A DNA stretch of 42,263 nt from a virus. Of this stretch, positions 1-42,263 are shown one piece after another (position 1 is the first letter of the stretch; every line of letters starts with the position of its first letter). A program made the position numbers and the translations under genes. The notes below the pieces were generated by a model. The model saw nothing but the letters and a program-made list of their open reading frames with translations. It was not told where the DNA came from and did not search any database. The stretch lies in IMG/VR virus record IMGVR_UViG_3300045988_043105, positions 1-42,263 of that record; one strand, 5' to 3'.

Positions 1-55
1 GCGGCAGAAGCAGGCACAGCGGCGGGAGAAGCGCAGAAGGCGGCAGAGAGCGCGA
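1..55. repeat. Terminal direct overlap, copy 1 (identical to 42209-42263)
   Basis: Read directly: gcggcagaagcaggcacagcggcgggagaagcgcagaaggcggcagagagcgcga occurs at both window ends. Confidence 0.95.
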
Positions 56-1218
56 AAAGCGCGGCGGCGGTTTCCGCATCGCTGGCGCAGGAGAGCGCGG
101 CACAGGCGGCAGGGAGCGCGGAGAGCGCAGACAGCGCAAAGACGGCGGCGTCGCAGAGCGAGCAGAGAACGGCGGCATCGGAAGCGAACGTCGCACAGGC
201 GGAGGAGCGCATCAACAAGACGGTTTCCGGCGCGATGGAAGCGGTCGCGGCGCAGGAGACGAAATCCGTTCAGGCGGTCGCGGCGCAGGGGGAAGCGTCT
301 GTCGCGGCGGTCGCGGCAGAGGGCGAACGGGTGCTGGGGACGATTCCGCAGGATTATACGGCGGCGGTCGGAGAAATCGACGCGCTCAAAAAAAGCAAAG
401 CGGAGATTGACGACACCGCCATAGACGGCGATACATGGAGCAGTAAGCATATTGTGGACATGCTCTGCCCCAAGGTCGAGAAAAGCGGAACACTTGTACA
501 GATGGACGGGATGCTCGGGGGATATCCGCTGGGCGTTACGGCATCGTGGACGCCGGCGCAGGAGGGGAGCGGCGACCCGTCGCCGGAGAACATCCGCCCG
601 ATAAAGGGCAGAGATAGCGTGAGGATCGAGCGGCGGGAAGACGATTTAGCTTACACGCTCACCCTGCCCTCTACCGTATACGGCGGCGAGGTGGACGCGG
701 TGAGGGGAGAGGGACAGAGAGAGTGGCGGTGTATAACATTAACAGGACAAGAGCCATGTCATATTTATTCAACGTTATTCTATATTGACTTCGATAAACT
801 GGATTCTTTTGCCGCAGAGCCTGCGATCGATTCTACAAGCGGAAAATGCAGTCATTACCCATATCAATTATACGGGAAAAATGGATTTATAGGAATAACA
901 CTGCCTGGCACTAATGCAGTTTATAGTCCGGGAGCAAAATATCCACTTACAAACGACGGACTGAGAGAATGGATGGATTATCTCGCCGCCCAGTACGCCG
1001 CGGGAACGCCCGTGCAAATCTGTTACAAGCAGGCTAACCCGGTTCCCTTCACCTCTGCGGGCGGCACATCCATCAAGGCACTCCCCGGCACAAACACCGT
1101 CCTGACCGACGCGGACAGCGTGACGGTGACGGGCAGAGCCGACCCCATTCAGACGATAGCCAAACTGAGCGACCGCATTGCCGCGCTGGAAGCAGCGGCG
1201 ACGAACATCACCGAATAA
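1..1218 (+). CDS. Tail fibre / receptor-binding protein, 3' part (continues from 41948 across the junction; about 492 aa in total)
   Basis: Frame 1 is open from nt 1 to TAA 1216-1218 and is in phase with ATG 41948 through the overlap. It has an Ala/Glu/Gln-rich coiled coil followed by a globular C-terminus. The ORF-track start at 235 is only the first in-window ATG. Confidence 0.75.
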   Translation, partial: AAEAGTAAGEAQKAAESAKSAAAVSASLAQESAAQAAGSAESADSAKTAASQSEQRTAASEANVAQAEERINKTVSGAMEAVAAQETKSVQAVAAQGEASVAAVAAEGERVLGTIPQDYTAAVGEIDALKKSKAEIDDTAIDGDTWSSKHIVDMLCPKVEKSGTLVQMDGMLGGYPLGVTASWTPAQEGSGDPSPENIRPIKGRDSVRIERREDDLAYTLTLPSTVYGGEVDAVRGEGQREWRCITLTGQEPCHIYSTLFYIDFDKLDSFAAEPAIDSTSGKCSHYPYQLYGKNGFIGITLPGTNAVYSPGAKYPLTNDGLREWMDYLAAQYAAGTPVQICYKQANPVPFTSAGGTSIKALPGTNTVLTDADSVTVTGRADPIQTIAKLSDRIAALEAAATNITE

Positions 1219-1233
1219 CAGGAGGAAAGACAT

Positions 1234-1524
1234 ATGATTGAAAACGAAAAGACGCACAGTGCCAAGTATCAGGTACTCTACAACCGCCTGACCAACGGAA
1301 CGCCGTTTACGACCGACACGGCGCAGGCGCGAATCACCGCGCTGGCGGATGCGCTGGAAATCACGCAGGAGGAAGCGGACGAGCTGTCCGCGCTCGCCAA
1401 GGAGCATGGAACGAGCGGCGCGACGCTGGAGGAGCGCGTGGCGGCGTTGGAAGAACGCGCGCTTGAGCATGAAGAAGCATTGGTCGAGCTGGCGGGCATG
1501 ATGACGGGAAGCGAGGTGGAGTAA
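1234..1524 (+). CDS. Hypothetical coiled-coil protein downstream of the fibre gene (possible fibre accessory)
   Basis: AGGAGGA RBS about 8 nt upstream of the ATG. 96 aa, tightly packed behind the fibre gene. Confidence 0.6.
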   Translation: MIENEKTHSAKYQVLYNRLTNGTPFTTDTAQARITALADALEITQEEADELSALAKEHGTSGATLEERVAALEERALEHEEALVELAGMMTGSEVE

Positions 1525-1632
1525 ATGGCAAAGGTTTATGCGCGGATGATCAAAAACGGAAAGATGACGCTTGAGCGCGTGCCGGAGAAGTGGCGCGGAC
1601 AGGTCGGGAAGCTGCTTGGAGAGGATGAATGA
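1525..1632 (+). CDS. Small conserved phage protein, 35 aa (XkdX / CD1375-like class found beside fibre genes)
   Basis: The ATG abuts the previous TAA. MAKVYARMIKNGKMTLERVPEKWRGQVGKLLGEDE resembles short proteins seen next to fibre genes in Firmicutes phages. Too short for the ORF track. Confidence 0.5.
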   Translation: MAKVYARMIKNGKMTLERVPEKWRGQVGKLLGEDE

Positions 1633-1668
1633 TGGGCATTGCTAACTAAATTGCAAAAAAGGAGATTG

Positions 1669-1941
1669 ATGAAAGACATGACCAGTTATGATTTTATGGT
1701 AAAGGCGAAGAAAAAAGTATCAGACTTCCTTACCGACTATCACAAAAAGCCCATCGAGTGGACTGATGTTTTTGTTGTTTGGCAATGCAAGACGCTGCAA
1801 AATCACAAAGCCATTCTCGCAGCTCCGACACCTGATAATCTCATGTTCGAAGTCACCTACAACGGAGATAAGGATGAGATGTATCTTGACGTATATGACA
1901 AGATTGTAAATTGCTGCTTTGGCGACGGCGGCGATGAATAA
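1669..1941 (+). CDS. Hypothetical protein (90 aa) in a low-GC patch
   Basis: GGAGA RBS before ATG 1669 (the track lists TTG 1639). Visibly AT-richer than its neighbours. Confidence 0.6.
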   Translation: MKDMTSYDFMVKAKKKVSDFLTDYHKKPIEWTDVFVVWQCKTLQNHKAILAAPTPDNLMFEVTYNGDKDEMYLDVYDKIVNCCFGDGGDE

Positions 1942-1976
1942 CTAACGGCACTATTACTGACTAAGGAGGCGATAAC

Positions 1977-2063
1977 TTGATTATCGTTTTTGCGGTATGC
2001 GGCATGCTGCTGACGATGGGAATCGGGCGGTTCATTCACGCGGGAGGGGCTTGGGATGATTAA
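1977..2063 (+). CDS. Possible 28-aa single-TM peptide overlapping the endolysin start
   Basis: AAGGAGG lies 8 nt upstream of TTG 1977. The peptide LIIVFAVCGMLLTMGIGRFIHAGGAWDD is hydrophobic, and its stop overlaps ATG 2056. Confidence 0.3.
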   Translation: MIIVFAVCGMLLTMGIGRFIHAGGAWDD

Positions 2064-2796
2064 GACGGCGGAAGCACTCCGCACGGCGCGGGGACTGCTT
2101 GGCACAAGCTATGATGAGCTGGACTGCATCAACCTCATCAAGAAGGTCATCCGCGTCAGCGCGGGCGGGGAGAAAAGCTACACGACGGCAGGCACGAACG
2201 CGCTCTGGGAGAGCGACAAAAACAGCGCGAAATACCGCGACTTGACATGGAAGCAGGAAGGCATTTCCGGCGCGAAGGCGGGAATGCTGGCGTTCATGGG
2301 CGTGGGAACGGGCGACGTGAATCACGTCGGGCTGGTGACGGAGAGGGGGACGGTCGTCCACTCAAGCAAGAGCAGGGGTGGGACGGTCGAAACCGAGCTG
2401 ACGGAAAAGAACGGCTGGAACGGGCTGGGAAAGCACAGGATGATTGAGGTGAATGGAATGGAAAAGGAATTCGGCAACGCGACGGTGAGCGTCACGAGCG
2501 GCTATCTCAACATCCGCGAGGGCGCGGGCACGGCGGCGAAAATCATCGCCAAAGCCGAGAACGGAACGCGGGTGAACGTCATCCGCGAGGCGGGCGGCAC
2601 GGGCTGGGTGTTCGGGAAGCTGGAAAACGGCGTGGCGGGGTACATGGCAGGGGCGTATCTGGTGGAGGACGAGAACGCACCGGACGCCGATGCGGGGAAC
2701 GCTGCGGACGCGGGCGGCGAGGAAACGACGACGCTCAGAAGGAGCGACGGCGTGTATGTTACGCTGATCGGGCGGTGGAAGGTTACAAATGACTGA
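2056..2796 (+). CDS. Endolysin: NlpC/P60-type cysteine peptidase with a C-terminal SH3b-like wall-binding domain
   Basis: Catalytic-type motifs DCINLI, NHVGLV and VVHS. The C-terminal segment GYLNIREGAGT..GWVFGKLENGVAGYMAGAYL is SH3b-like. It sits next to a holin. Confidence 0.8.
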   Translation: MIKTAEALRTARGLLGTSYDELDCINLIKKVIRVSAGGEKSYTTAGTNALWESDKNSAKYRDLTWKQEGISGAKAGMLAFMGVGTGDVNHVGLVTERGTVVHSSKSRGGTVETELTEKNGWNGLGKHRMIEVNGMEKEFGNATVSVTSGYLNIREGAGTAAKIIAKAENGTRVNVIREAGGTGWVFGKLENGVAGYMAGAYLVEDENAPDADAGNAADAGGEETTTLRRSDGVYVTLIGRWKVTND

Positions 2797-2811
2797 TGAG
2801 GTGACGGATAG

Positions 2812-3027
2812 GTGGAATTGACGACATGGCTTCCGGTGGTTGCAAGCGCGGTCGGCAGCCTTGCAGGCGTGCTTGCATCTAACAAGCTGATGCAATATCG
2901 CATCCAGCAGCTCGAAAATAAGGTCAACAAGCACAACAGTATCGTCGAGAGGACGTACAAGCTTGAGGGCGAGGTCAAAGAGCTCCAACATGATGTGCGG
3001 GACTTAAAAGGAGATATCAAGGTATGA
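2812..3027 (+). CDS. Lysis-cassette membrane protein: N-terminal TM plus C-terminal coiled coil (holin accessory, XhlA-like class)
   Basis: GTG start after a GAGGTGA RBS. Hydrophobic N-terminus WLPVVASAVGSLAGVLA followed by heptad-like QQLENKVNKH..VKELQHDVRDLK. ATGA overlap with the holin. Confidence 0.55.
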   Translation: MELTTWLPVVASAVGSLAGVLASNKLMQYRIQQLENKVNKHNSIVERTYKLEGEVKELQHDVRDLKGDIKV

Positions 3028-3278
3028 GGATTAACTGGTTGGTACGCTTTCACAACAAGACGTTTCTGGCGTCGTTTCTGGCGTTGGTGATCGCGTTTGT
3101 CTATAATCTGCTGGCGCTGTTTGGCGTAACGCCATCTGTGCAGCAGGACGCGCTGTTGACTGCTGTCAACGCGATTCTGACGGTGCTGGGCATGATCGGC
3201 GTGATTGCCGACCCGACGACCAAGGGCATCAGCGATAGCGCGCAGGCGATGACCTACGACAAGCCCAAGGAGGGATAA
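3024..3278 (+). CDS. Holin (phi-LC3 / phage_holin_4_1-like)
   Basis: MRINWLVRFHNKTFLASFLALVIAFVYN...GVIADPTTKGISDSAQAMTY matches the characteristic holin family pattern. Two TM segments. Confidence 0.8.
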   Translation: MRINWLVRFHNKTFLASFLALVIAFVYNLLALFGVTPSVQQDALLTAVNAILTVLGMIGVIADPTTKGISDSAQAMTYDKPKEG

Positions 3279-3293
3279 AGGAGGCGGTTTCCC

Positions 3294-3521
3294 GTGCGTC
3301 TTGACTGCGACAGACGCACGAAAGAGGAAATCGCCCATGACTGCGGCTTTGACGAGCACGTCCGGCTAGGTCAGGTCTTCGACCTGCTCTGGCGTGGTTA
3401 CAGCATTGTGCAGATCAGTATGACGCTGGGCATGTCTCCAGCGACCGTCAGCCGCAGCATCAGAGAGATTAAAATACGGATGAGATCATCCTTTCGCAAA
3501 GATGACAATCCCCCGGCCTGA
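3294..3521 (+). CDS. Small HTH protein (sigma-70 region-4 / LuxR-like HTH)
   Basis: AAGGAGG RBS then GTG. GYSIVQISMTLGMSPATVSRSIREIK is a helix-turn-helix segment. Confidence 0.55.
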   Translation: MRLDCDRRTKEEIAHDCGFDEHVRLGQVFDLLWRGYSIVQISMTLGMSPATVSRSIREIKIRMRSSFRKDDNPPA

Positions 3522-3539
3522 TGGCCGGGGCTTTTTTTT
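3511..3539 (+). terminator. Rho-independent terminator closing the late/lysis operon
   Basis: CCCCGGCC-tgat-GGCCGGGG is a perfect 8-bp stem followed by C+T8. The stop codon sits in the loop. Confidence 0.85.
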
Positions 3540-3573
3540 AATGCAAAAATAAATATAAATAATTTAAAAACAC

Positions 3574-3602
3574 TTGACAAGTAAATTGAAATGATGTATT
3601 AT
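3574..3602 (+). promoter_or_regulatory. Near-consensus sigma-70 promoter P1 (TTGACA-17-TATTAT, TG upstream of the -10)
   Basis: TTGACA 3574-3579, 17-nt spacer, TATTAT 3597-3602. Shares AAAACACTTGACAA and AATGAT with the promoter at 5360. Confidence 0.75.
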
Positions 3603-3644
3603 ATGACCACAAAGAACAAAGGAATCAACCAATAGGAGGAAATC

Positions 3645-4094
3645 ATGAAAAAGTATTATTTGGTGGGCGAGGATATCGCCCGCCGCGAGATCACTGCTGA
3701 GCAGGTGCGCGAATATGCCGGAGACAGTGACTACCGCGTCATTGTCGAGGAGGACGGCAAGCAAGAGCCGCGCCGCGTTGCCTCCGCAGATCTCGCTCCG
3801 GACTGGGAGCCGTTTGTCTTCCCTCCGCGCGAAGGGTATCGGCTGACCGGTTACGAGATCGTGCGGTCGGATTACGAGGGACGGAGCTTCCCGGCGGACT
3901 CCATCCCCGCTGAAGCGGTTAAAACCCAATGGGCTAACCGTTGGGAGGTGCCGGGGGTAAACCCTGCCATCTACTACGCAGAGCCGGTATATGAGCCGAT
4001 TACCTGTGAGGGTGTCGGTGCTTGTGTGTCCTGTAAGCGGCTGACCTGTTCCCGCCGCGGCGCGGGCGTCCGTTGCCGCAATTACAAGGCATGA
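3645..4094 (+). CDS. Hypothetical protein (149 aa), first gene of accessory cassette 1; Cys/Arg-rich C-terminus
   Basis: AGGAGGA RBS 6 nt upstream of the ATG. No family recognised. Confidence 0.65.
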   Translation: MKKYYLVGEDIARREITAEQVREYAGDSDYRVIVEEDGKQEPRRVASADLAPDWEPFVFPPREGYRLTGYEIVRSDYEGRSFPADSIPAEAVKTQWANRWEVPGVNPAIYYAEPVYEPITCEGVGACVSCKRLTCSRRGAGVRCRNYKA

Positions 4095-4136
4095 TTTCGT
4101 CGCACGCAGACGTGGACGGCGAAGAAGGGAGAAAAA

Positions 4137-4487
4137 ATGGAAAAGGTAATTTGCGGCCTTTGCGCCGCCCGCCACCCGCTGCCGGTGACGGAGTACATTT
4201 ACCCCGAGACCGTCAACCCGTTGGATTTTGACGGTCTCAAGGCGGGCGCGGTTAAGTTCATCCTTGACCGCGTGGGCGTTGAGTCTGTGTACGCCCAGCC
4301 GATCAACGGCAACGATTACACGGACACGGAGTGCTTCCGCGGTCGTCGTGAGCTGGTGGTCTACGTCACCGGCTTGACGGCGGCTACAGCGGCAGTCATT
4401 GCCGCATGCGCAGAAAACGGCGTGCATCTGACGTTGATGCACTTTGACCGTGAGTGCGGCGATTATAAGCCGCAGGTAATCTTTTGA
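4137..4487 (+). CDS. Hypothetical protein (116 aa), cassette 1
   Basis: GAAGGGAG RBS. The segment VVYVTGLTAATAAVIAACAENGVHLTLMHFD suggests a small alpha/beta domain. Family not recognised. Confidence 0.65.
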   Translation: MEKVICGLCAARHPLPVTEYIYPETVNPLDFDGLKAGAVKFILDRVGVESVYAQPINGNDYTDTECFRGRRELVVYVTGLTAATAAVIAACAENGVHLTLMHFDRECGDYKPQVIF

Positions 4488-4501
4488 GAGGGGCGGAAAA
4501 A

Positions 4502-4996
4502 ATGAACATTAAACAGCTGCGCATCCTGCGCGGATTGAAGCAGAAGGAGCTGGCGGATAAGATGGGTATATCCGCGCAGCAACTCAATAACTATGAAGGG
4601 GGTAAGAGCAACCCCGGAAACAAAATTCTGCCCGCGCTGGCGGATGCGCTGGGCGTTTCGACCGCCTACCTTCGGGGGGGCGCGCAGCGTTTGGCCGTCT
4701 ATGACTGGCAGACCGGGCGCACTGAGGCGCTGCCCATCATGGCCGAGACGGTGATCGACGATTACGGCATCTTCTACCTCGTCGAGCACCCGGAGATTGG
4801 AATGATGGCGGTGATCCAGTCTGAGGGTATGCAGTTTACTCTTGCGGACTGGACGGCAGATCAACCGCTGACCGTCGATGCAATCAGCGGGAAGCAGTGG
4901 ATTGACAGTCGCGGCGAGGATGCAATCATGTACAAGGGGCTACCGCGCATTCTTGTTGGCGGCGAATTTGGGAGTAAGCAAAGCCGTATTATCTGA
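4502..4996 (+). CDS. XRE-family HTH regulator with a roughly 100-aa C-terminal domain of unknown function
   Basis: MNIKQLRILRGLKQKELADKMGISAQQLNNYEGGKSNP is a classic XRE HTH. ATG 4502 is preferred over the track's TTG 4484. Confidence 0.8.
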   Translation: MNIKQLRILRGLKQKELADKMGISAQQLNNYEGGKSNPGNKILPALADALGVSTAYLRGGAQRLAVYDWQTGRTEALPIMAETVIDDYGIFYLVEHPEIGMMAVIQSEGMQFTLADWTADQPLTVDAISGKQWIDSRGEDAIMYKGLPRILVGGEFGSKQSRII

Positions 4997-5012
4997 AAAG
5001 GGAGAGAAAGAT

Positions 5013-5294
5013 ATGATAATCAAAATTTACAAGTCTTACGGTGTGCTGGCGCATGAATACCATCCTGTATATACATGGAGATGCCCACAAAGTGATATCT
5101 ATGATGAGATCAGCGTCGATATCCCGAATATTGACGGCGAGAATTGCGATGGCGACCCGCTTGTCAATCTGGGCGACGGACTTGTTTATCCGCTTCGGAT
5201 GGTGCTTGGCAACTGGGGCGACGAGCCGGCGCTTATCTGGTATGATGGCGCAGCCCAACGCCACAAAATCCTGAAAGCCTATACCAAACTATAA
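5013..5294 (+). CDS. Hypothetical protein (93 aa), last gene of cassette 1
   Basis: GGGAGAGAAAG RBS before ATG 5013. The track ORF 4878 is an upstream extension overlapping the previous gene. Confidence 0.6.
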   Translation: MIIKIYKSYGVLAHEYHPVYTWRCPQSDIYDEISVDIPNIDGENCDGDPLVNLGDGLVYPLRMVLGNWGDEPALIWYDGAAQRHKILKAYTKL

Positions 5295-5299
5295 GACAT

Positions 5300-5328
5300 C
5301 CCCGGTCAGAAAGCCGGGGCTTCTTTTT
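5300..5328 (+). terminator. Rho-independent terminator of cassette 1
   Basis: CCCCGG-tcagaaag-CCGGGG followed by CTTCTTTTT. Confidence 0.75.
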
Positions 5329-5359
5329 AAAAAATAATCAAATTCGATTTATAAAACAC

Positions 5360-5388
5360 TTGACAAATAAATAAAAATGATTTACAAT
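5360..5388 (+). promoter_or_regulatory. Near-consensus sigma-70 promoter P2 (TTGACA-17-TACAAT), paralogous to P1
   Basis: TTGACA 5360-5365, 17-nt spacer, TACAAT 5383-5388. Same upstream AAAACACTTGACAA and same ATAGGAGGA leader/RBS as P1. Confidence 0.75.
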
Positions 5389-5429
5389 TATGCTTGTAAG
5401 GGAACAACCCGATAGGAGGAGAAGAAACC

Positions 5430-5978
5430 ATGAAAGAAAAGTACAAGCAGCAGCTTTCCACCGCCGCGCGCGAAATCTTCGAGCACTCCGGTGCTCAATT
5501 CTCTCTGATTGGCGACAAGATGGCCGTGTCGCCGCGTGACAAGGCCGTCAAGTTGGTCAAGGCGCATCCGGCCGAGATGCAGGAGATCAAGGCCGCGCTG
5601 ATGGACGAGGAAGCCGAAGAGCGCGAAACCGCCGAGCGTCGCCGGAATCTCCGCAATGCAATCCCCGGCTTGAAGGAGCTTGAAGCAGCGAAAGCCGAAC
5701 AAGCGACTTACCGCGAAGCGTTCGCGCGGGCTGTGGATAGCGGCAACGGCATCTATCCCGCCAAGCCCGGGAGCGATCCGGCGGAGCTGAGCGCACAATA
5801 CCCGATGGCGGCCGCGATGCTCCACGCGGAAAGCTACTCCTGCGCCGCCAATTACCGCAAGGCCAGCGCAGGAAGAAAAGCCGTCGAGCGCATCCTTGAC
5901 GGTGAGGATTGGAAAAAGGCCGTCAGCGACATGGAGAATGAGTGGCGCGAGGCGACAAGCGAGCATATGTGGGACTGA
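5430..5978 (+). CDS. Hypothetical protein (182 aa), single-gene cassette 2
   Basis: AGGAGGAG RBS. Charged, helical-looking sequence. No family recognised. Confidence 0.65.
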   Translation: MKEKYKQQLSTAAREIFEHSGAQFSLIGDKMAVSPRDKAVKLVKAHPAEMQEIKAALMDEEAEERETAERRRNLRNAIPGLKELEAAKAEQATYREAFARAVDSGNGIYPAKPGSDPAELSAQYPMAAAMLHAESYSCAANYRKASAGRKAVERILDGEDWKKAVSDMENEWREATSEHMWD

Positions 5979-6000
5979 TAAAAACCTGATACATTTCTGA

Positions 6001-6031
6001 CGCGCATCGGATAGGTGCGCGCCCTTTTTTT
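6001..6031 (+). terminator. Rho-independent terminator of cassette 2
   Basis: CGCGCA-tcggatagg-TGCGCG followed by CCC+T7. Confidence 0.7.
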
Positions 6032-6065
6032 ATGCAAAAATAGGAGCAGAAGCAGGTGAGAGAGC

Positions 6066-6437
6066 GTGTTTGTTCCATTTAACCCAAATCCTTTTCGTTC
6101 TCGTGTTGGCGACTGCGCGATTAGAGCGGTAAGCAAAGCGACCGACCAGACGTGGGAAAGCGTATTCGTCGCGCTTTGCCTTGATGGTTTCTGCGTTGGA
6201 GACATGCCGAACGCAAATCATGTCTGGGGCGCATATCTTCGGCGCAAAGGATTCAAGCGTCACAGCATCCCGGAGACGTGCCCGGACTGCTATACGGTTT
6301 CTGACTTCTGCCGAGACTTTCCGCGTGGCGTTTACGTTTTGGCGACAAATGGACACGTTCTCGCGGTCGTGAATGGTGATTGGTATGACACATGGGACAG
6401 CGGCGGAGAAACGCCCCTTTACTATTGGGAGGGATAA
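6066..6437 (+). CDS. Hypothetical protein with a papain-fold-like Cys...His...Asp pattern (putative cysteine peptidase-like)
   Basis: GTG start. VGDCAIRA, GHVLAVV and DTWDS are spaced as in small Cys-peptidase folds. The family name is not certain. Confidence 0.45.
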   Translation: MFVPFNPNPFRSRVGDCAIRAVSKATDQTWESVFVALCLDGFCVGDMPNANHVWGAYLRRKGFKRHSIPETCPDCYTVSDFCRDFPRGVYVLATNGHVLAVVNGDWYDTWDSGGETPLYYWEG

Positions 6438-6440
6438 TTT

Positions 6441-6887
6441 ATGGCTTATCCGATGCAAGGCTGGCAGCAGCCATACGGCGGATATTACCCGCCTATGCAA
6501 GATCAACTCGCGCAGCTCAGATCGCAGCCGTACATGCCGCAGCAGCCAGCGCAGCAAGCGCCAGCTCAAAATGGCGGCGGAATCATCTGGGTGCAGGGCG
6601 AAGCAGCGGCGAAAAGCTATCCGGTCAGCCCCGGAAGCGGCGTTCTGCTGATGGATAGTGAATCCTTGACGTTTTATCTCAAATCTGCGGACGCAAGTGG
6701 TATGCCGTCGATGCGAATCTTTGACTACACCGAGAGGACAGCACCGAGGCAAGCCGAGCCTTCCGTGCAATCATCCGAGTATGTGACCCGCGAAGACTTC
6801 AACGTGCTTGTGGCGCGGGTCGATGCGCTGACAAAAAAGCCGAACAGAAAAAAGGAGGATGCAGTCGATGAGCAACCCGCTGTTTAA
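6441..6887 (+). CDS. Hypothetical protein with a Pro/Gln/Tyr-rich N-terminus and a small beta-rich core
   Basis: MAYPMQGWQQPYGGYYPPMQDQLAQLRSQPYMPQQPAQQAPAQ is a low-complexity head, followed by IIWVQGEAAAKSYPV..MRIFDY. Confidence 0.6.
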   Translation: MAYPMQGWQQPYGGYYPPMQDQLAQLRSQPYMPQQPAQQAPAQNGGGIIWVQGEAAAKSYPVSPGSGVLLMDSESLTFYLKSADASGMPSMRIFDYTERTAPRQAEPSVQSSEYVTREDFNVLVARVDALTKKPNRKKEDAVDEQPAV

Positions 6888-7098
6888 TGCGATGCAGGGA
6901 ATGTCTGGGCATCTGCCTGGACAGATGGGACAGTTTCAGCAGATGGCGCAGGAGTTCAAGCGGTTCAAGGCCGGATTTAACGGTGATCCGCAGCAAGAGG
7001 TTCAGCGCCTACTCAACAGCGGCAAGATGACGCAGCAGCAGTTTAATCAGCTCTACGGCATCGCCCGCCAATTCCAAAGCCTCTTTGAAGGTCTATAA
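6868..7098 (+). CDS. Small Gln/Met-rich protein (76 aa)
   Basis: AAGGAGG lies 9 nt before ATG 6868 (the track start 6859 is in frame). Overlaps the previous gene by 20 nt. Confidence 0.55.
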   Translation: MSNPLFNAMQGMSGHLPGQMGQFQQMAQEFKRFKAGFNGDPQQEVQRLLNSGKMTQQQFNQLYGIARQFQSLFEGL

Positions 7099-7148
7099 CG
7101 GCTAAATCCGTGCGCACGGTTAGCATAAAAAAGAAAGGACGTGTGAAA

Positions 7149-7964
7149 ATGTCTTTGACAACCTCTGAAATGACCCCTGCCGATATCGCGGCGGTAACGG
7201 GCGGAAATCGCAACAACGGCGGCATGTTTGGAGACGGGAACGGCGCGTGGTGGATCATCGTTCTGTTCCTCTTCATGTTCTGCGGCTGGGGCGGCATGGG
7301 CTGGGGCGGCGGCTTCGGCAACAGCGGCGCAAATTCTCCGGGCTTCCAAGGCTACGCGACCCGCGCCGACATCAACGAAGGCTTTGCCATCAATGGCATT
7401 GACAACGGCATCCGCGCCATCCAGAACGGTCTTTGTGACAGCACCTACGCCATCACCAACGCCGTCAACGGCGGTTTCAGCGCGGCGGAGCTTTCCCGCG
7501 CCAACCAGCAGGCGGCGCTCATGCAGCAGCTCTTCACGATGCAGATGCAGCAGGCGAACTGCTGCTGCGAGACGCGCGAAGCGATTCAGGGTGTGAATTA
7601 CAATCTCGCTACTCAGGCTTGTGACACGCGCAACCAGATGCAGCAGGGCTTCTGCGCCATCCAGAACACGCTCAACAGCAACACCCGCGACGTGATCGAC
7701 AACCAGAACGCCAACAGCCGTGCGATTCTCGACTTCCTCACGCAGGACAAGATCGCAACGTTGCAGGCGGAAAACACCGATCTTCGCCGCGCCGCGTCGC
7801 AGGAGCGTCAGTCGGCGCTGCTGACCACGGAGATGGGGGCGCAGACTGCGCAGATCATCAACGCGCTGCGTCAGCCTGTAGCCATCCCTGCGTATCAGGT
7901 GCCGAACCCCTACACGGGCGGTTACGGTTATGGCTGCGCTGCTAACGCCGGCTGTAGCTGCTAA
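7149..7964 (+). CDS. Membrane protein: Gly/Trp-rich TM segment, Asn/Gln-rich body, multiple Cys (CCC; C-terminal GCAANAGCSC)
   Basis: ATG 7149 after a GAAAGGA RBS. The WWIIVLFLFMFCGWGGMGWGGGFGN segment resembles YjcZ-type Gly-rich membrane peptides. Confidence 0.6.
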   Translation: MSLTTSEMTPADIAAVTGGNRNNGGMFGDGNGAWWIIVLFLFMFCGWGGMGWGGGFGNSGANSPGFQGYATRADINEGFAINGIDNGIRAIQNGLCDSTYAITNAVNGGFSAAELSRANQQAALMQQLFTMQMQQANCCCETREAIQGVNYNLATQACDTRNQMQQGFCAIQNTLNSNTRDVIDNQNANSRAILDFLTQDKIATLQAENTDLRRAASQERQSALLTTEMGAQTAQIINALRQPVAIPAYQVPNPYTGGYGYGCAANAGCSC

Positions 7965-8030
7965 AATCGCATAAGAGATGCAACTGTTCGGCGCGACCGA
8001 GCTGTTCAGCCCTGAGCTGATTCTGCAACG

Positions 8031-8062
8031 ACGGCGGGGCGAATGTGTCCCGCCGTTTCTTA
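8031..8062 (+). terminator. Rho-independent terminator (weak U-tract)
   Basis: ACGGCGGG-10 nt-CCCGCCGT is a perfect 8-bp stem followed by TTCTTAT. Confidence 0.55.
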
Positions 8063-8078
8063 TGAAAGGAGATAATTT

Positions 8079-8501
8079 ATGGCTGAGTATACCAACGCCA
8101 GCACAGCACTTGTTGCGGCCGGCCAGAATCTACCGCTGACCGAAACGCCGATTTGCGGCTCTCCGTGCATCGTCCATCGAGAGGGCGCGGGAATCGTAAC
8201 ACTTCGCGGCCTGACGAACCAGTGCCGAGCGCGGTACTTTGTGGACTTCGCCGGGAACATTGCCATTCCGACCGGAGGAACGGTTGGGGCGATCTCCGTT
8301 GCGCTGGCGATAAACGGCGAGCCGCTGAATAGCGCCGTCGCTATCGTCACCCCTGCGGCGGTCGAGAACTATTTCAACGTTTCCGTATCCGCATTTGTCG
8401 ATGTGCCGCGTGGATGCTGCGTAACCGTCGCGCTGAAAAACATCAGTGCGCAAGCGATTGACGTTGCCAACGCAAACCTGATCGTCACGCGGCAGGCATG
8501 A
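8079..8501 (+). CDS. Small all-beta protein resembling the BclA C-terminal / C1q-TNF-like jelly-roll domain
   Basis: AAGGAGA RBS. The alternating beta pattern (IVHREGAGIVTL, RYFVDFAGNIAI, ISVALAINGEPL, VTVALKN, ANLIVTRQA) looks like exosporium BclA-C-type domains. Confidence 0.4.
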   Translation: MAEYTNASTALVAAGQNLPLTETPICGSPCIVHREGAGIVTLRGLTNQCRARYFVDFAGNIAIPTGGTVGAISVALAINGEPLNSAVAIVTPAAVENYFNVSVSAFVDVPRGCCVTVALKNISAQAIDVANANLIVTRQA

Positions 8502-8515
8502 GAAAGGAGAAAAAT

Positions 8516-8884
8516 ATGGGTATGAAAGCAATGCGCGACTTGCGCGATATGCTTTGCGATGAGCTGGACAAAATCGCCGCCAAGCGCGACATGAACCCCG
8601 GCGACCTTGAAACCGTTCACAAGCTGACCGACACCATCAAGAATATTGACAAAATCGAAATCCTTGAGGACGAAGGCTACAGCAACAGCGCGGAGTGGCG
8701 TGCTGACGTGCGCGGAAGCTATGGACGCAACGACCGACGCGGCGAACATTACGTGCGCGGGCATTACAGCCGCGACGACGGGCGTGAAAGCATGATGCGC
8801 AAAATGGAAGAGATTATGCGAGATGCGACCGGCGAACAGCGCGAAATCATCCGCCGCGCAATGGACGAGCTGCGCAACGCCTGA
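8516..8884 (+). CDS. Hypothetical charged protein (122 aa), Arg/Asp/Gly/Tyr-rich centre
   Basis: AAAGGAGA RBS before ATG 8516 (the track start 8498 is in frame). Confidence 0.6.
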   Translation: MGMKAMRDLRDMLCDELDKIAAKRDMNPGDLETVHKLTDTIKNIDKIEILEDEGYSNSAEWRADVRGSYGRNDRRGEHYVRGHYSRDDGRESMMRKMEEIMRDATGEQREIIRRAMDELRNA

Positions 8885-8900
8885 CAGGCGGTGAGCAGCA

Positions 8901-9239
8901 TTGATCGACCTGAAAGAGATCGACGAAACCATCACCAAGATCAAGCGCGAAGGGACGAGCGTAAAAGACGCTGAACGTCTGGCGGTGCTGTACGGTCTTC
9001 GGGCGCACATGGCGAGTGAATCTGTGCAGGATGTGAAGGAAGCGCCCGCTTCGGCGTACTCGATGGCGGCAGAGCCGGAAAGCGAGTTCCGCGCTGCGTG
9101 TGCAGGCTTGTCATCTGCCGAGCTTGTCGATGCGCTGGAAGACACGATTCAGGGCTTGCAGATCGTCGCGCCGAAGGCATACGCGGCGGCAATCCGAAAA
9201 CTGAAAACGCGCCCAGATGAGCAAAGAGGTCGGGGATAA
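8901..9239 (+). CDS. Hypothetical protein (112 aa), last gene before attP
   Basis: TTG start. Its stop codon lies in the loop of the terminator at 9227-9256. Confidence 0.5.
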   Translation: MIDLKEIDETITKIKREGTSVKDAERLAVLYGLRAHMASESVQDVKEAPASAYSMAAEPESEFRAACAGLSSAELVDALEDTIQGLQIVAPKAYAAAIRKLKTRPDEQRGRG

Positions 9240-9256
9240 ATCCTCGACCTTTTTTG
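9227..9256 (+). terminator. Rho-independent terminator ending the accessory block
   Basis: AGGTCGGGGA-taaa-TCCTCGACCT is a 10-bp stem with one G-U pair, followed by T6. Confidence 0.8.
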
Positions 9257-9281
9257 CGTGTGAATTATCGTGTGAAATGAT
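9257..9281 (+). repeat. attP arm-type repeat pair (CGTGTGAAttatCGTGTGAAATGAT)
   Basis: Tandem CGTGTGAA units. Near-identical to 9476-9500 in the same orientation, and together they flank the tRNA-derived core. Confidence 0.6.
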
Positions 9282-9351
9282 TTTGAAAATGGTTGCACTC
9301 TTGTGGGAAAGAAGTACACGAAACGAGCAAAATTTTACACGCGAAAAATTA

Positions 9352-9396
9352 GAGGATAAAAGAAAAAATCCAGAAACCTTTACGGCTTCTGGATTT
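9352..9396 (-). terminator. Minus-strand terminator directly downstream of the tRNA 3' fragment
   Basis: AAATCCAGAA / TTCTGGATTT is a 10-bp stem with an 11-nt loop. On the minus strand it is followed by TTTTTTCTTTT. Confidence 0.7.
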
Positions 9397-9403
9397 CCTG
9401 TTT

Positions 9404-9431
9404 GGTGCGGTAGATGGGACTTGAACCCATT
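9404..9431 (-). other. attP core: 3' portion of a tRNA gene (T-arm + acceptor + encoded CCA), not a full tRNA
   Basis: The minus strand reads ATGGG-TTCAAGT-CCCAT-CTACCGC-A-CCA. No matching 5' acceptor (GCGGTAG) occurs within 100 nt. It lies 82 nt from the integrase 3' end. Confidence 0.7.
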
Positions 9432-9475
9432 GTATACGACTATTTTTCATTGTATTTACTAGCTTTTTTATTTTT

Positions 9476-9500
9476 CGTGTGAAATTTCGTGTGAAATGAT
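9476..9500 (+). repeat. attP arm-type repeat pair (CGTGTGAAatttCGTGTGAAATGAT)
   Basis: Second copy of the 25-nt unit at 9257-9281. It lies between the core and the int stop. Confidence 0.6.
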
Positions 9501-9512
9501 GCTCAAAAACGG

Positions 9513-10628
9513 CTATTTTTTCGCCGAAACAGACCCGTACAAGGCTGCTGTTCCAGCCGCCATTTTGGCGTTGACCTCTTCCTGCCGTTCGCGGAAAAGC
9601 TCGACGTACACCTGATGGGAGAAGGCGGACGTTGAATGACCCATGACGCGGGCAAGCTCTTCCTCGGACGCACCGGAGTAGGCGACGGATGTTGCGAAAA
9701 AGTGCCTCAAATCGTAAAAGCGCATCTTTTCTGGAAGCTCCAGTGCCGCTCTGCATTTTTTCCACCTGTAGTCAACGAGCATCGGCTTTAACGTCAGTAT
9801 TTGGTCACAGTCAGCACCTCGCGGCTTGCAATCGTACAGATTTTGGAAGAAAGACCAATCGAGACGAAGCACCCGCTCTCCTGCATCTGTTTTTGTGACG
9901 TTTTTTCCGACATATGCGCTGGATTCATCGCGCACCGTGGCTTTGTCAATGCTCAAAAGCCCCATCTTGTAGACCCTTCCATCTCTGCTGATTGCGGAGA
10001 CGGGTTCAGCGGACAGATCACCCCACGTCAAAGCGTATGCCTCAGATGGGCGTAAACCTGCGCTCACGATGAAGCAGCAATAAAGGTAGAAATCCACTTC
10101 CCAATGCTCTTTGGCGTAGGTCAGCACGTCTCGCGCCCAGCCCTCAGAAAAAAGCTGTTTCTTCGATTTTCGGCGTTTGGCTATGACGACGCCAGACAGA
10201 TTCAGATCGGGGGCGTATTTTCCCAAAACTGAGCGCAAGAAGTAAAATTCATTCCGAACCGTTTTCACGGAATGATCTTTAGCTCTTGTGTCAATCGCCT
10301 TTTGGATATCTCGCTCTGTGATTTGATCTAAGCGCAAAGAGACAAGTGCTGGAAAGCCATTTGCCCGTATCGAGACATACGCCGGAATCGTAGACGGCGA
10401 ATAGCCCTGCACCCTACAAGTATCTATAAACTCGTCCATCGCCTGACCGAGCGTCAGCGTTTGCTTCTTCTTCCTCTTGCGATCGGCAGCGGCGACGGCG
10501 GCGAGACGTTCAGATTCGCGGGCAGTCGATGCGGTAAAGGATTCGACGATGGGCTTTCCCGCCGCATCACTGCCGAGGTAAACCTGTGTTCGCCAGTTAC
10601 CGGAAGGCAGCTTTTTGGCTTTTGCCAT
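9513..10628 (-). CDS. int: Tyrosine recombinase / phage integrase
   Basis: The N-terminus MAKAKKLPSGNWRTQVYLG is an arm-binding type. The C-terminal YDLRHFFAT...MGHSTSAFSHQVYVE carries the R..H.R..Y catalytic pattern. AAGGGGGA RBS. Confidence 0.9.
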   Translation of the reverse strand: MAKAKKLPSGNWRTQVYLGSDAAGKPIVESFTASTARESERLAAVAAADRKRKKKQTLTLGQAMDEFIDTCRVQGYSPSTIPAYVSIRANGFPALVSLRLDQITERDIQKAIDTRAKDHSVKTVRNEFYFLRSVLGKYAPDLNLSGVVIAKRRKSKKQLFSEGWARDVLTYAKEHWEVDFYLYCCFIVSAGLRPSEAYALTWGDLSAEPVSAISRDGRVYKMGLLSIDKATVRDESSAYVGKNVTKTDAGERVLRLDWSFFQNLYDCKPRGADCDQILTLKPMLVDYRWKKCRAALELPEKMRFYDLRHFFATSVAYSGASEEELARVMGHSTSAFSHQVYVELFRERQEEVNAKMAAGTAALYGSVSAKK

Positions 10629-10672
10629 AAAAAATCCCCCTTTTGATAATTATTTGATAGTATATTCTACGG

Positions 10673-10999
10673 ATGGCCGAATATACTAAAAAGCAGAAAG
10701 GCGGTGAACACATGAAAGATGTGAATCGAATGTTTGCGTTGCGTCTCCCGGAGGCCATGCTTGAGGAGAACGAAATGCACGCGGATGAAAACACAATCGT
10801 GCTTGCAATCGTGGAGAATCTGCGAGCTTGCTTGAAGGGGCTCCCGGAAGAACTTACGCACGAGCAAAAGAAGATGGCTTTTAACAGAGCGATCGAATGC
10901 TTTAAGACGGAAAATTGTTTCGGCAATTCGTCCTCTCTTGAGGATTACGGCATCGCATTCACGCACCCACCGGTACCATGTTGCCCCATGAAAGGCTAA
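10673..10999 (+). CDS. Hypothetical protein divergent from int (start uncertain: 10673 or 10712)
   Basis: ORF in the low-GC region. No HTH recognised, so an excisionase role is not supported. Confidence 0.45.
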   Translation: MAEYTKKQKGGEHMKDVNRMFALRLPEAMLEENEMHADENTIVLAIVENLRACLKGLPEELTHEQKKMAFNRAIECFKTENCFGNSSSLEDYGIAFTHPPVPCCPMKG

Positions 11000-11009
11000 A
11001 ACGAAAAGA

Positions 11010-11036
11010 CGCGCCCATCAGGACGCGCCTTTTTTT
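11010..11036. terminator. Bidirectional intrinsic terminator between convergent genes
   Basis: CGCGcCC-atca-GGaCGCG with T7 on the + side and a T-rich run on the - side. Confidence 0.55.
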
Positions 11037-11054
11037 GTCGCTCAGCGCGACCTT

Positions 11055-11080
11055 ATGTTTTGCCGACGTCGACAAAACAT
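11055..11080. repeat. 26-bp near-perfect palindrome
   Basis: ATGTTTTGcCGACGTCGaCAAAACAT, lying between the terminator and the stop of the minus-strand gene. Confidence 0.6.
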
Positions 11081-11102
11081 CGCTTGTTTTCATTCCAAGC
11101 GA

Positions 11103-11492
11103 TTAGAAACCAAGCCCCTTATAGGTGGAGAAATCCAATGTGCCGGACGTTGAGACGATATCCCCGTCTTTAAGAGTCAGCTTGCCAACGACCGGGTCTG
11201 TGCTTGTCAGATGATATGCAGATTCAAAGCCGTTCACGTAAAGTGTTACCATAGAACTTTTTGTGCTGCTTGTAATAGTGTAGTTTCCGGCTGGAATATC
11301 ACTTCCAACGGTGTATTCACCAGCGGGGACAGATACGCACTTAAATTCTTCACGGCTTACAACTTCTTCGAGGATTTGGCTTTGCAAATCGACAAGCTCA
11401 TCAAAGGACATACTCTTCAGATCAACTTCGGCCATTGCAACTCCGGCAGATAACATCATGCCCGCCAATACGATAGCAAGTTTCTTTTTCAC
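11103..11492 (-). CDS. Secreted/exported small protein with a signal peptide (129 aa)
   Basis: GTG start after a GGAGGG RBS. MKKKLAIVLAGMMLSAGVAMA is signal-peptide-like, and the PAGEYTVGSDIPAGNYTI repeats are typical of small Firmicutes exported proteins. Confidence 0.7.
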   Translation of the reverse strand: MKKKLAIVLAGMMLSAGVAMAEVDLKSMSFDELVDLQSQILEEVVSREEFKCVSVPAGEYTVGSDIPAGNYTITSSTKSSMVTLYVNGFESAYHLTSTDPVVGKLTLKDGDIVSTSGTLDFSTYKGLGF

Positions 11493-11839
11493 GACTGAAT
11501 CCCTCCATTTTCTTTATTCAGAATCTTTCCGATTCTAACGTAACCGATAAAGCCCAAAATGATTTCCGGGATGCAAAGTTCCGCGTACATGGTAAACATC
11601 ACGGCGGCGACGCAAAACATGATTGCGGCAGTCAGCGCCATTCCGCGCTTATTATTAAAGAAGGCAATCCATGCAAAAATTGAACCCAGTACGCACATCA
11701 GCATGTGGGGAGTTACCATCATCGTGGCGATAGAGCCGCCAATCGAACCAGCCGCAGTATCTGCAAAATACGCCAACAGATAAATCGAGTACAGCGTTCC
11801 AAGCGCGGCACAAAGGAACTCAGTTTTTGACCTTCTCAT
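11489..11839 (-). CDS. Integral membrane protein (about 116 aa, 3-4 TM)
   Basis: ATG 11839 with an AAGGAAGGG RBS (the track TTG 11890 is in frame). GTGA overlap with the downstream gene. Confidence 0.65.
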   Translation of the reverse strand: MRRSKTEFLCAALGTLYSIYLLAYFADTAAGSIGGSIATMMVTPHMLMCVLGSIFAWIAFFNNKRGMALTAAIMFCVAAVMFTMYAELCIPEIILGFIGYVRIGKILNKENGGIQS

Positions 11840-12054
11840 TGTTTTAGCCCTTCCTTTATTCTTTTTTTGTGCATTTGTGCATAAAATCAATCATAACGAC
11901 TGTGGAGGTGCGTCATGATTATTGTCATCATCATCTATCCGAAGCCGACAAAACAAATTTTCGTCATGCCGCCGCCGGAGAGGGTAAGCAACAAACCAAA
12001 TTGAACCGTTTGCGTCAGCACGTTTGCGCGTGACTATTAGACGAGGTGATTACT

Positions 12055-12234
12055 ATGCAAACAACAAAAGCTGAGGCAAAAAAGGTAAAAATGATTTTGA
12101 ATGATCGGGAATATCGTTCGTTGTTGCTTTTTAGGACGCTGACCCCTGGCCAGCAAAAGTATTTTCTGACTTTGGAAAGCCGTATATCAAAAGTTCATCC
12201 GAAAGCCGACGACCTTCATCTGATGAAGCCCTAA
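12055..12234 (+). CDS. Possible small protein (59 aa) converging on and overlapping the repressor 3' end
   Basis: GAGGTGA RBS 6 nt before ATG 12055. It overlaps the minus-strand repressor gene by about 100 nt, so only one of the two tails may be real. Confidence 0.3.
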   Translation: MQTTKAEAKKVKMILNDREYRSLLLFRTLTPGQQKYFLTLESRISKVHPKADDLHLMKP

Positions 12235-12496
12235 AATTCATTAAGTGTCGGTATTCTTCATCCGAAAGCTCGCATGTATGACATGTGGGCTTTTTTGTGT
12301 CTTTTGGGTTATCGGTCAAAAGATAATCGATGGTAACGCCGAAACAATCTGCGATTTTTCGCAGCATTGCAATATCCGGTTCAGCTTTGCCATTCTCATA
12401 CAGGCTTATCGTCGATTCAGAAACGCCCATCAGGTTTCCGAGCTGCTTCATGGTCATTCCAGCAGCCTTGCGCAATGCACGAATATTATTAGTCAT
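12131..12496 (-). CDS. CI-like lysogeny repressor (XRE HTH)
   Basis: MTNNIRALRKAAGMTMKQLGNLMGVSESTISLYENGKAEP is an XRE HTH. AAGGAG RBS. Divergent from a Cro-like gene across an operator-rich region. Confidence 0.8.
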   Translation of the reverse strand: MTNNIRALRKAAGMTMKQLGNLMGVSESTISLYENGKAEPDIAMLRKIADCFGVTIDYLLTDNPKDTKKPTCHTCELSDEEYRHLMNFRASSDEGRRLSDELLIYGFPKSENTFAGQGSAS

Positions 12497-12648
12497 ATGC
12501 TGAAATCTCCTTTTTTTATTATTATAAACTTGATTTTTCCTCAAGTAAATAGGCTTGAAAAAAACTCAAGAAAATTACTAAAAACGCTTGACTGTTGCTC
12601 AAGGATGATGTATACTTGAGTAAAGTTAAAGAAAAAGGAGGTTACAGC
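12497..12648. promoter_or_regulatory. Genetic switch: divergent promoters plus repeated CTTGA/CTCAAG operator half-sites
   Basis: The + promoter is TTGACT 12588-12593, 17 nt, TATACT 12611-12616. The - promoter has a TATAAT -10 (plus-strand 12521-12526) and a TTTACT -35 (12544-12549). Inverted repeats: ACTTGA-n7-TCAAGT (12528-12546), CTTGA-n6-CTCAAG (12554-12570 and 12587-12603), CTCAAG-n11-CTTGAG (12598-12620). Confidence 0.75.
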
Positions 12649-12834
12649 TTGAGATTAAAGCAAGTGCTTGAAAAATATGGACTGTCGCAAAAAGATTTGG
12701 CGCAAATGCTGGGTTTAACTGAATCCGCTGTTAGCCGAATCGTCAGCGGCGAGATTGAATTGCGCATCAAGCACGCAAAAGTCATAGGAAAGCGGTTGGG
12801 GTTTGATTGGAAGCAGTTGTATCCCGACAAGTAA
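12649..12834 (+). CDS. Cro-like HTH regulator (61 aa)
   Basis: AAGGAGG lies 7 nt before TTG 12649. LKQVLEKYGLSQKDLAQMLGLTESAVSRIVSGE is an HTH. Confidence 0.7.
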   Translation: MRLKQVLEKYGLSQKDLAQMLGLTESAVSRIVSGEIELRIKHAKVIGKRLGFDWKQLYPDK

Positions 12835-12846
12835 GGAGGTTTGACC

Positions 12847-13116
12847 ATGAAAAAGCGCCAGCGGAATTGGGACGCGGAAGACGATCTCTTCCGGCGGCAG
12901 GTTGGTCAGCTCTGCGGCGTGTCCGGCATGAGCAAGACCGAGCTGGCGCTGAACCTCGGCGTCTCCACAAAGACGCTGTACAACCGGATCAACCACCCGG
13001 AAACGCTGACCAAGCTGGAAGAACGCAGGTTGTACGAGCTGATGCAGGCCGAAGGGCTTGAGTATCAGGCAGGGTTTGACGGCGTGGCGTTGCCGCGCTT
13101 GAGAATCGCAAGGTAA
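12847..13116 (+). CDS. HTH protein (89 aa); possible early regulator or excisionase candidate
   Basis: AAGGAGG RBS before ATG 12847. MSKTELALNLGVSTKTLYNRINHPE is an HTH. Confidence 0.6.
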   Translation: MKKRQRNWDAEDDLFRRQVGQLCGVSGMSKTELALNLGVSTKTLYNRINHPETLTKLEERRLYELMQAEGLEYQAGFDGVALPRLRIAR

Positions 13117-13204
13117 AAAAAGAACCGCCCGTGCAGCAACACGAGCGGAAGCCAATGGAAAATTTAAACCATATCTATTATAGCACGGAAAGGATGAAAT
13201 ATCA

Positions 13205-13369
13205 ATGCTTAAAGCGCAGTTTATCGGATTCTTCGCCCGGCTGCTTGAAGGGCTGGGCATGGTGCTTGCGTATGCGCTGGCGGTTGGCGTGGTTGGTGCG
13301 GCGCTGCTGCTGGTGTGCTGCATCCTCGCGGAAATGGACAAGGACAAGGAGGGAAAGAAGGATGTGTGA
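13205..13369 (+). CDS. Possible small TM protein (54 aa)
   Basis: MLKAQFIGFFARLLEGLGMVLAYALAVGVVGAALLLVCCILAEMDKDKEGKKDV. Its stop overlaps ATG 13362. Confidence 0.4.
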   Translation: MLKAQFIGFFARLLEGLGMVLAYALAVGVVGAALLLVCCILAEMDKDKEGKKDV

Positions 13370-13586
13370 TATCTGCCACAGCTTCCCGTGCCTGAGCGGT
13401 TGTCCGAACGCTGAACCCGATGTGCCTGTATGTCAGTGCAGCAGGTGCAAGACTGCGATCTATGAGGGCAATAAAATCGCGGAGATCGGCAACAAGATTT
13501 TGTGCGAGGATTGCGCCGACAGCATCAGCACGACAGAGTGGCTTGAGCTGCTCGGCACCGGATGGACGTTTGCGGAGGCGATTTGA
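13362..13586 (+). CDS. Small Cys-rich (zinc-ribbon-like) protein (74 aa)
   Basis: GGAGGGAAAGAAGG RBS. CDIC...C..C and C.CSRC...CEDC motifs. The track ORF 13131 is an implausible N-terminal extension. Confidence 0.6.
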   Translation: MCDICHSFPCLSGCPNAEPDVPVCQCSRCKTAIYEGNKIAEIGNKILCEDCADSISTTEWLELLGTGWTFAEAI

Positions 13587-13588
13587 AA

Positions 13589-14542
13589 ATGAAAGAAATC
13601 TACACCGTGTACAAGGACACACGCAACATGAGCCGCGCAGAATGGCTCGCGGCTCGAAAAGCCGGCATCGGTGGAAGTGATGCGGCCGCGATCATCGGCT
13701 TGAACCCGTTCTCATCGCCGCTCACGGTCTGGGCGGATAAGACCAGCGCGGATGAGCCGCAGGAAGAGAGCGAGAGCGAGGCGATCTGGCTTGGCAACGT
13801 ACTTGAAGATCACGTCGCGAGGCGATACGCCGAAGAGAGCGGTCTGAACATCGTCAGATGCAATCAGATGATGCGGAGTATTGAGCATCCCTACATGCTG
13901 GCGAACATCGACCGACGCGTCAAGGGCAAGCGGATCGGCGTTGAGATCAAGACGACATCCTCTTTTACGAAGACCGATTTTGCCGGAGGGGATATCAATC
14001 CCTGGTACTACGCACAGTGCATGCACTACCTTGCAGTCACGGGCTGGGATGAATGGAAGCTCGTGGTTCTGGTCATCGGTCGTGGAATGTATACATACAG
14101 CTTCAAGCGTAAGGAGAACGAAGACCAGATCAAGGCGCTCATCTCCGCCGAGGATTTCTTTTGGCGTGAGTACGTCGAGCAAGGCAAATGCCCGCCCGTT
14201 GACGGAAGCAAGGCGGCGGATGAAATCCTAGCCAAGCGTTATCCCGTATCTGACGGCTCGACCATCACGCTTGACTGCGACGATGCAATCAGTCAGTACA
14301 TGACGCTGACGAGCAAAATCAAAGAGCTTGAGGGGGACAAAGCCCTGTATGAGCAGCGCATCAAGGAGTGCATGGGCGAATCTGAGCGCGGAGAAAGCGC
14401 GAATTACATCGTAAGTTGGAAAAACAGCAGCCCGCGAAAGACCATTGACACCAAGCGGCTCACGGAAGAGCACCCCGAAATCGTTGACAGATACATTAAG
14501 ATTGGCGCACCTACGCGCCGGTTCATGGTCAAGGAGGCATAA
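13589..14542 (+). CDS. YqaJ-like viral recombinase exonuclease (PD-(D/E)XK)
   Basis: EWLAARKAGIGGSDAAAIIGLNPFSSPLTVW and GVEIKTTS motifs. It sits directly upstream of recT. Confidence 0.85.
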   Translation: MKEIYTVYKDTRNMSRAEWLAARKAGIGGSDAAAIIGLNPFSSPLTVWADKTSADEPQEESESEAIWLGNVLEDHVARRYAEESGLNIVRCNQMMRSIEHPYMLANIDRRVKGKRIGVEIKTTSSFTKTDFAGGDINPWYYAQCMHYLAVTGWDEWKLVVLVIGRGMYTYSFKRKENEDQIKALISAEDFFWREYVEQGKCPPVDGSKAADEILAKRYPVSDGSTITLDCDDAISQYMTLTSKIKELEGDKALYEQRIKECMGESERGESANYIVSWKNSSPRKTIDTKRLTEEHPEIVDRYIKIGAPTRRFMVKEA

Positions 14543-14545
14543 AAG

Positions 14546-15472
14546 ATGGAAAGACAGGCAAGGAACACGGCGGGAATCATCACAAACGCAACCGCCAGCC
14601 GCGCACCAGTCGCGGCGACTACGACCGCGCCCGTTGCGGCGCGAACCGTCAACCAAATTCTGAATGGCATGTTCGATTCCGAGGGCTACAAAAAACGCCT
14701 GAACGATTTGCTGGGCGATCGAGCGCCGCAATTTATCTCGGCGGTCATCACGCTTTGCAATGCGGATGCAAACCTGACGGCGGCGGTTCGTCAAGCCCCT
14801 CAGACGGTCATTCAGGCGGCGCTCAAAGCCGCAAGCTATGACCTTCCGGTCGATAACGCGCTCGGATTTGCGTACATCGTACCATTTAATAATAGCAAAA
14901 AGATGGACGATGGGAGCTGGATCAAGATTCCGGAAGCGCAGTTCATTCTCGGCTACAAAGGCATGATTCAGCTTGCGCTCAGAACCGGGGCATACAAGCG
15001 GCTGAACGTCATGGATGTGCGTGAAGGAGAGCTGATCTCCTGCGACAGGTTGACAGAAGACTTCGAGTTCCGCTGGGAACAGGACGAGGCGGAGCGTGAG
15101 AAACTGCCGATCATCGGCTATGTCGGCTACTATCGCCTTGTGAATGGCACGGAGAAAACGGTGTACATGAGCGTTCAGCAGATCGAGGCGCACGAAGCGA
15201 AGAACCGCAAGGGAAAGAATCAGGGCAAAGGATGGCGCGACGATTGGGACGCTATGGCGCGAAAAACCGTCATGCGCCGCTTGCTCGGACGCTGGGGCGT
15301 TATGTCCATCGACTACAAGAGCGCATCGCCCGCCGCGCTGAAAGCGGCGCATGATATAAGCGCGGGGCTGGTCGATGATGAATCTCCGTTGCCTGACGGC
15401 ATCTTAGATGTAACAGACACAGGAGCAGCACATGACGCGCCGGAGAACGCGCCCGAAGACAAGGAACAATAA
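14546..15472 (+). CDS. recT: RecT-family single-strand annealing protein
   Basis: AAGGAGG RBS. LGFAYIVPFNN...FILGYKGMIQLALRTGAYK is a RecT core. Confidence 0.85.
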   Translation: MERQARNTAGIITNATASRAPVAATTTAPVAARTVNQILNGMFDSEGYKKRLNDLLGDRAPQFISAVITLCNADANLTAAVRQAPQTVIQAALKAASYDLPVDNALGFAYIVPFNNSKKMDDGSWIKIPEAQFILGYKGMIQLALRTGAYKRLNVMDVREGELISCDRLTEDFEFRWEQDEAEREKLPIIGYVGYYRLVNGTEKTVYMSVQQIEAHEAKNRKGKNQGKGWRDDWDAMARKTVMRRLLGRWGVMSIDYKSASPAALKAAHDISAGLVDDESPLPDGILDVTDTGAAHDAPENAPEDKEQ

Positions 15473-15500
15473 AAACCGCAAGGGTTAAACCCTTGCACAT

Positions 15501-15579
15501 GGCGGTCAGCTCAGGGAGCAGCCTGTCTTGCGGGTAGCAGCGCGGGCGGGCAGGGGTGGCTCGATACCACCGACCACCA
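15501..15579 (+). ncRNA. tRNA-like module A (non-canonical; degenerate tRNA or mimic)
   Basis: The acceptor GGCGGTC/GACCACC pairs at 6 of 7 positions. D-arm-like AGCTCAGGGAGC, T-arm GGTGG-CTCGATA-CCACC, discriminator A. The anticodon region is expanded to 19-23 nt. Confidence 0.35.
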
Positions 15580-15787
15580 AGCAGAAGTGTTAAAGCATGT
15601 CACTCTTTATCCAACGACCGCGCCGAAGAGAAAGGCGGCGCAATGCCACACAAAAACCGAATAAAGCAAATTCATACTGGCGGCTCGGAAAGACGAGCAA
15701 CACCATTTTTTCGACGGCGGGAAAGACCGCGAAATAAAAATCATCATTTCCAAATGGTTCGCCGCTGGGTCAAACCAGCGGCAACAC

Positions 15788-15921
15788 GGCAAGCATGGAA
15801 GGCATAGCGCGGGTGCAACACCCCCCCTATTCGTCAAGGTTTCTTCCTTTTCTTCCCTTCTCAAACAAGATTGACGCGAAGCACCTTGCCCACGCGCCCG
15901 GTTCAAATCCGGGGCTTGCCA
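15788..15921 (+). ncRNA. tRNA-like module B (134 nt; acceptor + T-arm with expanded inner domains)
   Basis: GGCAAGC/GCTTGCC pairs 7 of 7. T-arm CCCGG-TTCAAAT-CCGGG, discriminator A, no encoded CCA. The inner helix CAAGGT/ACCTTG encloses a 42-nt pyrimidine-rich loop. Confidence 0.4.
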
Positions 15922-15951
15922 CAATCTAAAAACCACGAAAGGAGACGTAAA

Positions 15952-16722
15952 ATGTTGGATTACCTGAAGGTATTCCCGGACATTGAGATCCTTATCAAAC
16001 GATATGATGAAGCACAGTGTGGGCGGTTATTTATGGCCATGATGGCTTACGCATACCGCCAAGAGTTGCCGACGTTTGAGGAGGACGCGCCTGAATGGTA
16101 TGTCTGGGAGTATATCCAATATAAGATTGACCAGTGTGCAGAATCGCTTGAAACCAAGCGGGCAAGCGGTAAAAAGGGCGGAAGCGTCAAGCAGACCGAA
16201 GCAGACGAAAGCACATCGAAGCAAACGCAAGCAGAAGCAAGCGAAGTCAAGCAGACCGAAGCAGACGAAAGCAAAACCGACATATATAAGAATAAGAATA
16301 TGAATAAGAATAAGAATAAGAATAAGAGTAGTAGTAGTGGTTACGTACCCCCTACCCCCTATGACGACCTCGACGACGACGAACTGCGGCGACTGCGGCA
16401 GGAACAGCAGGACGTGGAAACAGCGGCAAAGCGCGTCGGGCTGCCCGTCAGCGCGATGAGCGACTATGACACCATGGACAACCTGCGGGCAGAACATGGA
16501 GCGGACAACCTGATCAAGGCAATCAACAGGATTCAGGGCGCGGCGGAGAAATGCCGAAGTTGGAGGTATGTCGGCGGGATTCTGCGGAAGGAGAAGTCCG
16601 CTGGGTACACATGGGCAGAGAGAGCGACTGAGAGCGGCGGCGGAACGGCGGGAGATGCAGAGGTGCTGACCCGCAACCCGTTCGCGCTGCAATCGCTTAA
16701 ATGCAGGGAGGGTGTCACGTGA
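15952..16722 (+). CDS. Replication initiator-like protein (phage N-terminal domain + low-complexity linker + DnaD-like C-terminal domain)
   Basis: AAAGGAGA RBS before ATG 15952. The C-terminus LIKAINRIQGAAEKCRSWRYVGGILRK is DnaD/DnaB_2-like. Confidence 0.65.
   Translation: MLDYLKVFPDIEILIKRYDEAQCGRLFMAMMAYAYRQELPTFEEDAPEWYVWEYIQYKIDQCAESLETKRASGKKGGSVKQTEADESTSKQTQAEASEVKQTEADESKTDIYKNKNMNKNKNKNKSSSSGYVPPTPYDDLDDDELRRLRQEQQDVETAAKRVGLPVSAMSDYDTMDNLRAEHGADNLIKAINRIQGAAEKCRSWRYVGGILRKEKSAGYTWAERATESGGGTAGDAEVLTRNPFALQSLKCREGVT
16186..16340 (+). repeat. Repeats inside the initiator gene: two 28-bp direct repeats 60 bp apart plus an AT-rich (AAGAAT)n and (AGT)4 tract
   Basis: gtcaagcagaccgaagcagacgaaagca occurs at 16186-16213 and 16246-16273. 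aagaataagaatatgaataagaataagaataagaataag spans 16288-16326. Confidence 0.85.
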
Positions 16723-17396
16723 CCTTTACAGAGATGAGCGACGTTCTGGCAATTATCGGCGCGGTTTATCCGCGATTCTATGCCAACCTGAGTGAGAACG
16801 ACGTCAAGGCGATGACCAACGTATGGCTCAGTTTCTTCGCTGACGACGACGCAAGCCTTGTCAGCGACGCGGTCAAGACGTTTATTGCAAACGACACCAA
16901 GGGCTTTCCGCCTGTGGTCGGGCAAATCCGTGAAAAGCTGGACGTCATCAACCAAGCCGTTCACGGCTTTGAGCTGACCCCGCAGAACGCTTGGGGGCTG
17001 GTCAAAAAAGCCCTGAAGGACAGCGCGTATCACAGCGCAGAGCGGTTTGCCGAGCTGCCGGAAGTGGTGCAGGAGGTCGTCGGATCGCCGAGCCAGCTGT
17101 ACGAGTGGGCAGTCAGCAATGACGGCGTGAGCGAGAGCGTCATTGCAAGCAATTTTCAACGCAGTTTCGCGGCGCGGGCTGCCGTACACAAGGAGATTCG
17201 CATGATGCCGGGCGACGTGCGGGCGAGGATCGACGCGGACAGACAGATGATTGCCGGAGGGCGAGACGCGCCGATGTTGCAAGCCGCAAGCGACGATATG
17301 GACGAGTACGCGAAACAGCTGCGGGAGATGACGCCGGATGAGCGGCACAGATACTTCGAGAGCATCGTGGTCAATCTGGACGACGTGGAGGGATAG
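16719..17396 (+). CDS. Helicase loader/inhibitor-like protein (SPP1 G39P N-terminal-domain type)
   Basis: GGGAGGG RBS and a GTGA overlap. AIIGAVYPRFYANLSENDVKAMTNVWLSFFADDD...GFPPVVGQIREKL fits the G39P-like pattern. Confidence 0.6.
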   Translation: MTFTEMSDVLAIIGAVYPRFYANLSENDVKAMTNVWLSFFADDDASLVSDAVKTFIANDTKGFPPVVGQIREKLDVINQAVHGFELTPQNAWGLVKKALKDSAYHSAERFAELPEVVQEVVGSPSQLYEWAVSNDGVSESVIASNFQRSFAARAAVHKEIRMMPGDVRARIDADRQMIAGGRDAPMLQAASDDMDEYAKQLREMTPDERHRYFESIVVNLDDVEG

Positions 17397-17398
17397 CA

Positions 17399-17836
17399 TT
17401 GATTTCAGGCAAAAACGCGCTGACCTGCTATTCTGTCGGCTTAAAGGACGCGCCGGAGAGAATGTGCGAGGTTTGCGGCAAGACGTTCCGGGCGGGAGAG
17501 CAGTACGCATACAAGCTGTGGAGCAGCGCGGCACACAAAAAGCACGACTGGTATTGCAGCTATACCTGCTATCGGACAGTGACCAAGCCGCTGGAGGAAC
17601 GGCAAAAAGCGCGATTTGAAAGCATTCAGCGCGACGCAGTTGAATCTGAGAAGCGGCGCAGGGAGTATGCGCGGGTACTATACCAGCGGCAAAAGAAGCG
17701 TAAGCAGTGGCAGACTAAAGCTGCGAAGGAGCACGAGCAGAAGCAGAACGAGACCATAGCACAGATGATTGCGCGGATGAAGCGGGAATCGGAGCGGCGA
17801 AAGGGGCGAGCGCGTGAAAAAGCAAGTACCGACTGA
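17399..17836 (+). CDS. Zinc-ribbon protein with a Lys/Arg/Glu-rich helical tail
   Basis: GGAGGGA RBS before TTG 17399. CEVCGK...YCSYTCY. Confidence 0.55.
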   Translation: MISGKNALTCYSVGLKDAPERMCEVCGKTFRAGEQYAYKLWSSAAHKKHDWYCSYTCYRTVTKPLEERQKARFESIQRDAVESEKRRREYARVLYQRQKKRKQWQTKAAKEHEQKQNETIAQMIARMKRESERRKGRAREKASTD

Positions 17837-18188
17837 ATCTGAAGAGCAGCAGACCCTTTTCCGCTGGGCGGCGATGCAGAGCGTGAAATACCCCGAGCTG
17901 GCGCTGATGTTCCACATTCCCAACGAAGGAAAGCGAAGCTGGATGACGGGCGGCAGGATGAAGGCTGAGGGGCTGAAAAGCGGAGTGCCTGACATCTTCC
18001 TGCCTGTTCCGCGTGGCGAGTTTCACGGGCTTTTTGTCGAGATGAAGCGGACGAAGGGCGGCACGGTCAGCGATTGTCAAAAGCTATGGCTGCATGACTT
18101 GCAAAAACAAGGCTATTGCGCGGCGGTGTGCCGGGGATGGTGCGAAGCTGCGGAATGTATAAAAAAATACTTGGAGGGAAAAGCATGA
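17814..18188 (+). CDS. VRR-NUC domain nuclease
   Basis: SEEQQTLFRWA...IPNEGKRS...GVPDIFLP...FVEMKRTKGGTVSDCQKLWLHDLQKQGY is the VRR-NUC pattern. Confidence 0.8.
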   Translation: MKKQVPTESEEQQTLFRWAAMQSVKYPELALMFHIPNEGKRSWMTGGRMKAEGLKSGVPDIFLPVPRGEFHGLFVEMKRTKGGTVSDCQKLWLHDLQKQGYCAAVCRGWCEAAECIKKYLEGKA

Positions 18189-18643
18189 ACAAGGTTTTTC
18201 TGATCGGCAATTTGACGAAAGACCCGGAGATGCGATCCACGCAATCCGGCGTTGCGGTCTGCAACTTCACGATTGCGGTAAATCGCCGCTTTCGTAACCA
18301 GCAGACCGGTCAGCAGGAAACGGATTTCCTGAACGTCATCGCGTGGCGGCAGTTGGCTGAGCTGTGCAGCAAGTATCTTGCCAAAGGGCGCAAGGTAGCC
18401 GTGGCGGGAAGCATCCAGACCCGAACCTACGAGGCAAAGGACGGAAGCAAGCGGACGGCGTGGGATGTCGTCGCCGACGAGGTGGAGTTTCTGACGACGC
18501 AGAACCAGCAGAGCAGCACACAGAGCGCGCCGGGGGCATACGCGACGGCGGCGAACAAAGACAGCGGGACGGCCTATGCGCCACAACCGCACAACGATTT
18601 TGGCGGATTTACGCAGGCAGACGACGAAGAATTGCCGTTTTGA
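18185..18643 (+). CDS. ssb: Single-stranded DNA-binding protein
   Basis: MNKVFLIGNLTKDPEMRSTQSGVAVCNFTIAVNR...DFLNVIAWRQLAE, with an acidic tail DDEELPF. Confidence 0.92.
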   Translation: MNKVFLIGNLTKDPEMRSTQSGVAVCNFTIAVNRRFRNQQTGQQETDFLNVIAWRQLAELCSKYLAKGRKVAVAGSIQTRTYEAKDGSKRTAWDVVADEVEFLTTQNQQSSTQSAPGAYATAANKDSGTAYAPQPHNDFGGFTQADDEELPF

Positions 18644-18657
18644 TAGGAGGTTCGAGT

Positions 18658-19086
18658 GTGAATAGCTGTTTATTTTCGAGCGCATCCGTCGAGTGGGCAA
18701 CGCCGCAGGCTCTTTTTGACGAGCTGGACGCGGAGTTCCGTTTCAACCTTGACCCGTGCTGCACACACGAGAACGCGAAATGCGCGGATCACTTTACCAA
18801 GGTGGAGGACGGTCTTTCCCAAAATTGGGGGGGTAAAAGGGTGTTTTGCAATCCGCCCTATGGGAGAGAGCTTCCGAAGTGGATCAGAAAAGCGCACGAC
18901 GAAGCACAGAAAGGCGCGCTGGTGGTGATGCTCATTCCTGCGCGGACGGACACACGAGCCTTTCACGACTACATTTATCATCAAGCAGAAATCAGGTTTT
19001 TGAAGGGGCGGATCAAGTTTGGCAATGCGAAAACCTCTGCGCCTTTTCCGTCGATGGTGGTTATTTTTAGAGGAGGATCGAGATGA
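18658..19086 (+). CDS. DNA N6-adenine methyltransferase (phage Dam family)
   Basis: AGGAGG RBS before GTG 18658. EWATPQALFDELDAEFRFNLDPC, the NPPYG motif and VMLIPARTDT. Confidence 0.8.
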   Translation: MNSCLFSSASVEWATPQALFDELDAEFRFNLDPCCTHENAKCADHFTKVEDGLSQNWGGKRVFCNPPYGRELPKWIRKAHDEAQKGALVVMLIPARTDTRAFHDYIYHQAEIRFLKGRIKFGNAKTSAPFPSMVVIFRGGSR

Positions 19087-19457
19087 ACGATTTGAACGAA
19101 TTGCGCGATGAAATCTACGATGACGCGGTGAAACACGGGCTGTGGGATGAGGACTATCTTCTGAAAACGTTGGTGAATAGCGATGTTGTGAGGGATTCTG
19201 GGCTTTTGCAGATTTACAAAATTGTAAATACCGAGCAAGAGATAAGACGAGTTCATGCAACGCTGCGCGTATTTATGGAGAATCAGGAGCTTTTAAAGTC
19301 GGTGCTTGACGAAGAAGAAGATTACTTCGTCGAAGAGCTGGCGGACGTCATCATCATGGCACTGTCTGCCGCCGGGTATCTGGGCATCGACATTGACAAG
19401 GCGATGCGGGCGAAGATGGAGATTAACCGAGGACGTGAATGGAGGCACGGAAAATGA
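19083..19457 (+). CDS. MazG-like nucleotide pyrophosphohydrolase
   Basis: EELADVIIMALSAAGYLGIDIDKAMRAKMEINRGR is a MazG-type helix pair. Confidence 0.7.
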   Translation: MNDLNELRDEIYDDAVKHGLWDEDYLLKTLVNSDVVRDSGLLQIYKIVNTEQEIRRVHATLRVFMENQELLKSVLDEEEDYFVEELADVIIMALSAAGYLGIDIDKAMRAKMEINRGREWRHGK

Positions 19458-20092
19458 AGGTGCTTGTAGCTTGCGAGGAATCGCAGGAGGTCTGCAAAGC
19501 ATTCCGCGCCAGAGGACATGAGGCATACTCGTGCGACATCCAAGAGCCGTCCGGCGGTCATCCCGAATGGCACATCCTCGGCGATGCGCTAAAGGCTGTC
19601 GAGGGTGGGCAAGTGGTGACGATGGATGGACAAACGCATGAGGTGGGCAAGTGGGATTTGTTGATTGCGCATCCGCCGTGTACACATTTGTCTGTTTCTG
19701 GCGCGAGATGGTTTGCGGAAGGGAAGAAACCACTATACCTGAGATATGAAGCGGCAGCGTTTTTCATGCGGTTTGTCGAATGTGATGTGCCGAAAATAGC
19801 AGTGGAAAATCCTGTGAGCGTAATGTCTACGCTGTACAGAAAGGCAGACCAGGTTATCCACCCGTGGCAGTTTGGACATCCGGAAGAGAAAAGCACTTGC
19901 CTGTGGTTGAAAGGGCTTCCTATGCTGGAAGAAACGGAAAACGTAAAAAAGGAGTTCCTGGCAAAGCCAAAACGCGAACAAGAGAGACTGTATCGGCTTT
20001 CGCCTGGAAAGGATAGAGCGAAGATTCGAAGTAAAACATTCCCCGGAATCGCAAAGGCAATGGCGGAACAGTGGGGAGGAAATGACCGATGA
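19454..20092 (+). CDS. Short C5-cytosine-methyltransferase-like protein (PPC and ENP motifs; motif I not canonical)
   Basis: ATGA overlap with the previous gene. LLIAHPPCTHLSVSG matches motif IV and IAVENPVS matches motif VI. The N-terminus VLVACEESQEV replaces FxGxG. Only 212 aa, with no obvious TRD. Confidence 0.6.
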   Translation: MKVLVACEESQEVCKAFRARGHEAYSCDIQEPSGGHPEWHILGDALKAVEGGQVVTMDGQTHEVGKWDLLIAHPPCTHLSVSGARWFAEGKKPLYLRYEAAAFFMRFVECDVPKIAVENPVSVMSTLYRKADQVIHPWQFGHPEEKSTCLWLKGLPMLEETENVKKEFLAKPKREQERLYRLSPGKDRAKIRSKTFPGIAKAMAEQWGGNDR

Positions 20093-20715
20093 AATGTAAA
20101 TGGTACGCCGAATTTGAAGGTGTCTGCACTAATGGCGAGTGTCCGTATCGCGGCGATACATGCCCGACGAGCGAACACCCGGAGGTATGCAAATACGCCG
20201 AATATGCCGAAAAGCAGCCCGAAATTCCGAGGTTGAGTGTAGCAGAGTTGGTAAAGTCGCTTAGGCTATGCGATAGCGCGAGTTGCACAGGTTGCGCACT
20301 TTATGGGTTTTACGACTGCGGCAGCATCATAAATCCGCAAGCCGCCGACATGCTGGAAAAGCTGGCGGCGGAGAAGGGCACGCAGAAGCCGGAGTGGATC
20401 AGCGTCAAGGGCGAAGACGAGTTGCCGAAGAACGAGCAGGAAGTCCTTATCTACTGTAACCGGGGTGGTTTCCGGTTTGTTTGCCCGGCTATCTACGAGG
20501 ATGGAACGATGCTGACACAGGATAGCAGATGGAACTGGAACGACATAGAGGAGTACGGCACTTATAGCGAAGAAAATGATGATTATTTCGTTCCAAAAGG
20601 CTGGTGGGAGAATAGACAATTTACCCCGGACGATGTGTATAACTGCCCAGTAGACTGTGAAGTTACTCACTGGATGCCGCTCCCCAAACCGCCGAAGGAG
20701 GAAACCAATGATTAA
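20089..20715 (+). CDS. Cys-rich N-terminal domain + DUF551-type C-terminal domain protein
   Basis: WISVKGEDELPKNEQEVLIY...VTHWMPLPKPP is the DUF551 signature. Confidence 0.7.
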   Translation: MKCKWYAEFEGVCTNGECPYRGDTCPTSEHPEVCKYAEYAEKQPEIPRLSVAELVKSLRLCDSASCTGCALYGFYDCGSIINPQAADMLEKLAAEKGTQKPEWISVKGEDELPKNEQEVLIYCNRGGFRFVCPAIYEDGTMLTQDSRWNWNDIEEYGTYSEENDDYFVPKGWWENRQFTPDDVYNCPVDCEVTHWMPLPKPPKEETND

Positions 20716-20974
20716 GATCACCAACACCAAGGACTTCGGCTTTGTCTGCATCTGCGCGGTGCGCTACTGTCTGGGGCGGCGCACCTACGCGCCGGCGGCT
20801 GTGATGGGCTTTATCAAGCCGCTTTTGTCAACGCTGGACGACAAGACGCTGTATGTGATGGCACGGGATATTGCCGAGGCTGACAATCTGGGAGACACGG
20901 AGATTGACGTACCAATGTGGACGGAGTTTCTGGCGGAGATCGAGGAGGAGCGGAAACGGGAGGAAGAACGATGA
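20708..20974 (+). CDS. Conserved phage protein (RYCLGRRTY motif family), 88 aa
   Basis: GAAGGAGGA RBS before ATG 20708. CAVRYCLGRRTYAP is a motif common in phage early/middle regions. Confidence 0.6.
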   Translation: MIKITNTKDFGFVCICAVRYCLGRRTYAPAAVMGFIKPLLSTLDDKTLYVMARDIAEADNLGDTEIDVPMWTEFLAEIEEERKREEER

Positions 20975-21165
20975 AAACGCCTGACGAGATCAAGAAAGCC
21001 CTTGAGTGTCACAAAGATGGAAGGTCGTGTCACGATTGCCCCTATGAGCAGGGGCGGACGTTCAGCGTTGACGGCGTGACCTTTGGCTGTTCGCATGATA
21101 TTGTCGCTGACGCGCTCGCCTACATCGAGCAACTTGAGAACCGCGTAAAAACCGATAAGGAATAA
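20971..21165 (+). CDS. Small Cys-containing phage protein (64 aa)
   Basis: ATGA overlap. IKKALECHKDGRSCHDCPYEQG...DALAYIEQLE. Confidence 0.55.
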   Translation: MKTPDEIKKALECHKDGRSCHDCPYEQGRTFSVDGVTFGCSHDIVADALAYIEQLENRVKTDKE

Positions 21166-21194
21166 TATAGAAAGTAAAAGTCAGGAGGAAAATT

Positions 21195-22070
21195 ATGAAA
21201 AAGGTTTGCACTATTATTTCTGTTTTGATTGTCGCAGTTGTTATCGCTTTTTCCTGCGCGGATTCCGCGTCTGCAACGACAATTAAAGAAGGGTATGTCG
21301 GCATTGTCTTAAATTGGGGTAAGGCTGAAGCTGATGTTTTGACACCTGGCTTCTACGTCATTCCACCGTGGAAATCGGTAGTCAAAATGGATTGCCGCTG
21401 GCAGAAGTACGAGGTCGTCTGCTCGGCGTTTAGCAAGGATATCCAACAGGTCGATATCAAGATGACTTGCAATTACAAACTGTCTGAAGACGGCGCGAGG
21501 CGTATCTATTCACAGGTTGGCGAGGATTACGGCAGTAAAATCATGGAGCCGTGCATCCTGGATGCTGTCAAAGCTGTATTTTCCAAATACACGGCAGAAG
21601 AATTGATTTCTGAACGAGGAATCATTTCTAGCGAAGTTTATGAAACTATTTATTCAAAAATGGAAATCTATGATGTAAAAATCAAAGATGTCGCCATTAC
21701 GGATATTGATTTTTCTGATGCCTTTACCGATGCGGTGGAAGCTAAACAGGTTGCCACACAGAAGAAACTGCAAACGCAGACCGAACAGGAGCAGCAGACC
21801 ATCATTGCCGAGGCCGAAGCGGAACGTGAAAAAATTAAGGCACAGGCTGATGCAGAAAAAAAGAAGATCGCGGCTGAGGCCGATGCGGAAGCAGTTAGGA
21901 TTCAAGCTGACGCAGAAAGTTATCGCCTTGAAGTAGAATCGAAGAACATTACGGATAAAGTCATCCAGAAAGAATACATTAAAAAGTGGAATGGTCAGCT
22001 GCCGATTATCAGCGGAGGCAGCGCAACGCCAATTGTGAATATGACCGAATTGTTGAATGGTGAAAAATAA
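21195..22070 (+). CDS. Membrane-anchored SPFH / Band-7 (prohibitin/HflC-like) protein with a charged coiled-coil tail
   Basis: AGGAGGA RBS and an N-terminal TM. GYVGIVLNWGKA...LTPGFYVIPPW...VKDVAITDIDFSDAFTDAVEAKQVA is an SPFH core. Low-GC. Confidence 0.8.
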   Translation: MKKVCTIISVLIVAVVIAFSCADSASATTIKEGYVGIVLNWGKAEADVLTPGFYVIPPWKSVVKMDCRWQKYEVVCSAFSKDIQQVDIKMTCNYKLSEDGARRIYSQVGEDYGSKIMEPCILDAVKAVFSKYTAEELISERGIISSEVYETIYSKMEIYDVKIKDVAITDIDFSDAFTDAVEAKQVATQKKLQTQTEQEQQTIIAEAEAEREKIKAQADAEKKKIAAEADAEAVRIQADAESYRLEVESKNITDKVIQKEYIKKWNGQLPIISGGSATPIVNMTELLNGEK

Positions 22071-22087
22071 CAAGAGGAGATCAATTC

Positions 22088-22477
22088 ATGAATAACACGC
22101 CTAAATGCCCCGGATGCGGGCGAGAAATGGTACCCAGAGAAGATTTCCATAAATTCTTCTTCGTTTGTCTTAATTGTGGGTGGAAATCGCCATATGGTCA
22201 AAATGAGAAAGAAGGTCTTGATCTGGCGTTAAAGCGCACCGAGCCGAAGAATCGCGTGCTGACACTGGAAGAGCTGAAAGTCTATACTGGTTTTTTATGG
22301 AACGAGAATCGATTTGAGAGTGAAGGCGAACCGGCATATGCAGAAAACGATTTTTTGTATGTCGGTAATGGAAATGTTGATTTAAAATTAAACATTTCAA
22401 AAATATACGGCAGGCGTTGGCGTTGTTGGCTACGCAAACCGACGGAAACGGAAAGGTGGGAAACGCCGTGGGGGTGA
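22088..22477 (+). CDS. Zinc-ribbon protein (129 aa)
   Basis: CPGCGREM...CLNCGW. Confidence 0.55.
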   Translation: MNNTPKCPGCGREMVPREDFHKFFFVCLNCGWKSPYGQNEKEGLDLALKRTEPKNRVLTLEELKVYTGFLWNENRFESEGEPAYAENDFLYVGNGNVDLKLNISKIYGRRWRCWLRKPTETERWETPWG

Positions 22478-22481
22478 GAAA

Positions 22482-22841
22482 ATGCGAGATCGTTTGCTTG
22501 ACGTACTAGGTATTATTTGCGCAATAATGTTGGCTGCATATCTGGTATTTATTGCGTTTGCGTTTAACTTTGTGATTCAAAACAATAAAAATGAGATACA
22601 AAGTGGGCGCGTCATCGACAAGTATTACACGCCTGGGCGTGTAACAAAATATGGTTATCAGGATGAAAGATATACCATCTGCATCGAAGGCTATAAAAAT
22701 GGGGAAATTGTAAACTTTTGGTTCGAGTCATCGGCAGATGAGTATGGCAAGTATGAGGTTGGCGACATTATGACGAGGCAGATGGCGGGAGAAGAGACGG
22801 AGGCGAGGCACCGTGTAACGCGCCATGCCGCGACTGCGTGA
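22482..22841 (+). CDS. N-terminally TM-anchored small beta-rich protein
   Basis: The TM segment LLDVLGIICAIMLAAYLVFIAFAF is followed by GRVIDKYYTPGRVTKYG..GEIVNFWFE..YEVGDIM. Confidence 0.55.
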   Translation: MRDRLLDVLGIICAIMLAAYLVFIAFAFNFVIQNNKNEIQSGRVIDKYYTPGRVTKYGYQDERYTICIEGYKNGEIVNFWFESSADEYGKYEVGDIMTRQMAGEETEARHRVTRHAATA

Positions 22842-23002
22842 GCCGCGAGGTCGGCTGTCACGCGGGATGCGAGAGATACAAGGCGTATGCCGACGAACGG
22901 AAGACGGCGCTGGAAAATCGCTACACGGCTTGTCTAGAGGGAACGGGCAGAAAGCGCAGTCACGAGCGCTGGGAAAAATTTCAGAAAAAGGCGAGGAGAT
23001 AG
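22838..23002 (+). CDS. Small Cys/His-rich protein (54 aa from GTG; motif continues upstream in frame)
   Basis: GTGA start/stop overlap at 22838-22841. VSREVGCHAGCERYKAYADERK... Not in the ORF track (<60 aa). Confidence 0.4.
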   Translation: MSREVGCHAGCERYKAYADERKTALENRYTACLEGTGRKRSHERWEKFQKKARR

Positions 23003-23008
23003 ATACTT

Positions 23009-23479
23009 GTGTCGAGCAAAGAAATGTATAGATGGTATAAGGCACATGGAATCTGCGTGGCTTGCGGACGCGAAGATGCAATGATTGGACATGTCAGGTG
23101 CTTCGATTGTCTTGAGAAAGGAAAGGATTACTCTCGGCAGTATTATCAAAGCGTCGAACATAAAGCAAAGAAAAAACAAAGTAATATACGCAGAATAGAG
23201 GAGCGGAAAAATAAAGGTCAGTGCATAGAATGTAATCGGATGGCTGTGCAAGGAAAAATTAGGTGCCAGTTTCACCTGTCCAAAAACGCTAGAAATCATA
23301 AACGCGTGAGGTGGAAGCCGCCGGAAGAATGTCTGTATTGCACAAAGCCCCACGCGGAAGGGAAAAAGCTGTGCGAAAAGCACCTGCTGATTGCTCAAAA
23401 AAGCATAGCGAACGCCAGAAAACATATCAATAGGGAGGAACACCCGTGGCGGCAAGAATTGTTCGGTCGAATCGGATAG
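23009..23479 (+). CDS. Protein with three CxxC...C..C/H zinc-ribbon-like repeats
   Basis: The three repeats are GICVACGRED..VRCFDC, GQCIECNRMA..IRCQFH and ECLYCTKPH..KLCEKH. GAGGAGA RBS. Confidence 0.55.
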   Translation: MSSKEMYRWYKAHGICVACGREDAMIGHVRCFDCLEKGKDYSRQYYQSVEHKAKKKQSNIRRIEERKNKGQCIECNRMAVQGKIRCQFHLSKNARNHKRVRWKPPEECLYCTKPHAEGKKLCEKHLLIAQKSIANARKHINREEHPWRQELFGRIG

Positions 23480-23859
23480 CAAGCGAAGAACCCTTATGTC
23501 CAAAGAATGAATTTGGCGTGTTACTGGACTCTTGGGAAAAAGATAGGTGCAGCAAATGCGCGTATGAAGTTGAGCTGAATGGTTGGAAATTCTGCGGATG
23601 GACAACCCCAAAGTTATCGCTGGAAGAGAGTATTTGGATAAGCCAGCTATGGGTGTGTAATCCATACAAAACATGCAGTATGTGCAAATACCATACACAC
23701 GATTCACTGACGAAGCATACGCGGTGCGAAGAATGTATGCAAAGCGCACATTTAGACCGATTCAAGCCGAGATATGAAGATGAATACGAAAAATGGAATG
23801 AGTGGTATAACAAAATGAGCCTTCCGTACTGGGAGGAGCAACAGAAGCGGAGAATTTAA
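23446..23859 (+). CDS. Cys-rich hypothetical protein (137 aa)
   Basis: AGGGAGGA lies 6 nt before GTG 23446. Multiple CxxC pairs. Confidence 0.5.
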   Translation: MAARIVRSNRIASEEPLCPKNEFGVLLDSWEKDRCSKCAYEVELNGWKFCGWTTPKLSLEESIWISQLWVCNPYKTCSMCKYHTHDSLTKHTRCEECMQSAHLDRFKPRYEDEYEKWNEWYNKMSLPYWEEQQKRRI

Positions 23860-23904
23860 AAATGCTCGGAATCGAAAAGAGCGAAAGGCGCAAAAAGGAG
23901 GTTA

Positions 23905-24336
23905 ATGATGCAGTTGGCAGAAGCGGACAAGCGAACGCTGCTTGATACGCGAAAAAAGCATAAAGCGTATGTTAGGGCGGAGGAAGCCTACGAGGAAGAG
24001 AAAGCCGCCTATCTGACGGCGCAAAAGCTCACGGGCATGCCGTCCGGCTCGTCCAGCGGTGCAGGGCTTGAAGCCTATGTCATGCGGCGTGATAAGGCTT
24101 TTGAGGCGCTGCAAGCCGCGAGCATGGCATACTTTACGGCGATATACGCAGCTCTGGACGTGATCGACAAGATCATCATGCAAATCGAAACGCTCGAGAA
24201 GGTCAGCAGAGTACGCGAGTTCTGCAAGGCGTATTTTGTCGAGGGGCTGTCCGTCACTGAGGCAACGGCACGTCAAGGGCTTGCTGAAAGCACGGGCTGG
24301 GCGTACAAGAGGGAGATTATAGGCGATTTGCAGTAG
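23905..24336 (+). CDS. Late-gene transcriptional regulator candidate (ArpU/RinA/DUF1492-like, sigma region-4-type HTH)
   Basis: AAGGAGG RBS. It sits just upstream of terS. The C-terminus GLSVTEATARQGLAESTGWAYKREII is an HTH. Confidence 0.55.
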   Translation: MMQLAEADKRTLLDTRKKHKAYVRAEEAYEEEKAAYLTAQKLTGMPSGSSSGAGLEAYVMRRDKAFEALQAASMAYFTAIYAALDVIDKIIMQIETLEKVSRVREFCKAYFVEGLSVTEATARQGLAESTGWAYKREIIGDLQ

Positions 24337-24424
24337 AGTTATAGAACGGTCGGAGCTACACATAGAGTGCGACCGTGTGATAACATTAAAATCAGCGAAG
24401 AACGCAAAGCGCAGGACGCTGGGC

Positions 24425-24430
24425 TATAAT
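24425..24430 (+). promoter_or_regulatory. Perfect -10 hexamer TATAAT without a recognisable -35 (candidate activator-dependent late promoter)
   Basis: gggcTATAATcag. The sequence 17 nt upstream is acgcaa. Confidence 0.35.
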
Positions 24431-24438
24431 CAGCAACA

Positions 24439-24469
24439 AAGCCGCGGCGAATGTCACGGCTTTTGTTTT
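24439..24469 (+). terminator. Leader hairpin + U-tract upstream of terS
   Basis: AAGCCG-12 nt-CGGCTT followed by TTGTTTT. Confidence 0.45.
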
Positions 24470-24609
24470 GGGGTGATTTGTGCTTTACCTCCGGCACAGA
24501 TCGGGACGCAACGCAGACAGGGACGCAGAGTGGGAGCGGCGTTGCTTATGCTGATTCAGGAGGATGTGCAGGGAGGCAAAATTATAAGGTAAAAGGGGAG
24601 TGCGAAGAT

Positions 24610-25101
24610 GTGTCGACGGTGGACTGGGAGCGGATAAGAGCCGAGTATATAGCGGGCGGCGCATCCATACGCAATCTGGCTGACAAGTACGGGATTTCCA
24701 AGGACGCGGTCGGGCGAAGAGCGAAAGCAGAAAAGTGGAAAGAGACCCGCGACAAAACCGCGACAAAAGTGCGACAAAGGACAAATGAGCGCATTGTCGC
24801 GCAGAAAGCGGACGAAGCCGCAAATAACGCGGTTATTGCTGCAAGAATTCGGTCAAAGTTGCTTCTCCGACTGGAAAGCGAGATAGACACTCTGCCCGGC
24901 AGCATCGGAACGGAGAGCGCAGAGGACATCGTCAAGTCCGGGAAGGGTGGAGGAAGGCGCGAGGTCACGTCGAAGCGTTGGCGGCTTCGCGATCTGACGG
25001 CGGCTTATAAAGATTTGACGGCAGACATGGACTTAGCGGATGTCGACACCGAAGATATTGACGCGACACGTGAAGAGGTATATGGCGATGAAGACACGTA
25101 A
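24610..25101 (+). CDS. terS: Terminase small subunit (HTH-containing)
   Basis: AAGGGGAG RBS before GTG 24610. DWERIRAEYIAGGASIRNLADKYGISKDAVGRRAKAEKW. It overlaps the terL start. Confidence 0.75.
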   Translation: MSTVDWERIRAEYIAGGASIRNLADKYGISKDAVGRRAKAEKWKETRDKTATKVRQRTNERIVAQKADEAANNAVIAARIRSKLLLRLESEIDTLPGSIGTESAEDIVKSGKGGGRREVTSKRWRLRDLTAAYKDLTADMDLADVDTEDIDATREEVYGDEDT

Positions 25102-26386
25102 ATATGTACCTGCTTTTAGTCCGAAGCACCTCTCATACATCCGCGCCTGTCGAAAAAATATGTATAACATCGCTGAGGGAGCTGTTCGCGCTGGAAAGAC
25201 GGTTGATAATGTTTTCGCCTTCTGCACTGAGCTTGAAACTTGCCCGGACAAGATACACCTTGCGAGTGCTTCAACATCGCCAACGGCAAAGCTGAATATC
25301 GGGGACTGTAACGGAATGGGCATTGAAGCCCAGTTCCGTGGACGCTGCACGTGGGGGAAATACCGAGGGAACGATTGCATCCGCGTCAGAACGAAGACGG
25401 GAGAGAAAATTGTAATTTTTGCCGGAGCTGGAAAAGCGGACAGCTTCAAGAGAATCCGAGGAAATAGCTACGGCATGTGGATTGCAACGGAGGTCAACCT
25501 TCACCATGAAACTTTCATTCAGGAGGCGTTCAACCGAACCGCTGCGGCAAAGCTGAGAAAGTTCTTTTGGGACTTGAACCCAAGCGCACCAAATTCTCCG
25601 ATATACGAAAAATATATCGACCTGTACCGCATAAAGCAGGAGCGCGGAGAATTGCCGGGCGGCTGTAATTACGAGCTGTTTCTGATGCGCGACAATGCGA
25701 CAATATCCGACGAGAGATTCGCGGAAATTGTCGCACAGTACGACCCACAATCCGTATGGTATAAGCGGGACATCGAGGGAAAGCGTGTGTCTGCCGAGGG
25801 CATGATCTACCCCGGTTATTCCTCAGCGCTCGAAACACCGTTCACGCCGCCACGCTGGCGTGATGTTTTTATTTCCATCGACTACGGCACACAAAACGCC
25901 TTCGCTGCTCTGTTATGGGGCAAGAGCGAGGGCGTTTGGCATATTTTCCGCGAATATCGCTATTCAGGACGCGACACGCAGGTGCAAAAGACTGACGAGG
26001 ACTATGTGCGCGACATGGAGCGGTTCGTCAGCGAGAACCTGCCGGAAGACCAGCAGCGCGGCGTGATGACGATCATTGACCCTTCGGCTGCATCGTTCAT
26101 CGCGGCACTCAGGCGCTCACGGCTTGCCTTCCGTGTGCGCAAGGCAGACAACGACGTTCTCGACGGCATCCGCGACGTTGCGGTTTGCATGCAGCGCGGC
26201 GACGTACGGATTTTCGACAATCTGCCGGAGCTACGGAAAGAGTTTGACGGCTATGTCTGGGACGACAAAGCGGACGACAAGCCAATCAAGGTCAACGATC
26301 ACTTAATGGACGCGTTGCGCTATGGCGTGCGCACCATGCGGCTTGTCAAGCCGAAGGAAGAATATAAAAGCCCATTCTTTGCATAA
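25088..26386 (+). CDS. terL: Terminase large subunit (PBSX/SPP1-type, headful)
   Basis: Walker A AEGAVRAGKT and a C-terminal nuclease region. The start could be 25082 or 25088. Confidence 0.9.
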   Translation: MKTRKYVPAFSPKHLSYIRACRKNMYNIAEGAVRAGKTVDNVFAFCTELETCPDKIHLASASTSPTAKLNIGDCNGMGIEAQFRGRCTWGKYRGNDCIRVRTKTGEKIVIFAGAGKADSFKRIRGNSYGMWIATEVNLHHETFIQEAFNRTAAAKLRKFFWDLNPSAPNSPIYEKYIDLYRIKQERGELPGGCNYELFLMRDNATISDERFAEIVAQYDPQSVWYKRDIEGKRVSAEGMIYPGYSSALETPFTPPRWRDVFISIDYGTQNAFAALLWGKSEGVWHIFREYRYSGRDTQVQKTDEDYVRDMERFVSENLPEDQQRGVMTIIDPSAASFIAALRRSRLAFRVRKADNDVLDGIRDVAVCMQRGDVRIFDNLPELRKEFDGYVWDDKADDKPIKVNDHLMDALRYGVRTMRLVKPKEEYKSPFFA

Positions 26387-26401
26387 GGAGGTGATAGCCC
26401 G

Positions 26402-27778
26402 ATGGGCAGAATTGTCACATATCAGGATTTCGTCGATTTCGGCGACAGCGACGAGCAGCGCATTGCAGCTATCAAGCAGCTTATTTTCCAGCACAAATCG
26501 AGCGAGTTCTGCAAGACGGCACGAATCGCTGACCTTTACGACGCACAGAAGAACAAAACCATCATGGAAGCCGCGCCGATCCTGTACGCGATGAACGGCA
26601 TGAAAGCGATTGACTACACGGCGAGCAATCACCAAATCGCGTCTAATTTCTTCCGGCAGCTCAACAAACAACGAGCGACGTATTCGCTCGGCAACGGTGT
26701 GACGTTCACGAGCGATGGCGTGAAGGAAAAGCTGGGAAAGGACTTTGACACCGACATTTCAAACGCGGCGTATCTGGCACTGATTCATGGCGTTTGCTAT
26801 GTATTTCTCGACGTTGACCATCTGCACCGCTTCCCCGCGTATCAGTTCGCACCACTATGGGATGAGCGCAACAGCGCCTTGCGTGCTGGCGTGCGCTACT
26901 GGCGCATTGACGACGATCACCCCGGCTATGCCGTACTTTACGAGGAAGACGGCTTCACGGTCTATAAAGCCGAAAGGGGCGACGATTACAAGATTGACCA
27001 GCCCAAGCGTGCGTACAAGCTGACCGTGCAGAAAGCCGCGATTGACGATGAGGAGACTATCGTCGGCGGCGAGAATTACAGCGGTTTGCCTATCGTGCCG
27101 CTCTGGGGAAGCGACTTGCACCAGTCAACGCTCGTCGGCATGCGCGGCGCGATTGACGCATACGACCTTGTATGCTCGGATTTCGCAAACGACCTCTCGG
27201 AGTGCAGTCAAATCTATTGGCTCGTCGAAAACTACGGCGGCATGTCGGATGCGGATTTGGTCAAGTTCCGCGACAGGCTGAAATTTATGCACATCGCGGA
27301 GGCAGACACGCAGGACGGCGGGAAGATCACGCCATACACGCAAGAGCCGCCGAGCGCATCGAGAAGCGCGTTTCTGGCGCAGATCAAGGACGATATCTAC
27401 CGCAACTTCGGCGCGTTTGACGCACAGACTGTGCAGGCTGGAAGCAAGACCGCGACGGAGATCAATGCCGCATATCAGGCGCTCGACCAAAACGCAGATG
27501 ATTTTGAATATCAACTGACTGTGTGCATCCGTCAGCTTTTGGCGCTCGTCGGCGTTCCTGACGACGTTTTCCCGACGTACAAGCGCAACCGCATCAGCAA
27601 CCAGCTTGAACAGGTTCAAATGCTGATGCTGGAAGCGCCGTATCTTGACAGACAGACGATCCTTGAGAATCTGCCGAACATCTACATTGACAAAGTGCCG
27701 GAGATCATGGCGCGGCTGGACGAAGAAACGGAAGGGCGGTTTGTGCGCAAGGAATCGGAGGAGGAAGCCGATGAATAG
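26402..27778 (+). CDS. Portal protein (SPP1 gp6-like)
   Basis: Size, position after terL, and an acidic C-terminus. Confidence 0.85.
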   Translation: MGRIVTYQDFVDFGDSDEQRIAAIKQLIFQHKSSEFCKTARIADLYDAQKNKTIMEAAPILYAMNGMKAIDYTASNHQIASNFFRQLNKQRATYSLGNGVTFTSDGVKEKLGKDFDTDISNAAYLALIHGVCYVFLDVDHLHRFPAYQFAPLWDERNSALRAGVRYWRIDDDHPGYAVLYEEDGFTVYKAERGDDYKIDQPKRAYKLTVQKAAIDDEETIVGGENYSGLPIVPLWGSDLHQSTLVGMRGAIDAYDLVCSDFANDLSECSQIYWLVENYGGMSDADLVKFRDRLKFMHIAEADTQDGGKITPYTQEPPSASRSAFLAQIKDDIYRNFGAFDAQTVQAGSKTATEINAAYQALDQNADDFEYQLTVCIRQLLALVGVPDDVFPTYKRNRISNQLEQVQMLMLEAPYLDRQTILENLPNIYIDKVPEIMARLDEETEGRFVRKESEEEADE

Positions 27779-28421
27779 TCGTCTCTATGAGAATCTGCGG
27801 CACTGGATACCCGGAAATGACGAAACCGAAGGAAAATTTGGAATACCGCGTATTCATCCTGGCTTTTTGCCGGAAGAAATTGAAGCGTGGTTGCCGTTTA
27901 ATGACCTGTCGCGCAGACTAACAAAAACCGAAGCGGTTCAGATGTACGTCGATGATTACCGAATTGAGCGTCTATGGAATGCGCCTACAAAGTATCTGTG
28001 CGGATTGCGCAATTCGGCTGCTGTTCTGTCGCCAGATTTTTCGATTTATGCAGATGTTCCCCAAGCGTTGGGGATATACAACCACTATCGCAAGCACTGG
28101 CTTGGCGCATTTTGGCAGCTAAACGGAATTAACGTTATTCCTACCATTTGCTGGGGCGATGATAAAACGTTTGATTGGTGCTTTGACGGTGAACCCCAAA
28201 ATGCCATTGTCAGCGTATCGAGCGTGGGCACACAACGCGGTCAAGGAGCGAAAGCGGCATTTATGCGCGGATATGATGCAATGCTAGAACGTCTCAATCC
28301 ATCCGGCATCATTTTCTTCGGCAACATCCCGGCGGAAGCGCGTGGAAATATCATCCATGTTGATACATTCTATAAGCGTTTCGAGCAAAGGAGGGAAGAA
28401 TGTGATAAAAATCAGCCTTGA
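27771..28421 (+). CDS. DUF4417-like protein (216 aa) inserted between portal and MuF
   Basis: YVDDYRIERLWNAP..LSPDFSIYADVP..NHYRKHWLGAFWQLNGINVIPTICWG..VSVSSVG fits the DUF4417 pattern as recalled. Confidence 0.6.
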   Translation: MNSRLYENLRHWIPGNDETEGKFGIPRIHPGFLPEEIEAWLPFNDLSRRLTKTEAVQMYVDDYRIERLWNAPTKYLCGLRNSAAVLSPDFSIYADVPQALGIYNHYRKHWLGAFWQLNGINVIPTICWGDDKTFDWCFDGEPQNAIVSVSSVGTQRGQGAKAAFMRGYDAMLERLNPSGIIFFGNIPAEARGNIIHVDTFYKRFEQRREECDKNQP

Positions 28422-28839
28422 GCTGTTCGGAGGGCGCGGCGGCGGTTCCGGCGGCGGAGGCGGTGCAGGGTTTGTGAAAGGGTCAAGCGATGGAGCGCTT
28501 GTAAAAGCAAAAAAGCAGATTATCGAGGGAACTTTTCGCGAGGCAAGAGGCTGGGGCGGAAGCTATCACAAAGAGGAAGTCCTTGAAGCCACGACTGACG
28601 GAAAAGGAAACTTGACGTTCTCATATGCCCAGCCAGTAACGCGCACAAAAACATCCCAAACAAACAGAACACAGCATCTTACATACGAAGTCGCGCATGG
28701 TGCGCTTGATGGAAAAACCTTCGGAATTAACTGGTCGAAGGTGAACTCTATCAGCGGGCAAACTTACAATTTGCGAGCCGAGGCTAAGGCAAACGGCCTG
28801 TCTTGGGATGGAGTGAACAAACGTTGGCGCAGAAAATAG
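28402..28839 (+). CDS. Hypothetical protein with an LELFGG N-terminus and a Gly-rich linker (possible head-internal protein)
   Basis: AGGAGGG RBS before GTG 28402. MIKISLELFGGRGGGSGGGGGAG. Confidence 0.55.
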   Translation: MIKISLELFGGRGGGSGGGGGAGFVKGSSDGALVKAKKQIIEGTFREARGWGGSYHKEEVLEATTDGKGNLTFSYAQPVTRTKTSQTNRTQHLTYEVAHGALDGKTFGINWSKVNSISGQTYNLRAEAKANGLSWDGVNKRWRRK

Positions 28840-28851
28840 GGGTGACGGCGC

Positions 28852-29892
28852 TTGACAGATCAGGCGGTTCGATGGACTGACAAGCAAATCGAAGGGCTAG
28901 AGCGGCGCATCCGCGACGTGTACACTGACGCGGCGGCTGATATCCAGCGCAAGCTCGATAAGTTCATCGCGAAATTCCGCAGGGACGACAAAAAGTACCG
29001 TGCGCAGCTCGAAGCGGGAGAGATCACGCAAGAGACGTACCGTGATTGGCTGGCGGGGCAAGTGTTCCAGGGAAAGCGCTGGCGGCAGATGCTTTCCAAC
29101 ATGACGGAGACGCTGACACACAGCAACGAGCTTGCTATGCAGATCATCAACGACACGACCCCGAAAGTGTTTGCCTATAATGCCAACTGGTCGAGCTATA
29201 TGCTTGAAAAGGGCGCACGGATAAACATGGGATTTGAGCTGTACGACGCATCAACCGTCAAGCAGCTTATCCGCGACCAACCCGACCTTCTGCCGCCGTC
29301 AAAGGTGGATATACCAGCGGACAAGCGCTGGAATCATACGCAGATCACGCAGCAGATCACGCAGGGCATCATCCAAGGCGAACCGCTTGAGACGGTCGTG
29401 AAGCGATTGCAGCGCGTGACGACGGCGAACGAGGTCAGCGCAAGGCGACACGCGAGAACCGCGATGACGTACGCACAGAACGCGGGACGCATTGAAAGCT
29501 ATCATCAGGCGGCAAAGCTGGGTATCAAGCTGCAAAAGGAGTGGCGGGCGACGCTGGACAACCACACGCGCCATTCTCACGCTATGCTTGACGGGCAGCG
29601 AGTAGACGTGGACAAGCCGTTTCAAAGCGAGTTGGGTGAGATCATGTGTCCGGGCGACCCGAACGCAAGACCCGCGAATGTGTACAACTGCCGGTGTACG
29701 CTCGTGTCGTACAATCCCAAATATCCGCCGCGAAATGAGACGCGGATCGACAACATCACACGCGAAACGATACCGTTCAAGACCTACGCGGAGTGGGCAG
29801 GATGGAAGGAGACGCATAATGGCGGGAAATCTGATCGACAACAGCGCGGCGTTTTTGGCAGAGCTGGAACGCGCAAAGGCGCGGGCGCTTGA
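28852..29892 (+). CDS. Head morphogenesis protein (SPP1 gp7 / Mu F family)
   Basis: WRATLDNHTRHSHAMLDGQ...PGDPNARPANVYNCRCTLV is the MuF signature. Confidence 0.85.
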   Translation: MTDQAVRWTDKQIEGLERRIRDVYTDAAADIQRKLDKFIAKFRRDDKKYRAQLEAGEITQETYRDWLAGQVFQGKRWRQMLSNMTETLTHSNELAMQIINDTTPKVFAYNANWSSYMLEKGARINMGFELYDASTVKQLIRDQPDLLPPSKVDIPADKRWNHTQITQQITQGIIQGEPLETVVKRLQRVTTANEVSARRHARTAMTYAQNAGRIESYHQAAKLGIKLQKEWRATLDNHTRHSHAMLDGQRVDVDKPFQSELGEIMCPGDPNARPANVYNCRCTLVSYNPKYPPRNETRIDNITRETIPFKTYAEWAGWKETHNGGKSDRQQRGVFGRAGTRKGAGA

Positions 29893-30241
29893 GACTATCG
29901 GTCAAAAAGCTGAAACATACGCAAAAGACAAGTGCCCAAAGGGAACAGAGGAAAGCACGGGAAAGAAAGGATATATCGGCGGAACGCTGCAAAACAGCAT
30001 CACTCACAGGGTTGACGACGACGTGGTGAGCGTGGGAAGCAACGTCGAGTATGCACCGTATGTTGAACTGGGCACTGGACCGCATTTCGAAGCACCTCCT
30101 GAATGGGAACAGTTCACGACGACGCGAGGAAGTGGAATCGGTAAATCGTTCATGCGACCTCACCGCTATTTGAGACCCGCGATTGAGGATCACCGAGAAG
30201 AGTATAAGGAAATCATGCGAGACGAGTTGTCAGGAGGTTAA
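29819..30241 (+). CDS. HK97 gp10-like protein
   Basis: NVEYAPYVELGTG...FMRPHRYLRPAIE motif. Overlaps the MuF 3' end by 74 nt. Confidence 0.6.
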   Translation: MAGNLIDNSAAFLAELERAKARALETIGQKAETYAKDKCPKGTEESTGKKGYIGGTLQNSITHRVDDDVVSVGSNVEYAPYVELGTGPHFEAPPEWEQFTTTRGSGIGKSFMRPHRYLRPAIEDHREEYKEIMRDELSGG

Positions 30242-30242
30242 A

Positions 30243-30413
30243 ATGGGGCTTATCAAGTGGTTCAGACGCGAGAAAATCCGCCGGGGAGCGCGAAAAGAGA
30301 TCAAACAGGAGCGAGAATCCGCGACCGGCACAAGGCAAGGTCAACGCGCACTGGCGCGGAAGATCGAGAAAATCAAGGCGAAGGCAAACAAGGAAATTGA
30401 CAAGTACCGCTGA
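30243..30413 (+). CDS. Small basic protein (56 aa)
   Basis: AGGAGG RBS before ATG 30243. Lys/Arg-rich. Confidence 0.45.
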   Translation: MGLIKWFRREKIRRGARKEIKQERESATGTRQGQRALARKIEKIKAKANKEIDKYR

Positions 30414-30432
30414 GAGCAGCGGTTTCTCTTTT
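30407..30432 (+). terminator. Hairpin + T-rich tract
   Basis: CCGCTG-agag-CAGCGG followed by TTTCTCTTTT. Confidence 0.5.
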
Positions 30433-30512
30433 GGCAAAAACGGCAAAGTACCGCCGTTTGCATATATAAAGCGAAGGGCGAAGAATAGCCCCCGAAGTAA
30501 AGGAGCGTAAAC

Positions 30513-31118
30513 ATGGCATTCACGAGAAAATTTCTCAAGGCGCTTGGTTTGACCGAGGAACAGGTTGACAGCGTGGTTGAGGCGCACACGGAAACCGTTG
30601 ACGGGCTGAAAAGCCAGATGGCGGGCTACAAAGCCGACGCTGAGAAGCTGGAAGACGTTCAGAAGGAGTTGGACGATCTTAAAGCCAAAGGCGGCGGAGA
30701 GGACTACAAAAGCAAGTATGACAGCGAGCACGCGGCTTTCGAAAAGTATAAGAACGACCAGAACGCCAAAGAATCGGCGGCACTGGCCGAGCGACTGTAC
30801 CGGGAGCAGCTTAACGCGCTGGGCATCACCGGAAAGCGAGCTGACAGCATTGTACGCCTGACTGATCTTTCCGCTGTGAAGGTCAAAGACGGCAAGCTGG
30901 AAGACGCTGACGGCGTGAAGAAGGACATCCAGACCGACTATGCGGACTTCATCCCGAAGAAACGAACGGACGGTGCCGACCCTGCCGACCCGCCTCACAG
31001 CGGCGGCAAGATGAGCCGCGAAGAAATCTATAAGAAAGACGACAAAGGCCGCTACCTGCTTTCCACGGCAGAACGCCAAAAGGCACTTGCCGAAAGCATG
31101 GCGGCTGAATCCGAATGA
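30513..31118 (+). CDS. Scaffolding protein
   Basis: AAAGGAG RBS. Charged and helical, sitting directly upstream of the capsid gene. Confidence 0.7.
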   Translation: MAFTRKFLKALGLTEEQVDSVVEAHTETVDGLKSQMAGYKADAEKLEDVQKELDDLKAKGGGEDYKSKYDSEHAAFEKYKNDQNAKESAALAERLYREQLNALGITGKRADSIVRLTDLSAVKVKDGKLEDADGVKKDIQTDYADFIPKKRTDGADPADPPHSGGKMSREEIYKKDDKGRYLLSTAERQKALAESMAAESE

Positions 31119-31135
31119 CCGAAAGGAGCTAGAAT

Positions 31136-32098
31136 ATGGCTGCTAAAACTGGACTGACGACCGCCGCGCAGTTTACCACCGAAGCGCGAGAGGTCGATTT
31201 TGTTACCCGTTTCTCCGACAACTGGGACGCGCTGCGTAAGATCATGGGCATCATGCGCCCGATTCGCAAGACCCCCGGCACGAAGCTGATTTCCTACAAA
31301 GCGACGGTTGACGGCACTCTTGCAGGCGGTACGAGCGTGGGTGAGGGCGAGGAAATCCCGTTCACCCAGCTCAAGGTTGCGCCCACGACCTACGGCGACA
31401 TCGAGGTTGCCAAGTACGCCAAGAGCGTCAGCATTGAGAGCGTCGCCAAGTACGGCGCGGAAGTTGCCGTTGAAAAGACCGACGAGGCGTTCATCAACGC
31501 CCTGCAAACGAAGGTTCTGACCGACTTTTACACTTTCCTCGGCACCGGATCCCTGAAAGTGACCGGCGAGACGAGCTGGCAGCGTGCGCTTGCCATGGGC
31601 AAGGCAAAGGTGCTTGAGAAGTTCACAGGCATGGACAAGGACGTGACCGAGGTTGTGGGCTTTGCCAACATTCTTGACGCCTATGATTACCTCGGCGACA
31701 AGGATATCACCGTGCAGACCGCCTTCGGCGTGAACTACATCGAGAACTTCCTTGGCTACCGCACTCTTTTCCTTCTGCCGACCAAGTACATCGCGCAGAA
31801 CAAGGTTATCGCCACTCCGGTGGAAAACATCGACCTGTACTATATCGACCCCGGCGACAGCGACTTCGGCAAGCTGGGACTGAACTACACCGTCAAGGGC
31901 GAAACTAATCTGATCGGCGTTCACGCCGAGGGCGATTACAGCCGCGCCACTGGCGACATGTACGCGCTTATGGGCATGAAGCTCTGGGCGGAGTATCTGG
32001 ACGGCATCGCGGTTGCAACGTTTGCCAAGCCCGCTGCGGCAGCGGCCAAAGCAGCGGCCAAAGCAGCGGCCAAGGACACTCCGTCTGTCGGCGGCTAA
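31136..32098 (+). CDS. Major capsid protein with an Ala/Lys-rich C-terminal tail
   Basis: AAAGGAG RBS. Position and size fit. The C-terminus is KPAAAAAKAAAKAAAKDTPSVGG. Confidence 0.8.
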   Translation: MAAKTGLTTAAQFTTEAREVDFVTRFSDNWDALRKIMGIMRPIRKTPGTKLISYKATVDGTLAGGTSVGEGEEIPFTQLKVAPTTYGDIEVAKYAKSVSIESVAKYGAEVAVEKTDEAFINALQTKVLTDFYTFLGTGSLKVTGETSWQRALAMGKAKVLEKFTGMDKDVTEVVGFANILDAYDYLGDKDITVQTAFGVNYIENFLGYRTLFLLPTKYIAQNKVIATPVENIDLYYIDPGDSDFGKLGLNYTVKGETNLIGVHAEGDYSRATGDMYALMGMKLWAEYLDGIAVATFAKPAAAAAKAAAKAAAKDTPSVGG

Positions 32099-32108
32099 GG
32101 AGTAAGCT

Positions 32109-32528
32109 ATGGACATGCTTGAAGCGGTGCTGACGCACTTGCGAAACTGGTTTCCCGTCAGGTGTGACACTGGGACGTTCACCATCGCTTCCGGCATCCC
32201 TGACGTTGACTTTTTGAAGCCGGGACAGTATTACCGCATTAAGGGCAGCGTGTTTTCTGATGGGCTGCACGTCTATCAGAGCGGCGAGACACTGACGGAT
32301 GAAACCTTCAAGGGCGAAATCTGGGCGCTAGCAATCCCAAAAAGCGTCAAAGAGCTTGCGGCAGAAATCACCGCGTACACGGAGAAGAACCCAGTGACCG
32401 ACAAGGTTTCTGAGAGTTTCGGCGGTTACAGTTACTCCCGCGCATCCGGCACGACTGGTGCGCCGACGGGCTGGCAGGGGGCTTTCGCCTCCCGCCTTGC
32501 CCCTTATCGGAGGATAAGCGATGATTAA
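32109..32528 (+). CDS. Head-tail connector/adaptor (putative)
   Basis: Position after the capsid gene. AAGGAG RBS. Confidence 0.55.
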   Translation: MDMLEAVLTHLRNWFPVRCDTGTFTIASGIPDVDFLKPGQYYRIKGSVFSDGLHVYQSGETLTDETFKGEIWALAIPKSVKELAAEITAYTEKNPVTDKVSESFGGYSYSRASGTTGAPTGWQGAFASRLAPYRRISDD

Positions 32529-32880
32529 CGCAGAGCTGATCGAGAGGTTTTCACAGCCGTGCGTGATGCTGACGAAAAAGCGCGTTCCTGACGGGCAGGG
32601 AGGCTTTGAAACGAGTTGGGCGGACGGCGACGAGTTCGACGCGGCGATTGTCAAAGATCAGAGCTTGCAAGCGCGTGTCGCCGAGAAGCAGGGCGTTTCC
32701 AGCGTCTACACTATCACGACGGCGCGGGGCGTTGCGCTTGAGTATCACGAGGTTTTCCGCCGCGTTTCTGACGGGGCAATCTTTCGCGTGACGAGCGACT
32801 ACACCGACAGCAGACCGCCCGACGTGGCGACGTTTGACTTTGAGCAAGTGACGGCTGAGAGGTGGGAGCTTCCGACATGA
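32521..32880 (+). CDS. Head closure / head-tail joining protein (putative)
   Basis: Position and size fit. Overlapping start. Confidence 0.55.
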   Translation: MINAELIERFSQPCVMLTKKRVPDGQGGFETSWADGDEFDAAIVKDQSLQARVAEKQGVSSVYTITTARGVALEYHEVFRRVSDGAIFRVTSDYTDSRPPDVATFDFEQVTAERWELPT

Positions 32881-33242
32881 CCGAGACGGCAAAGGCGCTA
32901 TACAGCTTTTATTCTGGGTTCGGCATTGACGCATACCCGGAAAGCAACGTGCCGGAGAACGCGAAACTCCCATATATCACCTACACCGTCATCGAGCCGG
33001 ACTGGCGAAACGCTGCAAGCCATCAGGCACGCGTTTGGTATCGGTCTGAGAGCTACAAGGGCATAAACGCCAAGGTTGACGAGATCACGAGGGCGGTGGG
33101 CGAGCTGGTTATGCTTCCGACTGCGAACGGCTACATCGCTATTCGCCCCGCTGACCCGCTGGTACAGTATCAGCCCATCGCAAACCCGGAAATCAAAGTC
33201 GCCTATCTCAATTTTCAAATCAACTCATATCAATCGAGGTGA
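32877..33242 (+). CDS. Tail completion/terminator protein (putative)
   Basis: ATGA overlap at 32877. Lies directly before the major tail protein. Confidence 0.5.
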   Translation: MTETAKALYSFYSGFGIDAYPESNVPENAKLPYITYTVIEPDWRNAASHQARVWYRSESYKGINAKVDEITRAVGELVMLPTANGYIAIRPADPLVQYQPIANPEIKVAYLNFQINSYQSR

Positions 33243-33247
33243 TATAA

Positions 33248-33874
33248 ATGGGCAAACCTGTTACGGCTGTCAGACCGCAGACGTTCGAGCGGTTGCAGCT
33301 CAACGCGGGTGCTTTTCTCAAAAATTTTGACCTGAGCACCTACACTGAATACAGCACGCTCGAAGAAGCACTTTTCGCCGCCATTAAGGACGGCACAAAG
33401 ACGCTGGGCGCGACGCGAGGCGGCGGCACGTTTACTGCGTCTCCGACCATGCGCAGCATCGAAGCCGACGGTAAGCGGTATGAGTTCAAGGGCAGTACGG
33501 TGATTGATGCTTGGGATATCAAGCTGACCGCGACGCTTATGGAGATCACGCCGGATAACTTCGTGCTTGCACTCGGCACGGCTGAGAATACCGAGGACAA
33601 ATCCTTCACAGTCGGAAAAAAGACCGTGATCAAGCTGCGAACCAACATCGAAGACGGCGACTATATCCAAAATCTCGTCTGGTTCGGCAACACGTCCAAG
33701 GGATTTGTCGCCATCGTGCTTGACAATGCGCTGAACAACACGGGCGTGACGTTGACTTTCAGCGACAAGGGAGAGGGAACAATCCCGGTCGAGTTCCACG
33801 CATATCAAGACACCGTGGAGAACAACGATTACGCGCCTTGCGCGATCTACTTCTTCGAGGAAGCGGCGCAGTAA
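33248..33874 (+). CDS. Major tail protein
   Basis: Position ahead of the G/GT chaperone and TMP. A strong terminator follows. Confidence 0.75.
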   Translation: MGKPVTAVRPQTFERLQLNAGAFLKNFDLSTYTEYSTLEEALFAAIKDGTKTLGATRGGGTFTASPTMRSIEADGKRYEFKGSTVIDAWDIKLTATLMEITPDNFVLALGTAENTEDKSFTVGKKTVIKLRTNIEDGDYIQNLVWFGNTSKGFVAIVLDNALNNTGVTLTFSDKGEGTIPVEFHAYQDTVENNDYAPCAIYFFEEAAQ

Positions 33875-33880
33875 CAACAC

Positions 33881-33917
33881 GCCGAGGGCTTTGCCTTCGG
33901 CGCTTTTCTTTTTTTGA
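33881..33917 (+). terminator. Rho-independent terminator after the major tail gene
   Basis: GCCGAGGGC-ttt-GCCTTCGGC followed by a T-rich tract (GCTTTTCTTTTTTT). Confidence 0.8.
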
Positions 33918-33929
33918 GGTGAGAAGAAG

Positions 33930-34295
33930 ATGAAACTTTCGGAAATGAACGGCGAAGAGCTGTCTGTCTGCCTTTGCAAAATCGCAGAACCGCTTGAGAG
34001 AATCGGCTTTGACAAGAAGACGACAGAAACCTTTCAGGAAATCGCCGATTTGAGCAAAAGCGGCATGAACAACATCCAGCAGACCTCTATGATGATCGGC
34101 AAGTTCGTTCCGCTGCTGCTGGGCGATCACAGAGAAGACACGTTCGAGATTCTGGCGGCAATCAATGGAAAGACCGTTGAGGAAATCCGCAGTCAGAAGG
34201 GCATGCAGACCATCAAGGAGCTGAAAAACGCACTCGCAGACCCCGAGCTGATGGATTTTTTTTCGTCGTCCGTGCGTACGGTCGGAAAGCTGTAA
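33930..34295 (+). CDS. Tail assembly chaperone (G-like)
   Basis: Position before the TMP. Slippery T-run near its 3' end. Confidence 0.75.
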   Translation: MKLSEMNGEELSVCLCKIAEPLERIGFDKKTTETFQEIADLSKSGMNNIQQTSMMIGKFVPLLLGDHREDTFEILAAINGKTVEEIRSQKGMQTIKELKNALADPELMDFFSSSVRTVGKL

Positions 34296-34555
34296 CGGCG
34301 GCGATTTACAGGCACGGAGCACCGCCGACAATTGCGGCACTCTCTGACCTTTTGGCAGATGATCGTCAAAAGTGGCTGGGAGACGTGTACAGTGCAAAGA
34401 TGCTTTCTATCATCTGTCAGGCGATGGGAAGCGAACCCGTGAGCTATGAGGAGTTTGTCGGGCTGGTGGAGCAGGACAACCGAACGGGGCAGGAGATCAT
34501 CAACGATCTGATCGCCGAACACGAGAGAAGGAAAAAAGCAAGAGGGGAGGGATAA
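33930..34555 (+). CDS. Tail assembly chaperone GT-like fusion made by a -1 programmed frameshift at 34256-34262
   Basis: The heptamer T_TTT_TTT lies in the zero frame (gaT TTT TTT). The -1 frame is open from 34262 to TAA 34553-34555. Confidence 0.65.
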
Positions 34556-34558
34556 AGC

Positions 34559-36355
34559 GTGGATTTATTTACGCTTGTAGCCAAGATCGGGTTGGATTCA
34601 AAGGAATACGAGCAGGGCATCAAGGGTGCAAAGCAGGGCTTTGAAAAGCTCGATACGTGGATGGTTGCAAAGGCACAGCTGATTGCGGACGGCGTAAAGC
34701 GAGCGTTTTCGACAATTGCGGACTTTGCCAAGGATGCGATCACTGCCGCCGCCGACGTATCGGCAGAAAAGGCGCAGTTTGCAGCAACCTTTGAAGGCAT
34801 CGAGGAAGCCGCGAACGGCGTTCTTGCCAGCGTCAGCAATGACACAGGCATCCTTGCAACGCGCTTGCAGCAGGTCGGCACCAAGGCGTTCAGTCAGTTC
34901 AAGGGTGCAGGCATTGACGCGGCAGGGGCACTCTCGATGATGGACGAGTATACCCGTATCGCGGCTGACGCGGCGGCATACTACGACATCAGCCTTGAGG
35001 ACGCAGACGTGCGCTTGCGTTCTTTCCTGCGTGGCAACACTGAGGCGGGCGACGCCATCGGTCTTTTCACGTCAGAAAGCCAGCGAAACGCCAAAGCTGT
35101 CGAGCTGTACGGCACGAAATGGACAAATCTGACTGAAGCACAGAAACAGAACCTCATGCTCAACGTTGCGCAAGAAATCTATGACCAGAGCGGCGCAACC
35201 GGGCAAGCAGCGCGTGAAATGGAAGGCTGGGTGAACGTCACCGGAAACCTGAAGCGCGTGTGGAAAGACGTTCTGGCAGTTGTGGGCGCTCCGTTTTACG
35301 AATCGCTAACGCCGGTCGTGCAAAAGCTGAGCGAGTTTCTATCTGACAAAACCATACAGATGCGTCTTGGCATGCTTGCGTCAAGCCTCGGCGATATGAC
35401 CGGATATGTCTTTGACGGCGTTATTGATCTGTTGGACAAGATTCTGGCGTGGAGCGGCGGCGAAGAAGAGCCGAGCGACACCGCACAGGCGCTCTTTGAT
35501 ATTGCCAGCTCGTTCGGCAACATTGCAGGCATGATCTTCACGGGCGTTGTGGACTTTTTAAAGCTGCTTTTCAATGGCTTTGACAAGGAGACGGCCGAAA
35601 ACGTAGAGGGATTTCTCGAGGATTTCAGCGCATTTGTTGACGATCCCCTCTTTCAGACGGCGGCAACGGTTCTCGGCGGCATTGTCACTGCATGGATCGC
35701 CATGAAATCGCCTCTTTTGATTGTTTCCGGCGTTCTTGCGTTGATTATTACGCACTGGGAAGATATCAAACGATGGGCGGACAATGCGAAAACAGCGTTC
35801 ACAAACTTTATCAATACGCACGTCCCGGAAGGGTTTATGAGTGGCGTGAGATTAGCACTTGAGACAATCTCCGATTTGGTTTACGATATTAAATCTGCCT
35901 GGGATTCGTTTGTGGACAGCCTGAATACAACAAATGTCCAAAAGAGCGCAAAATCCATCCAAGAAGGATGGGATAACGGCGGTATTGCTGGCGCAGTATC
36001 CGCTGCGTGGGATTCGGCGTGGTATAACCCCTCGAATTGGGGGAAGAAAAATACAGGCGGAGCAGGACGCAGTTTTGCAACCGGTCTTGATTATGTCCCC
36101 TATGACAACTTCGTCGCCAAGCTCCACGCCGGAGAAACCGTTCTGAATCGCGCAGATGCGACGGCATACCGTGCAGGAATGACCGGAGGCATTAACACGG
36201 AAAGCATCAGTCAAGCCGTCGCTGTCGCTGTGCGCGAAGCACTTGACGGCGTGGGCGTATACATGGGCGCGGATAGAGTGGGTGATCTTGTGACGCAGCG
36301 TGTTAGCCGCAACATCGCAAAGGGCACAAGAGCTATGAGGTATGCAAACGTATGA
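34559..36355 (+). CDS. Tape measure protein (598 aa)
   Basis: GGGGAGGG RBS then GTG. Long helical protein after G/GT. Confidence 0.85.
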   Translation: MDLFTLVAKIGLDSKEYEQGIKGAKQGFEKLDTWMVAKAQLIADGVKRAFSTIADFAKDAITAAADVSAEKAQFAATFEGIEEAANGVLASVSNDTGILATRLQQVGTKAFSQFKGAGIDAAGALSMMDEYTRIAADAAAYYDISLEDADVRLRSFLRGNTEAGDAIGLFTSESQRNAKAVELYGTKWTNLTEAQKQNLMLNVAQEIYDQSGATGQAAREMEGWVNVTGNLKRVWKDVLAVVGAPFYESLTPVVQKLSEFLSDKTIQMRLGMLASSLGDMTGYVFDGVIDLLDKILAWSGGEEEPSDTAQALFDIASSFGNIAGMIFTGVVDFLKLLFNGFDKETAENVEGFLEDFSAFVDDPLFQTAATVLGGIVTAWIAMKSPLLIVSGVLALIITHWEDIKRWADNAKTAFTNFINTHVPEGFMSGVRLALETISDLVYDIKSAWDSFVDSLNTTNVQKSAKSIQEGWDNGGIAGAVSAAWDSAWYNPSNWGKKNTGGAGRSFATGLDYVPYDNFVAKLHAGETVLNRADATAYRAGMTGGINTESISQAVAVAVREALDGVGVYMGADRVGDLVTQRVSRNIAKGTRAMRYANV

Positions 36356-37122
36356 TGACGAGATATGCTTGCCGGCTGAACGGCATTGATTTGTCAAGCA
36401 TCGACCCGGCAATCTATGTGCTTGATGTAAGCACCGTTTCGCCCGTGCGCGATCTTGCGACAACGCCACTTGCCGGACGAAATGGTCAAAGAATCACGAA
36501 GCGCACGACGAACAGCTTGAGCGTCGAAGTAAAATTTGAAATTCACGAGCAGAATACCGTTCGCCGCGCCCTCATCGCGGAAAAAGTGACGGAGTGGGCG
36601 ATTCTCGGCGGCATTCTGACGACGAACGACCGACCTGAAAGGCGGCTGCACGTCATTTGCGAGACGTTGCCGAACTTCTCCGCTCTGCGCTGGACAAACA
36701 GCTTGACGGCGACGTTCACGGCTTTTGAGATTCCATTTTGGGAAAGTGAGTACCCGCAAAACGTGATGATCGACGGGAATGGCGAAGCTCAAATGATTGC
36801 GCCAGGCTTTGCGGACGATTCCCGCGTGTGGGCAAGCGTGACAAACGCCGGAACGGGCGCGATCACGGCCGTAGACCTGACAGCCGGACAAACCGTGCTG
36901 CACTTTTCCGGACTTGCGCTTCCCTTCAACTCAACGCTTGAAGTCGGAACGGACGAGCACGGCGTTTTTTTTGCGCGAATCGGAAGTGAAAGCGTACTGA
37001 GCAAGCGAACAGCAGAATCAAGCGACGAGCTGCGGCTTGAAGCCGGGAAGTTTGGCAAGCTGTCCGTCTCCACGAATGGAAATGCGAAGACGAGATTCGG
37101 CGTGAGGGGGTATTACACATGA
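36352..37122 (+). CDS. Distal tail protein (Dit)
   Basis: Position after the TMP. About 256 aa. Confidence 0.7.
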   Translation: MMTRYACRLNGIDLSSIDPAIYVLDVSTVSPVRDLATTPLAGRNGQRITKRTTNSLSVEVKFEIHEQNTVRRALIAEKVTEWAILGGILTTNDRPERRLHVICETLPNFSALRWTNSLTATFTAFEIPFWESEYPQNVMIDGNGEAQMIAPGFADDSRVWASVTNAGTGAITAVDLTAGQTVLHFSGLALPFNSTLEVGTDEHGVFFARIGSESVLSKRTAESSDELRLEAGKFGKLSVSTNGNAKTRFGVRGYYT

Positions 37123-38909
37123 GCGTAAGGCTTCCGCGCCTGCTTGACGCGCAGCTCCACGAGGTGTGCCGTCTCCATCCCGTTACGCTGTCCATCAACG
37201 AGCGGCTTGTACCGCCGCATGATGCTTCCATGACGCTTCCTCCGGGCGAGGGAGTGTCTTTTCATGCGTGGATGGAGCTTTATACCATCGACGGCAGCGC
37301 GGGCTTCTACCGCGTGTCTGGCACATCTGAGAGCTATGTCAGCACGGGCGACGTTGACCTAGAACACAGCGCGGCGATTCTTGGCGACGCGATCATTCCC
37401 GGCGAGGGGAAGTACAGTGGAACGTGTACCGAAGTGCTGACGGCGATGCTGGCAAACCAGACGACGCTCATAAACGGTCAAAAACCTTGGGTTCTTGGCA
37501 CGTGCGCGAAAAGCGCAAGCATCGAATACGCATATGACTGCAACAACATCCTGTCTGCGATGACGGAAGTGGTCGGCGACGAGAAAGACGGCTACGCGCT
37601 CGAATTTGACGACACGCACGGCTTCCCCTGGAAGGTGAATGTCGTATCGGTCGAGACCTCCGCGAGTTGCGAAGGACGACTGAGCCGAAACCTTGAAAGC
37701 GCCAGCGTCTCGATGTCTGACGACGAGTTCTGCACGCGGATTTACTGCAAGAGCCTACCAGAGCCGCACTACATCGACGGCCCGACCGTCGGCACATGGG
37801 GAATCATCACAAAGACGATCACGGCCGGAGAGGGCGTTACCGCCGAGAGCTTGCAAAGCTACATCACGCGATACCTCGAAGACCACAAAAACCCGCGAAA
37901 CAGTATTGAGATTAACGGCGTTGATTTGGCGACCGCGACGGGGGAAAACCTAGATTCCTTCCGCGTCGGGCGACTTTTCCGGCTCGCGCTCCCTGATTAC
38001 GGTGTGAAGATGGAAGAGCGAATCCTTGTGCGCAGCATCACCGACGTTTACGGCGACCCGCGCGGCGTAAGATTGACACTTGCCAGCAACATTCGCGACA
38101 CAGCGGAAGACCTTGTGCGGATAGACAACACCGTTACAGGCGGATCGTCACAAAATAGCACGAGAAAGTATGTTGGAAGCAAGGGTACCGGCTTGTCGAA
38201 AACGTCTGTACTCGACATGCTTAAAAAAACCGATTCCTTTACGAGCGCAACGGAAGCGTGGGTTAAAGAGGCGGGCGTAAAGATTGAGGCGAATCGCGCT
38301 AGCCTATATGCAACAAAAACAGCAATCACGGGAAGCTGGAATGAAAACGTCGAAAACATCGATGCTCTGATAACCGCCACAACCGACAATGGCGGCTTGG
38401 TTGCAATGATTGTCGGCCGAAAAACCAAAACCGAGGAAATCAATGCAGCAATCAAAGCGACGACAGAAGGCGGCGGACTGATCACGCTAAAAGCGGATAC
38501 GAAAACCGTAAGCGATCTAGGTGAGCGCGTCTCAACGGCGGAAATCAGCATTGACGGTCTGAACAGCGAAATCGAGCTGAAAGCGGACAAGATCACGCTG
38601 AAAGGATACGTCACGGCAGACCAGCTATCCGCTGAATTGGCAGATTTTAAGCTGACAATGAACGAAAGTGTAGTTACGAACTTTCTTAGCGTAAACAATA
38701 AAGCTATATTTAATTCGATGATTTTAGATACGAAACCTATATCTTTGGAAAGCCTAAATGTCGCCACAGGAAGAAGCACCGAGACAGCTGTGTATGTTTC
38801 GAAAATCATTTTGAACAGCGATGGGACAGTAAAAAGCGTAAAAGGAGATAGTAAAACGTTTGTGACAGGACTGTCTTATTCAACGATTCAATATTTGAAA
38901 TGGAGTTGA
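37119..38909 (+). CDS. Tail-associated (Tal-like) baseplate hub protein; AT-rich C-terminal portion
   Basis: Position after Dit. N-terminal region typical of siphovirus minor structural proteins. Confidence 0.7.
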   Translation: MSVRLPRLLDAQLHEVCRLHPVTLSINERLVPPHDASMTLPPGEGVSFHAWMELYTIDGSAGFYRVSGTSESYVSTGDVDLEHSAAILGDAIIPGEGKYSGTCTEVLTAMLANQTTLINGQKPWVLGTCAKSASIEYAYDCNNILSAMTEVVGDEKDGYALEFDDTHGFPWKVNVVSVETSASCEGRLSRNLESASVSMSDDEFCTRIYCKSLPEPHYIDGPTVGTWGIITKTITAGEGVTAESLQSYITRYLEDHKNPRNSIEINGVDLATATGENLDSFRVGRLFRLALPDYGVKMEERILVRSITDVYGDPRGVRLTLASNIRDTAEDLVRIDNTVTGGSSQNSTRKYVGSKGTGLSKTSVLDMLKKTDSFTSATEAWVKEAGVKIEANRASLYATKTAITGSWNENVENIDALITATTDNGGLVAMIVGRKTKTEEINAAIKATTEGGGLITLKADTKTVSDLGERVSTAEISIDGLNSEIELKADKITLKGYVTADQLSAELADFKLTMNESVVTNFLSVNNKAIFNSMILDTKPISLESLNVATGRSTETAVYVSKIILNSDGTVKSVKGDSKTFVTGLSYSTIQYLKWS

Positions 38910-38913
38910 TGAT

Positions 38914-39111
38914 ATGGACGATATAAACGGAATGACGCTTGCGCTCGGAAATGCGCTTATTCTTCTGAATGATGTGCAAACGGCGGGAAGATCAAACCTT
39001 GACCGTTTGCTCACAGCAATGCAACAGATTGATAAGGTAAGGAGAGCCCTTTTAAGCATGAAGGAGGAATCCGCAAATGAAAATCACGACGAGCAAGGGC
39101 AAGACGCTTGA
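38914..39111 (+). CDS. Hypothetical small protein (65 aa)
   Basis: GGAG RBS. Low-GC. Confidence 0.45.
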   Translation: MDDINGMTLALGNALILLNDVQTAGRSNLDRLLTAMQQIDKVRRALLSMKEESANENHDEQGQDA

Positions 39112-39340
39112 CGTAAACTGGGCGTTCGCCCCAACCAGAGAATCTGGAAGCCTGATGATCGAACTCCCTGATAATCGGCTGCTGTCCGAAATCGCCGCTG
39201 ACTTTGAGGGCAACAGCAAAATCAAAAAGACAGACGAGACAAAACCCGGCGTAACCGAAATCTATGAAGAATTTACCGAACTTGCAGCCATTCAGCGCAA
39301 CAAAAACGGCAGCGTGCTTGTAAAGCTGGTAAAGGAGTGA
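39077..39340 (+). CDS. Hypothetical protein (87 aa)
   Basis: AAGGAGG RBS before ATG 39077. Confidence 0.55.
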   Translation: MKITTSKGKTLDVNWAFAPTRESGSLMIELPDNRLLSEIAADFEGNSKIKKTDETKPGVTEIYEEFTELAAIQRNKNGSVLVKLVKE

Positions 39341-39346
39341 TGACCT

Positions 39347-40690
39347 TTGAATCTCGGCGTATTCAAGCGCAAAATTGACGTTGACGCTGAAATTCAGATG
39401 ACCCCGCTCAAGTCGCTCTATGCGTCAGGCGACAAGGACGCGCATTCTTTTGAGTTTCTGCTGTTTAGCGGCGGTGAAGAGCTTGATCTGAGCGACGCAC
39501 AGGTGAACGGATATTTTATCCGTGCTGACGGCTATACAGTACTGATTACAGGCACGGCGGCTAAAAACATCGTAAGTCTAACGCTCTCGGAAAGCTGCTA
39601 TGCAATCGTCGGGCAGTTCAGCCTTGCGGTGAAAATCAAATTCGGAGATAAGCGCAAAACGGTTTTTGCCGGTTACGGCTATGTTACCCGTAGCACGACG
39701 GACGCAATCATTGATCCGGGCGCACGAATCCCGTCACTTGATGAGCTGCTTGCGCAGCTTGATGCACTGAAAACCGCGACCTCAGAGGCTCAGAAAGCGG
39801 CGGCGGCGGCAAATGGTGCCTATCAAAGAGCAGATGCAGCCACTGAGCAGGCTACCGCATCTGCGGCGAGTGCCAATGCAGCCGCACAACGTGCCGACAC
39901 AGCAGCCAAGGGGTGGGAGAATGATAAGGCATCCGATTCGGCAAAGCTGGGCGGCAAAGCACCGGAATACTACATCCGCGTGCGAAATCTGCTGGACAAC
40001 AGCAACTTTGCGAATCCAATAAACCAAAGAGGCAAAACAGTATACGAAAGCGGTTTTGGCATGACAATTGACCGCTGGTATCTGGGACACTCGGCGGCAA
40101 GCTCTGGTGGGAAGGCATCTCTGACAATTTACAAAGGCGGTATAAGCATCCGGAACACAACCGGAGAGGCGCAAAGCTATGCTTATATACAGACCCGTGT
40201 TGCTAAAGAGGAAGTGGTAAACGGAAAGGCATATACGTTTGCTTATAGGCGTAACGACGAAATTGTGTTGCTGACTCTGTCGTCGGAACATGTTGCAAAC
40301 GATATCGAGCAATATGGATTTTTTCCGTTATCCATTGAAAACAAAAATATAAACGAAGCAAACATCGAATGGGCTGCTTTGTACGAAGGAATATATACGG
40401 CTGAGACCTTGCCGCCATATACGCCGAAGGGATATGCGGTGGAAATGGCCGAATGCAAGAGATATTACGAGAAGCTGTCCCCAAACGCGATGCTTAAAAC
40501 AACAGTTCATGCTAATTTTTATGAGTTGCTTGTGCAATACGTAGAAAAACGCATTGATAAACCAACTGTAACGTATGTCGGCAATAATATTGCTGGAATT
40601 GATAATATCGGAAAATCATCGTGCAGATTTTACAGCAACGTCATGTCCGACAATTACGTTTCAACGGTCGAGATAACTGCGGATTTGTAA
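39347..40690 (+). CDS. BppU-like baseplate/fibre protein 1 (N-terminal BppU-type domain, Ala-rich coiled coil, distinct C-terminal head)
   Basis: AAAGGAG RBS before TTG 39347. The coiled coil is SEAQKAAAAANGAYQRADAATEQATASAASANAAAQRADTAA. The C-terminus is AT-rich. Confidence 0.65.
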   Translation: MNLGVFKRKIDVDAEIQMTPLKSLYASGDKDAHSFEFLLFSGGEELDLSDAQVNGYFIRADGYTVLITGTAAKNIVSLTLSESCYAIVGQFSLAVKIKFGDKRKTVFAGYGYVTRSTTDAIIDPGARIPSLDELLAQLDALKTATSEAQKAAAAANGAYQRADAATEQATASAASANAAAQRADTAAKGWENDKASDSAKLGGKAPEYYIRVRNLLDNSNFANPINQRGKTVYESGFGMTIDRWYLGHSAASSGGKASLTIYKGGISIRNTTGEAQSYAYIQTRVAKEEVVNGKAYTFAYRRNDEIVLLTLSSEHVANDIEQYGFFPLSIENKNINEANIEWAALYEGIYTAETLPPYTPKGYAVEMAECKRYYEKLSPNAMLKTTVHANFYELLVQYVEKRIDKPTVTYVGNNIAGIDNIGKSSCRFYSNVMSDNYVSTVEITADL

Positions 40691-40705
40691 GGATGGTGAA
40701 AAAAC

Positions 40706-41080
40706 GTGCAGATTAAACCATTTGGGGTGCTGGTCCGAACTGACAGCAAAAACCGCGTGACAGCCATCAACAGCAGCGGGTTTGTCGAAGGCAGCAGCTG
40801 GACGCAGATTGACGAAGGATATGGTGACAAGTACCATCACGCGCAGAGCAATTATCTGCCGATGCCGCTGACGGATGAGCGCGGCGTGTACCGCTACAAG
40901 CTCGTAGACGGGCTGGTTGCGCAGCGGACACAGGCCGAGATGGACGCGGACTTTGACGCATTGCCCGCGCCGCCGCTGACGACTGAGGAGCGCGTGAACA
41001 ACGTGGAGCAGCGCACGGACGCGCTGGAATCTGCAAACGACGATCTGATTTTGATGATGGCTGATTTGATTGGAGGATAA
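40706..41080 (+). CDS. Hypothetical fibre-associated protein (124 aa)
   Basis: GTG start. Lies between fibre-type genes. Confidence 0.5.
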   Translation: MQIKPFGVLVRTDSKNRVTAINSSGFVEGSSWTQIDEGYGDKYHHAQSNYLPMPLTDERGVYRYKLVDGLVAQRTQAEMDADFDALPAPPLTTEERVNNVEQRTDALESANDDLILMMADLIGG

Positions 41081-41084
41081 AAAG

Positions 41085-41240
41085 ATGAAAACTTTGAACG
41101 CTTTGAAGCTGCGCATTATGACCCGTGCGTTTAGAATCCGCATTGCCAACGGCGAGGATTTTGCCGATATCGCGGCGGATTATCCCGCACTGACCACAGA
41201 CGACCTGGAAGCCATCCGCGAAGCGCTGAACATGGGCTGA
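41085..41240 (+). CDS. Small XkdX-like protein (51 aa)
   Basis: GGAGGA RBS. MKTLNALKLRIMTRAFRIRIANGEDFADIAADYPALTTDDLEAIREALNMG. Below the ORF-track cutoff. Confidence 0.45.
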   Translation: MKTLNALKLRIMTRAFRIRIANGEDFADIAADYPALTTDDLEAIREALNMG

Positions 41241-41256
41241 CGAGGGAGAGATCGTG

Positions 41257-41955
41257 ATGCGTGATATCATTCTAGCGCTTGACCGTTTTGGCGATCAAGC
41301 GCTGCTGCTTGGCCGCGTCGGCGAAAATCGCGCGACGCGGATATTGATCAATCTGAGAAGCATATTGAGCCAGTATCCGGATGTTATTGCATCGATCACG
41401 GTCAAGCAGCCTGACCGGGAGGAGTATCCGGTGGCGGTGAAACAAGAGGGCGGTATCCTGACGTGGGAGATCACGAGCGCGGATATCGGCAGTAAGCCCG
41501 GAACGGGCGCGGCACAAATCACGGTGCGTAGTGATGACGGCACAGTCGTCAAGACAGCAATTGCAACCACGAGGGTTGCAGAATCGCTGGGAAGTCCGCA
41601 GTCACCCGCACCAGACCCCGTGCAAGCGTGGGTGGATTCAGCAGCGGCACAGCTCGGCAAGGTTATTCAGGCCGGAACCGATGCGGCAAATGCGGCTAAA
41701 AGCGCCGAAACCGCGACAGAATCGTGTATCACAGCCACAAAGGAGAGCGTGGAAGCAACATCAGATGCAACGGCGGCGGCGATTGAAGCCAAAAAAGCGG
41801 CAGAATTGGCGGGGCAGTTGGCCAATAAAAACGGTTATTTTTACGTTGAGGGACGTGCCGACGGAAAACTATACCTCATAACATCCGATGCTGCACCGCC
41901 CGATTTCACCTTGAAAGACAACGGGGAAGGAGTGTTGATCGCAGTTTATGGCTAA
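41257..41955 (+). CDS. BppU-like baseplate/fibre protein 2
   Basis: GAGGGAGAG RBS. GENRATRILINL...ILTWEITSADIGSKPGTGAAQITV is a BppU_N-like pattern, followed by an Ala-rich coiled coil. Confidence 0.6.
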   Translation: MRDIILALDRFGDQALLLGRVGENRATRILINLRSILSQYPDVIASITVKQPDREEYPVAVKQEGGILTWEITSADIGSKPGTGAAQITVRSDDGTVVKTAIATTRVAESLGSPQSPAPDPVQAWVDSAAAQLGKVIQAGTDAANAAKSAETATESCITATKESVEATSDATAAAIEAKKAAELAGQLANKNGYFYVEGRADGKLYLITSDAAPPDFTLKDNGEGVLIAVYG

Positions 41956-42263
41956 AGAACAAGTGATCGGAGCATATAGTGCTTATGCAATCGCCGTCGA
42001 ACATGGCTATGTAGGGACGGAAGAGGATTGGATCGAAGAACAGGAGCGAAACCGCAAAGCGTCCGAGCAAGCCGCCTCCGATGCGGAGAGCGCAAAGACG
42101 GCAGCGGAAAAAGCCCAAAAAGCGGCAGAGAGCAGCGAGAGCGGCGCGGCGGGAGAAGCGCAGAAGGCGCAGACGAGTGCGGCACAGGCGGCAAGCAGTG
42201 CGGCACAGGCGGCAGAAGCAGGCACAGCGGCGGGAGAAGCGCAGAAGGCGGCAGAGAGCGCGA
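41948..42263 (+). CDS. Tail fibre protein, 5' part (continues at nt 56 after the overlap, ending at 1218)
   Basis: ATG 41948 overlaps the previous stop. MAKEQVIGAYSAYAIAVEHGYVGTEEDWIEEQ is the common fibre N-motif. There is no stop before the window end. Confidence 0.75.
   Translation, partial: MAKEQVIGAYSAYAIAVEHGYVGTEEDWIEEQERNRKASEQAASDAESAKTAAEKAQKAAESSESGAAGEAQKAQTSAAQAASSAAQAAEAGTAAGEAQKAAESA
42209..42263. repeat. Terminal direct overlap, copy 2 (identical to 1-55)
   Basis: Same 55-mer as nt 1-55. This fits an assembler k-mer overlap on a circular or circularly permuted molecule. Confidence 0.95.

Follow-up and report, generated by a model that had tools for sequence, protein, structure and literature searches.

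Between its lysis genes and its integrase, a temperate siphophage of the human gut carries a real, independently transcribed and hypervariable accessory locus. A constant promoter and a constant regulator gene (C) frame small cargo genes that are shuffled among relatives, and each cargo gene also occurs independently in other elements. In our main reading, to which we give a probability of about 45%, we see here the variable cargo of an accessory locus that resembles acr-aca operons and has a role in counter-defense. The window is the whole stretch of DNA analyzed, 42,263 nt of IMG/VR record IMGVR_UViG_3300045988_043105. The genes, promoters and terminators of the two cassettes described below lie on its plus strand.

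Two insulated cassettes between lysis genes and integrase

An earlier note on this DNA had described a strong terminator closing the late operon, a near-consensus promoter, four packed genes including an XRE-type helix-turn-helix (HTH) gene, and a second terminator, the whole lying between the lysis genes and att. All of these elements were recovered. Cassette 1 lies between the lysis genes, with the endolysin gene at 2056-2796, and the integrase gene (9513-10628, minus strand). The intrinsic terminator T1 (3511-3539) closes the late/lysis operon 3' of a 75-aa HTH gene (3294-3521), with a stem of eight G-C pairs and a 4-nt loop (3511-3530) followed by T8 (-19.5 kcal/mol, z = -3.25). It is followed by the promoter unit P1 (3540-3644), which comprises an A/T-rich upstream stretch, the -35 and -10 elements, a leader and the ribosome-binding site TAGGAGG (3633-3639). 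The P1 core (3574-3602), TTGACA (3574-3579) and TATTAT (3597-3602) with a 17-nt spacer, agrees with the consensus at 11 of 12 positions and is one of only two sites at this level in the first 9 kb.

Four open reading frames follow, A (3645-4094, 149 aa), B (4137-4487, 116 aa), C (4502-4996, 164 aa from ATG) and D (5013-5294, 93 aa), separated by gaps of 42, 14 and 16 nt. The intrinsic terminator T2 (5300-5328) ends the cassette with a seven-pair stem (5300-5319) and a T-run (-13.4 kcal/mol, z = -2.59). Measured against two relatives, pN/pS is 0.16-0.28 for each of the four (0.17 for A), showing that they are real genes. Folding of the P1 leader gave no structure, and no RNA element was found by an Rfam scan of 3000-6500 or by folding of both 5' UTRs. 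Insulated by terminators and headed by its own near-consensus promoter, cassette 1 is an independently transcribed unit, as had been proposed.

The same plan recurs in cassette 2 (5329-6030): the promoter unit P2 (core TTGACA-17-TACAAT, 5360-5388), a paralogue of P1, precedes gene E (5430-5978, 182 aa), which is followed by a terminator at 6001-6021 and its T-run. The terminator-promoter unit is repeated at 5300-5429, where it drives E. No DNA similarity to INPHARED phages was found for 3294-6100.

Lambdoid morons, such as those that Juhala and colleagues are said to have described in 2000 for HK97 and HK022, are genes with their own promoter and terminator set between conserved genes. Cassette 1 likewise has its own promoter and terminator between conserved flanks, the 75-aa HTH gene upstream and genes F to L downstream. 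As in lambdoid phages, terminator-promoter-gene(s)-terminator units lie 3' of the lysis genes and are present, absent or exchanged in close relatives. The locus differs from lambdoid morons in having one conserved promoter module (~115 bp) at the head of each of two tandem units, and in that the regulator gene of cassette 1 is fixed and accompanied by a variable slot for several genes instead of a single insert.

A possible, though unlikely, explanation is that the cassettes are lysogenic-conversion or prophage-defense morons, expressed constitutively from the prophage to the benefit of the lysogen, with C setting the level. The lysis-integrase position, the terminator-promoter-terminator insulation and the presence or absence among relatives agree with this. 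So does the absence at P1 and P2 of the 17-bp CTTGA-N7-TCAAG repeats flanking the promoters of the immunity region, which suggests that both promoters may remain active in a lysogen. The protein content argues in the other direction. The PADLOC scan that the earlier note had called for came back without a defense system: C alone was hit, through generic HTH similarity to RmrA, capH and control-protein models. We rejected a PADLOC-type defense system. The cargo proteins (71-212 aa) are soluble and lack the enzymatic or membrane domains typical of defense or exclusion, and homologues of B and D are also found in early lytic regions of other phages.

A constant frame around shuffled cargo

We compared the locus across 25 IMG/VR and 28 metagenome relatives (~50 human-gut phage contigs). 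The 75-aa HTH gene, P1 and C are constant in all of them, C being present in 25/25 and 28/28 at 75-96% identity. The interval from P1 to C measures 400-1700 bp and holds one to four genes from at least 12 unrelated small gene families. A and B, which about nine contigs carry together, occur as A B, c93 A B or A B c120 c75. Elsewhere the slot holds c98, either alone or as c98 c120, c98 c149b, c98 c122 B or c98 c76, and further contigs carry c122 B, c71 c75, c71 c149b c212 or c93 c120. This comparison strengthens the Aca-like idea of the earlier note: P1 and C are constant over ~50 contigs and the genes between them are shuffled. The P1 unit (~115 bp) is kept ahead of both cassettes in relatives regardless of which gene comes next. 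It is restricted to genomes that carry C and is absent upstream of A in three other loci (L002, L007 and L008).

The claim of a self-contained four-gene cassette, by contrast, did not survive the comparison, since A and B are optional, and A, B and D each occur apart from the others. In the window and in two relatives (L001 and L005), all four genes sit close together, with a single promoter ahead of them and a single terminator behind, as would be expected of a single obligate four-component system. Every sub-combination exists, however. A occurs alone in L002 and leads a rep-parA operon in L008; B occurs without A (L014); another phage (L007) has A-B-E without C or D, with E directly 3' of B; and C is also found with wholly different cargo, without D, or with extra genes between B and C. 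We rejected an obligate four-gene system as contradicted by these comparative data and give it next to no probability.

Exchange extends to cassette 2, where E is swapped for a 118-aa gene or absent in some relatives. Between relatives, A to E are 80-91% identical, compared with 94-99% for the flanking genes F to L. As the earlier note had anticipated, A, B and D belong to no recognizable family: we found no match for any of them in Pfam, PHROGs, NCBIfam, PADLOC or PDB sequences. The cargo proteins at large are without known families, and neither their sequences (Pfam, PHROGs, NCBIfam, PADLOC and PDB) nor the predicted folds of B and D resemble known anti-CRISPR, anti-restriction or other anti-defense proteins.

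Gene C, its partner D and the promoters

The product of C combines an XRE-type HTH (HTH_3, residues 3-57, E = 4e-16) with an acidic C-terminal domain of ~100 aa, which matches neither Peptidase_S24 nor any other known domain and gave no tblastn match against phages. Its PDB sequence matches (E <= 1e-3) are the 434 repressor, which is the nearest solved HTH (E = 7e-7), Xre-family regulators, DdrOC and PezA, with no Aca entry among these. The HTH is 39% identical to that of the repressor encoded by this phage (12131-12544). While the HTH resembles those of 434- and CI-type XRE repressors, the C-terminal domain is unrelated to Peptidase_S24 and the gene lies far from the immunity region. We regard C as a candidate Aca-like autoregulator.

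The earlier note had placed the -35 element of P1 inside a palindrome. The palindrome, ACTTGACAAGT, is indeed present at 3572-3582 and overlaps the -35, but it is short, TTGACAA on its own accounts for three of the five pairs, and in relatives it is disrupted with no compensatory substitutions. A second candidate operator around the -35 is the inverted repeat AATTTA-N15-TAAATT (3561-3587), and P2 bears ATTTAT-N14-ATAAAT at 5347-5372. Conservation of the P1 candidates among relatives is only moderate, and none makes a convincing operator. A 434-type operator (ACAA-N6-TTGT) was rejected, a single ACAAG half-site being present at P1.

The promoters also bear on a second explanation. AAAACNCTTGAC together with ATGATGTAT is common to P1 and the phage early promoter at 12588-12616, with no further matches in the window, and the -35 context with the ATGATGTAT block is common to P1, P2 and this early promoter. 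The cargo might then serve ordinary early, host-takeover or replication accessory functions, with C as a secondary regulator of timing or of the lysis-lysogeny decision. The likeness of C's HTH to that of the phage repressor is consistent with this, as are two neighborhoods: a 52%-identical homologue of A is the first gene of an operon that also contains parA and a replication-initiator-like gene, and A-B-E in L007 lies beside a gene with a J-domain-like (DnaJ) sequence, as read from its translation. Essential or housekeeping genes would not be expected to swap freely where flanks are 94-99% identical, however, and no protein of the locus matches a replication, recombination or structural family. 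We consider this explanation doubtful, more so than the moron one.

D is a frequent but replaceable partner 3' of C. It occupies this place in 16/25 IMG/VR relatives, and in the others a 245-aa HNH-like gene takes its place or nothing does. Its predicted structure (pLDDT 86.5) is all-beta and finds no fold match in the PDB, and we model it as a new fold. One D homologue lies in the early region of a Mu-like phage; the island around another (L064) also encodes DUF932, YodL, PemK and two Lar restriction-alleviation genes. The adjacency of C and D raises the question of a type II toxin-antitoxin or addiction module, in which an XRE antitoxin would be paired with a small toxin and A and B would be passengers. 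The 16-nt gap, the co-occurrence in 16 of the 25 relatives, sub-threshold matches of C's HTH to the antitoxin families HipB, PezA, MqsA and spr1629, and the PemK toxin gene adjoining the D homologue of L064 are in line with such a module. But those antitoxin matches span the generic HTH only and fall far under curated cut-offs, D resembles neither a toxin family nor a solved fold, homologues of D occur with no C-like gene nearby, and C stays when D is lost or replaced by the HNH-like gene. Altogether, a toxin-antitoxin module appears very improbable.

The optional cargo and its possible targets

Gene A is optional cargo, and its only homologues are close ones and a 52%-identical form (L008/L009), which sits immediately 5' of the replication-initiator-like gene and parA. 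Searches by tblastn against phages and against plasmids gave no match. Its C-terminal part bears the basic four-cysteine motif C-x2-C-x4-C-x8-C, whose conservation was read from the translation and the homologues. The motif is probably a zinc knuckle, which would make A a small zinc-knuckle protein.

Gene B, also optional, belongs to a large unannotated phage family of 1619 clusters (E <= 1e-3, exhaustive search), whose alignment shows the motifs GRHxMP, YVTGLT and LTLMHFDRxxGxYxPQ. A literature search for YVTGLT returned nothing. A search with a narrow alignment found four loci, from Acutalibacteraceae, Lachnospiraceae and Staphylococcus. Homologues of B lie directly after the endolysin in a Staphylococcus prophage, third in an early operon after CI and Cro in a prophage, and within arrays of small phage genes. 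None of 32 family members had a significant match in Pfam, NCBIfam or PADLOC, the CARF, SAVED and Csx models included, although isolated CARF4 and SAVED matches appear at noise level (E 0.01-0.1). Ten members with N- or C-terminal extensions showed no informative fusion in Pfam.

The structural check suggested in the earlier note was carried out on B and D, and neither AlphaFold model had a significant Foldseek match in the PDB; part of B's weak neighbors are nevertheless CARF proteins or ring nucleases. The AF2 model of B (pLDDT 93.9) has a small Rossmann-like alpha/beta fold built on a four-stranded, two-helix core. Of its top 50 PDB matches, 12 are CARF/SAVED proteins or ring nucleases, none of them significant (E >= 0.08, TM 0.31-0.49), and the list of weak neighbors includes Sso2081 (Crn1), Sis0455, Cam1, Csa3, Cap4, Can2 and Csm6. 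This CARF resemblance is below significance (best E 0.02, TM 0.37-0.49). We rejected the identification of B as DUF1874/AcrIII-1, for which there was no Pfam match and none recognized among the top 50 PDB fold matches. The invariant residues R12, H13, T78, G79 and H102 and the near-invariant T81 and R105 fall on or just past the C-terminal ends of strands in the model. In Rossmann-like folds, the C-terminal ends of the strands are the usual ligand site.

Proteins to compare with B are the small CARF-like ring nucleases Csx16, Csx20 and Crn1, and also the viral AcrIII-1 (Hoikkala et al., PMC12409355). B resembles them as a stand-alone phage alpha/beta protein of ~90-130 aa, with conserved polar residues predicted at strand C-termini, where CARF domains bind their ligand. 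It differs from them in that its sequence matches none of the CARF, SAVED or Csx models, its fold matches are non-significant (E >= 0.02, TM <= 0.49), its core is limited to four strands and two helices, and no link to a type III CRISPR locus is visible. A more speculative proposal, which we hold to be quite improbable, combines this likeness with the slot itself: the B family would consist of minimal CARF-like proteins that bind cyclic-nucleotide immune signals or act on them as phosphodiesterases, and the slot anchored by C would amount to a ready list of a dozen new anti-defense families in phages of human-gut Clostridia. If this were true, the B family (at least 1600 clusters at 50% identity) would be a new class of sponges or ring nucleases against type III CRISPR, CBASS, Thoeris or Pycsar.

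Small variable cargo set between a strong promoter and an HTH gene, both conserved, is the layout of acr-aca (anti-defense) loci. Like them, the present locus lies in an accessory region of a temperate phage and starts from a strong promoter, behind which small genes of unrelated families turn over quickly in one operon with a conserved HTH gene; here, one promoter type also heads the neighboring operon. Several features set it apart from acr-aca loci. None of the cargo genes is known, or supported by homology, as an Acr; C, at 164 aa, has an extra domain of ~100 aa and is unmatched to solved Aca proteins; C is not last in its operon, being followed by D; and neither a clear inverted-repeat operator nor a structured 5' UTR is present. 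Hypervariable slots by lysis or integrase genes also house prophage-encoded defense and lysogenic-conversion genes, so that architecture alone does not settle the direction of the conflict. The examination of gene neighborhoods proposed in the earlier note brought out the variable slot with its constant C and the Lar genes near one D homologue.

From the layout and the models, we infer a counter-defense role for the cargo, autoregulation by C and ligand binding by B. In the acr-aca-like reading, the portable terminator, the strong sigma-70-type promoter and the strong ribosome-binding site would give a short operon independent of the late genes, and the promoter-proximal genes (A and B, and to a lesser extent D, which follows the regulator) would be interchangeable single-gene payloads. 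Each payload would probably work by itself against a target in the host, either during early infection or when expressed from the prophage, and most likely by countering host defenses. B may act on a small ligand that bears phosphate, for example a nucleotide signal, by binding or cleaving it. C, encoded on the same mRNA, would bind at the promoter and hold expression down, and may also act on the twin promoter P2, the driver of E. According to published reports, Aca proteins often control adjacent operons (PMC13551039), which is matched here by the P1-type unit heading the neighboring operon.

Through its anchor, C with the P1 unit, the locus points to at least 12 small protein families as candidates. 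Among these, B stands for more than 1600 public sequence clusters without annotation, with a confident model that has no significant PDB match. Anti-CRISPRs have been discovered by association from a pairing of this kind, a conserved regulator beside a shuffled slot, and to our knowledge almost no counter-defense genes are known from phages of anaerobic gut Firmicutes. If one of the families inhibits defense, the locus would become a search handle for many more; if the cargo protects the lysogen instead, it would be a compact example of prophage-borne accessory immunity.

Two adjoining cassettes between lysis genes and integrase

The phage is temperate, and the window is its complete siphophage genome, in which the minus strand encodes the integrase (9513-10628) and an XRE repressor (12131-12544), and the plus strand RecE/RecT, the terminase and the portal protein. 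Its endolysin (2056-2796; NlpC/P60 plus SH3) is followed by two ORFs (2812-3027 and 3024-3278) that we take for holins by position and hydrophobic sequence rather than by a family match. Last in the late operon is the gene for a 75-aa HTH protein (3294-3521) with weak similarity to sigma-70 region 4, GerE/LuxR and HTH_38. It is kept at 80-95% in all relatives, lies directly 5' of promoter P1, and could be an additional regulator of P1 and of the second promoter, P2.

A strong hairpin (3511-3530 plus T8; -19.5 kcal/mol, z = -3.25) terminates the late operon. P1 (TTGACA-17-TATTAT, 3574-3602) matches 11 of 12 consensus positions, with an A/T-rich stretch before the -35 and an unstructured leader leading to the RBS TAGGAGG. 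Four plus-strand genes follow, A (3645-4094; 149 aa), B (4137-4487; 116 aa), C (4502-4996; 164 aa) and D (5013-5294; 93 aa), closed by a second hairpin terminator (5300-5319 plus T-run; -13.4 kcal/mol). All four are under purifying selection (pN/pS 0.16-0.28 against two relatives). Residues 3-57 of C form an XRE HTH (E = 4e-16), while searches with its remaining sequence returned no match. The terminator-promoter-four genes-terminator anatomy described in the earlier note was borne out in every detail. A promoter-like site within the 3' end of C (4902-4929; TTGACA-16-AATCAT with TG upstream, 10 of 12 positions) lies 84 nt 5' of D and could provide it with a separate transcript.

D is followed by an intergenic unit (5300-5429) paralogous to the first terminator-promoter unit: both share the terminator type, the -35 context AACACTTGACAA, the RBS ATAGGAGG and ATGAT-TA 5' of the -10. 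Its promoter, P2 (TTGACA-17-TACAAT), drives a sole plus-strand gene, E (5430-5978; 182 aa, unknown), ending at a third terminator (6001-6021). A second cassette (5300-6030) reusing the terminator-promoter-RBS module therefore adjoins the first. Between the cassettes and the integrase lie seven plus-strand genes of unknown function, F to L (6066-9239; phrog_3754, phrog_21718, phrog_16490), whose conservation is 91-100% in almost every relative; among them, gene I (284 aa) is glycine- and cysteine-rich with a hydrophobic stretch at its N-terminus.

Cargo exchange around constant elements

Scanning IMG/VR with A, B, D and the C-terminal domain of C yielded 25 related phage contigs with C, and a metagenome scan with the C alignment added 28 from human gut, partly duplicates of the IMG/VR contigs. 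A tblastn matrix of their gene content revealed a common frame: lysis genes, the 75-aa HTH gene, terminator and P1, a variable slot and C; then D, a 245-aa HNH-like gene or nothing; then terminator and P2, followed by E, a 118-aa gene or nothing, F to L and the integrase. The slot measures 400-1700 bp and holds 1-4 genes drawn from at least 12 unrelated families. A appears there as A B, c93 A B, or A B c120 c75 (c-numbers denote alternative cargo genes); c98 alone or as c98 c120, c98 c149b, c98 c122 B, or c98 c76; other loci carry c122 B, c71 c75, c71 c149b c212, or c93 c120. A together with B occupies about 9 of ~50 loci. Gene C is present in every related locus (75-96% identity), and the P1/P2 unit (~115 bp) is kept regardless of the gene behind it. 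Beyond this group of phages, contig L002 has A by itself, and another phage (L007) has A, B and E as one contiguous operon; where A or A-B is present but C is not (L002, L007, L008), the P1/P2 unit is absent.

Since the slot cargo is shuffled and A and A-B-E are found elsewhere without the rest, A, B, C and D do not make up a single system. What is inherited as a unit is the individual cargo gene; the promoter module and C stay constant. The self-contained four-gene cassette of the earlier note thus does not hold as a unit. The comparative data contradict a fixed four-gene system, which we regard as barely credible, and also a C-D toxin-antitoxin pair, which is very improbable. An ordinary early or replication accessory role is a poor fit as well, and rather improbable, given the free gene exchange between near-identical phages.

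The gene in D's place encodes a 245-255-aa cysteine-rich protein (L004 5931-6698, L014 6841-7593, L046 3553-4290) with weak HNH-endonuclease PHROG matches and may be a mobile nuclease tied to gene shuffling. In L002 (4070-4385; compare L003 3409-3636), the 75-aa cysteine-rich cargo gene is followed by a fragment of C's HTH (ALGVSTDYL), a trace of past recombination with a C-type locus that places exchange junctions inside genes.

New families among the cargo proteins

No functional family was matched by A, B, D, E or ten alternative cargo proteins (the latter searched against Pfam and PHROGs), in line with the earlier note, which had recognised none for A, B and D. Near-exceptions are the 245-aa protein, with its weak HNH-like PHROG match, and a 212-aa protein with a sub-threshold DUF5710 match. 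PDB sequences held no relative of any cargo protein searched. The cargo proteins are all soluble, and A to E mildly acidic. The commonest alternative, c98 (98 aa, KRAWIMVKSFGLSLSVALKGAWALAKA; e.g., L053 3917-4213), shares by eye a K-x-AW...ALK-x-AW N-terminal helical motif with a 160-aa ORF (L025 5146-5628) two genes 5' of a B homologue in a Staphylococcus prophage.

B belongs to a large family. Word-indexed searching gave 59 relatives with identities as low as 30%, and an exhaustive profile search 1619 clusters at E<=1e-3 (1120 at E<=1e-10), mostly stand-alone proteins of 90-145 aa, none of them named; Pfam scans of ten members with N- or C-terminal extensions revealed no informative fusions. 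R12, H13, Y76-V77-T78-G79-L80, H102 and Q113 are invariant, and D30, T81, L100, R105 and Y110 nearly so. The AF2 model (pLDDT 93.9) has seven strands and two helices in full, and shorter members keep a beta-alpha-beta-alpha-beta-beta core, an alpha/beta domain. R12/H13, T78-T81 and H102/R105 map to strand C-termini and a helix N-terminus, and Y110 and Q113 to the last strand. In Rossmann-like folds, strand C-termini and the helix N-terminus form the usual phosphate or ligand site, where most of B's conserved polar residues would lie.

Foldseek comparison of models, suggested in the earlier note, was run for B and D. Against the PDB, B gave nothing significant (best E 0.02); 12 of its 50 best matches were CARF/SAVED sensors or ring nucleases (Csm6, Sis0455, Cam1, Csa3, Cap4, Sso2081, Can2; TM 0.31-0.49), whereas CARF, SAVED and Csx sequence models did not match B. 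We treat this predicted resemblance as a lead rather than a result. A search of BFVD returned two entries that clearly belong to the family, including a 386-aa protein of Myoviridae sp. ctcyQ27 annotated "helix-turn-helix domain protein" (A0A8S5UFB0), whose B-like domain aligns at TM 0.77 and 28% identity; a B fold joined to an HTH would fit ligand sensing. The all-beta model of D (pLDDT 86.5) had no neighbour among PDB folds (best E 1.9). The cargo proteins are new and uncharacterised, B representing a large family whose model lacks a significant PDB fold match.

Genome matches of B come from Acutalibacteraceae and Lachnospiraceae MAGs and one Staphylococcus genome. Its homologues include the third gene of an early operon adjoining CI (S24) and Cro in a prophage, a gene shortly 3' of an amidase-type endolysin in a Staphylococcus prophage, and, in several phages (one of them a jumbo Fusobacterium phage), members of arrays of small genes without known function. 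D homologues occur in the early region of Villandry, a Mu-like Clostridium phage, 3' of another phage's lysis genes, and, at 53% identity, in an island (L064 1-10276) with DUF932, YodL, a PemK toxin and two Lar restriction-alleviation genes. An IS605 OrfB/TnpB gene and a ProQ_C-like gene lie there too, and the whole resembles an anti-defence or leading-region island. These contexts are circumstantially consistent with B and D being early-acting accessory or counter-defence genes.

The C-terminus of A bears a basic four-cysteine motif, C-x2-C-x4-C-x8-C, read from the sequences and probably a zinc knuckle, that recurs in a 52% identical homologue. This homologue lies directly 5' of a replication-initiator-like gene, followed by an 88-aa gene and parA, behind a TTGACG-17-TATAAT promoter in two viral contigs of 55-57 kb (L008 4902-8632 and L009) that may be phage-plasmids.

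Regulation by C and the likely role of the locus

Among solved structures, the 434 repressor comes nearest to C's HTH, which is 39% identical to the HTH of the phage's own repressor. P1, P2 and the early promoter at 12588-12616 share two blocks, AAAACNCTTGAC and ATGATGTAT, and CAAGTAAAT recurs in the immunity region too; these blocks have no further occurrences in the 42 kb. P1 (3569-3602) has its -35 context, ATGATGTAT and CAAGTAAAT in common with the immunity region (12529-12620), where two 17-bp CTTGA-N7-TCAAG repeats, absent from P1 and P2, and a CTCAAG-N11-CTTGAG repeat, likewise lacking at P1, surround divergent promoters. Candidate operators are the ACTTGACAAGT palindrome and AATTTA-N15-TAAATT at P1, and ATTTAT-N14-ATAAAT at P2; the two at P1 are short and either A/T-rich or imposed by the -35. 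The palindrome singled out by the earlier note is present but mostly dictated by the -35, and no compensating changes uphold it or the other P1 candidate in relatives. Because these candidates are weak and not so upheld, we infer autoregulation by C from the architecture only.

What defines acr-aca loci is a layout in which a strong promoter and an HTH gene, both conserved, enclose small cargo genes that vary. Ours is alike in its constant promoter and HTH gene with shuffled small cargo, an architecture of a known kind. According to recent reports, Aca proteins often control adjacent anti-defence operons (PMC13551039), and this locus is alike in reusing its promoter type on the neighbouring operon. 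On the strength of this layout and this reuse, an acr-aca-like counter-defence locus ranks first among the readings (probability about 0.45). Conversion or defence morons expressed from the prophage are also carried at the same hotspots, and such a role is possible though unlikely. The Aca-like, anti-defence interpretation of the earlier note is thus favoured by the constant P1 and C, while the cargo itself contributes no functional family match. With this function as a proposal, the locus offers a well-defined lead, open to experiment, for finding anti-defence genes in phages of gut Firmicutes.

Follow-up and report, generated by a model that had tools for sequence, protein, structure and literature searches.

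Genes p1-p7 of the phage DNA analyzed here (the window, the whole stretch of 42,263 nucleotides) make up an operon that is widely conserved among phages of gut Clostridia. In siphophages of these hosts, with a probability of roughly one in three, the seven genes, a small HTH gene and a tandem-repeat operator together constitute a self-contained "post-late" operon that builds an assembly centered on p4 and p5. The block is also more likely to serve the closing stage of the lytic cycle than to remodel the surface of healthy lysogens. If so, the assembly would act on the envelope or debris of the dying cell, for example by aiding egress, by binding or masking material of the envelope, or in the form of a complex that is released, and it would leave the surface of a healthy lysogen unaltered.

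Organization of the block

An ORF check confirmed the seven co-oriented genes reported in a preliminary description of this DNA, together with all the motifs quoted there (Table 1). The block proteins contain 2.3% Cys and 12.4% Gln+Asn, compared to 1.0% and 7.7% in the window's 13 other long ORFs. Six of the seven carry no export signal, and hydropathy analysis revealed a stretch hydrophobic enough to span a membrane in p4 alone. PHROG families, all of unknown function, were matched by six proteins (E-values from 6e-11 to 2e-68), and searches of Pfam, NCBIfam and PADLOC gave no assignment for any of the seven. The earlier view that the block is not virion, lysis or replication machinery agrees with these searches, in which no confident homology to such functions was found. 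The start codon is GTG in p1 and TTG in p7.

Table 1. Features of the block and its upstream region, with positions in the window
Feature	Position	Strand	Evidence
Small HTH protein, 75 aa, LuxR/GerE or sigma region-4 type	3294-3521	+	Pfam GerE, HTH_38 (weak)
Three direct repeats, 11-bp spacing, CTGATAAAAAC / CTGATACATTT / CTGACGCGCAT	5975-6007	+	Unique in window
Hairpin + T-run, GC-rich, terminator of upstream cassette, overlaps putative operator	6001-6031 (hairpin 6001-6021)	+	Terminator scan
p1-p7 block, seven co-oriented ORFs	6066-9239	+	ORF check
p1, 123 aa, minimal papain-like Cys hydrolase, CPDC motif	6066-6437	+	phrog_3754 E 3e-28
p2, 148 aa	6441-6887	+	phrog_21718 E 7e-33; alignment A4
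p3, Gln-rich helical protein, 79 or 76 aa	6859 or 6868 to 7098	+	phrog_22984 E 3e-19; alignment A7
p4, 284 or 271 aa	7110 or 7149 to 7964	+	phrog_16490 E 2e-68; alignment A2; hydropathy
11-bp GC-rich hairpin + TTTCTTAT, between p4 and p5	8029-8057	+	Sequence and fold
p5, 140 aa, all-beta TNF/C1q/BclA-C-type jelly roll	8079-8501	+	phrog_20016 E 5e-63
p6, 128 aa	8498-8884	+	phrog_28802 E 6e-11; alignment A6
p7, 112 aa, acidic Ala-rich helical protein	8901-9239	+	tblastn 55/86 loci; HMM
Hairpin + T-run closing the block, overlaps p7 stop codon	9229-9255	+	Direct sequence reading

The block travels as a set

Of 86 related loci, 83-86 have genes p1-p6 in one and the same order (p3 is present in 71), showing that they co-occur as a set. 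The two genes previously taken for charged orphans, p6 and p7, are no such thing: p6 is present in all 86 loci, and p7 was detected in 55 of them by tblastn and in more by HMM. In every locus the block is the last late-strand unit; the lysis cassette always lies directly upstream, inserted cassettes aside, and downstream there is either one of three integrase types at a distance of 250-700 bp or the end of the contig or prophage. Gene order is kept across phages with differing lysis cassettes and integrases. In addition, p4 and p5 lie side by side at almost all genome loci that have both ORFs inside the contig, and searches with each of these two proteins returned at least 8000 candidate 90%-identity clusters. 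Some loci consist mainly of p4, p5, a p6-like gene and a gene for a ~105-aa HExxH metallopeptidase-like protein in the place of p1, so that a small peptidase accompanies the pair repeatedly.

The hosts are in general Oscillospiraceae, Lachnospiraceae and Acutalibacteraceae. The p4 family, which comprises 2816 clusters at 50% identity, extends to crAss-like phages, C. perfringens phages, a Bacteroides phage and viruses assigned to Methanomassiliicoccales, and the suggested link to spores gained little or nothing from this distribution. Furthermore, the block is carried by Butyrivibrio phage Ceridwen, for which only a lytic cycle has been observed and no integrase is annotated within the 18-kb stretch examined.

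A candidate regulator and its putative operator

The promoter scan found no sigma-70 promoter upstream of the block, whereas both upstream cassettes (3574-5319 and 5360-6021) have canonical ones (TTGACA-17-TAnnAT). In its place are three direct repeats, which may be the operator or an activator site for transcription of the block, and a -10-like TATGCA / AAAAAT that follows the terminator hairpin 5' of p1. Comparison of upstream regions showed that relatives likewise have 2-3 direct repeats and a -10 box upstream of p1. In 984 kb of related loci, 46 of 47 occurrences of tandem repeats of classes A and B, which were defined by regex and do not include the window's own repeat class, lie no more than 130 nt upstream of p1.

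An HTH gene of the LuxR/GerE kind is found upstream of the block in 72 of 84 loci. The window's HTH protein scores 20.1 bits against Pfam GerE, under the cut-off of 23.5, and also matches HTH_38 weakly; a Gemmiger homologue reaches 37 bits on PF00196. Its gene starts 16 nt past the holin stop codon (12-16 nt past the holin gene across loci), and the junction between the two has no terminator, a strong one coming only after the HTH gene. When HTH classes were tabulated against operator classes, all pairings fell on the diagonal (29, 9, 3 and 6) with zero cross-class pairings, a covariation that is confounded by phylogeny because all parts are inherited together. The match was seen with the HTH gene 70-3300 nt away. 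Judged from these sequence patterns, the HTH protein is likely the cognate regulator of the block.

Small DNA-binding proteins of this sort are known as late-gene activators in phages, where direct repeats replace the -35 box, as with Alt of lactococcal phage TP901-1 and the RinA/ArpU-type proteins. The block shares with these systems a small phage-encoded DNA-binding protein and a -10 box with upstream direct repeats and no -35; unlike theirs, the repeats in the window precede an accessory operon only, not packaging or morphogenesis genes. Since the regulator gene itself closes the late (lysis) transcript, the block may belong to an additional tier of expression that comes later still. We propose that the lysis transcript (endolysin, XhlA-like, holin, HTH) carries the HTH gene at its tail, and that the product of this gene, acting as an activator rather than a repressor, would bind the 11-bp-spaced repeats in lieu of a -35 box and turn on p1-p7 when the lytic cycle is at its very end.

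p4, a probable single-pass membrane protein, has a conserved cysteine cluster

Homologues of p4 begin at its second Met (7149), which corresponds to the 271-aa form. The protein contains WWIIVLFLFMFCGWGGMGWGGGFGN and the C-terminus GCAANAGCSC. An acidic N-terminal tail precedes its one Gly-zipper transmembrane segment; the body that comes next is helical, rich in Asn and Gln and marked by an invariant CCC, and a Pro-rich motif, PxPVPAYxVPNP, is followed by a Cys-rich C-terminus. No positive-inside signal was found in p4, leaving its topology ambiguous; if the body lies outside the cell, the signal-less partners would meet it only after the holin acts. Between p4 and p5, the region 7960-8085 folds at -43.7 kcal/mol (z = -2.4), and the hairpin within it is possibly an internal attenuator or a stabilizer of the mRNA end, so the amounts of p4 and p5 need not be equal; this, like the ambiguous topology, tells against the post-late assembly.

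The neighborhood of p4 raises the question of whether the block is an accessory required for lysis or egress, in which p4 would be spanin-like, holin-modulating or a disruptor of an outer layer and p1 an extra wall hydrolase. This alternative overlaps with the post-late operon; what distinguishes it is solely the claim that lysis requires the block. In addition to the constant position downstream of the lysis cassette, full-length p4 relatives of crAss-like phages lie beside a holin and a LysB-like gene (e.g., cr53_1), and in locus L119 a small hydrophobic protein that we read as holin-like (weak Pfam HlyD_2, no match to a holin family) precedes p4. Like the i-spanins lambda Rz and P2 LysB, p4 combines an N-terminal transmembrane segment with a helical body of extracytoplasmic type, conserved cysteines and nearness to lysis genes, and p1 weakly resembles the amidase Tae4. 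However, p4 shows no sequence similarity to i-spanins, a lipoprotein partner for the outer membrane is missing, as is the outer membrane itself in the monoderm Clostridia hosts, and the p4 family reaches viruses assigned to archaea. The p4 relatives of C. perfringens phage CPD1 and Bacteroides phage C3_41T2LP, moreover, are located among recombination and replication genes rather than near lysis genes, a variation in context that counts against the post-late operon too, and p2, p3, p5, p6 and p7 would be left without explanation. A role required for lysis is thus distinctly unlikely.

It is also quite improbable that these are virion accessory proteins (a fiber, decoration or ejection component) encoded past the lysis genes. 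The crAss-like relatives of p4 are annotated as 'spike protein/glycoprotein' or 'outer capsid protein/viral fiber', the TNF fold seen in p5 is common in phage fiber tips, and the p4 gene lies 3' of tail and DGR genes in archaea-assigned viruses and crAss-like phages. The crAss annotations, however, appear to be inferred rather than experimental, and we read them as similarity of the coiled-coil type. Furthermore, the block appears to have its own regulator, and in the window the lysis genes, two terminators and two independent cassettes lie between it and the morphogenesis genes; members of the p4 family occur in sipho-like, crAss-like and archaeal-virus genomes whose virion modules are unrelated; and Gln-rich and Arg/Gly/Tyr-rich low-complexity proteins are atypical as virion parts.

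p5 has a TNF/C1q-type fold and is the most conserved block protein

The AlphaFold model of p5 (pLDDT 87, pTM 0.81) matched, in a Foldseek search of the PDB, F-BclA (9h38), BxpB (8d02), ExsFA (7r1m) and BclA (1wck), followed by TNF ligands (E-values 1e-6 to 1e-4, TM 0.68-0.74, probability 1.0), and BFVD matches support the fold as well. The earlier likening of p5 to BclA-C or C1q is thus correct at the level of fold, but does not extend to sequence, where searches found no homology to exosporium proteins. With BclA-C, F-BclA and BxpB/ExsFA of the Bacillus exosporium p5 shares the jelly roll, and like BxpB/ExsFA it stands alone at a size of ~140-150 aa. It differs from these proteins in having no collagen-like stalk, in being phage-encoded, in one case by a phage known from the lytic cycle only, and in that its hosts are not limited to exosporium-forming bacteria. 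Spore-coat and exosporium assembly involves ExsY/CotY, CotG/ExsB, GerE and YabG, which the Cys-rich, low-complexity, GerE-type HTH and Cys-peptidase neighbors of p5 may resemble by composition alone. The proposed link to the spore or exosporium, drawn from likeness of fold, found little or no support.

Identity among relatives is 70-77% for p5, compared to ~45-60% for the other block proteins, a degree of conservation that would fit a conserved partner better than a surface engaged in an arms race. In the post-late operon, p5 would presumably form a trimer and, joined to p4 with its Gly-zipper segment, Asn/Gln-rich stalk and Cys-rich tail, provide the core of a membrane-anchored assembly.

The same two proteins are central to the lysogenic conversion or surface remodeling suggested in the preliminary description, in which the prophage would express the block and p4 and p5 on the lysogen envelope or spore would alter adhesion, phage adsorption or immune recognition. 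The block occupies the classic moron position beside attP and the integrase, has its own terminator, and resembles the moron and lysogenic-conversion cassettes of temperate Firmicutes phages in its lysis-integrase junction and terminator borders; its p5 fold is nearest to exosporium proteins, and p4 is a Cys-rich membrane protein. In contrast to those cassettes, it is a seven-gene unit of conserved order with no autonomous sigma-70 promoter, its repeats are matched to an HTH gene at the end of the lysis transcript, and it is found in Ceridwen. The p4 relatives in crAss-like phages, the want of an export signal in six proteins and of sequence homology to exosporium proteins, and a conservation of p5 that is unusual for a surface-exposed conversion factor further argue against this proposal, which we regard as unlikely.

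We likewise see only a small chance that the block encodes an effector released at lysis, as Shiga toxin and colicins are, the products building up shortly before lysis and leaving with the progeny. Once outside, p5 would be a trimeric lectin or bind a receptor, p4 would insert into membranes, and the complex would target neighboring bacteria, cell debris, host mucus or glycans. The apparently late control, the six signal-less proteins and the Gly-zipper hydrophobic segment of p4 are consistent with release, and TNF-fold domains serve as receptor-binding heads of phage fibers and as heads of the collagen/C1q type. TNF-like bacterial lectins have also been described (PMC12914763). However, the block has no immunity-like second membrane protein and no match to a toxin domain, an arms race over receptors would have left p5 less conserved, and the advantage to a virulent phage is hard to see.

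p1 resembles papain-fold cysteine hydrolases

The description of p1 as peptidase-like was borne out. Its motifs VGDC (residues 14-17), GHV (96-98) and DTWD (108-111) contain Cys17, His97 and Asp108, which are invariant in alignments A3 and A5, and in the AlphaFold model (pLDDT 95) a helix starts at Cys17 and two adjacent strands carry His97 and Asp108. Foldseek matches were weak (Josephin-2, Tae4, TssM DUB, MCF and USP5; E ≥ 0.026, TM ≤ 0.5; best match, E-value 0.026, TM 0.43), and every one of them is a papain-fold hydrolase. Sequence searches gave no Pfam and no PDB match, and there is no close solved relative. The arrangement of Cys, His and Asp is shared with papain-fold Cys hydrolases (C39 and C39-like, NlpC/P60, Tae4, Josephin/USP, transglutaminases), but p1, at 123 aa, is smaller than any of these and has no ABC-transporter partner. 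In the assembly, p1 may trim or cross-link one of the p2-p7 products.

Josephin, the TssM DUB and USP5 among the best fold matches would also be compatible with anti-defense or host-takeover proteins, p1 being for example a deconjugating DUB-like protease. The same holds for p1 homologues that Bacillus Tsamsa-like phages, Geobacillus GBK2 and Lak phages encode in an early or accessory region, without the rest of the block; p1 is therefore not exclusive to the block, which tells against the post-late operon as well. All the fold matches are weak, however, and counter-defense would not usually involve late control or a membrane anchor. This reading is highly improbable. PADLOC, the library of which consists of defense rather than anti-defense proteins, gave no matches, and the exclusion system suggested earlier drew little or no support.

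p2, p3, p6 and p7 are candidate adaptors

The four remaining proteins, low-complexity and signal-less, could serve as adaptor or matrix components of the assembly. p2 opens with a disordered head rich in Pro, Gln and Tyr, followed by a conserved beta-rich core of ~55 aa (IIWVQGE...FDYTER) and a helix at the C-terminus; it has no match in PDB or Pfam, and is found too in C. perfringens phage CPD1 and bajarodcaudo virus 5. p6 consists of a helical N-terminal part with an invariant Cys, a low-complexity middle rich in Arg, Gly, Tyr, Ser and Asp, and a C-terminal helix, and its start overlaps the p5 stop codon (ATGA), an arrangement of translational coupling. The least conserved member, p7 (~30% identity), always lies directly 3' of p6 where tblastn finds it. 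Gln makes up 20% of the residues of p3, the homologues of which begin at MSNPLF, so the 76-aa form is likelier than that of 79 aa.

A conserved seven-gene block closes the late strand

Between the lysis genes and the integrase lie seven plus-strand genes (p1-p7, here called the block), whose lengths and motifs agree with those given in the preliminary description of this DNA. Their proteins are unusual in composition: Cys accounts for 2.3% of residues compared to 1.0% in the other phage proteins of the window, and Gln plus Asn for 12.4% compared to 7.7%. A hydrophobic stretch of membrane-spanning grade was found only in p4, and no lipobox protein is encoded within the block. Because its GC content (55-59%) equals that of the rest of the phage, we rejected the possibility that the block is recently acquired foreign DNA.

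Table. The block and its surroundings (window coordinates)
Feature	Position	Strand	Remarks
Tail-fibre gene			upstream of block
Endolysin, NlpC/P60-SH3	2056-2796		upstream of block
XhlA-like gene			upstream of block, after endolysin
Holin, PF04531	3024-3278		upstream of block
Small HTH gene	3294-3521		upstream of block; followed by two short cassettes
Hairpin and T-run	6001-6021		5' of block
p1	6066-6437	+	123 aa; VGDC, GHV, DTWD
p2	6441-6887	+	148 aa; head rich in Pro/Gln/Tyr
p3	6868-7098	+	76 aa; Gln-rich; ORF open from 6859
p4	7149-7964	+	271 aa; WWIIVLFLFMFCGWGGMGWGGGFGN, CCC, GCAANAGCSC
p5	8079-8501	+	140 aa; all-beta
p6	8498-8884	+	128 aa; start overlaps p5 stop
p7	8901-9239	+	112 aa; start codon TTG
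Hairpin and T-run	9229-9255		ends block
Integrase	9513-10628	opposite to block	

The seven genes are a conserved set and not chance open reading frames. In 86 loci fetched via p5, tblastn detected p1 in 83, p2 in 85, p3 in 71, p4 in 85, p5 and p6 in all 86, and p7 in 55, with constant gene order and strand. This linkage, which the preliminary description had left to be checked, was confirmed by HMM in 38 bacterial genome loci from Oscillospiraceae, Oscillibacter, Dysosmobacter, Acutalibacteraceae and Lachnospiraceae. In every case the block was the final late-strand unit, with one of three integrase types 250-700 bp downstream, or with the end of the contig or prophage. Identity across relatives was highest for p5 (70-77%), about 45-60% for the others and about 30% for p7. 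The same order after lysis genes was seen in Dulem virus 33 from the lemur gut and in a Gemmiger prophage, where the block borders on rnf genes of the host or, if the circular form is considered, on the integrase. Searches of public data with p5 and with p4 each returned at least 8000 candidates (clusters at 90% identity), from sources including Gemmiger formicilis and "Caudoviricetes sp.".

All but one of the proteins matched PHROG families, each of unknown function, and none of the seven gave a match above threshold in Pfam, NCBIfam or PADLOC. None showed confident homology to a known phage function. When 20-22 homologues each of p1, p2 and p6 were scanned against Pfam, only scattered chance matches appeared, and searches of PDB sequences with single sequences (p1, p4, p5) and profiles (p1, p2, p5) produced nothing meaningful. 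A role in anti-defence is an improbable alternative. The proteins matched none of the families of known anti-phage defence systems in PADLOC-DB. No block protein belongs to an annotated family and no known system of such composition was found in Pfam, NCBIfam, PADLOC or PHROGs, and we rate the block as an uncharacterised, widely distributed module.

Several further local features were seen. In Dulem virus 33, a gene annotated as an endonuclease (12960-13511 of that locus, opposite strand), which we suspect to be a homing endonuclease, separates p3 from p4 in a block whose synteny is otherwise kept. A short ORF of about 45 aa with the motif ERLIxAG...LExY, absent in the window, lies directly upstream of and overlapping p1 in Dulem virus 33 (11757-11906) and in the related loci L006 (upstream of 7074), L053 and L062. 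Within the window, a GC-rich 11-bp hairpin followed by TTTCTTAT occupies 8029-8057 between p4 and p5, immediately 5' of the ribosome-binding site of p5. This hairpin may divide the operon into p1-p4 and p5-p7, as an internal attenuator or as an element for processing or stability.

p5 is predicted to adopt a TNF/C1q/BclA-C fold

The AlphaFold model of p5 (pLDDT 87, pTM 0.81) is all-beta with 11 strands. Its best Foldseek match in the PDB was the F-BclA C-terminal domain (9h38), followed by the exosporium proteins BxpB (8d02), ExsFA (7r1m) and BclA (1wck) and then by TNF-family ligands and some phage fibre tips, with probability 1.0 and TM-scores of 0.68-0.74. In BFVD, the best matches were stand-alone proteins of 130-140 aa from uncultured gut phages, followed by collagen/C1q-tailed proteins. 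On this model, p5 is a TNF/C1q/BclA-C jelly roll, and the fold would suggest a homotrimer. At the sequence level, p5 matched no Pfam family, and phmmer and profile searches of PDB sequences, including 8d02 and 7r1m, gave no match up to E = 10. Because BclA and ExsF are thus out of reach of sequence and profile searches, the earlier likening of p5 to BclA-C and C1q holds for the fold and not for sequence homology.

Two differences set p5 apart from its structural neighbours. BclA and collagen-like exosporium glycoproteins have an N-terminal targeting motif and a GXX stalk, whereas p5 is without GXX repeats and its jelly roll begins at residue 2 of 140. BxpB and ExsFA act in exosporium-forming sporulating hosts, whereas the p5 gene occurs in phages and prophages of Oscillospiraceae, Lachnospiraceae and Acutalibacteraceae, and in the Butyrivibrio phage Ceridwen. 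Spore-coat and exosporium assembly employs a GerE-type regulator, a Cys protease, the TNF-fold protein BxpB, and Cys-rich and low-complexity proteins. The resemblance of the block to this assembly is striking as an analogy of fold and composition.

p1 is predicted to be a small papain-like hydrolase

The p1 model was of high confidence (pLDDT 95). Cys17, His97 and Asp108 are invariant in alignments of 22 and 35 sequences; in the model, Cys17 lies at the start of a helix (17-26) and His97 and Asp108 lie on adjacent strands (97-102 and 105-108). Such a layout is the hallmark of papain-fold hydrolases, and p1 is predicted to belong to this fold class. Because the structural matches were weak, p1 could not be assigned to a specific family: the best Foldseek match was Josephin-2 (E 0.026, TM 0.43), followed by Tae4, a TssM DUB, MCF and USP5, none with E <= 0.001.

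That p1 is a C39 peptidase cutting a double-glycine leader on p4 is an unlikely possibility. The leader-like N-terminus of p4 (ADIAAxTG[GSN]) is frequent, yet missing from several homologues; neither p1 nor its 22 homologues matched a C39 or C39-like Pfam model; there is no ABC transporter in the block or its flanks; and p1 showed no significant similarity to the protein that is annotated 'C39-like family peptidase' in bajarodcaudo virus 5 (BLASTP E 0.26). An endolysin domain was likewise not supported, as solo p1 homologues in Kirov and GBK2 lie outside lysis cassettes. Such solo homologues were found in Tsamsa-like phages of Bacillus, where some bear the annotation "putative peptidase", and also in Geobacillus GBK2 and Lak megaphages.

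In loci that lack p1 and keep mainly p4, p5 and a p6-like gene, a protein of about 105 aa with an HExxH motif follows the block (L119, 7043-7354; L123, 7003-7329; L110, 8512-8835). The L119 protein had sub-threshold Pfam matches to DUF6782, Peptidase_M78 and SprT-like, and the L110 protein had no match. This metallopeptidase-like protein may functionally replace the p1 Cys peptidase.

p4 defines a large family that extends beyond Clostridia phages

From N to C terminus, the p4 alignment shows an acidic tail, a Trp-flanked transmembrane segment leading into a Gly-zipper, PGFQGYATRADINEGF, an Asn/Gln-rich helical body with an invariant CCC, PxPVPAYxVPNP, and a Cys-rich end; the topology is ambiguous. 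An exhaustive profile search placed 2816 clusters (50% identity) in the family. Listed lengths were about 100-400 aa, mostly 200-300, and none was long enough to suggest an extra fused domain. p4 and p5 were neighbours in nearly all genome loci.

Full-length p4 relatives were found in crAss-like phages, in an isolated Bacteroides uniformis phage and in several isolated C. perfringens phages, the last with a p2-like gene close by; in viruses assigned to Methanomassiliicoccales, a p4 relative follows tail and DGR genes. The crAss-like relatives are annotated as "spike protein/glycoprotein", which appears to be an inferred rather than an experimental annotation. Virion accessory proteins are one alternative that the block may represent; we found no proteome data in the literature for phages carrying the block, nothing useful on the C. 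perfringens phages, and no mention of the block's PHROG families. The Ceridwen paper gives no virion proteomics for block genes; the mentions of the proteome that were listed concern lifecycle prediction and phylogeny.

In the crAss-like phage cr53_1, the p4 relative adjoins a holin and a LysB-like gene, and the block may alternatively be strictly required for lysis. p4 differs from an i-spanin, which needs an o-spanin lipoprotein partner and a diderm host: the block offers no such partner and its hosts are Clostridia. Beside the cr53_1 p4 relative (L127, 4060-6704) are encoded a 211-aa protein annotated 'RNA polymerase sigma factor/ubiquitin-like', with an Arg/Gly/Tyr-rich tail recalling p6, and a beta-rich protein of 146 aa, possibly an analogue of p5; the block HMMs detected neither. 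Read with translation table 11, the genes in this stretch contain in-frame stops, as would be consistent with recoding of a stop codon.

The remaining proteins, p2, p3, p6 and p7, had no matches to known proteins. They consist of short conserved cores and low-complexity segments, which include the head of p2, the Gln-rich sequence of p3 and an Arg/Gly/Tyr/Ser/Asp-rich middle in p6. In two related loci (L009, 955-1356; L010, 1115-1570), the N-terminal two thirds of p2 is only 52-54% identical to window 6441-6800, the block being otherwise 94-99% identical and the C-terminal helix of p2 near-identical. This divergence looks like an allele swap and suggests that the p2 core may be an exchangeable specificity element.

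A holin-linked HTH gene is predicted to control the block

The HTH gene starts 12-16 nt past the holin gene, and a strong terminator occurs only after it. A small HTH gene of LuxR/GerE or sigma-r4 type lies between holin and block in 72 of 84 loci, 70-3300 nt from p1. The window protein scored 20.1 bits against PF00196 (cut-off 23.5) and its Gemmiger-phage counterpart 37 bits; other classes weakly match Sigma70_r4_2.

Upstream of p1, three CTGA repeats spaced by 11 bp (5975-6007) are followed by a hairpin with T-run and a -10-like box. No further copy of these repeats was found in the window, be it before the late genes or elsewhere, and relatives share the architecture with other repeat sequences. 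Tandem repeats of two regex-defined classes occurred 47 times in 984 kb of related loci, 46 of them within 130 nt upstream of p1. The class of the HTH recognition helix predicted the repeat class (29, 9, 3 and 6 on the diagonal of the table, no cross-class pairings), a covariation that is confounded by common descent. Operator classes include A (CCTTCGTT), B (TGAKRCA) and C (CTGAYR). We infer that the HTH protein is made with the lysis genes and would then switch on the block as a "post-late" tier; activation rather than repression is suggested solely by the missing -35 box.

Expression of the block by the prophage, leading to surface conversion, may be an alternative. Moron or lysogenic-conversion cassettes carry an autonomous promoter and a terminator, whereas the block has a terminator but, in our sequence scan, no sigma-70-type promoter upstream of p1. 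Each of the two cassettes that separate the HTH gene from the block (3574-5319 and 5360-6021) has a terminator and a near-consensus sigma-70 promoter (11 of 12 matches). Their products are an XRE-type HTH protein and orphans with lengths of 149, 116 and 182 aa, and as prophage-expressed morons these cassettes are more plausible than the block. p1-p7 follow directly after the lysin and holins in Ceridwen (p7 by HMM, E 9e-16), with no integrase annotated in the 18-kb stretch examined. According to its description, this isolate is known from the lytic cycle only and was suggested by its authors to be virulent. Its block and the crAss-like occurrences of p4 argue against a function confined to lysogeny.

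A possible end-of-infection assembly

With moderate to low confidence in the mechanism, we propose, as the best-supported reading, that the block is a self-contained, HTH-controlled operon whose expression would fall at the close of the lytic cycle. In this reading, p4 and p5 would form the core of a membrane-anchored assembly, p2, p3, p6 and p7 would act as low-complexity adaptors, and the small peptidase (p1, or the Zn-peptidase-like protein of some lineages) would be a maturation or cross-linking enzyme. The purpose could be egress, binding of envelope or debris, or a released complex; less probably, the block may be an effector released at lysis. In its most far-reaching form, to which we give a probability of only about 0.12, p4 and p5 would belong to a host-independent end-of-infection machine of gut viruses, in which a phage regulator turns on a membrane-anchored Cys/Gln-rich assembly, matured by a mini-peptidase and, much like an exosporium or spore coat, centred on a TNF-fold trimer. 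On the lysing cell, this assembly would form a layer of protein or a structure for egress. Its anchor, p4, is common to phages of Clostridia and Bacteroides (crAss-like) and to viruses assigned to methanogenic archaea.

In gut metagenomes the block is very abundant, with no member of annotated function, and the p4 family reaches across phages of Gram-positive and of Gram-negative hosts to viruses assigned to archaea. A function, once defined, would annotate thousands of "hypothetical" gut-virome genes and would test the use by phages of TNF/C1q-fold and coat-like low-complexity proteins at lysis. If the regulatory inference holds, temperate Firmicutes phages would have a fourth, "post-late" temporal class beside the textbook early, middle and late. 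The predicted HTH-operator pairs are directly testable and could serve as orthogonal switches; cultured systems include Ceridwen with Butyrivibrio fibrisolvens, the C. perfringens phages, and Gemmiger or Lachnospira lysogens such as those with the block-carrying prophage of G. formicilis or L. intestinalis.

Other features of the neighbourhood

Between the tail-fibre genes and the endolysin gene, the window encodes a DUF6275 protein (1639-1941; PF19791, E 5e-27; phrog_918). Further upstream, ORF 235-1218 matches, at 43-54% identity, the C-terminal part of a 615-aa protein with collagen-like repeats from the related locus L042 (1199-3046), where the gene sits after the lysis genes; the N-terminal 250 residues of that protein have no counterpart in the window. 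On the other side of the block, a stretch of about 260 bp separates its terminator from the integrase gene; this stretch is inverted in the near-identical loci L007 and L008 (window 9257-9519, reverse alignment, 83-84% identity). In the window, direct repeats of 38 nt bound it at 9252-9289 and 9471-9508, and each repeat contains the CGTGTGAA motif in duplicate. Arm-type integrase sites around attP are one possible reading of these repeats, an invertible segment another.

Follow-up and report, generated by a model that had tools for sequence, protein, structure and literature searches.

A Probable Folded Noncoding RNA with Two tRNA-Like Modules and GARAGA Hairpins between recT and the Replication Genes of a Gut Phage

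INTRODUCTION

What is encoded in the 479 nt that separate recT from the replication genes of this phage? Public gene callers make no calls in this gap (positions 15473-15951 of the 42,263-nt stretch of viral DNA that was analyzed, referred to here as the window) in identical contigs, which are from human-gut metagenome phages. A sequence-only reading of the window had proposed that hairpins and two tRNA-shaped modules in the gap might be structured noncoding RNA, namely tRNA mimics (for example, decoys for tRNA-targeting defenses), interrupted or degenerate tRNAs, or part of a larger phage RNA, with a structured replication origin as the alternative. We found no description of the element in the published literature, and "distant" blastn searches of the GenBank phage collection, one with the region and one with 4.5 kb around it, returned no match. 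The results presented below indicate that the gap most likely encodes a conserved, folded, noncoding RNA.

RESULTS AND DISCUSSION

The hairpins and both tRNA-shaped modules were found on the plus strand where the sequence-only reading had placed them, and every feature that it listed was confirmed. Their presence is far beyond chance. The folding energy of the 479 nt on the plus strand had a z score of -3.3. When both strands of the whole window were scanned with a strict acceptor-plus-T-arm pattern, module B was the sole match, and the same scan of other RecT-phage loci (450 kb, two strands) yielded no match. A relaxed scan recovered modules A and B, with 1.4 matches expected per shuffled window.

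The first feature on the plus strand, which carries all of the features described here, is a hairpin, H1 (CGCAAGGGTTAAACCCTTGCG, 15477..15497), ending 3 nt before module A. Relatives keep H1, one A-U pair being exchanged for G-C in a compensatory manner, and at locus L021 a different hairpin substitutes for it at the same position. A terminator scan also read H1 as a minus-strand terminator-like site. Module A (15501..15579) has an acceptor of 7-8 bp and discriminator A15579 but no CCA. Its acceptor GGCGGTC/GACCACC (15501-07/15572-78) pairs at 6 of 7 positions, with a C.A at 3:70, where relatives have U-G, U-A, or C-G. The D arm GCTC-AGG-GAGC (15509-19) is followed by an elongated arm (15521-51), which falls into three sequence classes among relatives and has an 8-nt loop (15533-40) with a conserved ..AGCRG, and by the T arm GGTGG-CTCGATA-CCACC (15555-71), whose loop is CUCGAUA or GUCGAUA. 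Compensatory changes affect six pairs of module A, in the acceptor, T stem, and inner stem. A CM of module A scored the window at 124 bits; its weak matches elsewhere were a hairpin plus tRNA-like element at L271 and Escherichia coli tRNA-Ala. The pattern CAGCTCAGG..TCGANNCC, also used to search for module A, was unspecific and drew in real tRNAs.

A variable spacer (15580..15676) with a class-specific GC hairpin at about 15617-40 separates module A from the hairpin array. The spacer is little conserved across classes, and what is conserved is the linker AAGCAAATTCATA (..GCAAAT..CATACTGG). Hairpin unit 1 (15677..15698) consists of a CTGGCGG flank and GCTCG-GAAAGA-CGAGC (15683-15698), and unit 2 (15711..15730) consists of a TCGACGG flank and GCGG-GAAAGA-CCGC (15717-15730). 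Another hairpin, H2 (GCCGCTGG-GTCAAA-CCAGCGGC, 15761..15782), in which three pairs are altered on both sides among relatives, ends 5 nt before module B.

Module B (15788..15921, discriminator A15921) resembles the tRNA-like domain of tmRNA. Its acceptor GGCAAGC/GCTTGCC (15788-94/15914-20) pairs at 7 of 7 positions and is followed by an unpaired loop, AUGGAAGGCAUA (15795-15806), that contains GG, and by a helix, P2 (15807-13/15889-95), with C.A and A.G mismatches in the window copy. The T arm is CCCGG-TTCAAAT-CCGGG (15897-15913). The acceptor and T arm are invariant in the variants, apart from a T loop that reads UUCAAAU or UUCGAUU. The body (15814-88) includes an inner helix CAAGGT/ACCTTG (15835-40/15883-88), a CU-rich tract (15840-62), and a conserved segment (15871-91). 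Bodies of three nonhomologous types, with no common frame, occur among the variants, and P2 is backed by compensatory changes across all three. Variants differ in the discriminator (A, G, or U), and about half of them encode N-CCA, the window having A-CAA. The variable discriminator and the existence of variants without an encoded CCA make specific aminoacylation unlikely. Covariation between the discriminator/NCCA and the UGGN flank, as in a T-box-like contact, was sought by eye, and none was seen. Kissing of the hairpin loops with the CU tract was considered and rejected, the complementarity being inconsistent.

The helices of both modules and all of the hairpins are maintained in 32 IMG/VR variants through compensatory and G·U changes, as the sequence-only reading would have required of a real RNA. 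The G·U pairs are strand specific and favor the plus strand, and the hairpin units fold worse on the minus strand. Across H2 (15761-82) and module B, 8 pairs are changed on both sides, compared with 1.5 ± 1.0 in shuffles, and 94.5% of alignment cells are paired, compared with 34-45% when the alignment is slid.

ORFs of 83 and 109 amino acids exist in the region, at 15556-15807 and, on the minus strand, at 15607-15936, and either could in principle be a small protein gene. However, no conserved ORF was found in the 32 variants, in which the longest ORF differs in frame, strand, and length. Within 15556-15807, where a coding signal had been named beforehand as contrary to an RNA, each codon position has taken a similar number of substitutions (7-14), and the frame is shifted by 7-8 of the 9-10 indels. 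Together with the silence of the public gene callers, this makes a protein gene extremely improbable. The covariation, the strand bias of the G·U pairs, and the noncoding character of the ORF support the proposal of a structured noncoding RNA with tRNA-mimic modules within a larger phage RNA.

Does this RNA belong to a known class? Both modules have the 7-bp acceptor stacked on a 5-bp T stem and the 7-nt T loop of tRNA. Neither has the 5-bp anticodon stem, 7-nt loop, and standard D loop of the canonical cloverleaf. The earlier claim that neither module is a canonical cloverleaf therefore holds in that both are noncanonical and module B lacks both a D arm and an anticodon arm; however, the minimum free energy fold of module A is still cloverleaf shaped, with a mini D arm (3-nt loop) and an elongated "anticodon" arm of 4 + 4 bp topped by the 8-nt loop. 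ARAGORN reported 0 tRNA or tmRNA genes. Rfam 15 gave 0 matches for the window at the gathering threshold; for the region at an E value of ≤10 it gave chance snoRNA matches alone, with RF00005 silent. There were 0 Rfam matches for locus L005 at an E value of ≤1, and on related loci genuine tRNAs alone were matched. The phage family with GARAGA hairpins and tRNA-like modules matches no Rfam family, including GOLLD, ROOL, C4, YrlA, and TLS, in line with the failure of the sequence-only reading to place the region as tmRNA or any other known RNA class. In addition to the lack of a YrlA match, no TROVE gene was present among the neighbors checked, and no obvious RNA enzyme was found among the window genes checked, which weighs against the processing model discussed below. 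The region also differs from a ToxI-like array in having no tandem repeat, differing stems, and no ToxN-like gene nearby.

The modules might be tRNA genes in decay, left over from a phage tRNA cluster and no longer functional. Their tRNA-like shape, the occurrence of related arrays in genuine tRNA clusters, the negative ARAGORN and Rfam results, and the mismatches of the window copy (C.A in the acceptor of module A, C.A and A.G in P2 of module B) would all be consistent with decay. However, decay would not be expected to leave helices maintained by compensatory changes over 32 variants, nor to conserve features that tRNAs do not have, such as the 8-nt ..AGCRG loop, the elongated arm, P2, and segment 15871-91. 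We consider this option, which the sequence-only reading had offered, very unlikely.

A miniature tmRNA, or another aminoacylatable tRNA-like RNA that enters the ribosome, would explain why module B shares with the tmRNA tRNA-like domain a 7-bp acceptor, an unpaired GG-containing analogue of the D loop, a long P2 helix where the anticodon and D stems would otherwise be, a T arm that directly adjoins P2, and, in many relatives, NCCA. The 8-nt loop of module A is likewise reminiscent of frameshift-suppressor tRNAs. However, module B has C3:G70 rather than G3:U70 and a variable discriminator; its three nonhomologous bodies contain no conserved tag frame, and it has no resume codon or pseudoknot ring. 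At 128-161 nt, module B is also undetected by the tmRNA and tRNA models of ARAGORN and Rfam. A ribosome-entering RNA is thus scarcely credible.

The two GAAAGA hairpins belong to a copy-number-variable array of a wide phage family, which was absent from the sequence-only reading. The G-GARAGA-C loop is invariant in 59 distinct units, the stems of which covary. The arms differ from copy to copy, and conservation is confined to the asymmetric loop and a short flank. Relatives have 1, 2, 5, or 6 copies at a spacing of 32-39 nt, and TRF found no tandem repeat in 15473-15951. GARAGA units were found in many unrelated phages, including in late operons and tRNA arrays. For example, a unit lies between tRNA-His and tRNA-Ile at L372, units at L363, L367, and L384 are flanked by other tRNA-like modules, and the unit at L352 may stand alone.

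The module B trailer (15922..15954) contains the RBS AAAGGAGA (15938-45) and the ATG (15952) of a gene that Pfam assigns to DUF6291, a replication organizer, and the next gene encodes a G39P-type helicase loader. This position, and the regular 32-39 nt repetition of the hairpins, could suggest a structured replication origin or single-strand initiation site in which the hairpins form in DNA. However, an iteron array of 8.6 copies of CAAGCAGACG (about 16188-16273) and an AT-rich (ATAAGA)7 block (16286-16327) sit within the organizer gene itself. Iteron origins conserve the repeat sequence between copies, whereas the hairpin arms here vary and the asymmetric loop alone is conserved. The strand-specific G·U pairs, the hairpin loops that do not change with the N-terminal type of the organizer, and the units in late operons and tRNA arrays further argue against an origin, an alternative that now appears highly improbable.

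The hairpin unit also corresponds to a specific stretch of rRNA. Within it, CGGAAAGAC is identical to 23S rRNA 2055-2063, and GRC..CGGAAAGAC matches 2048-2063, the A2058 strand (helix 73, the macrolide site). The flank GRC(A) is in register with G2048-C2050 in several independent families, a recurrence to be read with the fact that the extra loci were chosen by the 9-mer of the unit. The element overall shows no enrichment for rRNA similarity over shuffles; the hairpin unit alone stands out. Mimicry of multiple rRNA sites was rejected because the number and recurrence of matches equaled those of shuffled controls; the matches discarded were 16S 967-981 with 15874-87, 16S h27 with H1, the 530 loop with the module A loop, and 23S 618-634. 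Helix 73 with the A2058 strand is the minimal Erm substrate (PMC7449152; "RNA15" in PMC12887398). The unit puts the equivalents of A2058-A2062 unpaired beside a helix, as Erm needs (PMC7449152). In contrast to 23S helix 73, the helix of the unit is closed by its own 3' strand rather than by 2611-2625, and its stem sequence is free to vary. Judged from sequence, G-G-A-A-A-G would present Erm/KsgA-family (RRAD) enzymes with the sequence and register of 23S 2048-2063.

How might such an RNA act? We put the probability at about one half that it is a cotranscribed, multimodule, structured noncoding RNA whose tRNA-like handles are processed to give RNAs that act in trans. The element would be transcribed with the phage early operon, and the host enzymes that mature tRNAs would use both modules as handles. 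RNase P cleavage is predicted 5' of G15501 and 5' of G15788, and the 3' sides of A15579 and A15921 would be the sites of action of RNase Z, or of exonucleases, plus the CCA-adding enzyme. The upstream RNAs would then end in protective hairpins, H1 and H2. Cleavage would free a middle RNA bearing the G-GARAGA-C hairpins and a stable, tRNA-scaffolded, pyrimidine-rich RNA (module B), and the replication-gene mRNA would be split off and retain a short leader. The determinants of a pre-tRNA are present: G1-C72, a 12-bp acceptor/T stack (7 + 5 bp), a UUCRANU T loop, GG in the D-loop position, and, in most relatives, U at -1 of the module (CAU|GG). A GC hairpin precedes each module by about 4-5 nt, and other families also have a GC hairpin upstream of a tRNA-like module (CACACU|GGGGAGU in L363/L367) or a terminator followed by a tRNA-like module downstream of capsid genes.

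Alternatively, the folded RNA could stay attached as a cis-acting leader that controls translation of the replication module, mRNA stability, or read-through in the manner of put/nut-like antitermination. Module B ends 29-35 nt before the start codon in 32 of 32 variants, whatever gene lies upstream, and the trailer sequence covaries with the type of downstream gene. In other phages, arrays lie at operon or module boundaries, before Mu-type transposase, terminase, or scaffold/capsid genes. The hairpin loops also resemble the GAARA loops of lambda boxB. However, a leader would not be expected between tRNA genes or as a possibly stand-alone transcript, contexts in which the GARAGA unit occurs elsewhere. 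The range of 1 to 6 copies seen among near-identical phages is more suggestive of dosage than of a switch. The idea that the CU-rich body is a specific anti-RBS was rejected because its duplex energies with the downstream RBS were no better than those of shuffles (mean z = +0.47), and a search of the region found no plus-strand terminator. A cis-acting leader is thus possible but doubtful.

If the RNAs are freed, they would most likely act in trans by mimicking or sponging RNA of the translation apparatus. The hairpin unit reproduces the 23S helix 73/A2058 strand, and CU-rich, anti-Shine-Dalgarno-like tracts occur in the module bodies. One rather unlikely version of this is that the processed RNAs are decoys that sequester host factors by which tRNA and rRNA are attacked or modified in the course of infection, displaying tRNA-shaped scaffolds, arrays of A2058-strand hairpins, and CU-rich or CCUCC anti-Shine-Dalgarno-like loops. 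Candidate targets would include toxin RNases of the MazF-mt3/mt6 type (U^CCUU, UU^CCU), toxins that modify tRNA ends, and Erm/KsgA-family methyltransferases, and the copy number (1-6) would be tuned by selection. We infer processing by RNase P and RNase Z and, more tentatively still, a decoy role.

Several known systems come close to the proposed processed, trans-acting arrangement. In MALAT1/mascRNA and in bacterial mRNA-tRNA cotranscripts (secG-leuU, tufB operon), an RNase P cut at a tRNA-like structure makes the 3' end of the upstream RNA, and a structure just upstream protects the new end. In the phage element, a simple GC hairpin would take the protective role. Among phage small RNAs, the T4 stable RNAs C and D (species 1 and 2) adjoin tRNA genes, and C4 of P1/P7 and CI of P4 are phage regulators processed by RNase P. 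They are likewise phage-encoded small RNAs that are tRNA-like or processed by RNase P, as predicted here, but they have no hairpin array and no sequence or Rfam relationship to the element (the C4 family is unmatched). Sponge RNAs of the CsrB/RsmZ type, which bind proteins, and the pseudo-ToxI arrays found in phage PhiTE act by titration; in these, as in the GARAGA arrays, a short motif is invariant while stems and copy number vary. The motif here differs from the A(N)GGA tetra- or pentaloops of CsrB/RsmZ, and the units do not form an array of identical, toxin-cleaved tandem repeats like that of PhiTE.

In the engineered tRNA scaffold, a payload that replaces the anticodon arm gains processing and stability (Ponchon and Dardel; see PMC3753655). 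The element resembles a natural form of this design, in which the contacts of the D loop are retained along with the acceptor and T arm and a payload stands where the anticodon arm would be. The TMERs of MHV68 are viral tRNA-like RNAs joined to pre-miRNA hairpins and cut by tRNase Z (PMC4838037, PMC4045068). TMERs likewise combine a nondecoding viral tRNA-like module with hairpin "payloads" whose ends are set by host tRNA-processing enzymes, as is proposed here, but they are eukaryotic Pol III units with miRNA precursors, whereas here two modules flank an array.

IMPLICATIONS

Viral tRNA-like structures and RNase P-processed phage RNAs were already known. The composite described here, a pair of tRNA-like handles flanking a variable-copy array of hairpins with an invariant loop and flank that equal the 23S A2058 strand, was not. 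Its recurrence in very different phages, beside replication genes, beside a Mu-type transposase, within late operons, and within tRNA clusters, points to a general RNA device in phages of gut Firmicutes and beyond. If the RNA is processed as proposed, these phages would use the host tRNA-maturation machinery to punctuate operons and make stable small RNAs. If the hairpins do mimic rRNA, they would represent a new class of RNA-based counter-defense or host-takeover factor, and the G-GARAGA-C loop would provide a concrete handle for finding the protein that binds it.

Locus and gene neighborhood

The 479 nt at 15473 to 15951 separate the stop of the RecT-family gene (14546 to 15472) from the ATG of a DUF6291 protein gene (15952), designated the organiser gene, which is followed by genes for a G39P-type helicase loader, VRR-NUC, SSB, and Dam. 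The phage is temperate, about 42 kb, and from human-gut metagenomes. Its early operon runs rightward, and the integrase (9513 to 10628) and CI-type repressor (12131 to 12544) are on the minus strand. All features described in the sequence-only reading were located where it placed them. Neither a sigma-70-like promoter nor a plus-strand terminator was predicted within 15473 to 15951. Hairpin H1 read on the minus strand (15497 to 15477) closely resembles an intrinsic terminator, having a stem and then GTTTTTATTG; a minus-strand T-run is also present in the replacement hairpin of the related locus L021 and absent from other relatives.

The sequence-only reading had listed a structured replication origin among its options. 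A much better candidate lies within the organiser gene, where an iteron-like tandem repeat (about 8.6 copies of CAAGCAGACG; 16188 to 16273) is followed by an AT-rich block, (ATAAGA)7, at 16286 to 16327, a layout resembling lambda ori within gene O. The iterons and AT-rich block (16187 to 16327) are likely the origin of this phage.

Conserved plus-strand RNA structure

The region is a conserved, plus-strand, multihelix RNA in which two tRNA-like modules accompany a variable array, and it belongs to a broad phage family. Conserved plus-strand helices with compensatory changes bear out the earlier inference of a structured noncoding RNA, and the plus-strand fold of the 15473 to 15951 RNA beat shuffled sequences (z = -3.3).

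The minimum-free-energy fold of module A (15501 to 15579) is a cloverleaf, with an acceptor of 7 bp, extendable to 8, a T arm, a 4-bp D stem with a GG-containing D loop of 3 to 4 nt, and an elongated arm of 4 + 4 bp. The previous statement that neither module forms a canonical cloverleaf is corrected for module A, which does form a cloverleaf, though a noncanonical one. The elongated arm has an 8-nt loop. The 3' half of this loop (AGCRG) is conserved, and the arm falls into three sequence classes of one shape. Compensatory changes were found in the acceptor (GGCGGUC/GACCRCC versus GGYGCGC/GCGCGCC), T stem, and inner stem. Pair 3:70 is U-G in 17 of 25 sequences, mostly U-A or C-G otherwise, and a C·A mismatch in the window; read on the minus strand, the U-G becomes an A·C mismatch. 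A GC hairpin lies 3 to 5 nt 5' of each module (H1, 15477 to 15497, before module A; H2, 15761 to 15782, before module B), and position -1 is U in most relatives (CAU preceding GG). A covariance model of H1 and module A weakly matched one tRNA-like element of the wider family and also E. coli tRNA-Ala.

In module B (15788 to 15921) the acceptor is invariant, the T arm is canonical, an unpaired segment of 11 to 12 nt contains GG, and the long helix P2 abuts the T arm. P2 was found in three body types (CGCGCGGG/CCCNCGCG, CGGCGCGGG/CCCGCGCCG, and CAGCGGG/CCC-N-GYUG). The body is always pyrimidine-rich, frequently contains CCUCC, UUCCU, or UCCUU, and has the conserved 3' end UUGACGCGAAGCACCUUGCCC. 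About half of the variants encode N-CCA (G-, A-, or U-CCA) after the acceptor; the window has A-CAA. In the alignment of H2 and module B, 94.5% of cells were paired, versus 34 to 45% with the partner slid, and 8 pairs had both-side changes, versus 1.5 +/- 1.0 in shuffles (0 of 500 reached 8). Compensatory changes in the helices were seen in both modules. These changes contradict the suggestion that the modules are decaying tRNAs, the degenerate-tRNA option of the earlier note. The possibility of a mini-tmRNA is countered by the lack of G3:U70 and of a tag frame, and by a discriminator that varies. Within module B, an invariant CCUUGCC (15883 to 15891) repeats the acceptor 3' strand GCUUGCC (15914 to 15920), and GGAAGGC (15797 to 15803) repeats the 5' strand GGCAAGC. 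Because both acceptor strands have internal copies, alternative pairing of the acceptor, and with it a conformational switch, is possible.

Between the modules, the window carries two G-GARAGA-C hairpins (15683 to 15698 and 15717 to 15730) and relatives carry 1, 2, 5, or 6, spaced 32 to 39 nt apart. Stems were at least 4 bp in 34 of 38 distinct GGARAGAC occurrences; the stems had 11 distinct sequences and included 11 G·U pairs, and the reverse complement folded worse. Conservation of the asymmetric loop, free variation of the complementary arms, and the G·U pairs argue for plus-strand RNA hairpins rather than protein-binding DNA repeats.

ARAGORN and Rfam searches, which had been recommended, were carried out. 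ARAGORN called no tRNA or tmRNA in the whole window; Rfam 15 gave no match at gathering scores and, at E <= 10, just chance snoRNA matches in the region. A strict scan required a 5-bp T stem, an NTCRANN loop, and then 7 nt pairing perfectly with a 7-mer 60 to 260 nt upstream. Module B was the sole match on both strands of the window, and both strands of 450,682 nt of other RecT-phage loci gave none. A relaxed scan recovered modules A and B, against a null of 1.4 matches per shuffled window, both strands. Literature searches found no description of this locus. It is a real structured phage noncoding RNA locus that no Rfam family or ARAGORN model fits.

Relatives and mosaicism

About 32 distinct element variants were found in IMG/VR, with intergenic lengths of 479 to 905 nt. 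RecT proteins of relatives were 97 to 99% identical, versus just 70 to 85% for element DNA. The sequence-only reading had named a coding signal in the open reading frame (ORF) 15556 to 15807 as evidence against an RNA. None was seen: substitutions in that frame were even across codon positions (7 to 14 each), and 7 to 8 of 9 to 10 indels were not multiples of three. No conserved ORF was found among the variants, whose longest ORF differed in strand, frame, and length. A small-protein gene was rejected on these grounds.

The elements are mosaic, with three module-A arm classes and three non-homologous module-B bodies. The organiser gene has two N-terminal types, and the trailer past the discriminator (window 15921 to 15951 and homologues) covaries with downstream gene type. 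Because of this pattern, recombination breakpoints appear to lie at module boundaries. The 5' gene differs: RecT, SSB, another protein of 221 to 231 aa, or an inserted HTH-like ORF. In L021 (4928 to 5377), recT and the element are separated by an additional ORF of about 136 aa, judged HTH-like by eye, after which a different hairpin directly precedes module A. Trailer UUUACUUUAA is common to the window-type element and the capsid-type element of locus L267.

The distance from element to organiser start codon is always 29 to 35 nt, and this constant spacing supports a cis-acting leader that controls the replication gene. However, tRNA arrays contain the units too, their copy number is not constant, and the element shows no specific complementarity to the ribosome binding site (RBS).

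Wider family in other phages

A pattern scan of IMG/VR for two GARAGA-type loops 20 to 40 nt apart recovered the unit YUGRC(R)G, stem, GAAAGA, stem in many unrelated contigs, in arrays of 2 to 6. In contigs L363, L367, and L384, 3 to 6 units directly precede a tRNA-like module (GGGGAGU...ACUCCCCA), with CACACU at the junction; the module is about 125 nt long in the first two and about 85 nt in L384, which has another such module upstream. L372 (2965 to 3083) has two units flanked by tRNA-His and tRNA-Ile, and two in L352 (1799 to 1844) may form a separate transcript. Other arrays lie near terminase (L344), before a Mu-type transposase (L363, L337), and between the phage Prp protease gene and scaffold/capsid genes (L355); L339, L343, and L334 also have G-GARAGA-C arrays with the YUGRC flank. 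The L355 Prp is a cysteine protease, and the scaffold (MRRLNLRMF, then DG) and capsid (..KLNLRLF, then DD) start with L27-like LNLxxF cleavage motifs. Contig L373 (about 2200 to 4900, minus strand) has a 21-tRNA cluster interrupted for about 2.7 kb by a tRNA-free stretch with a GAAAGA hairpin unit and sequences resembling T arms; Rfam found nothing besides tRNAs in L373, and the stretch may hold a larger noncoding RNA.

When genomes were scanned with the 3' end of module B, two Clostridia MAG prophages proved to carry an 83-nt tRNA-like element, located after the major-capsid terminator and before the next RBS. Most capsid relatives lack an insert there; others have sequence-unrelated tRNA-like inserts with CCUCC in a loop and sometimes N-CCA. 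The capsid-site inserts (L267, 3093 to 3175; L269; L270, 2678 to 2769; L271, 2667 to 2758; L286, 2763 to 2891; L293, 2658 to 2742; L287, about 2690 to 2770) are from unrelated Clostridia phages and prophages and have an acceptor, a T arm, and a long arm, the CCUCC being anti-SD-like. ARAGORN and Rfam made no calls for the wider-family tRNA-like elements or these inserts.

Likeness to 23S rRNA

The invariant CGGAAAGAC of the hairpin unit is identical to 23S rRNA 2055 to 2063, as checked on the 23S genes of E. coli and C. difficile, and the conserved 5' flank is in register with 23S G2048 to C2050. According to PMC12887398, this is the A2058/A2059 strand of macrolide binding and Erm methylation. 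Erm minimally needs A2051 to A2058 plus the partner strand, an unpaired adenine beside a helix (PMC7449152). In the rRNA register, the window element family (CGACAGAUCGGAAAGAC), L384 (GACAGGCGGGAAAGACC), L344 and L352 (GACAGCCCGGAAAGAC), L355 and L343 (GACACGCCGGAAAGAC), and other phage units (GGCACGCC.. and GGCAACCC..) align with C. difficile (GACAGGACGGAAAGAC) and E. coli (GGCAAGACGGAAAGAC) 23S, the extra loci having been chosen by the 9-mer itself. A rough, post hoc estimate of the chance of the 9-mer plus flank is in the order of 1e-3 to 1e-4.

Element-wide similarity to rRNA was not enriched over shuffles. Matches to 16S 967 to 981, h27, the 530 loop, and 23S 618 to 634 were rejected as within chance by shuffled controls, including short matches to universal rRNA segments: window 15874 to 15887 with 16S 968 to 981 (ACGCGAAGAACCTT), 15476 to 15490 with 16S 895 to 909, and 15622 to 15633 with 23S 618 to 629. 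The 16S 968 to 981 match coincides with the most conserved stretch of the module-B body.

Possible function

The modules may be substrates of RNase P and of RNase Z/CCA-adding enzyme, a reading from the analysis of their architecture to which we assign a probability of about 0.5. Processing by these enzymes would punctuate the early transcript, leave upstream RNAs with hairpin-capped 3' ends, and set free stable small RNAs, a logic like that of MALAT1/mascRNA, the MHV68 TMERs, and the engineered tRNA scaffold. A more doubtful proposal, drawn from sequence likeness, is that the released RNAs mimic translation-apparatus RNAs and titrate a protein. The hairpins copy the A2058 strand, and the CU-rich bodies carry UUCCU/UCCUU/CCUCC, the sequences cleaved by MazF-mt3 and MazF-mt6 within 23S H70 and the 16S anti-SD (PMC5408214).

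Viral tRNA-like RNAs and RNase P-processed phage RNAs are already known, and this locus varies on both. Its architecture is now defined, as is the family to which it belongs. If the decoy proposal, plausible but unproven, is true, the locus would be an rRNA/tRNA decoy array and, as such, a new class.
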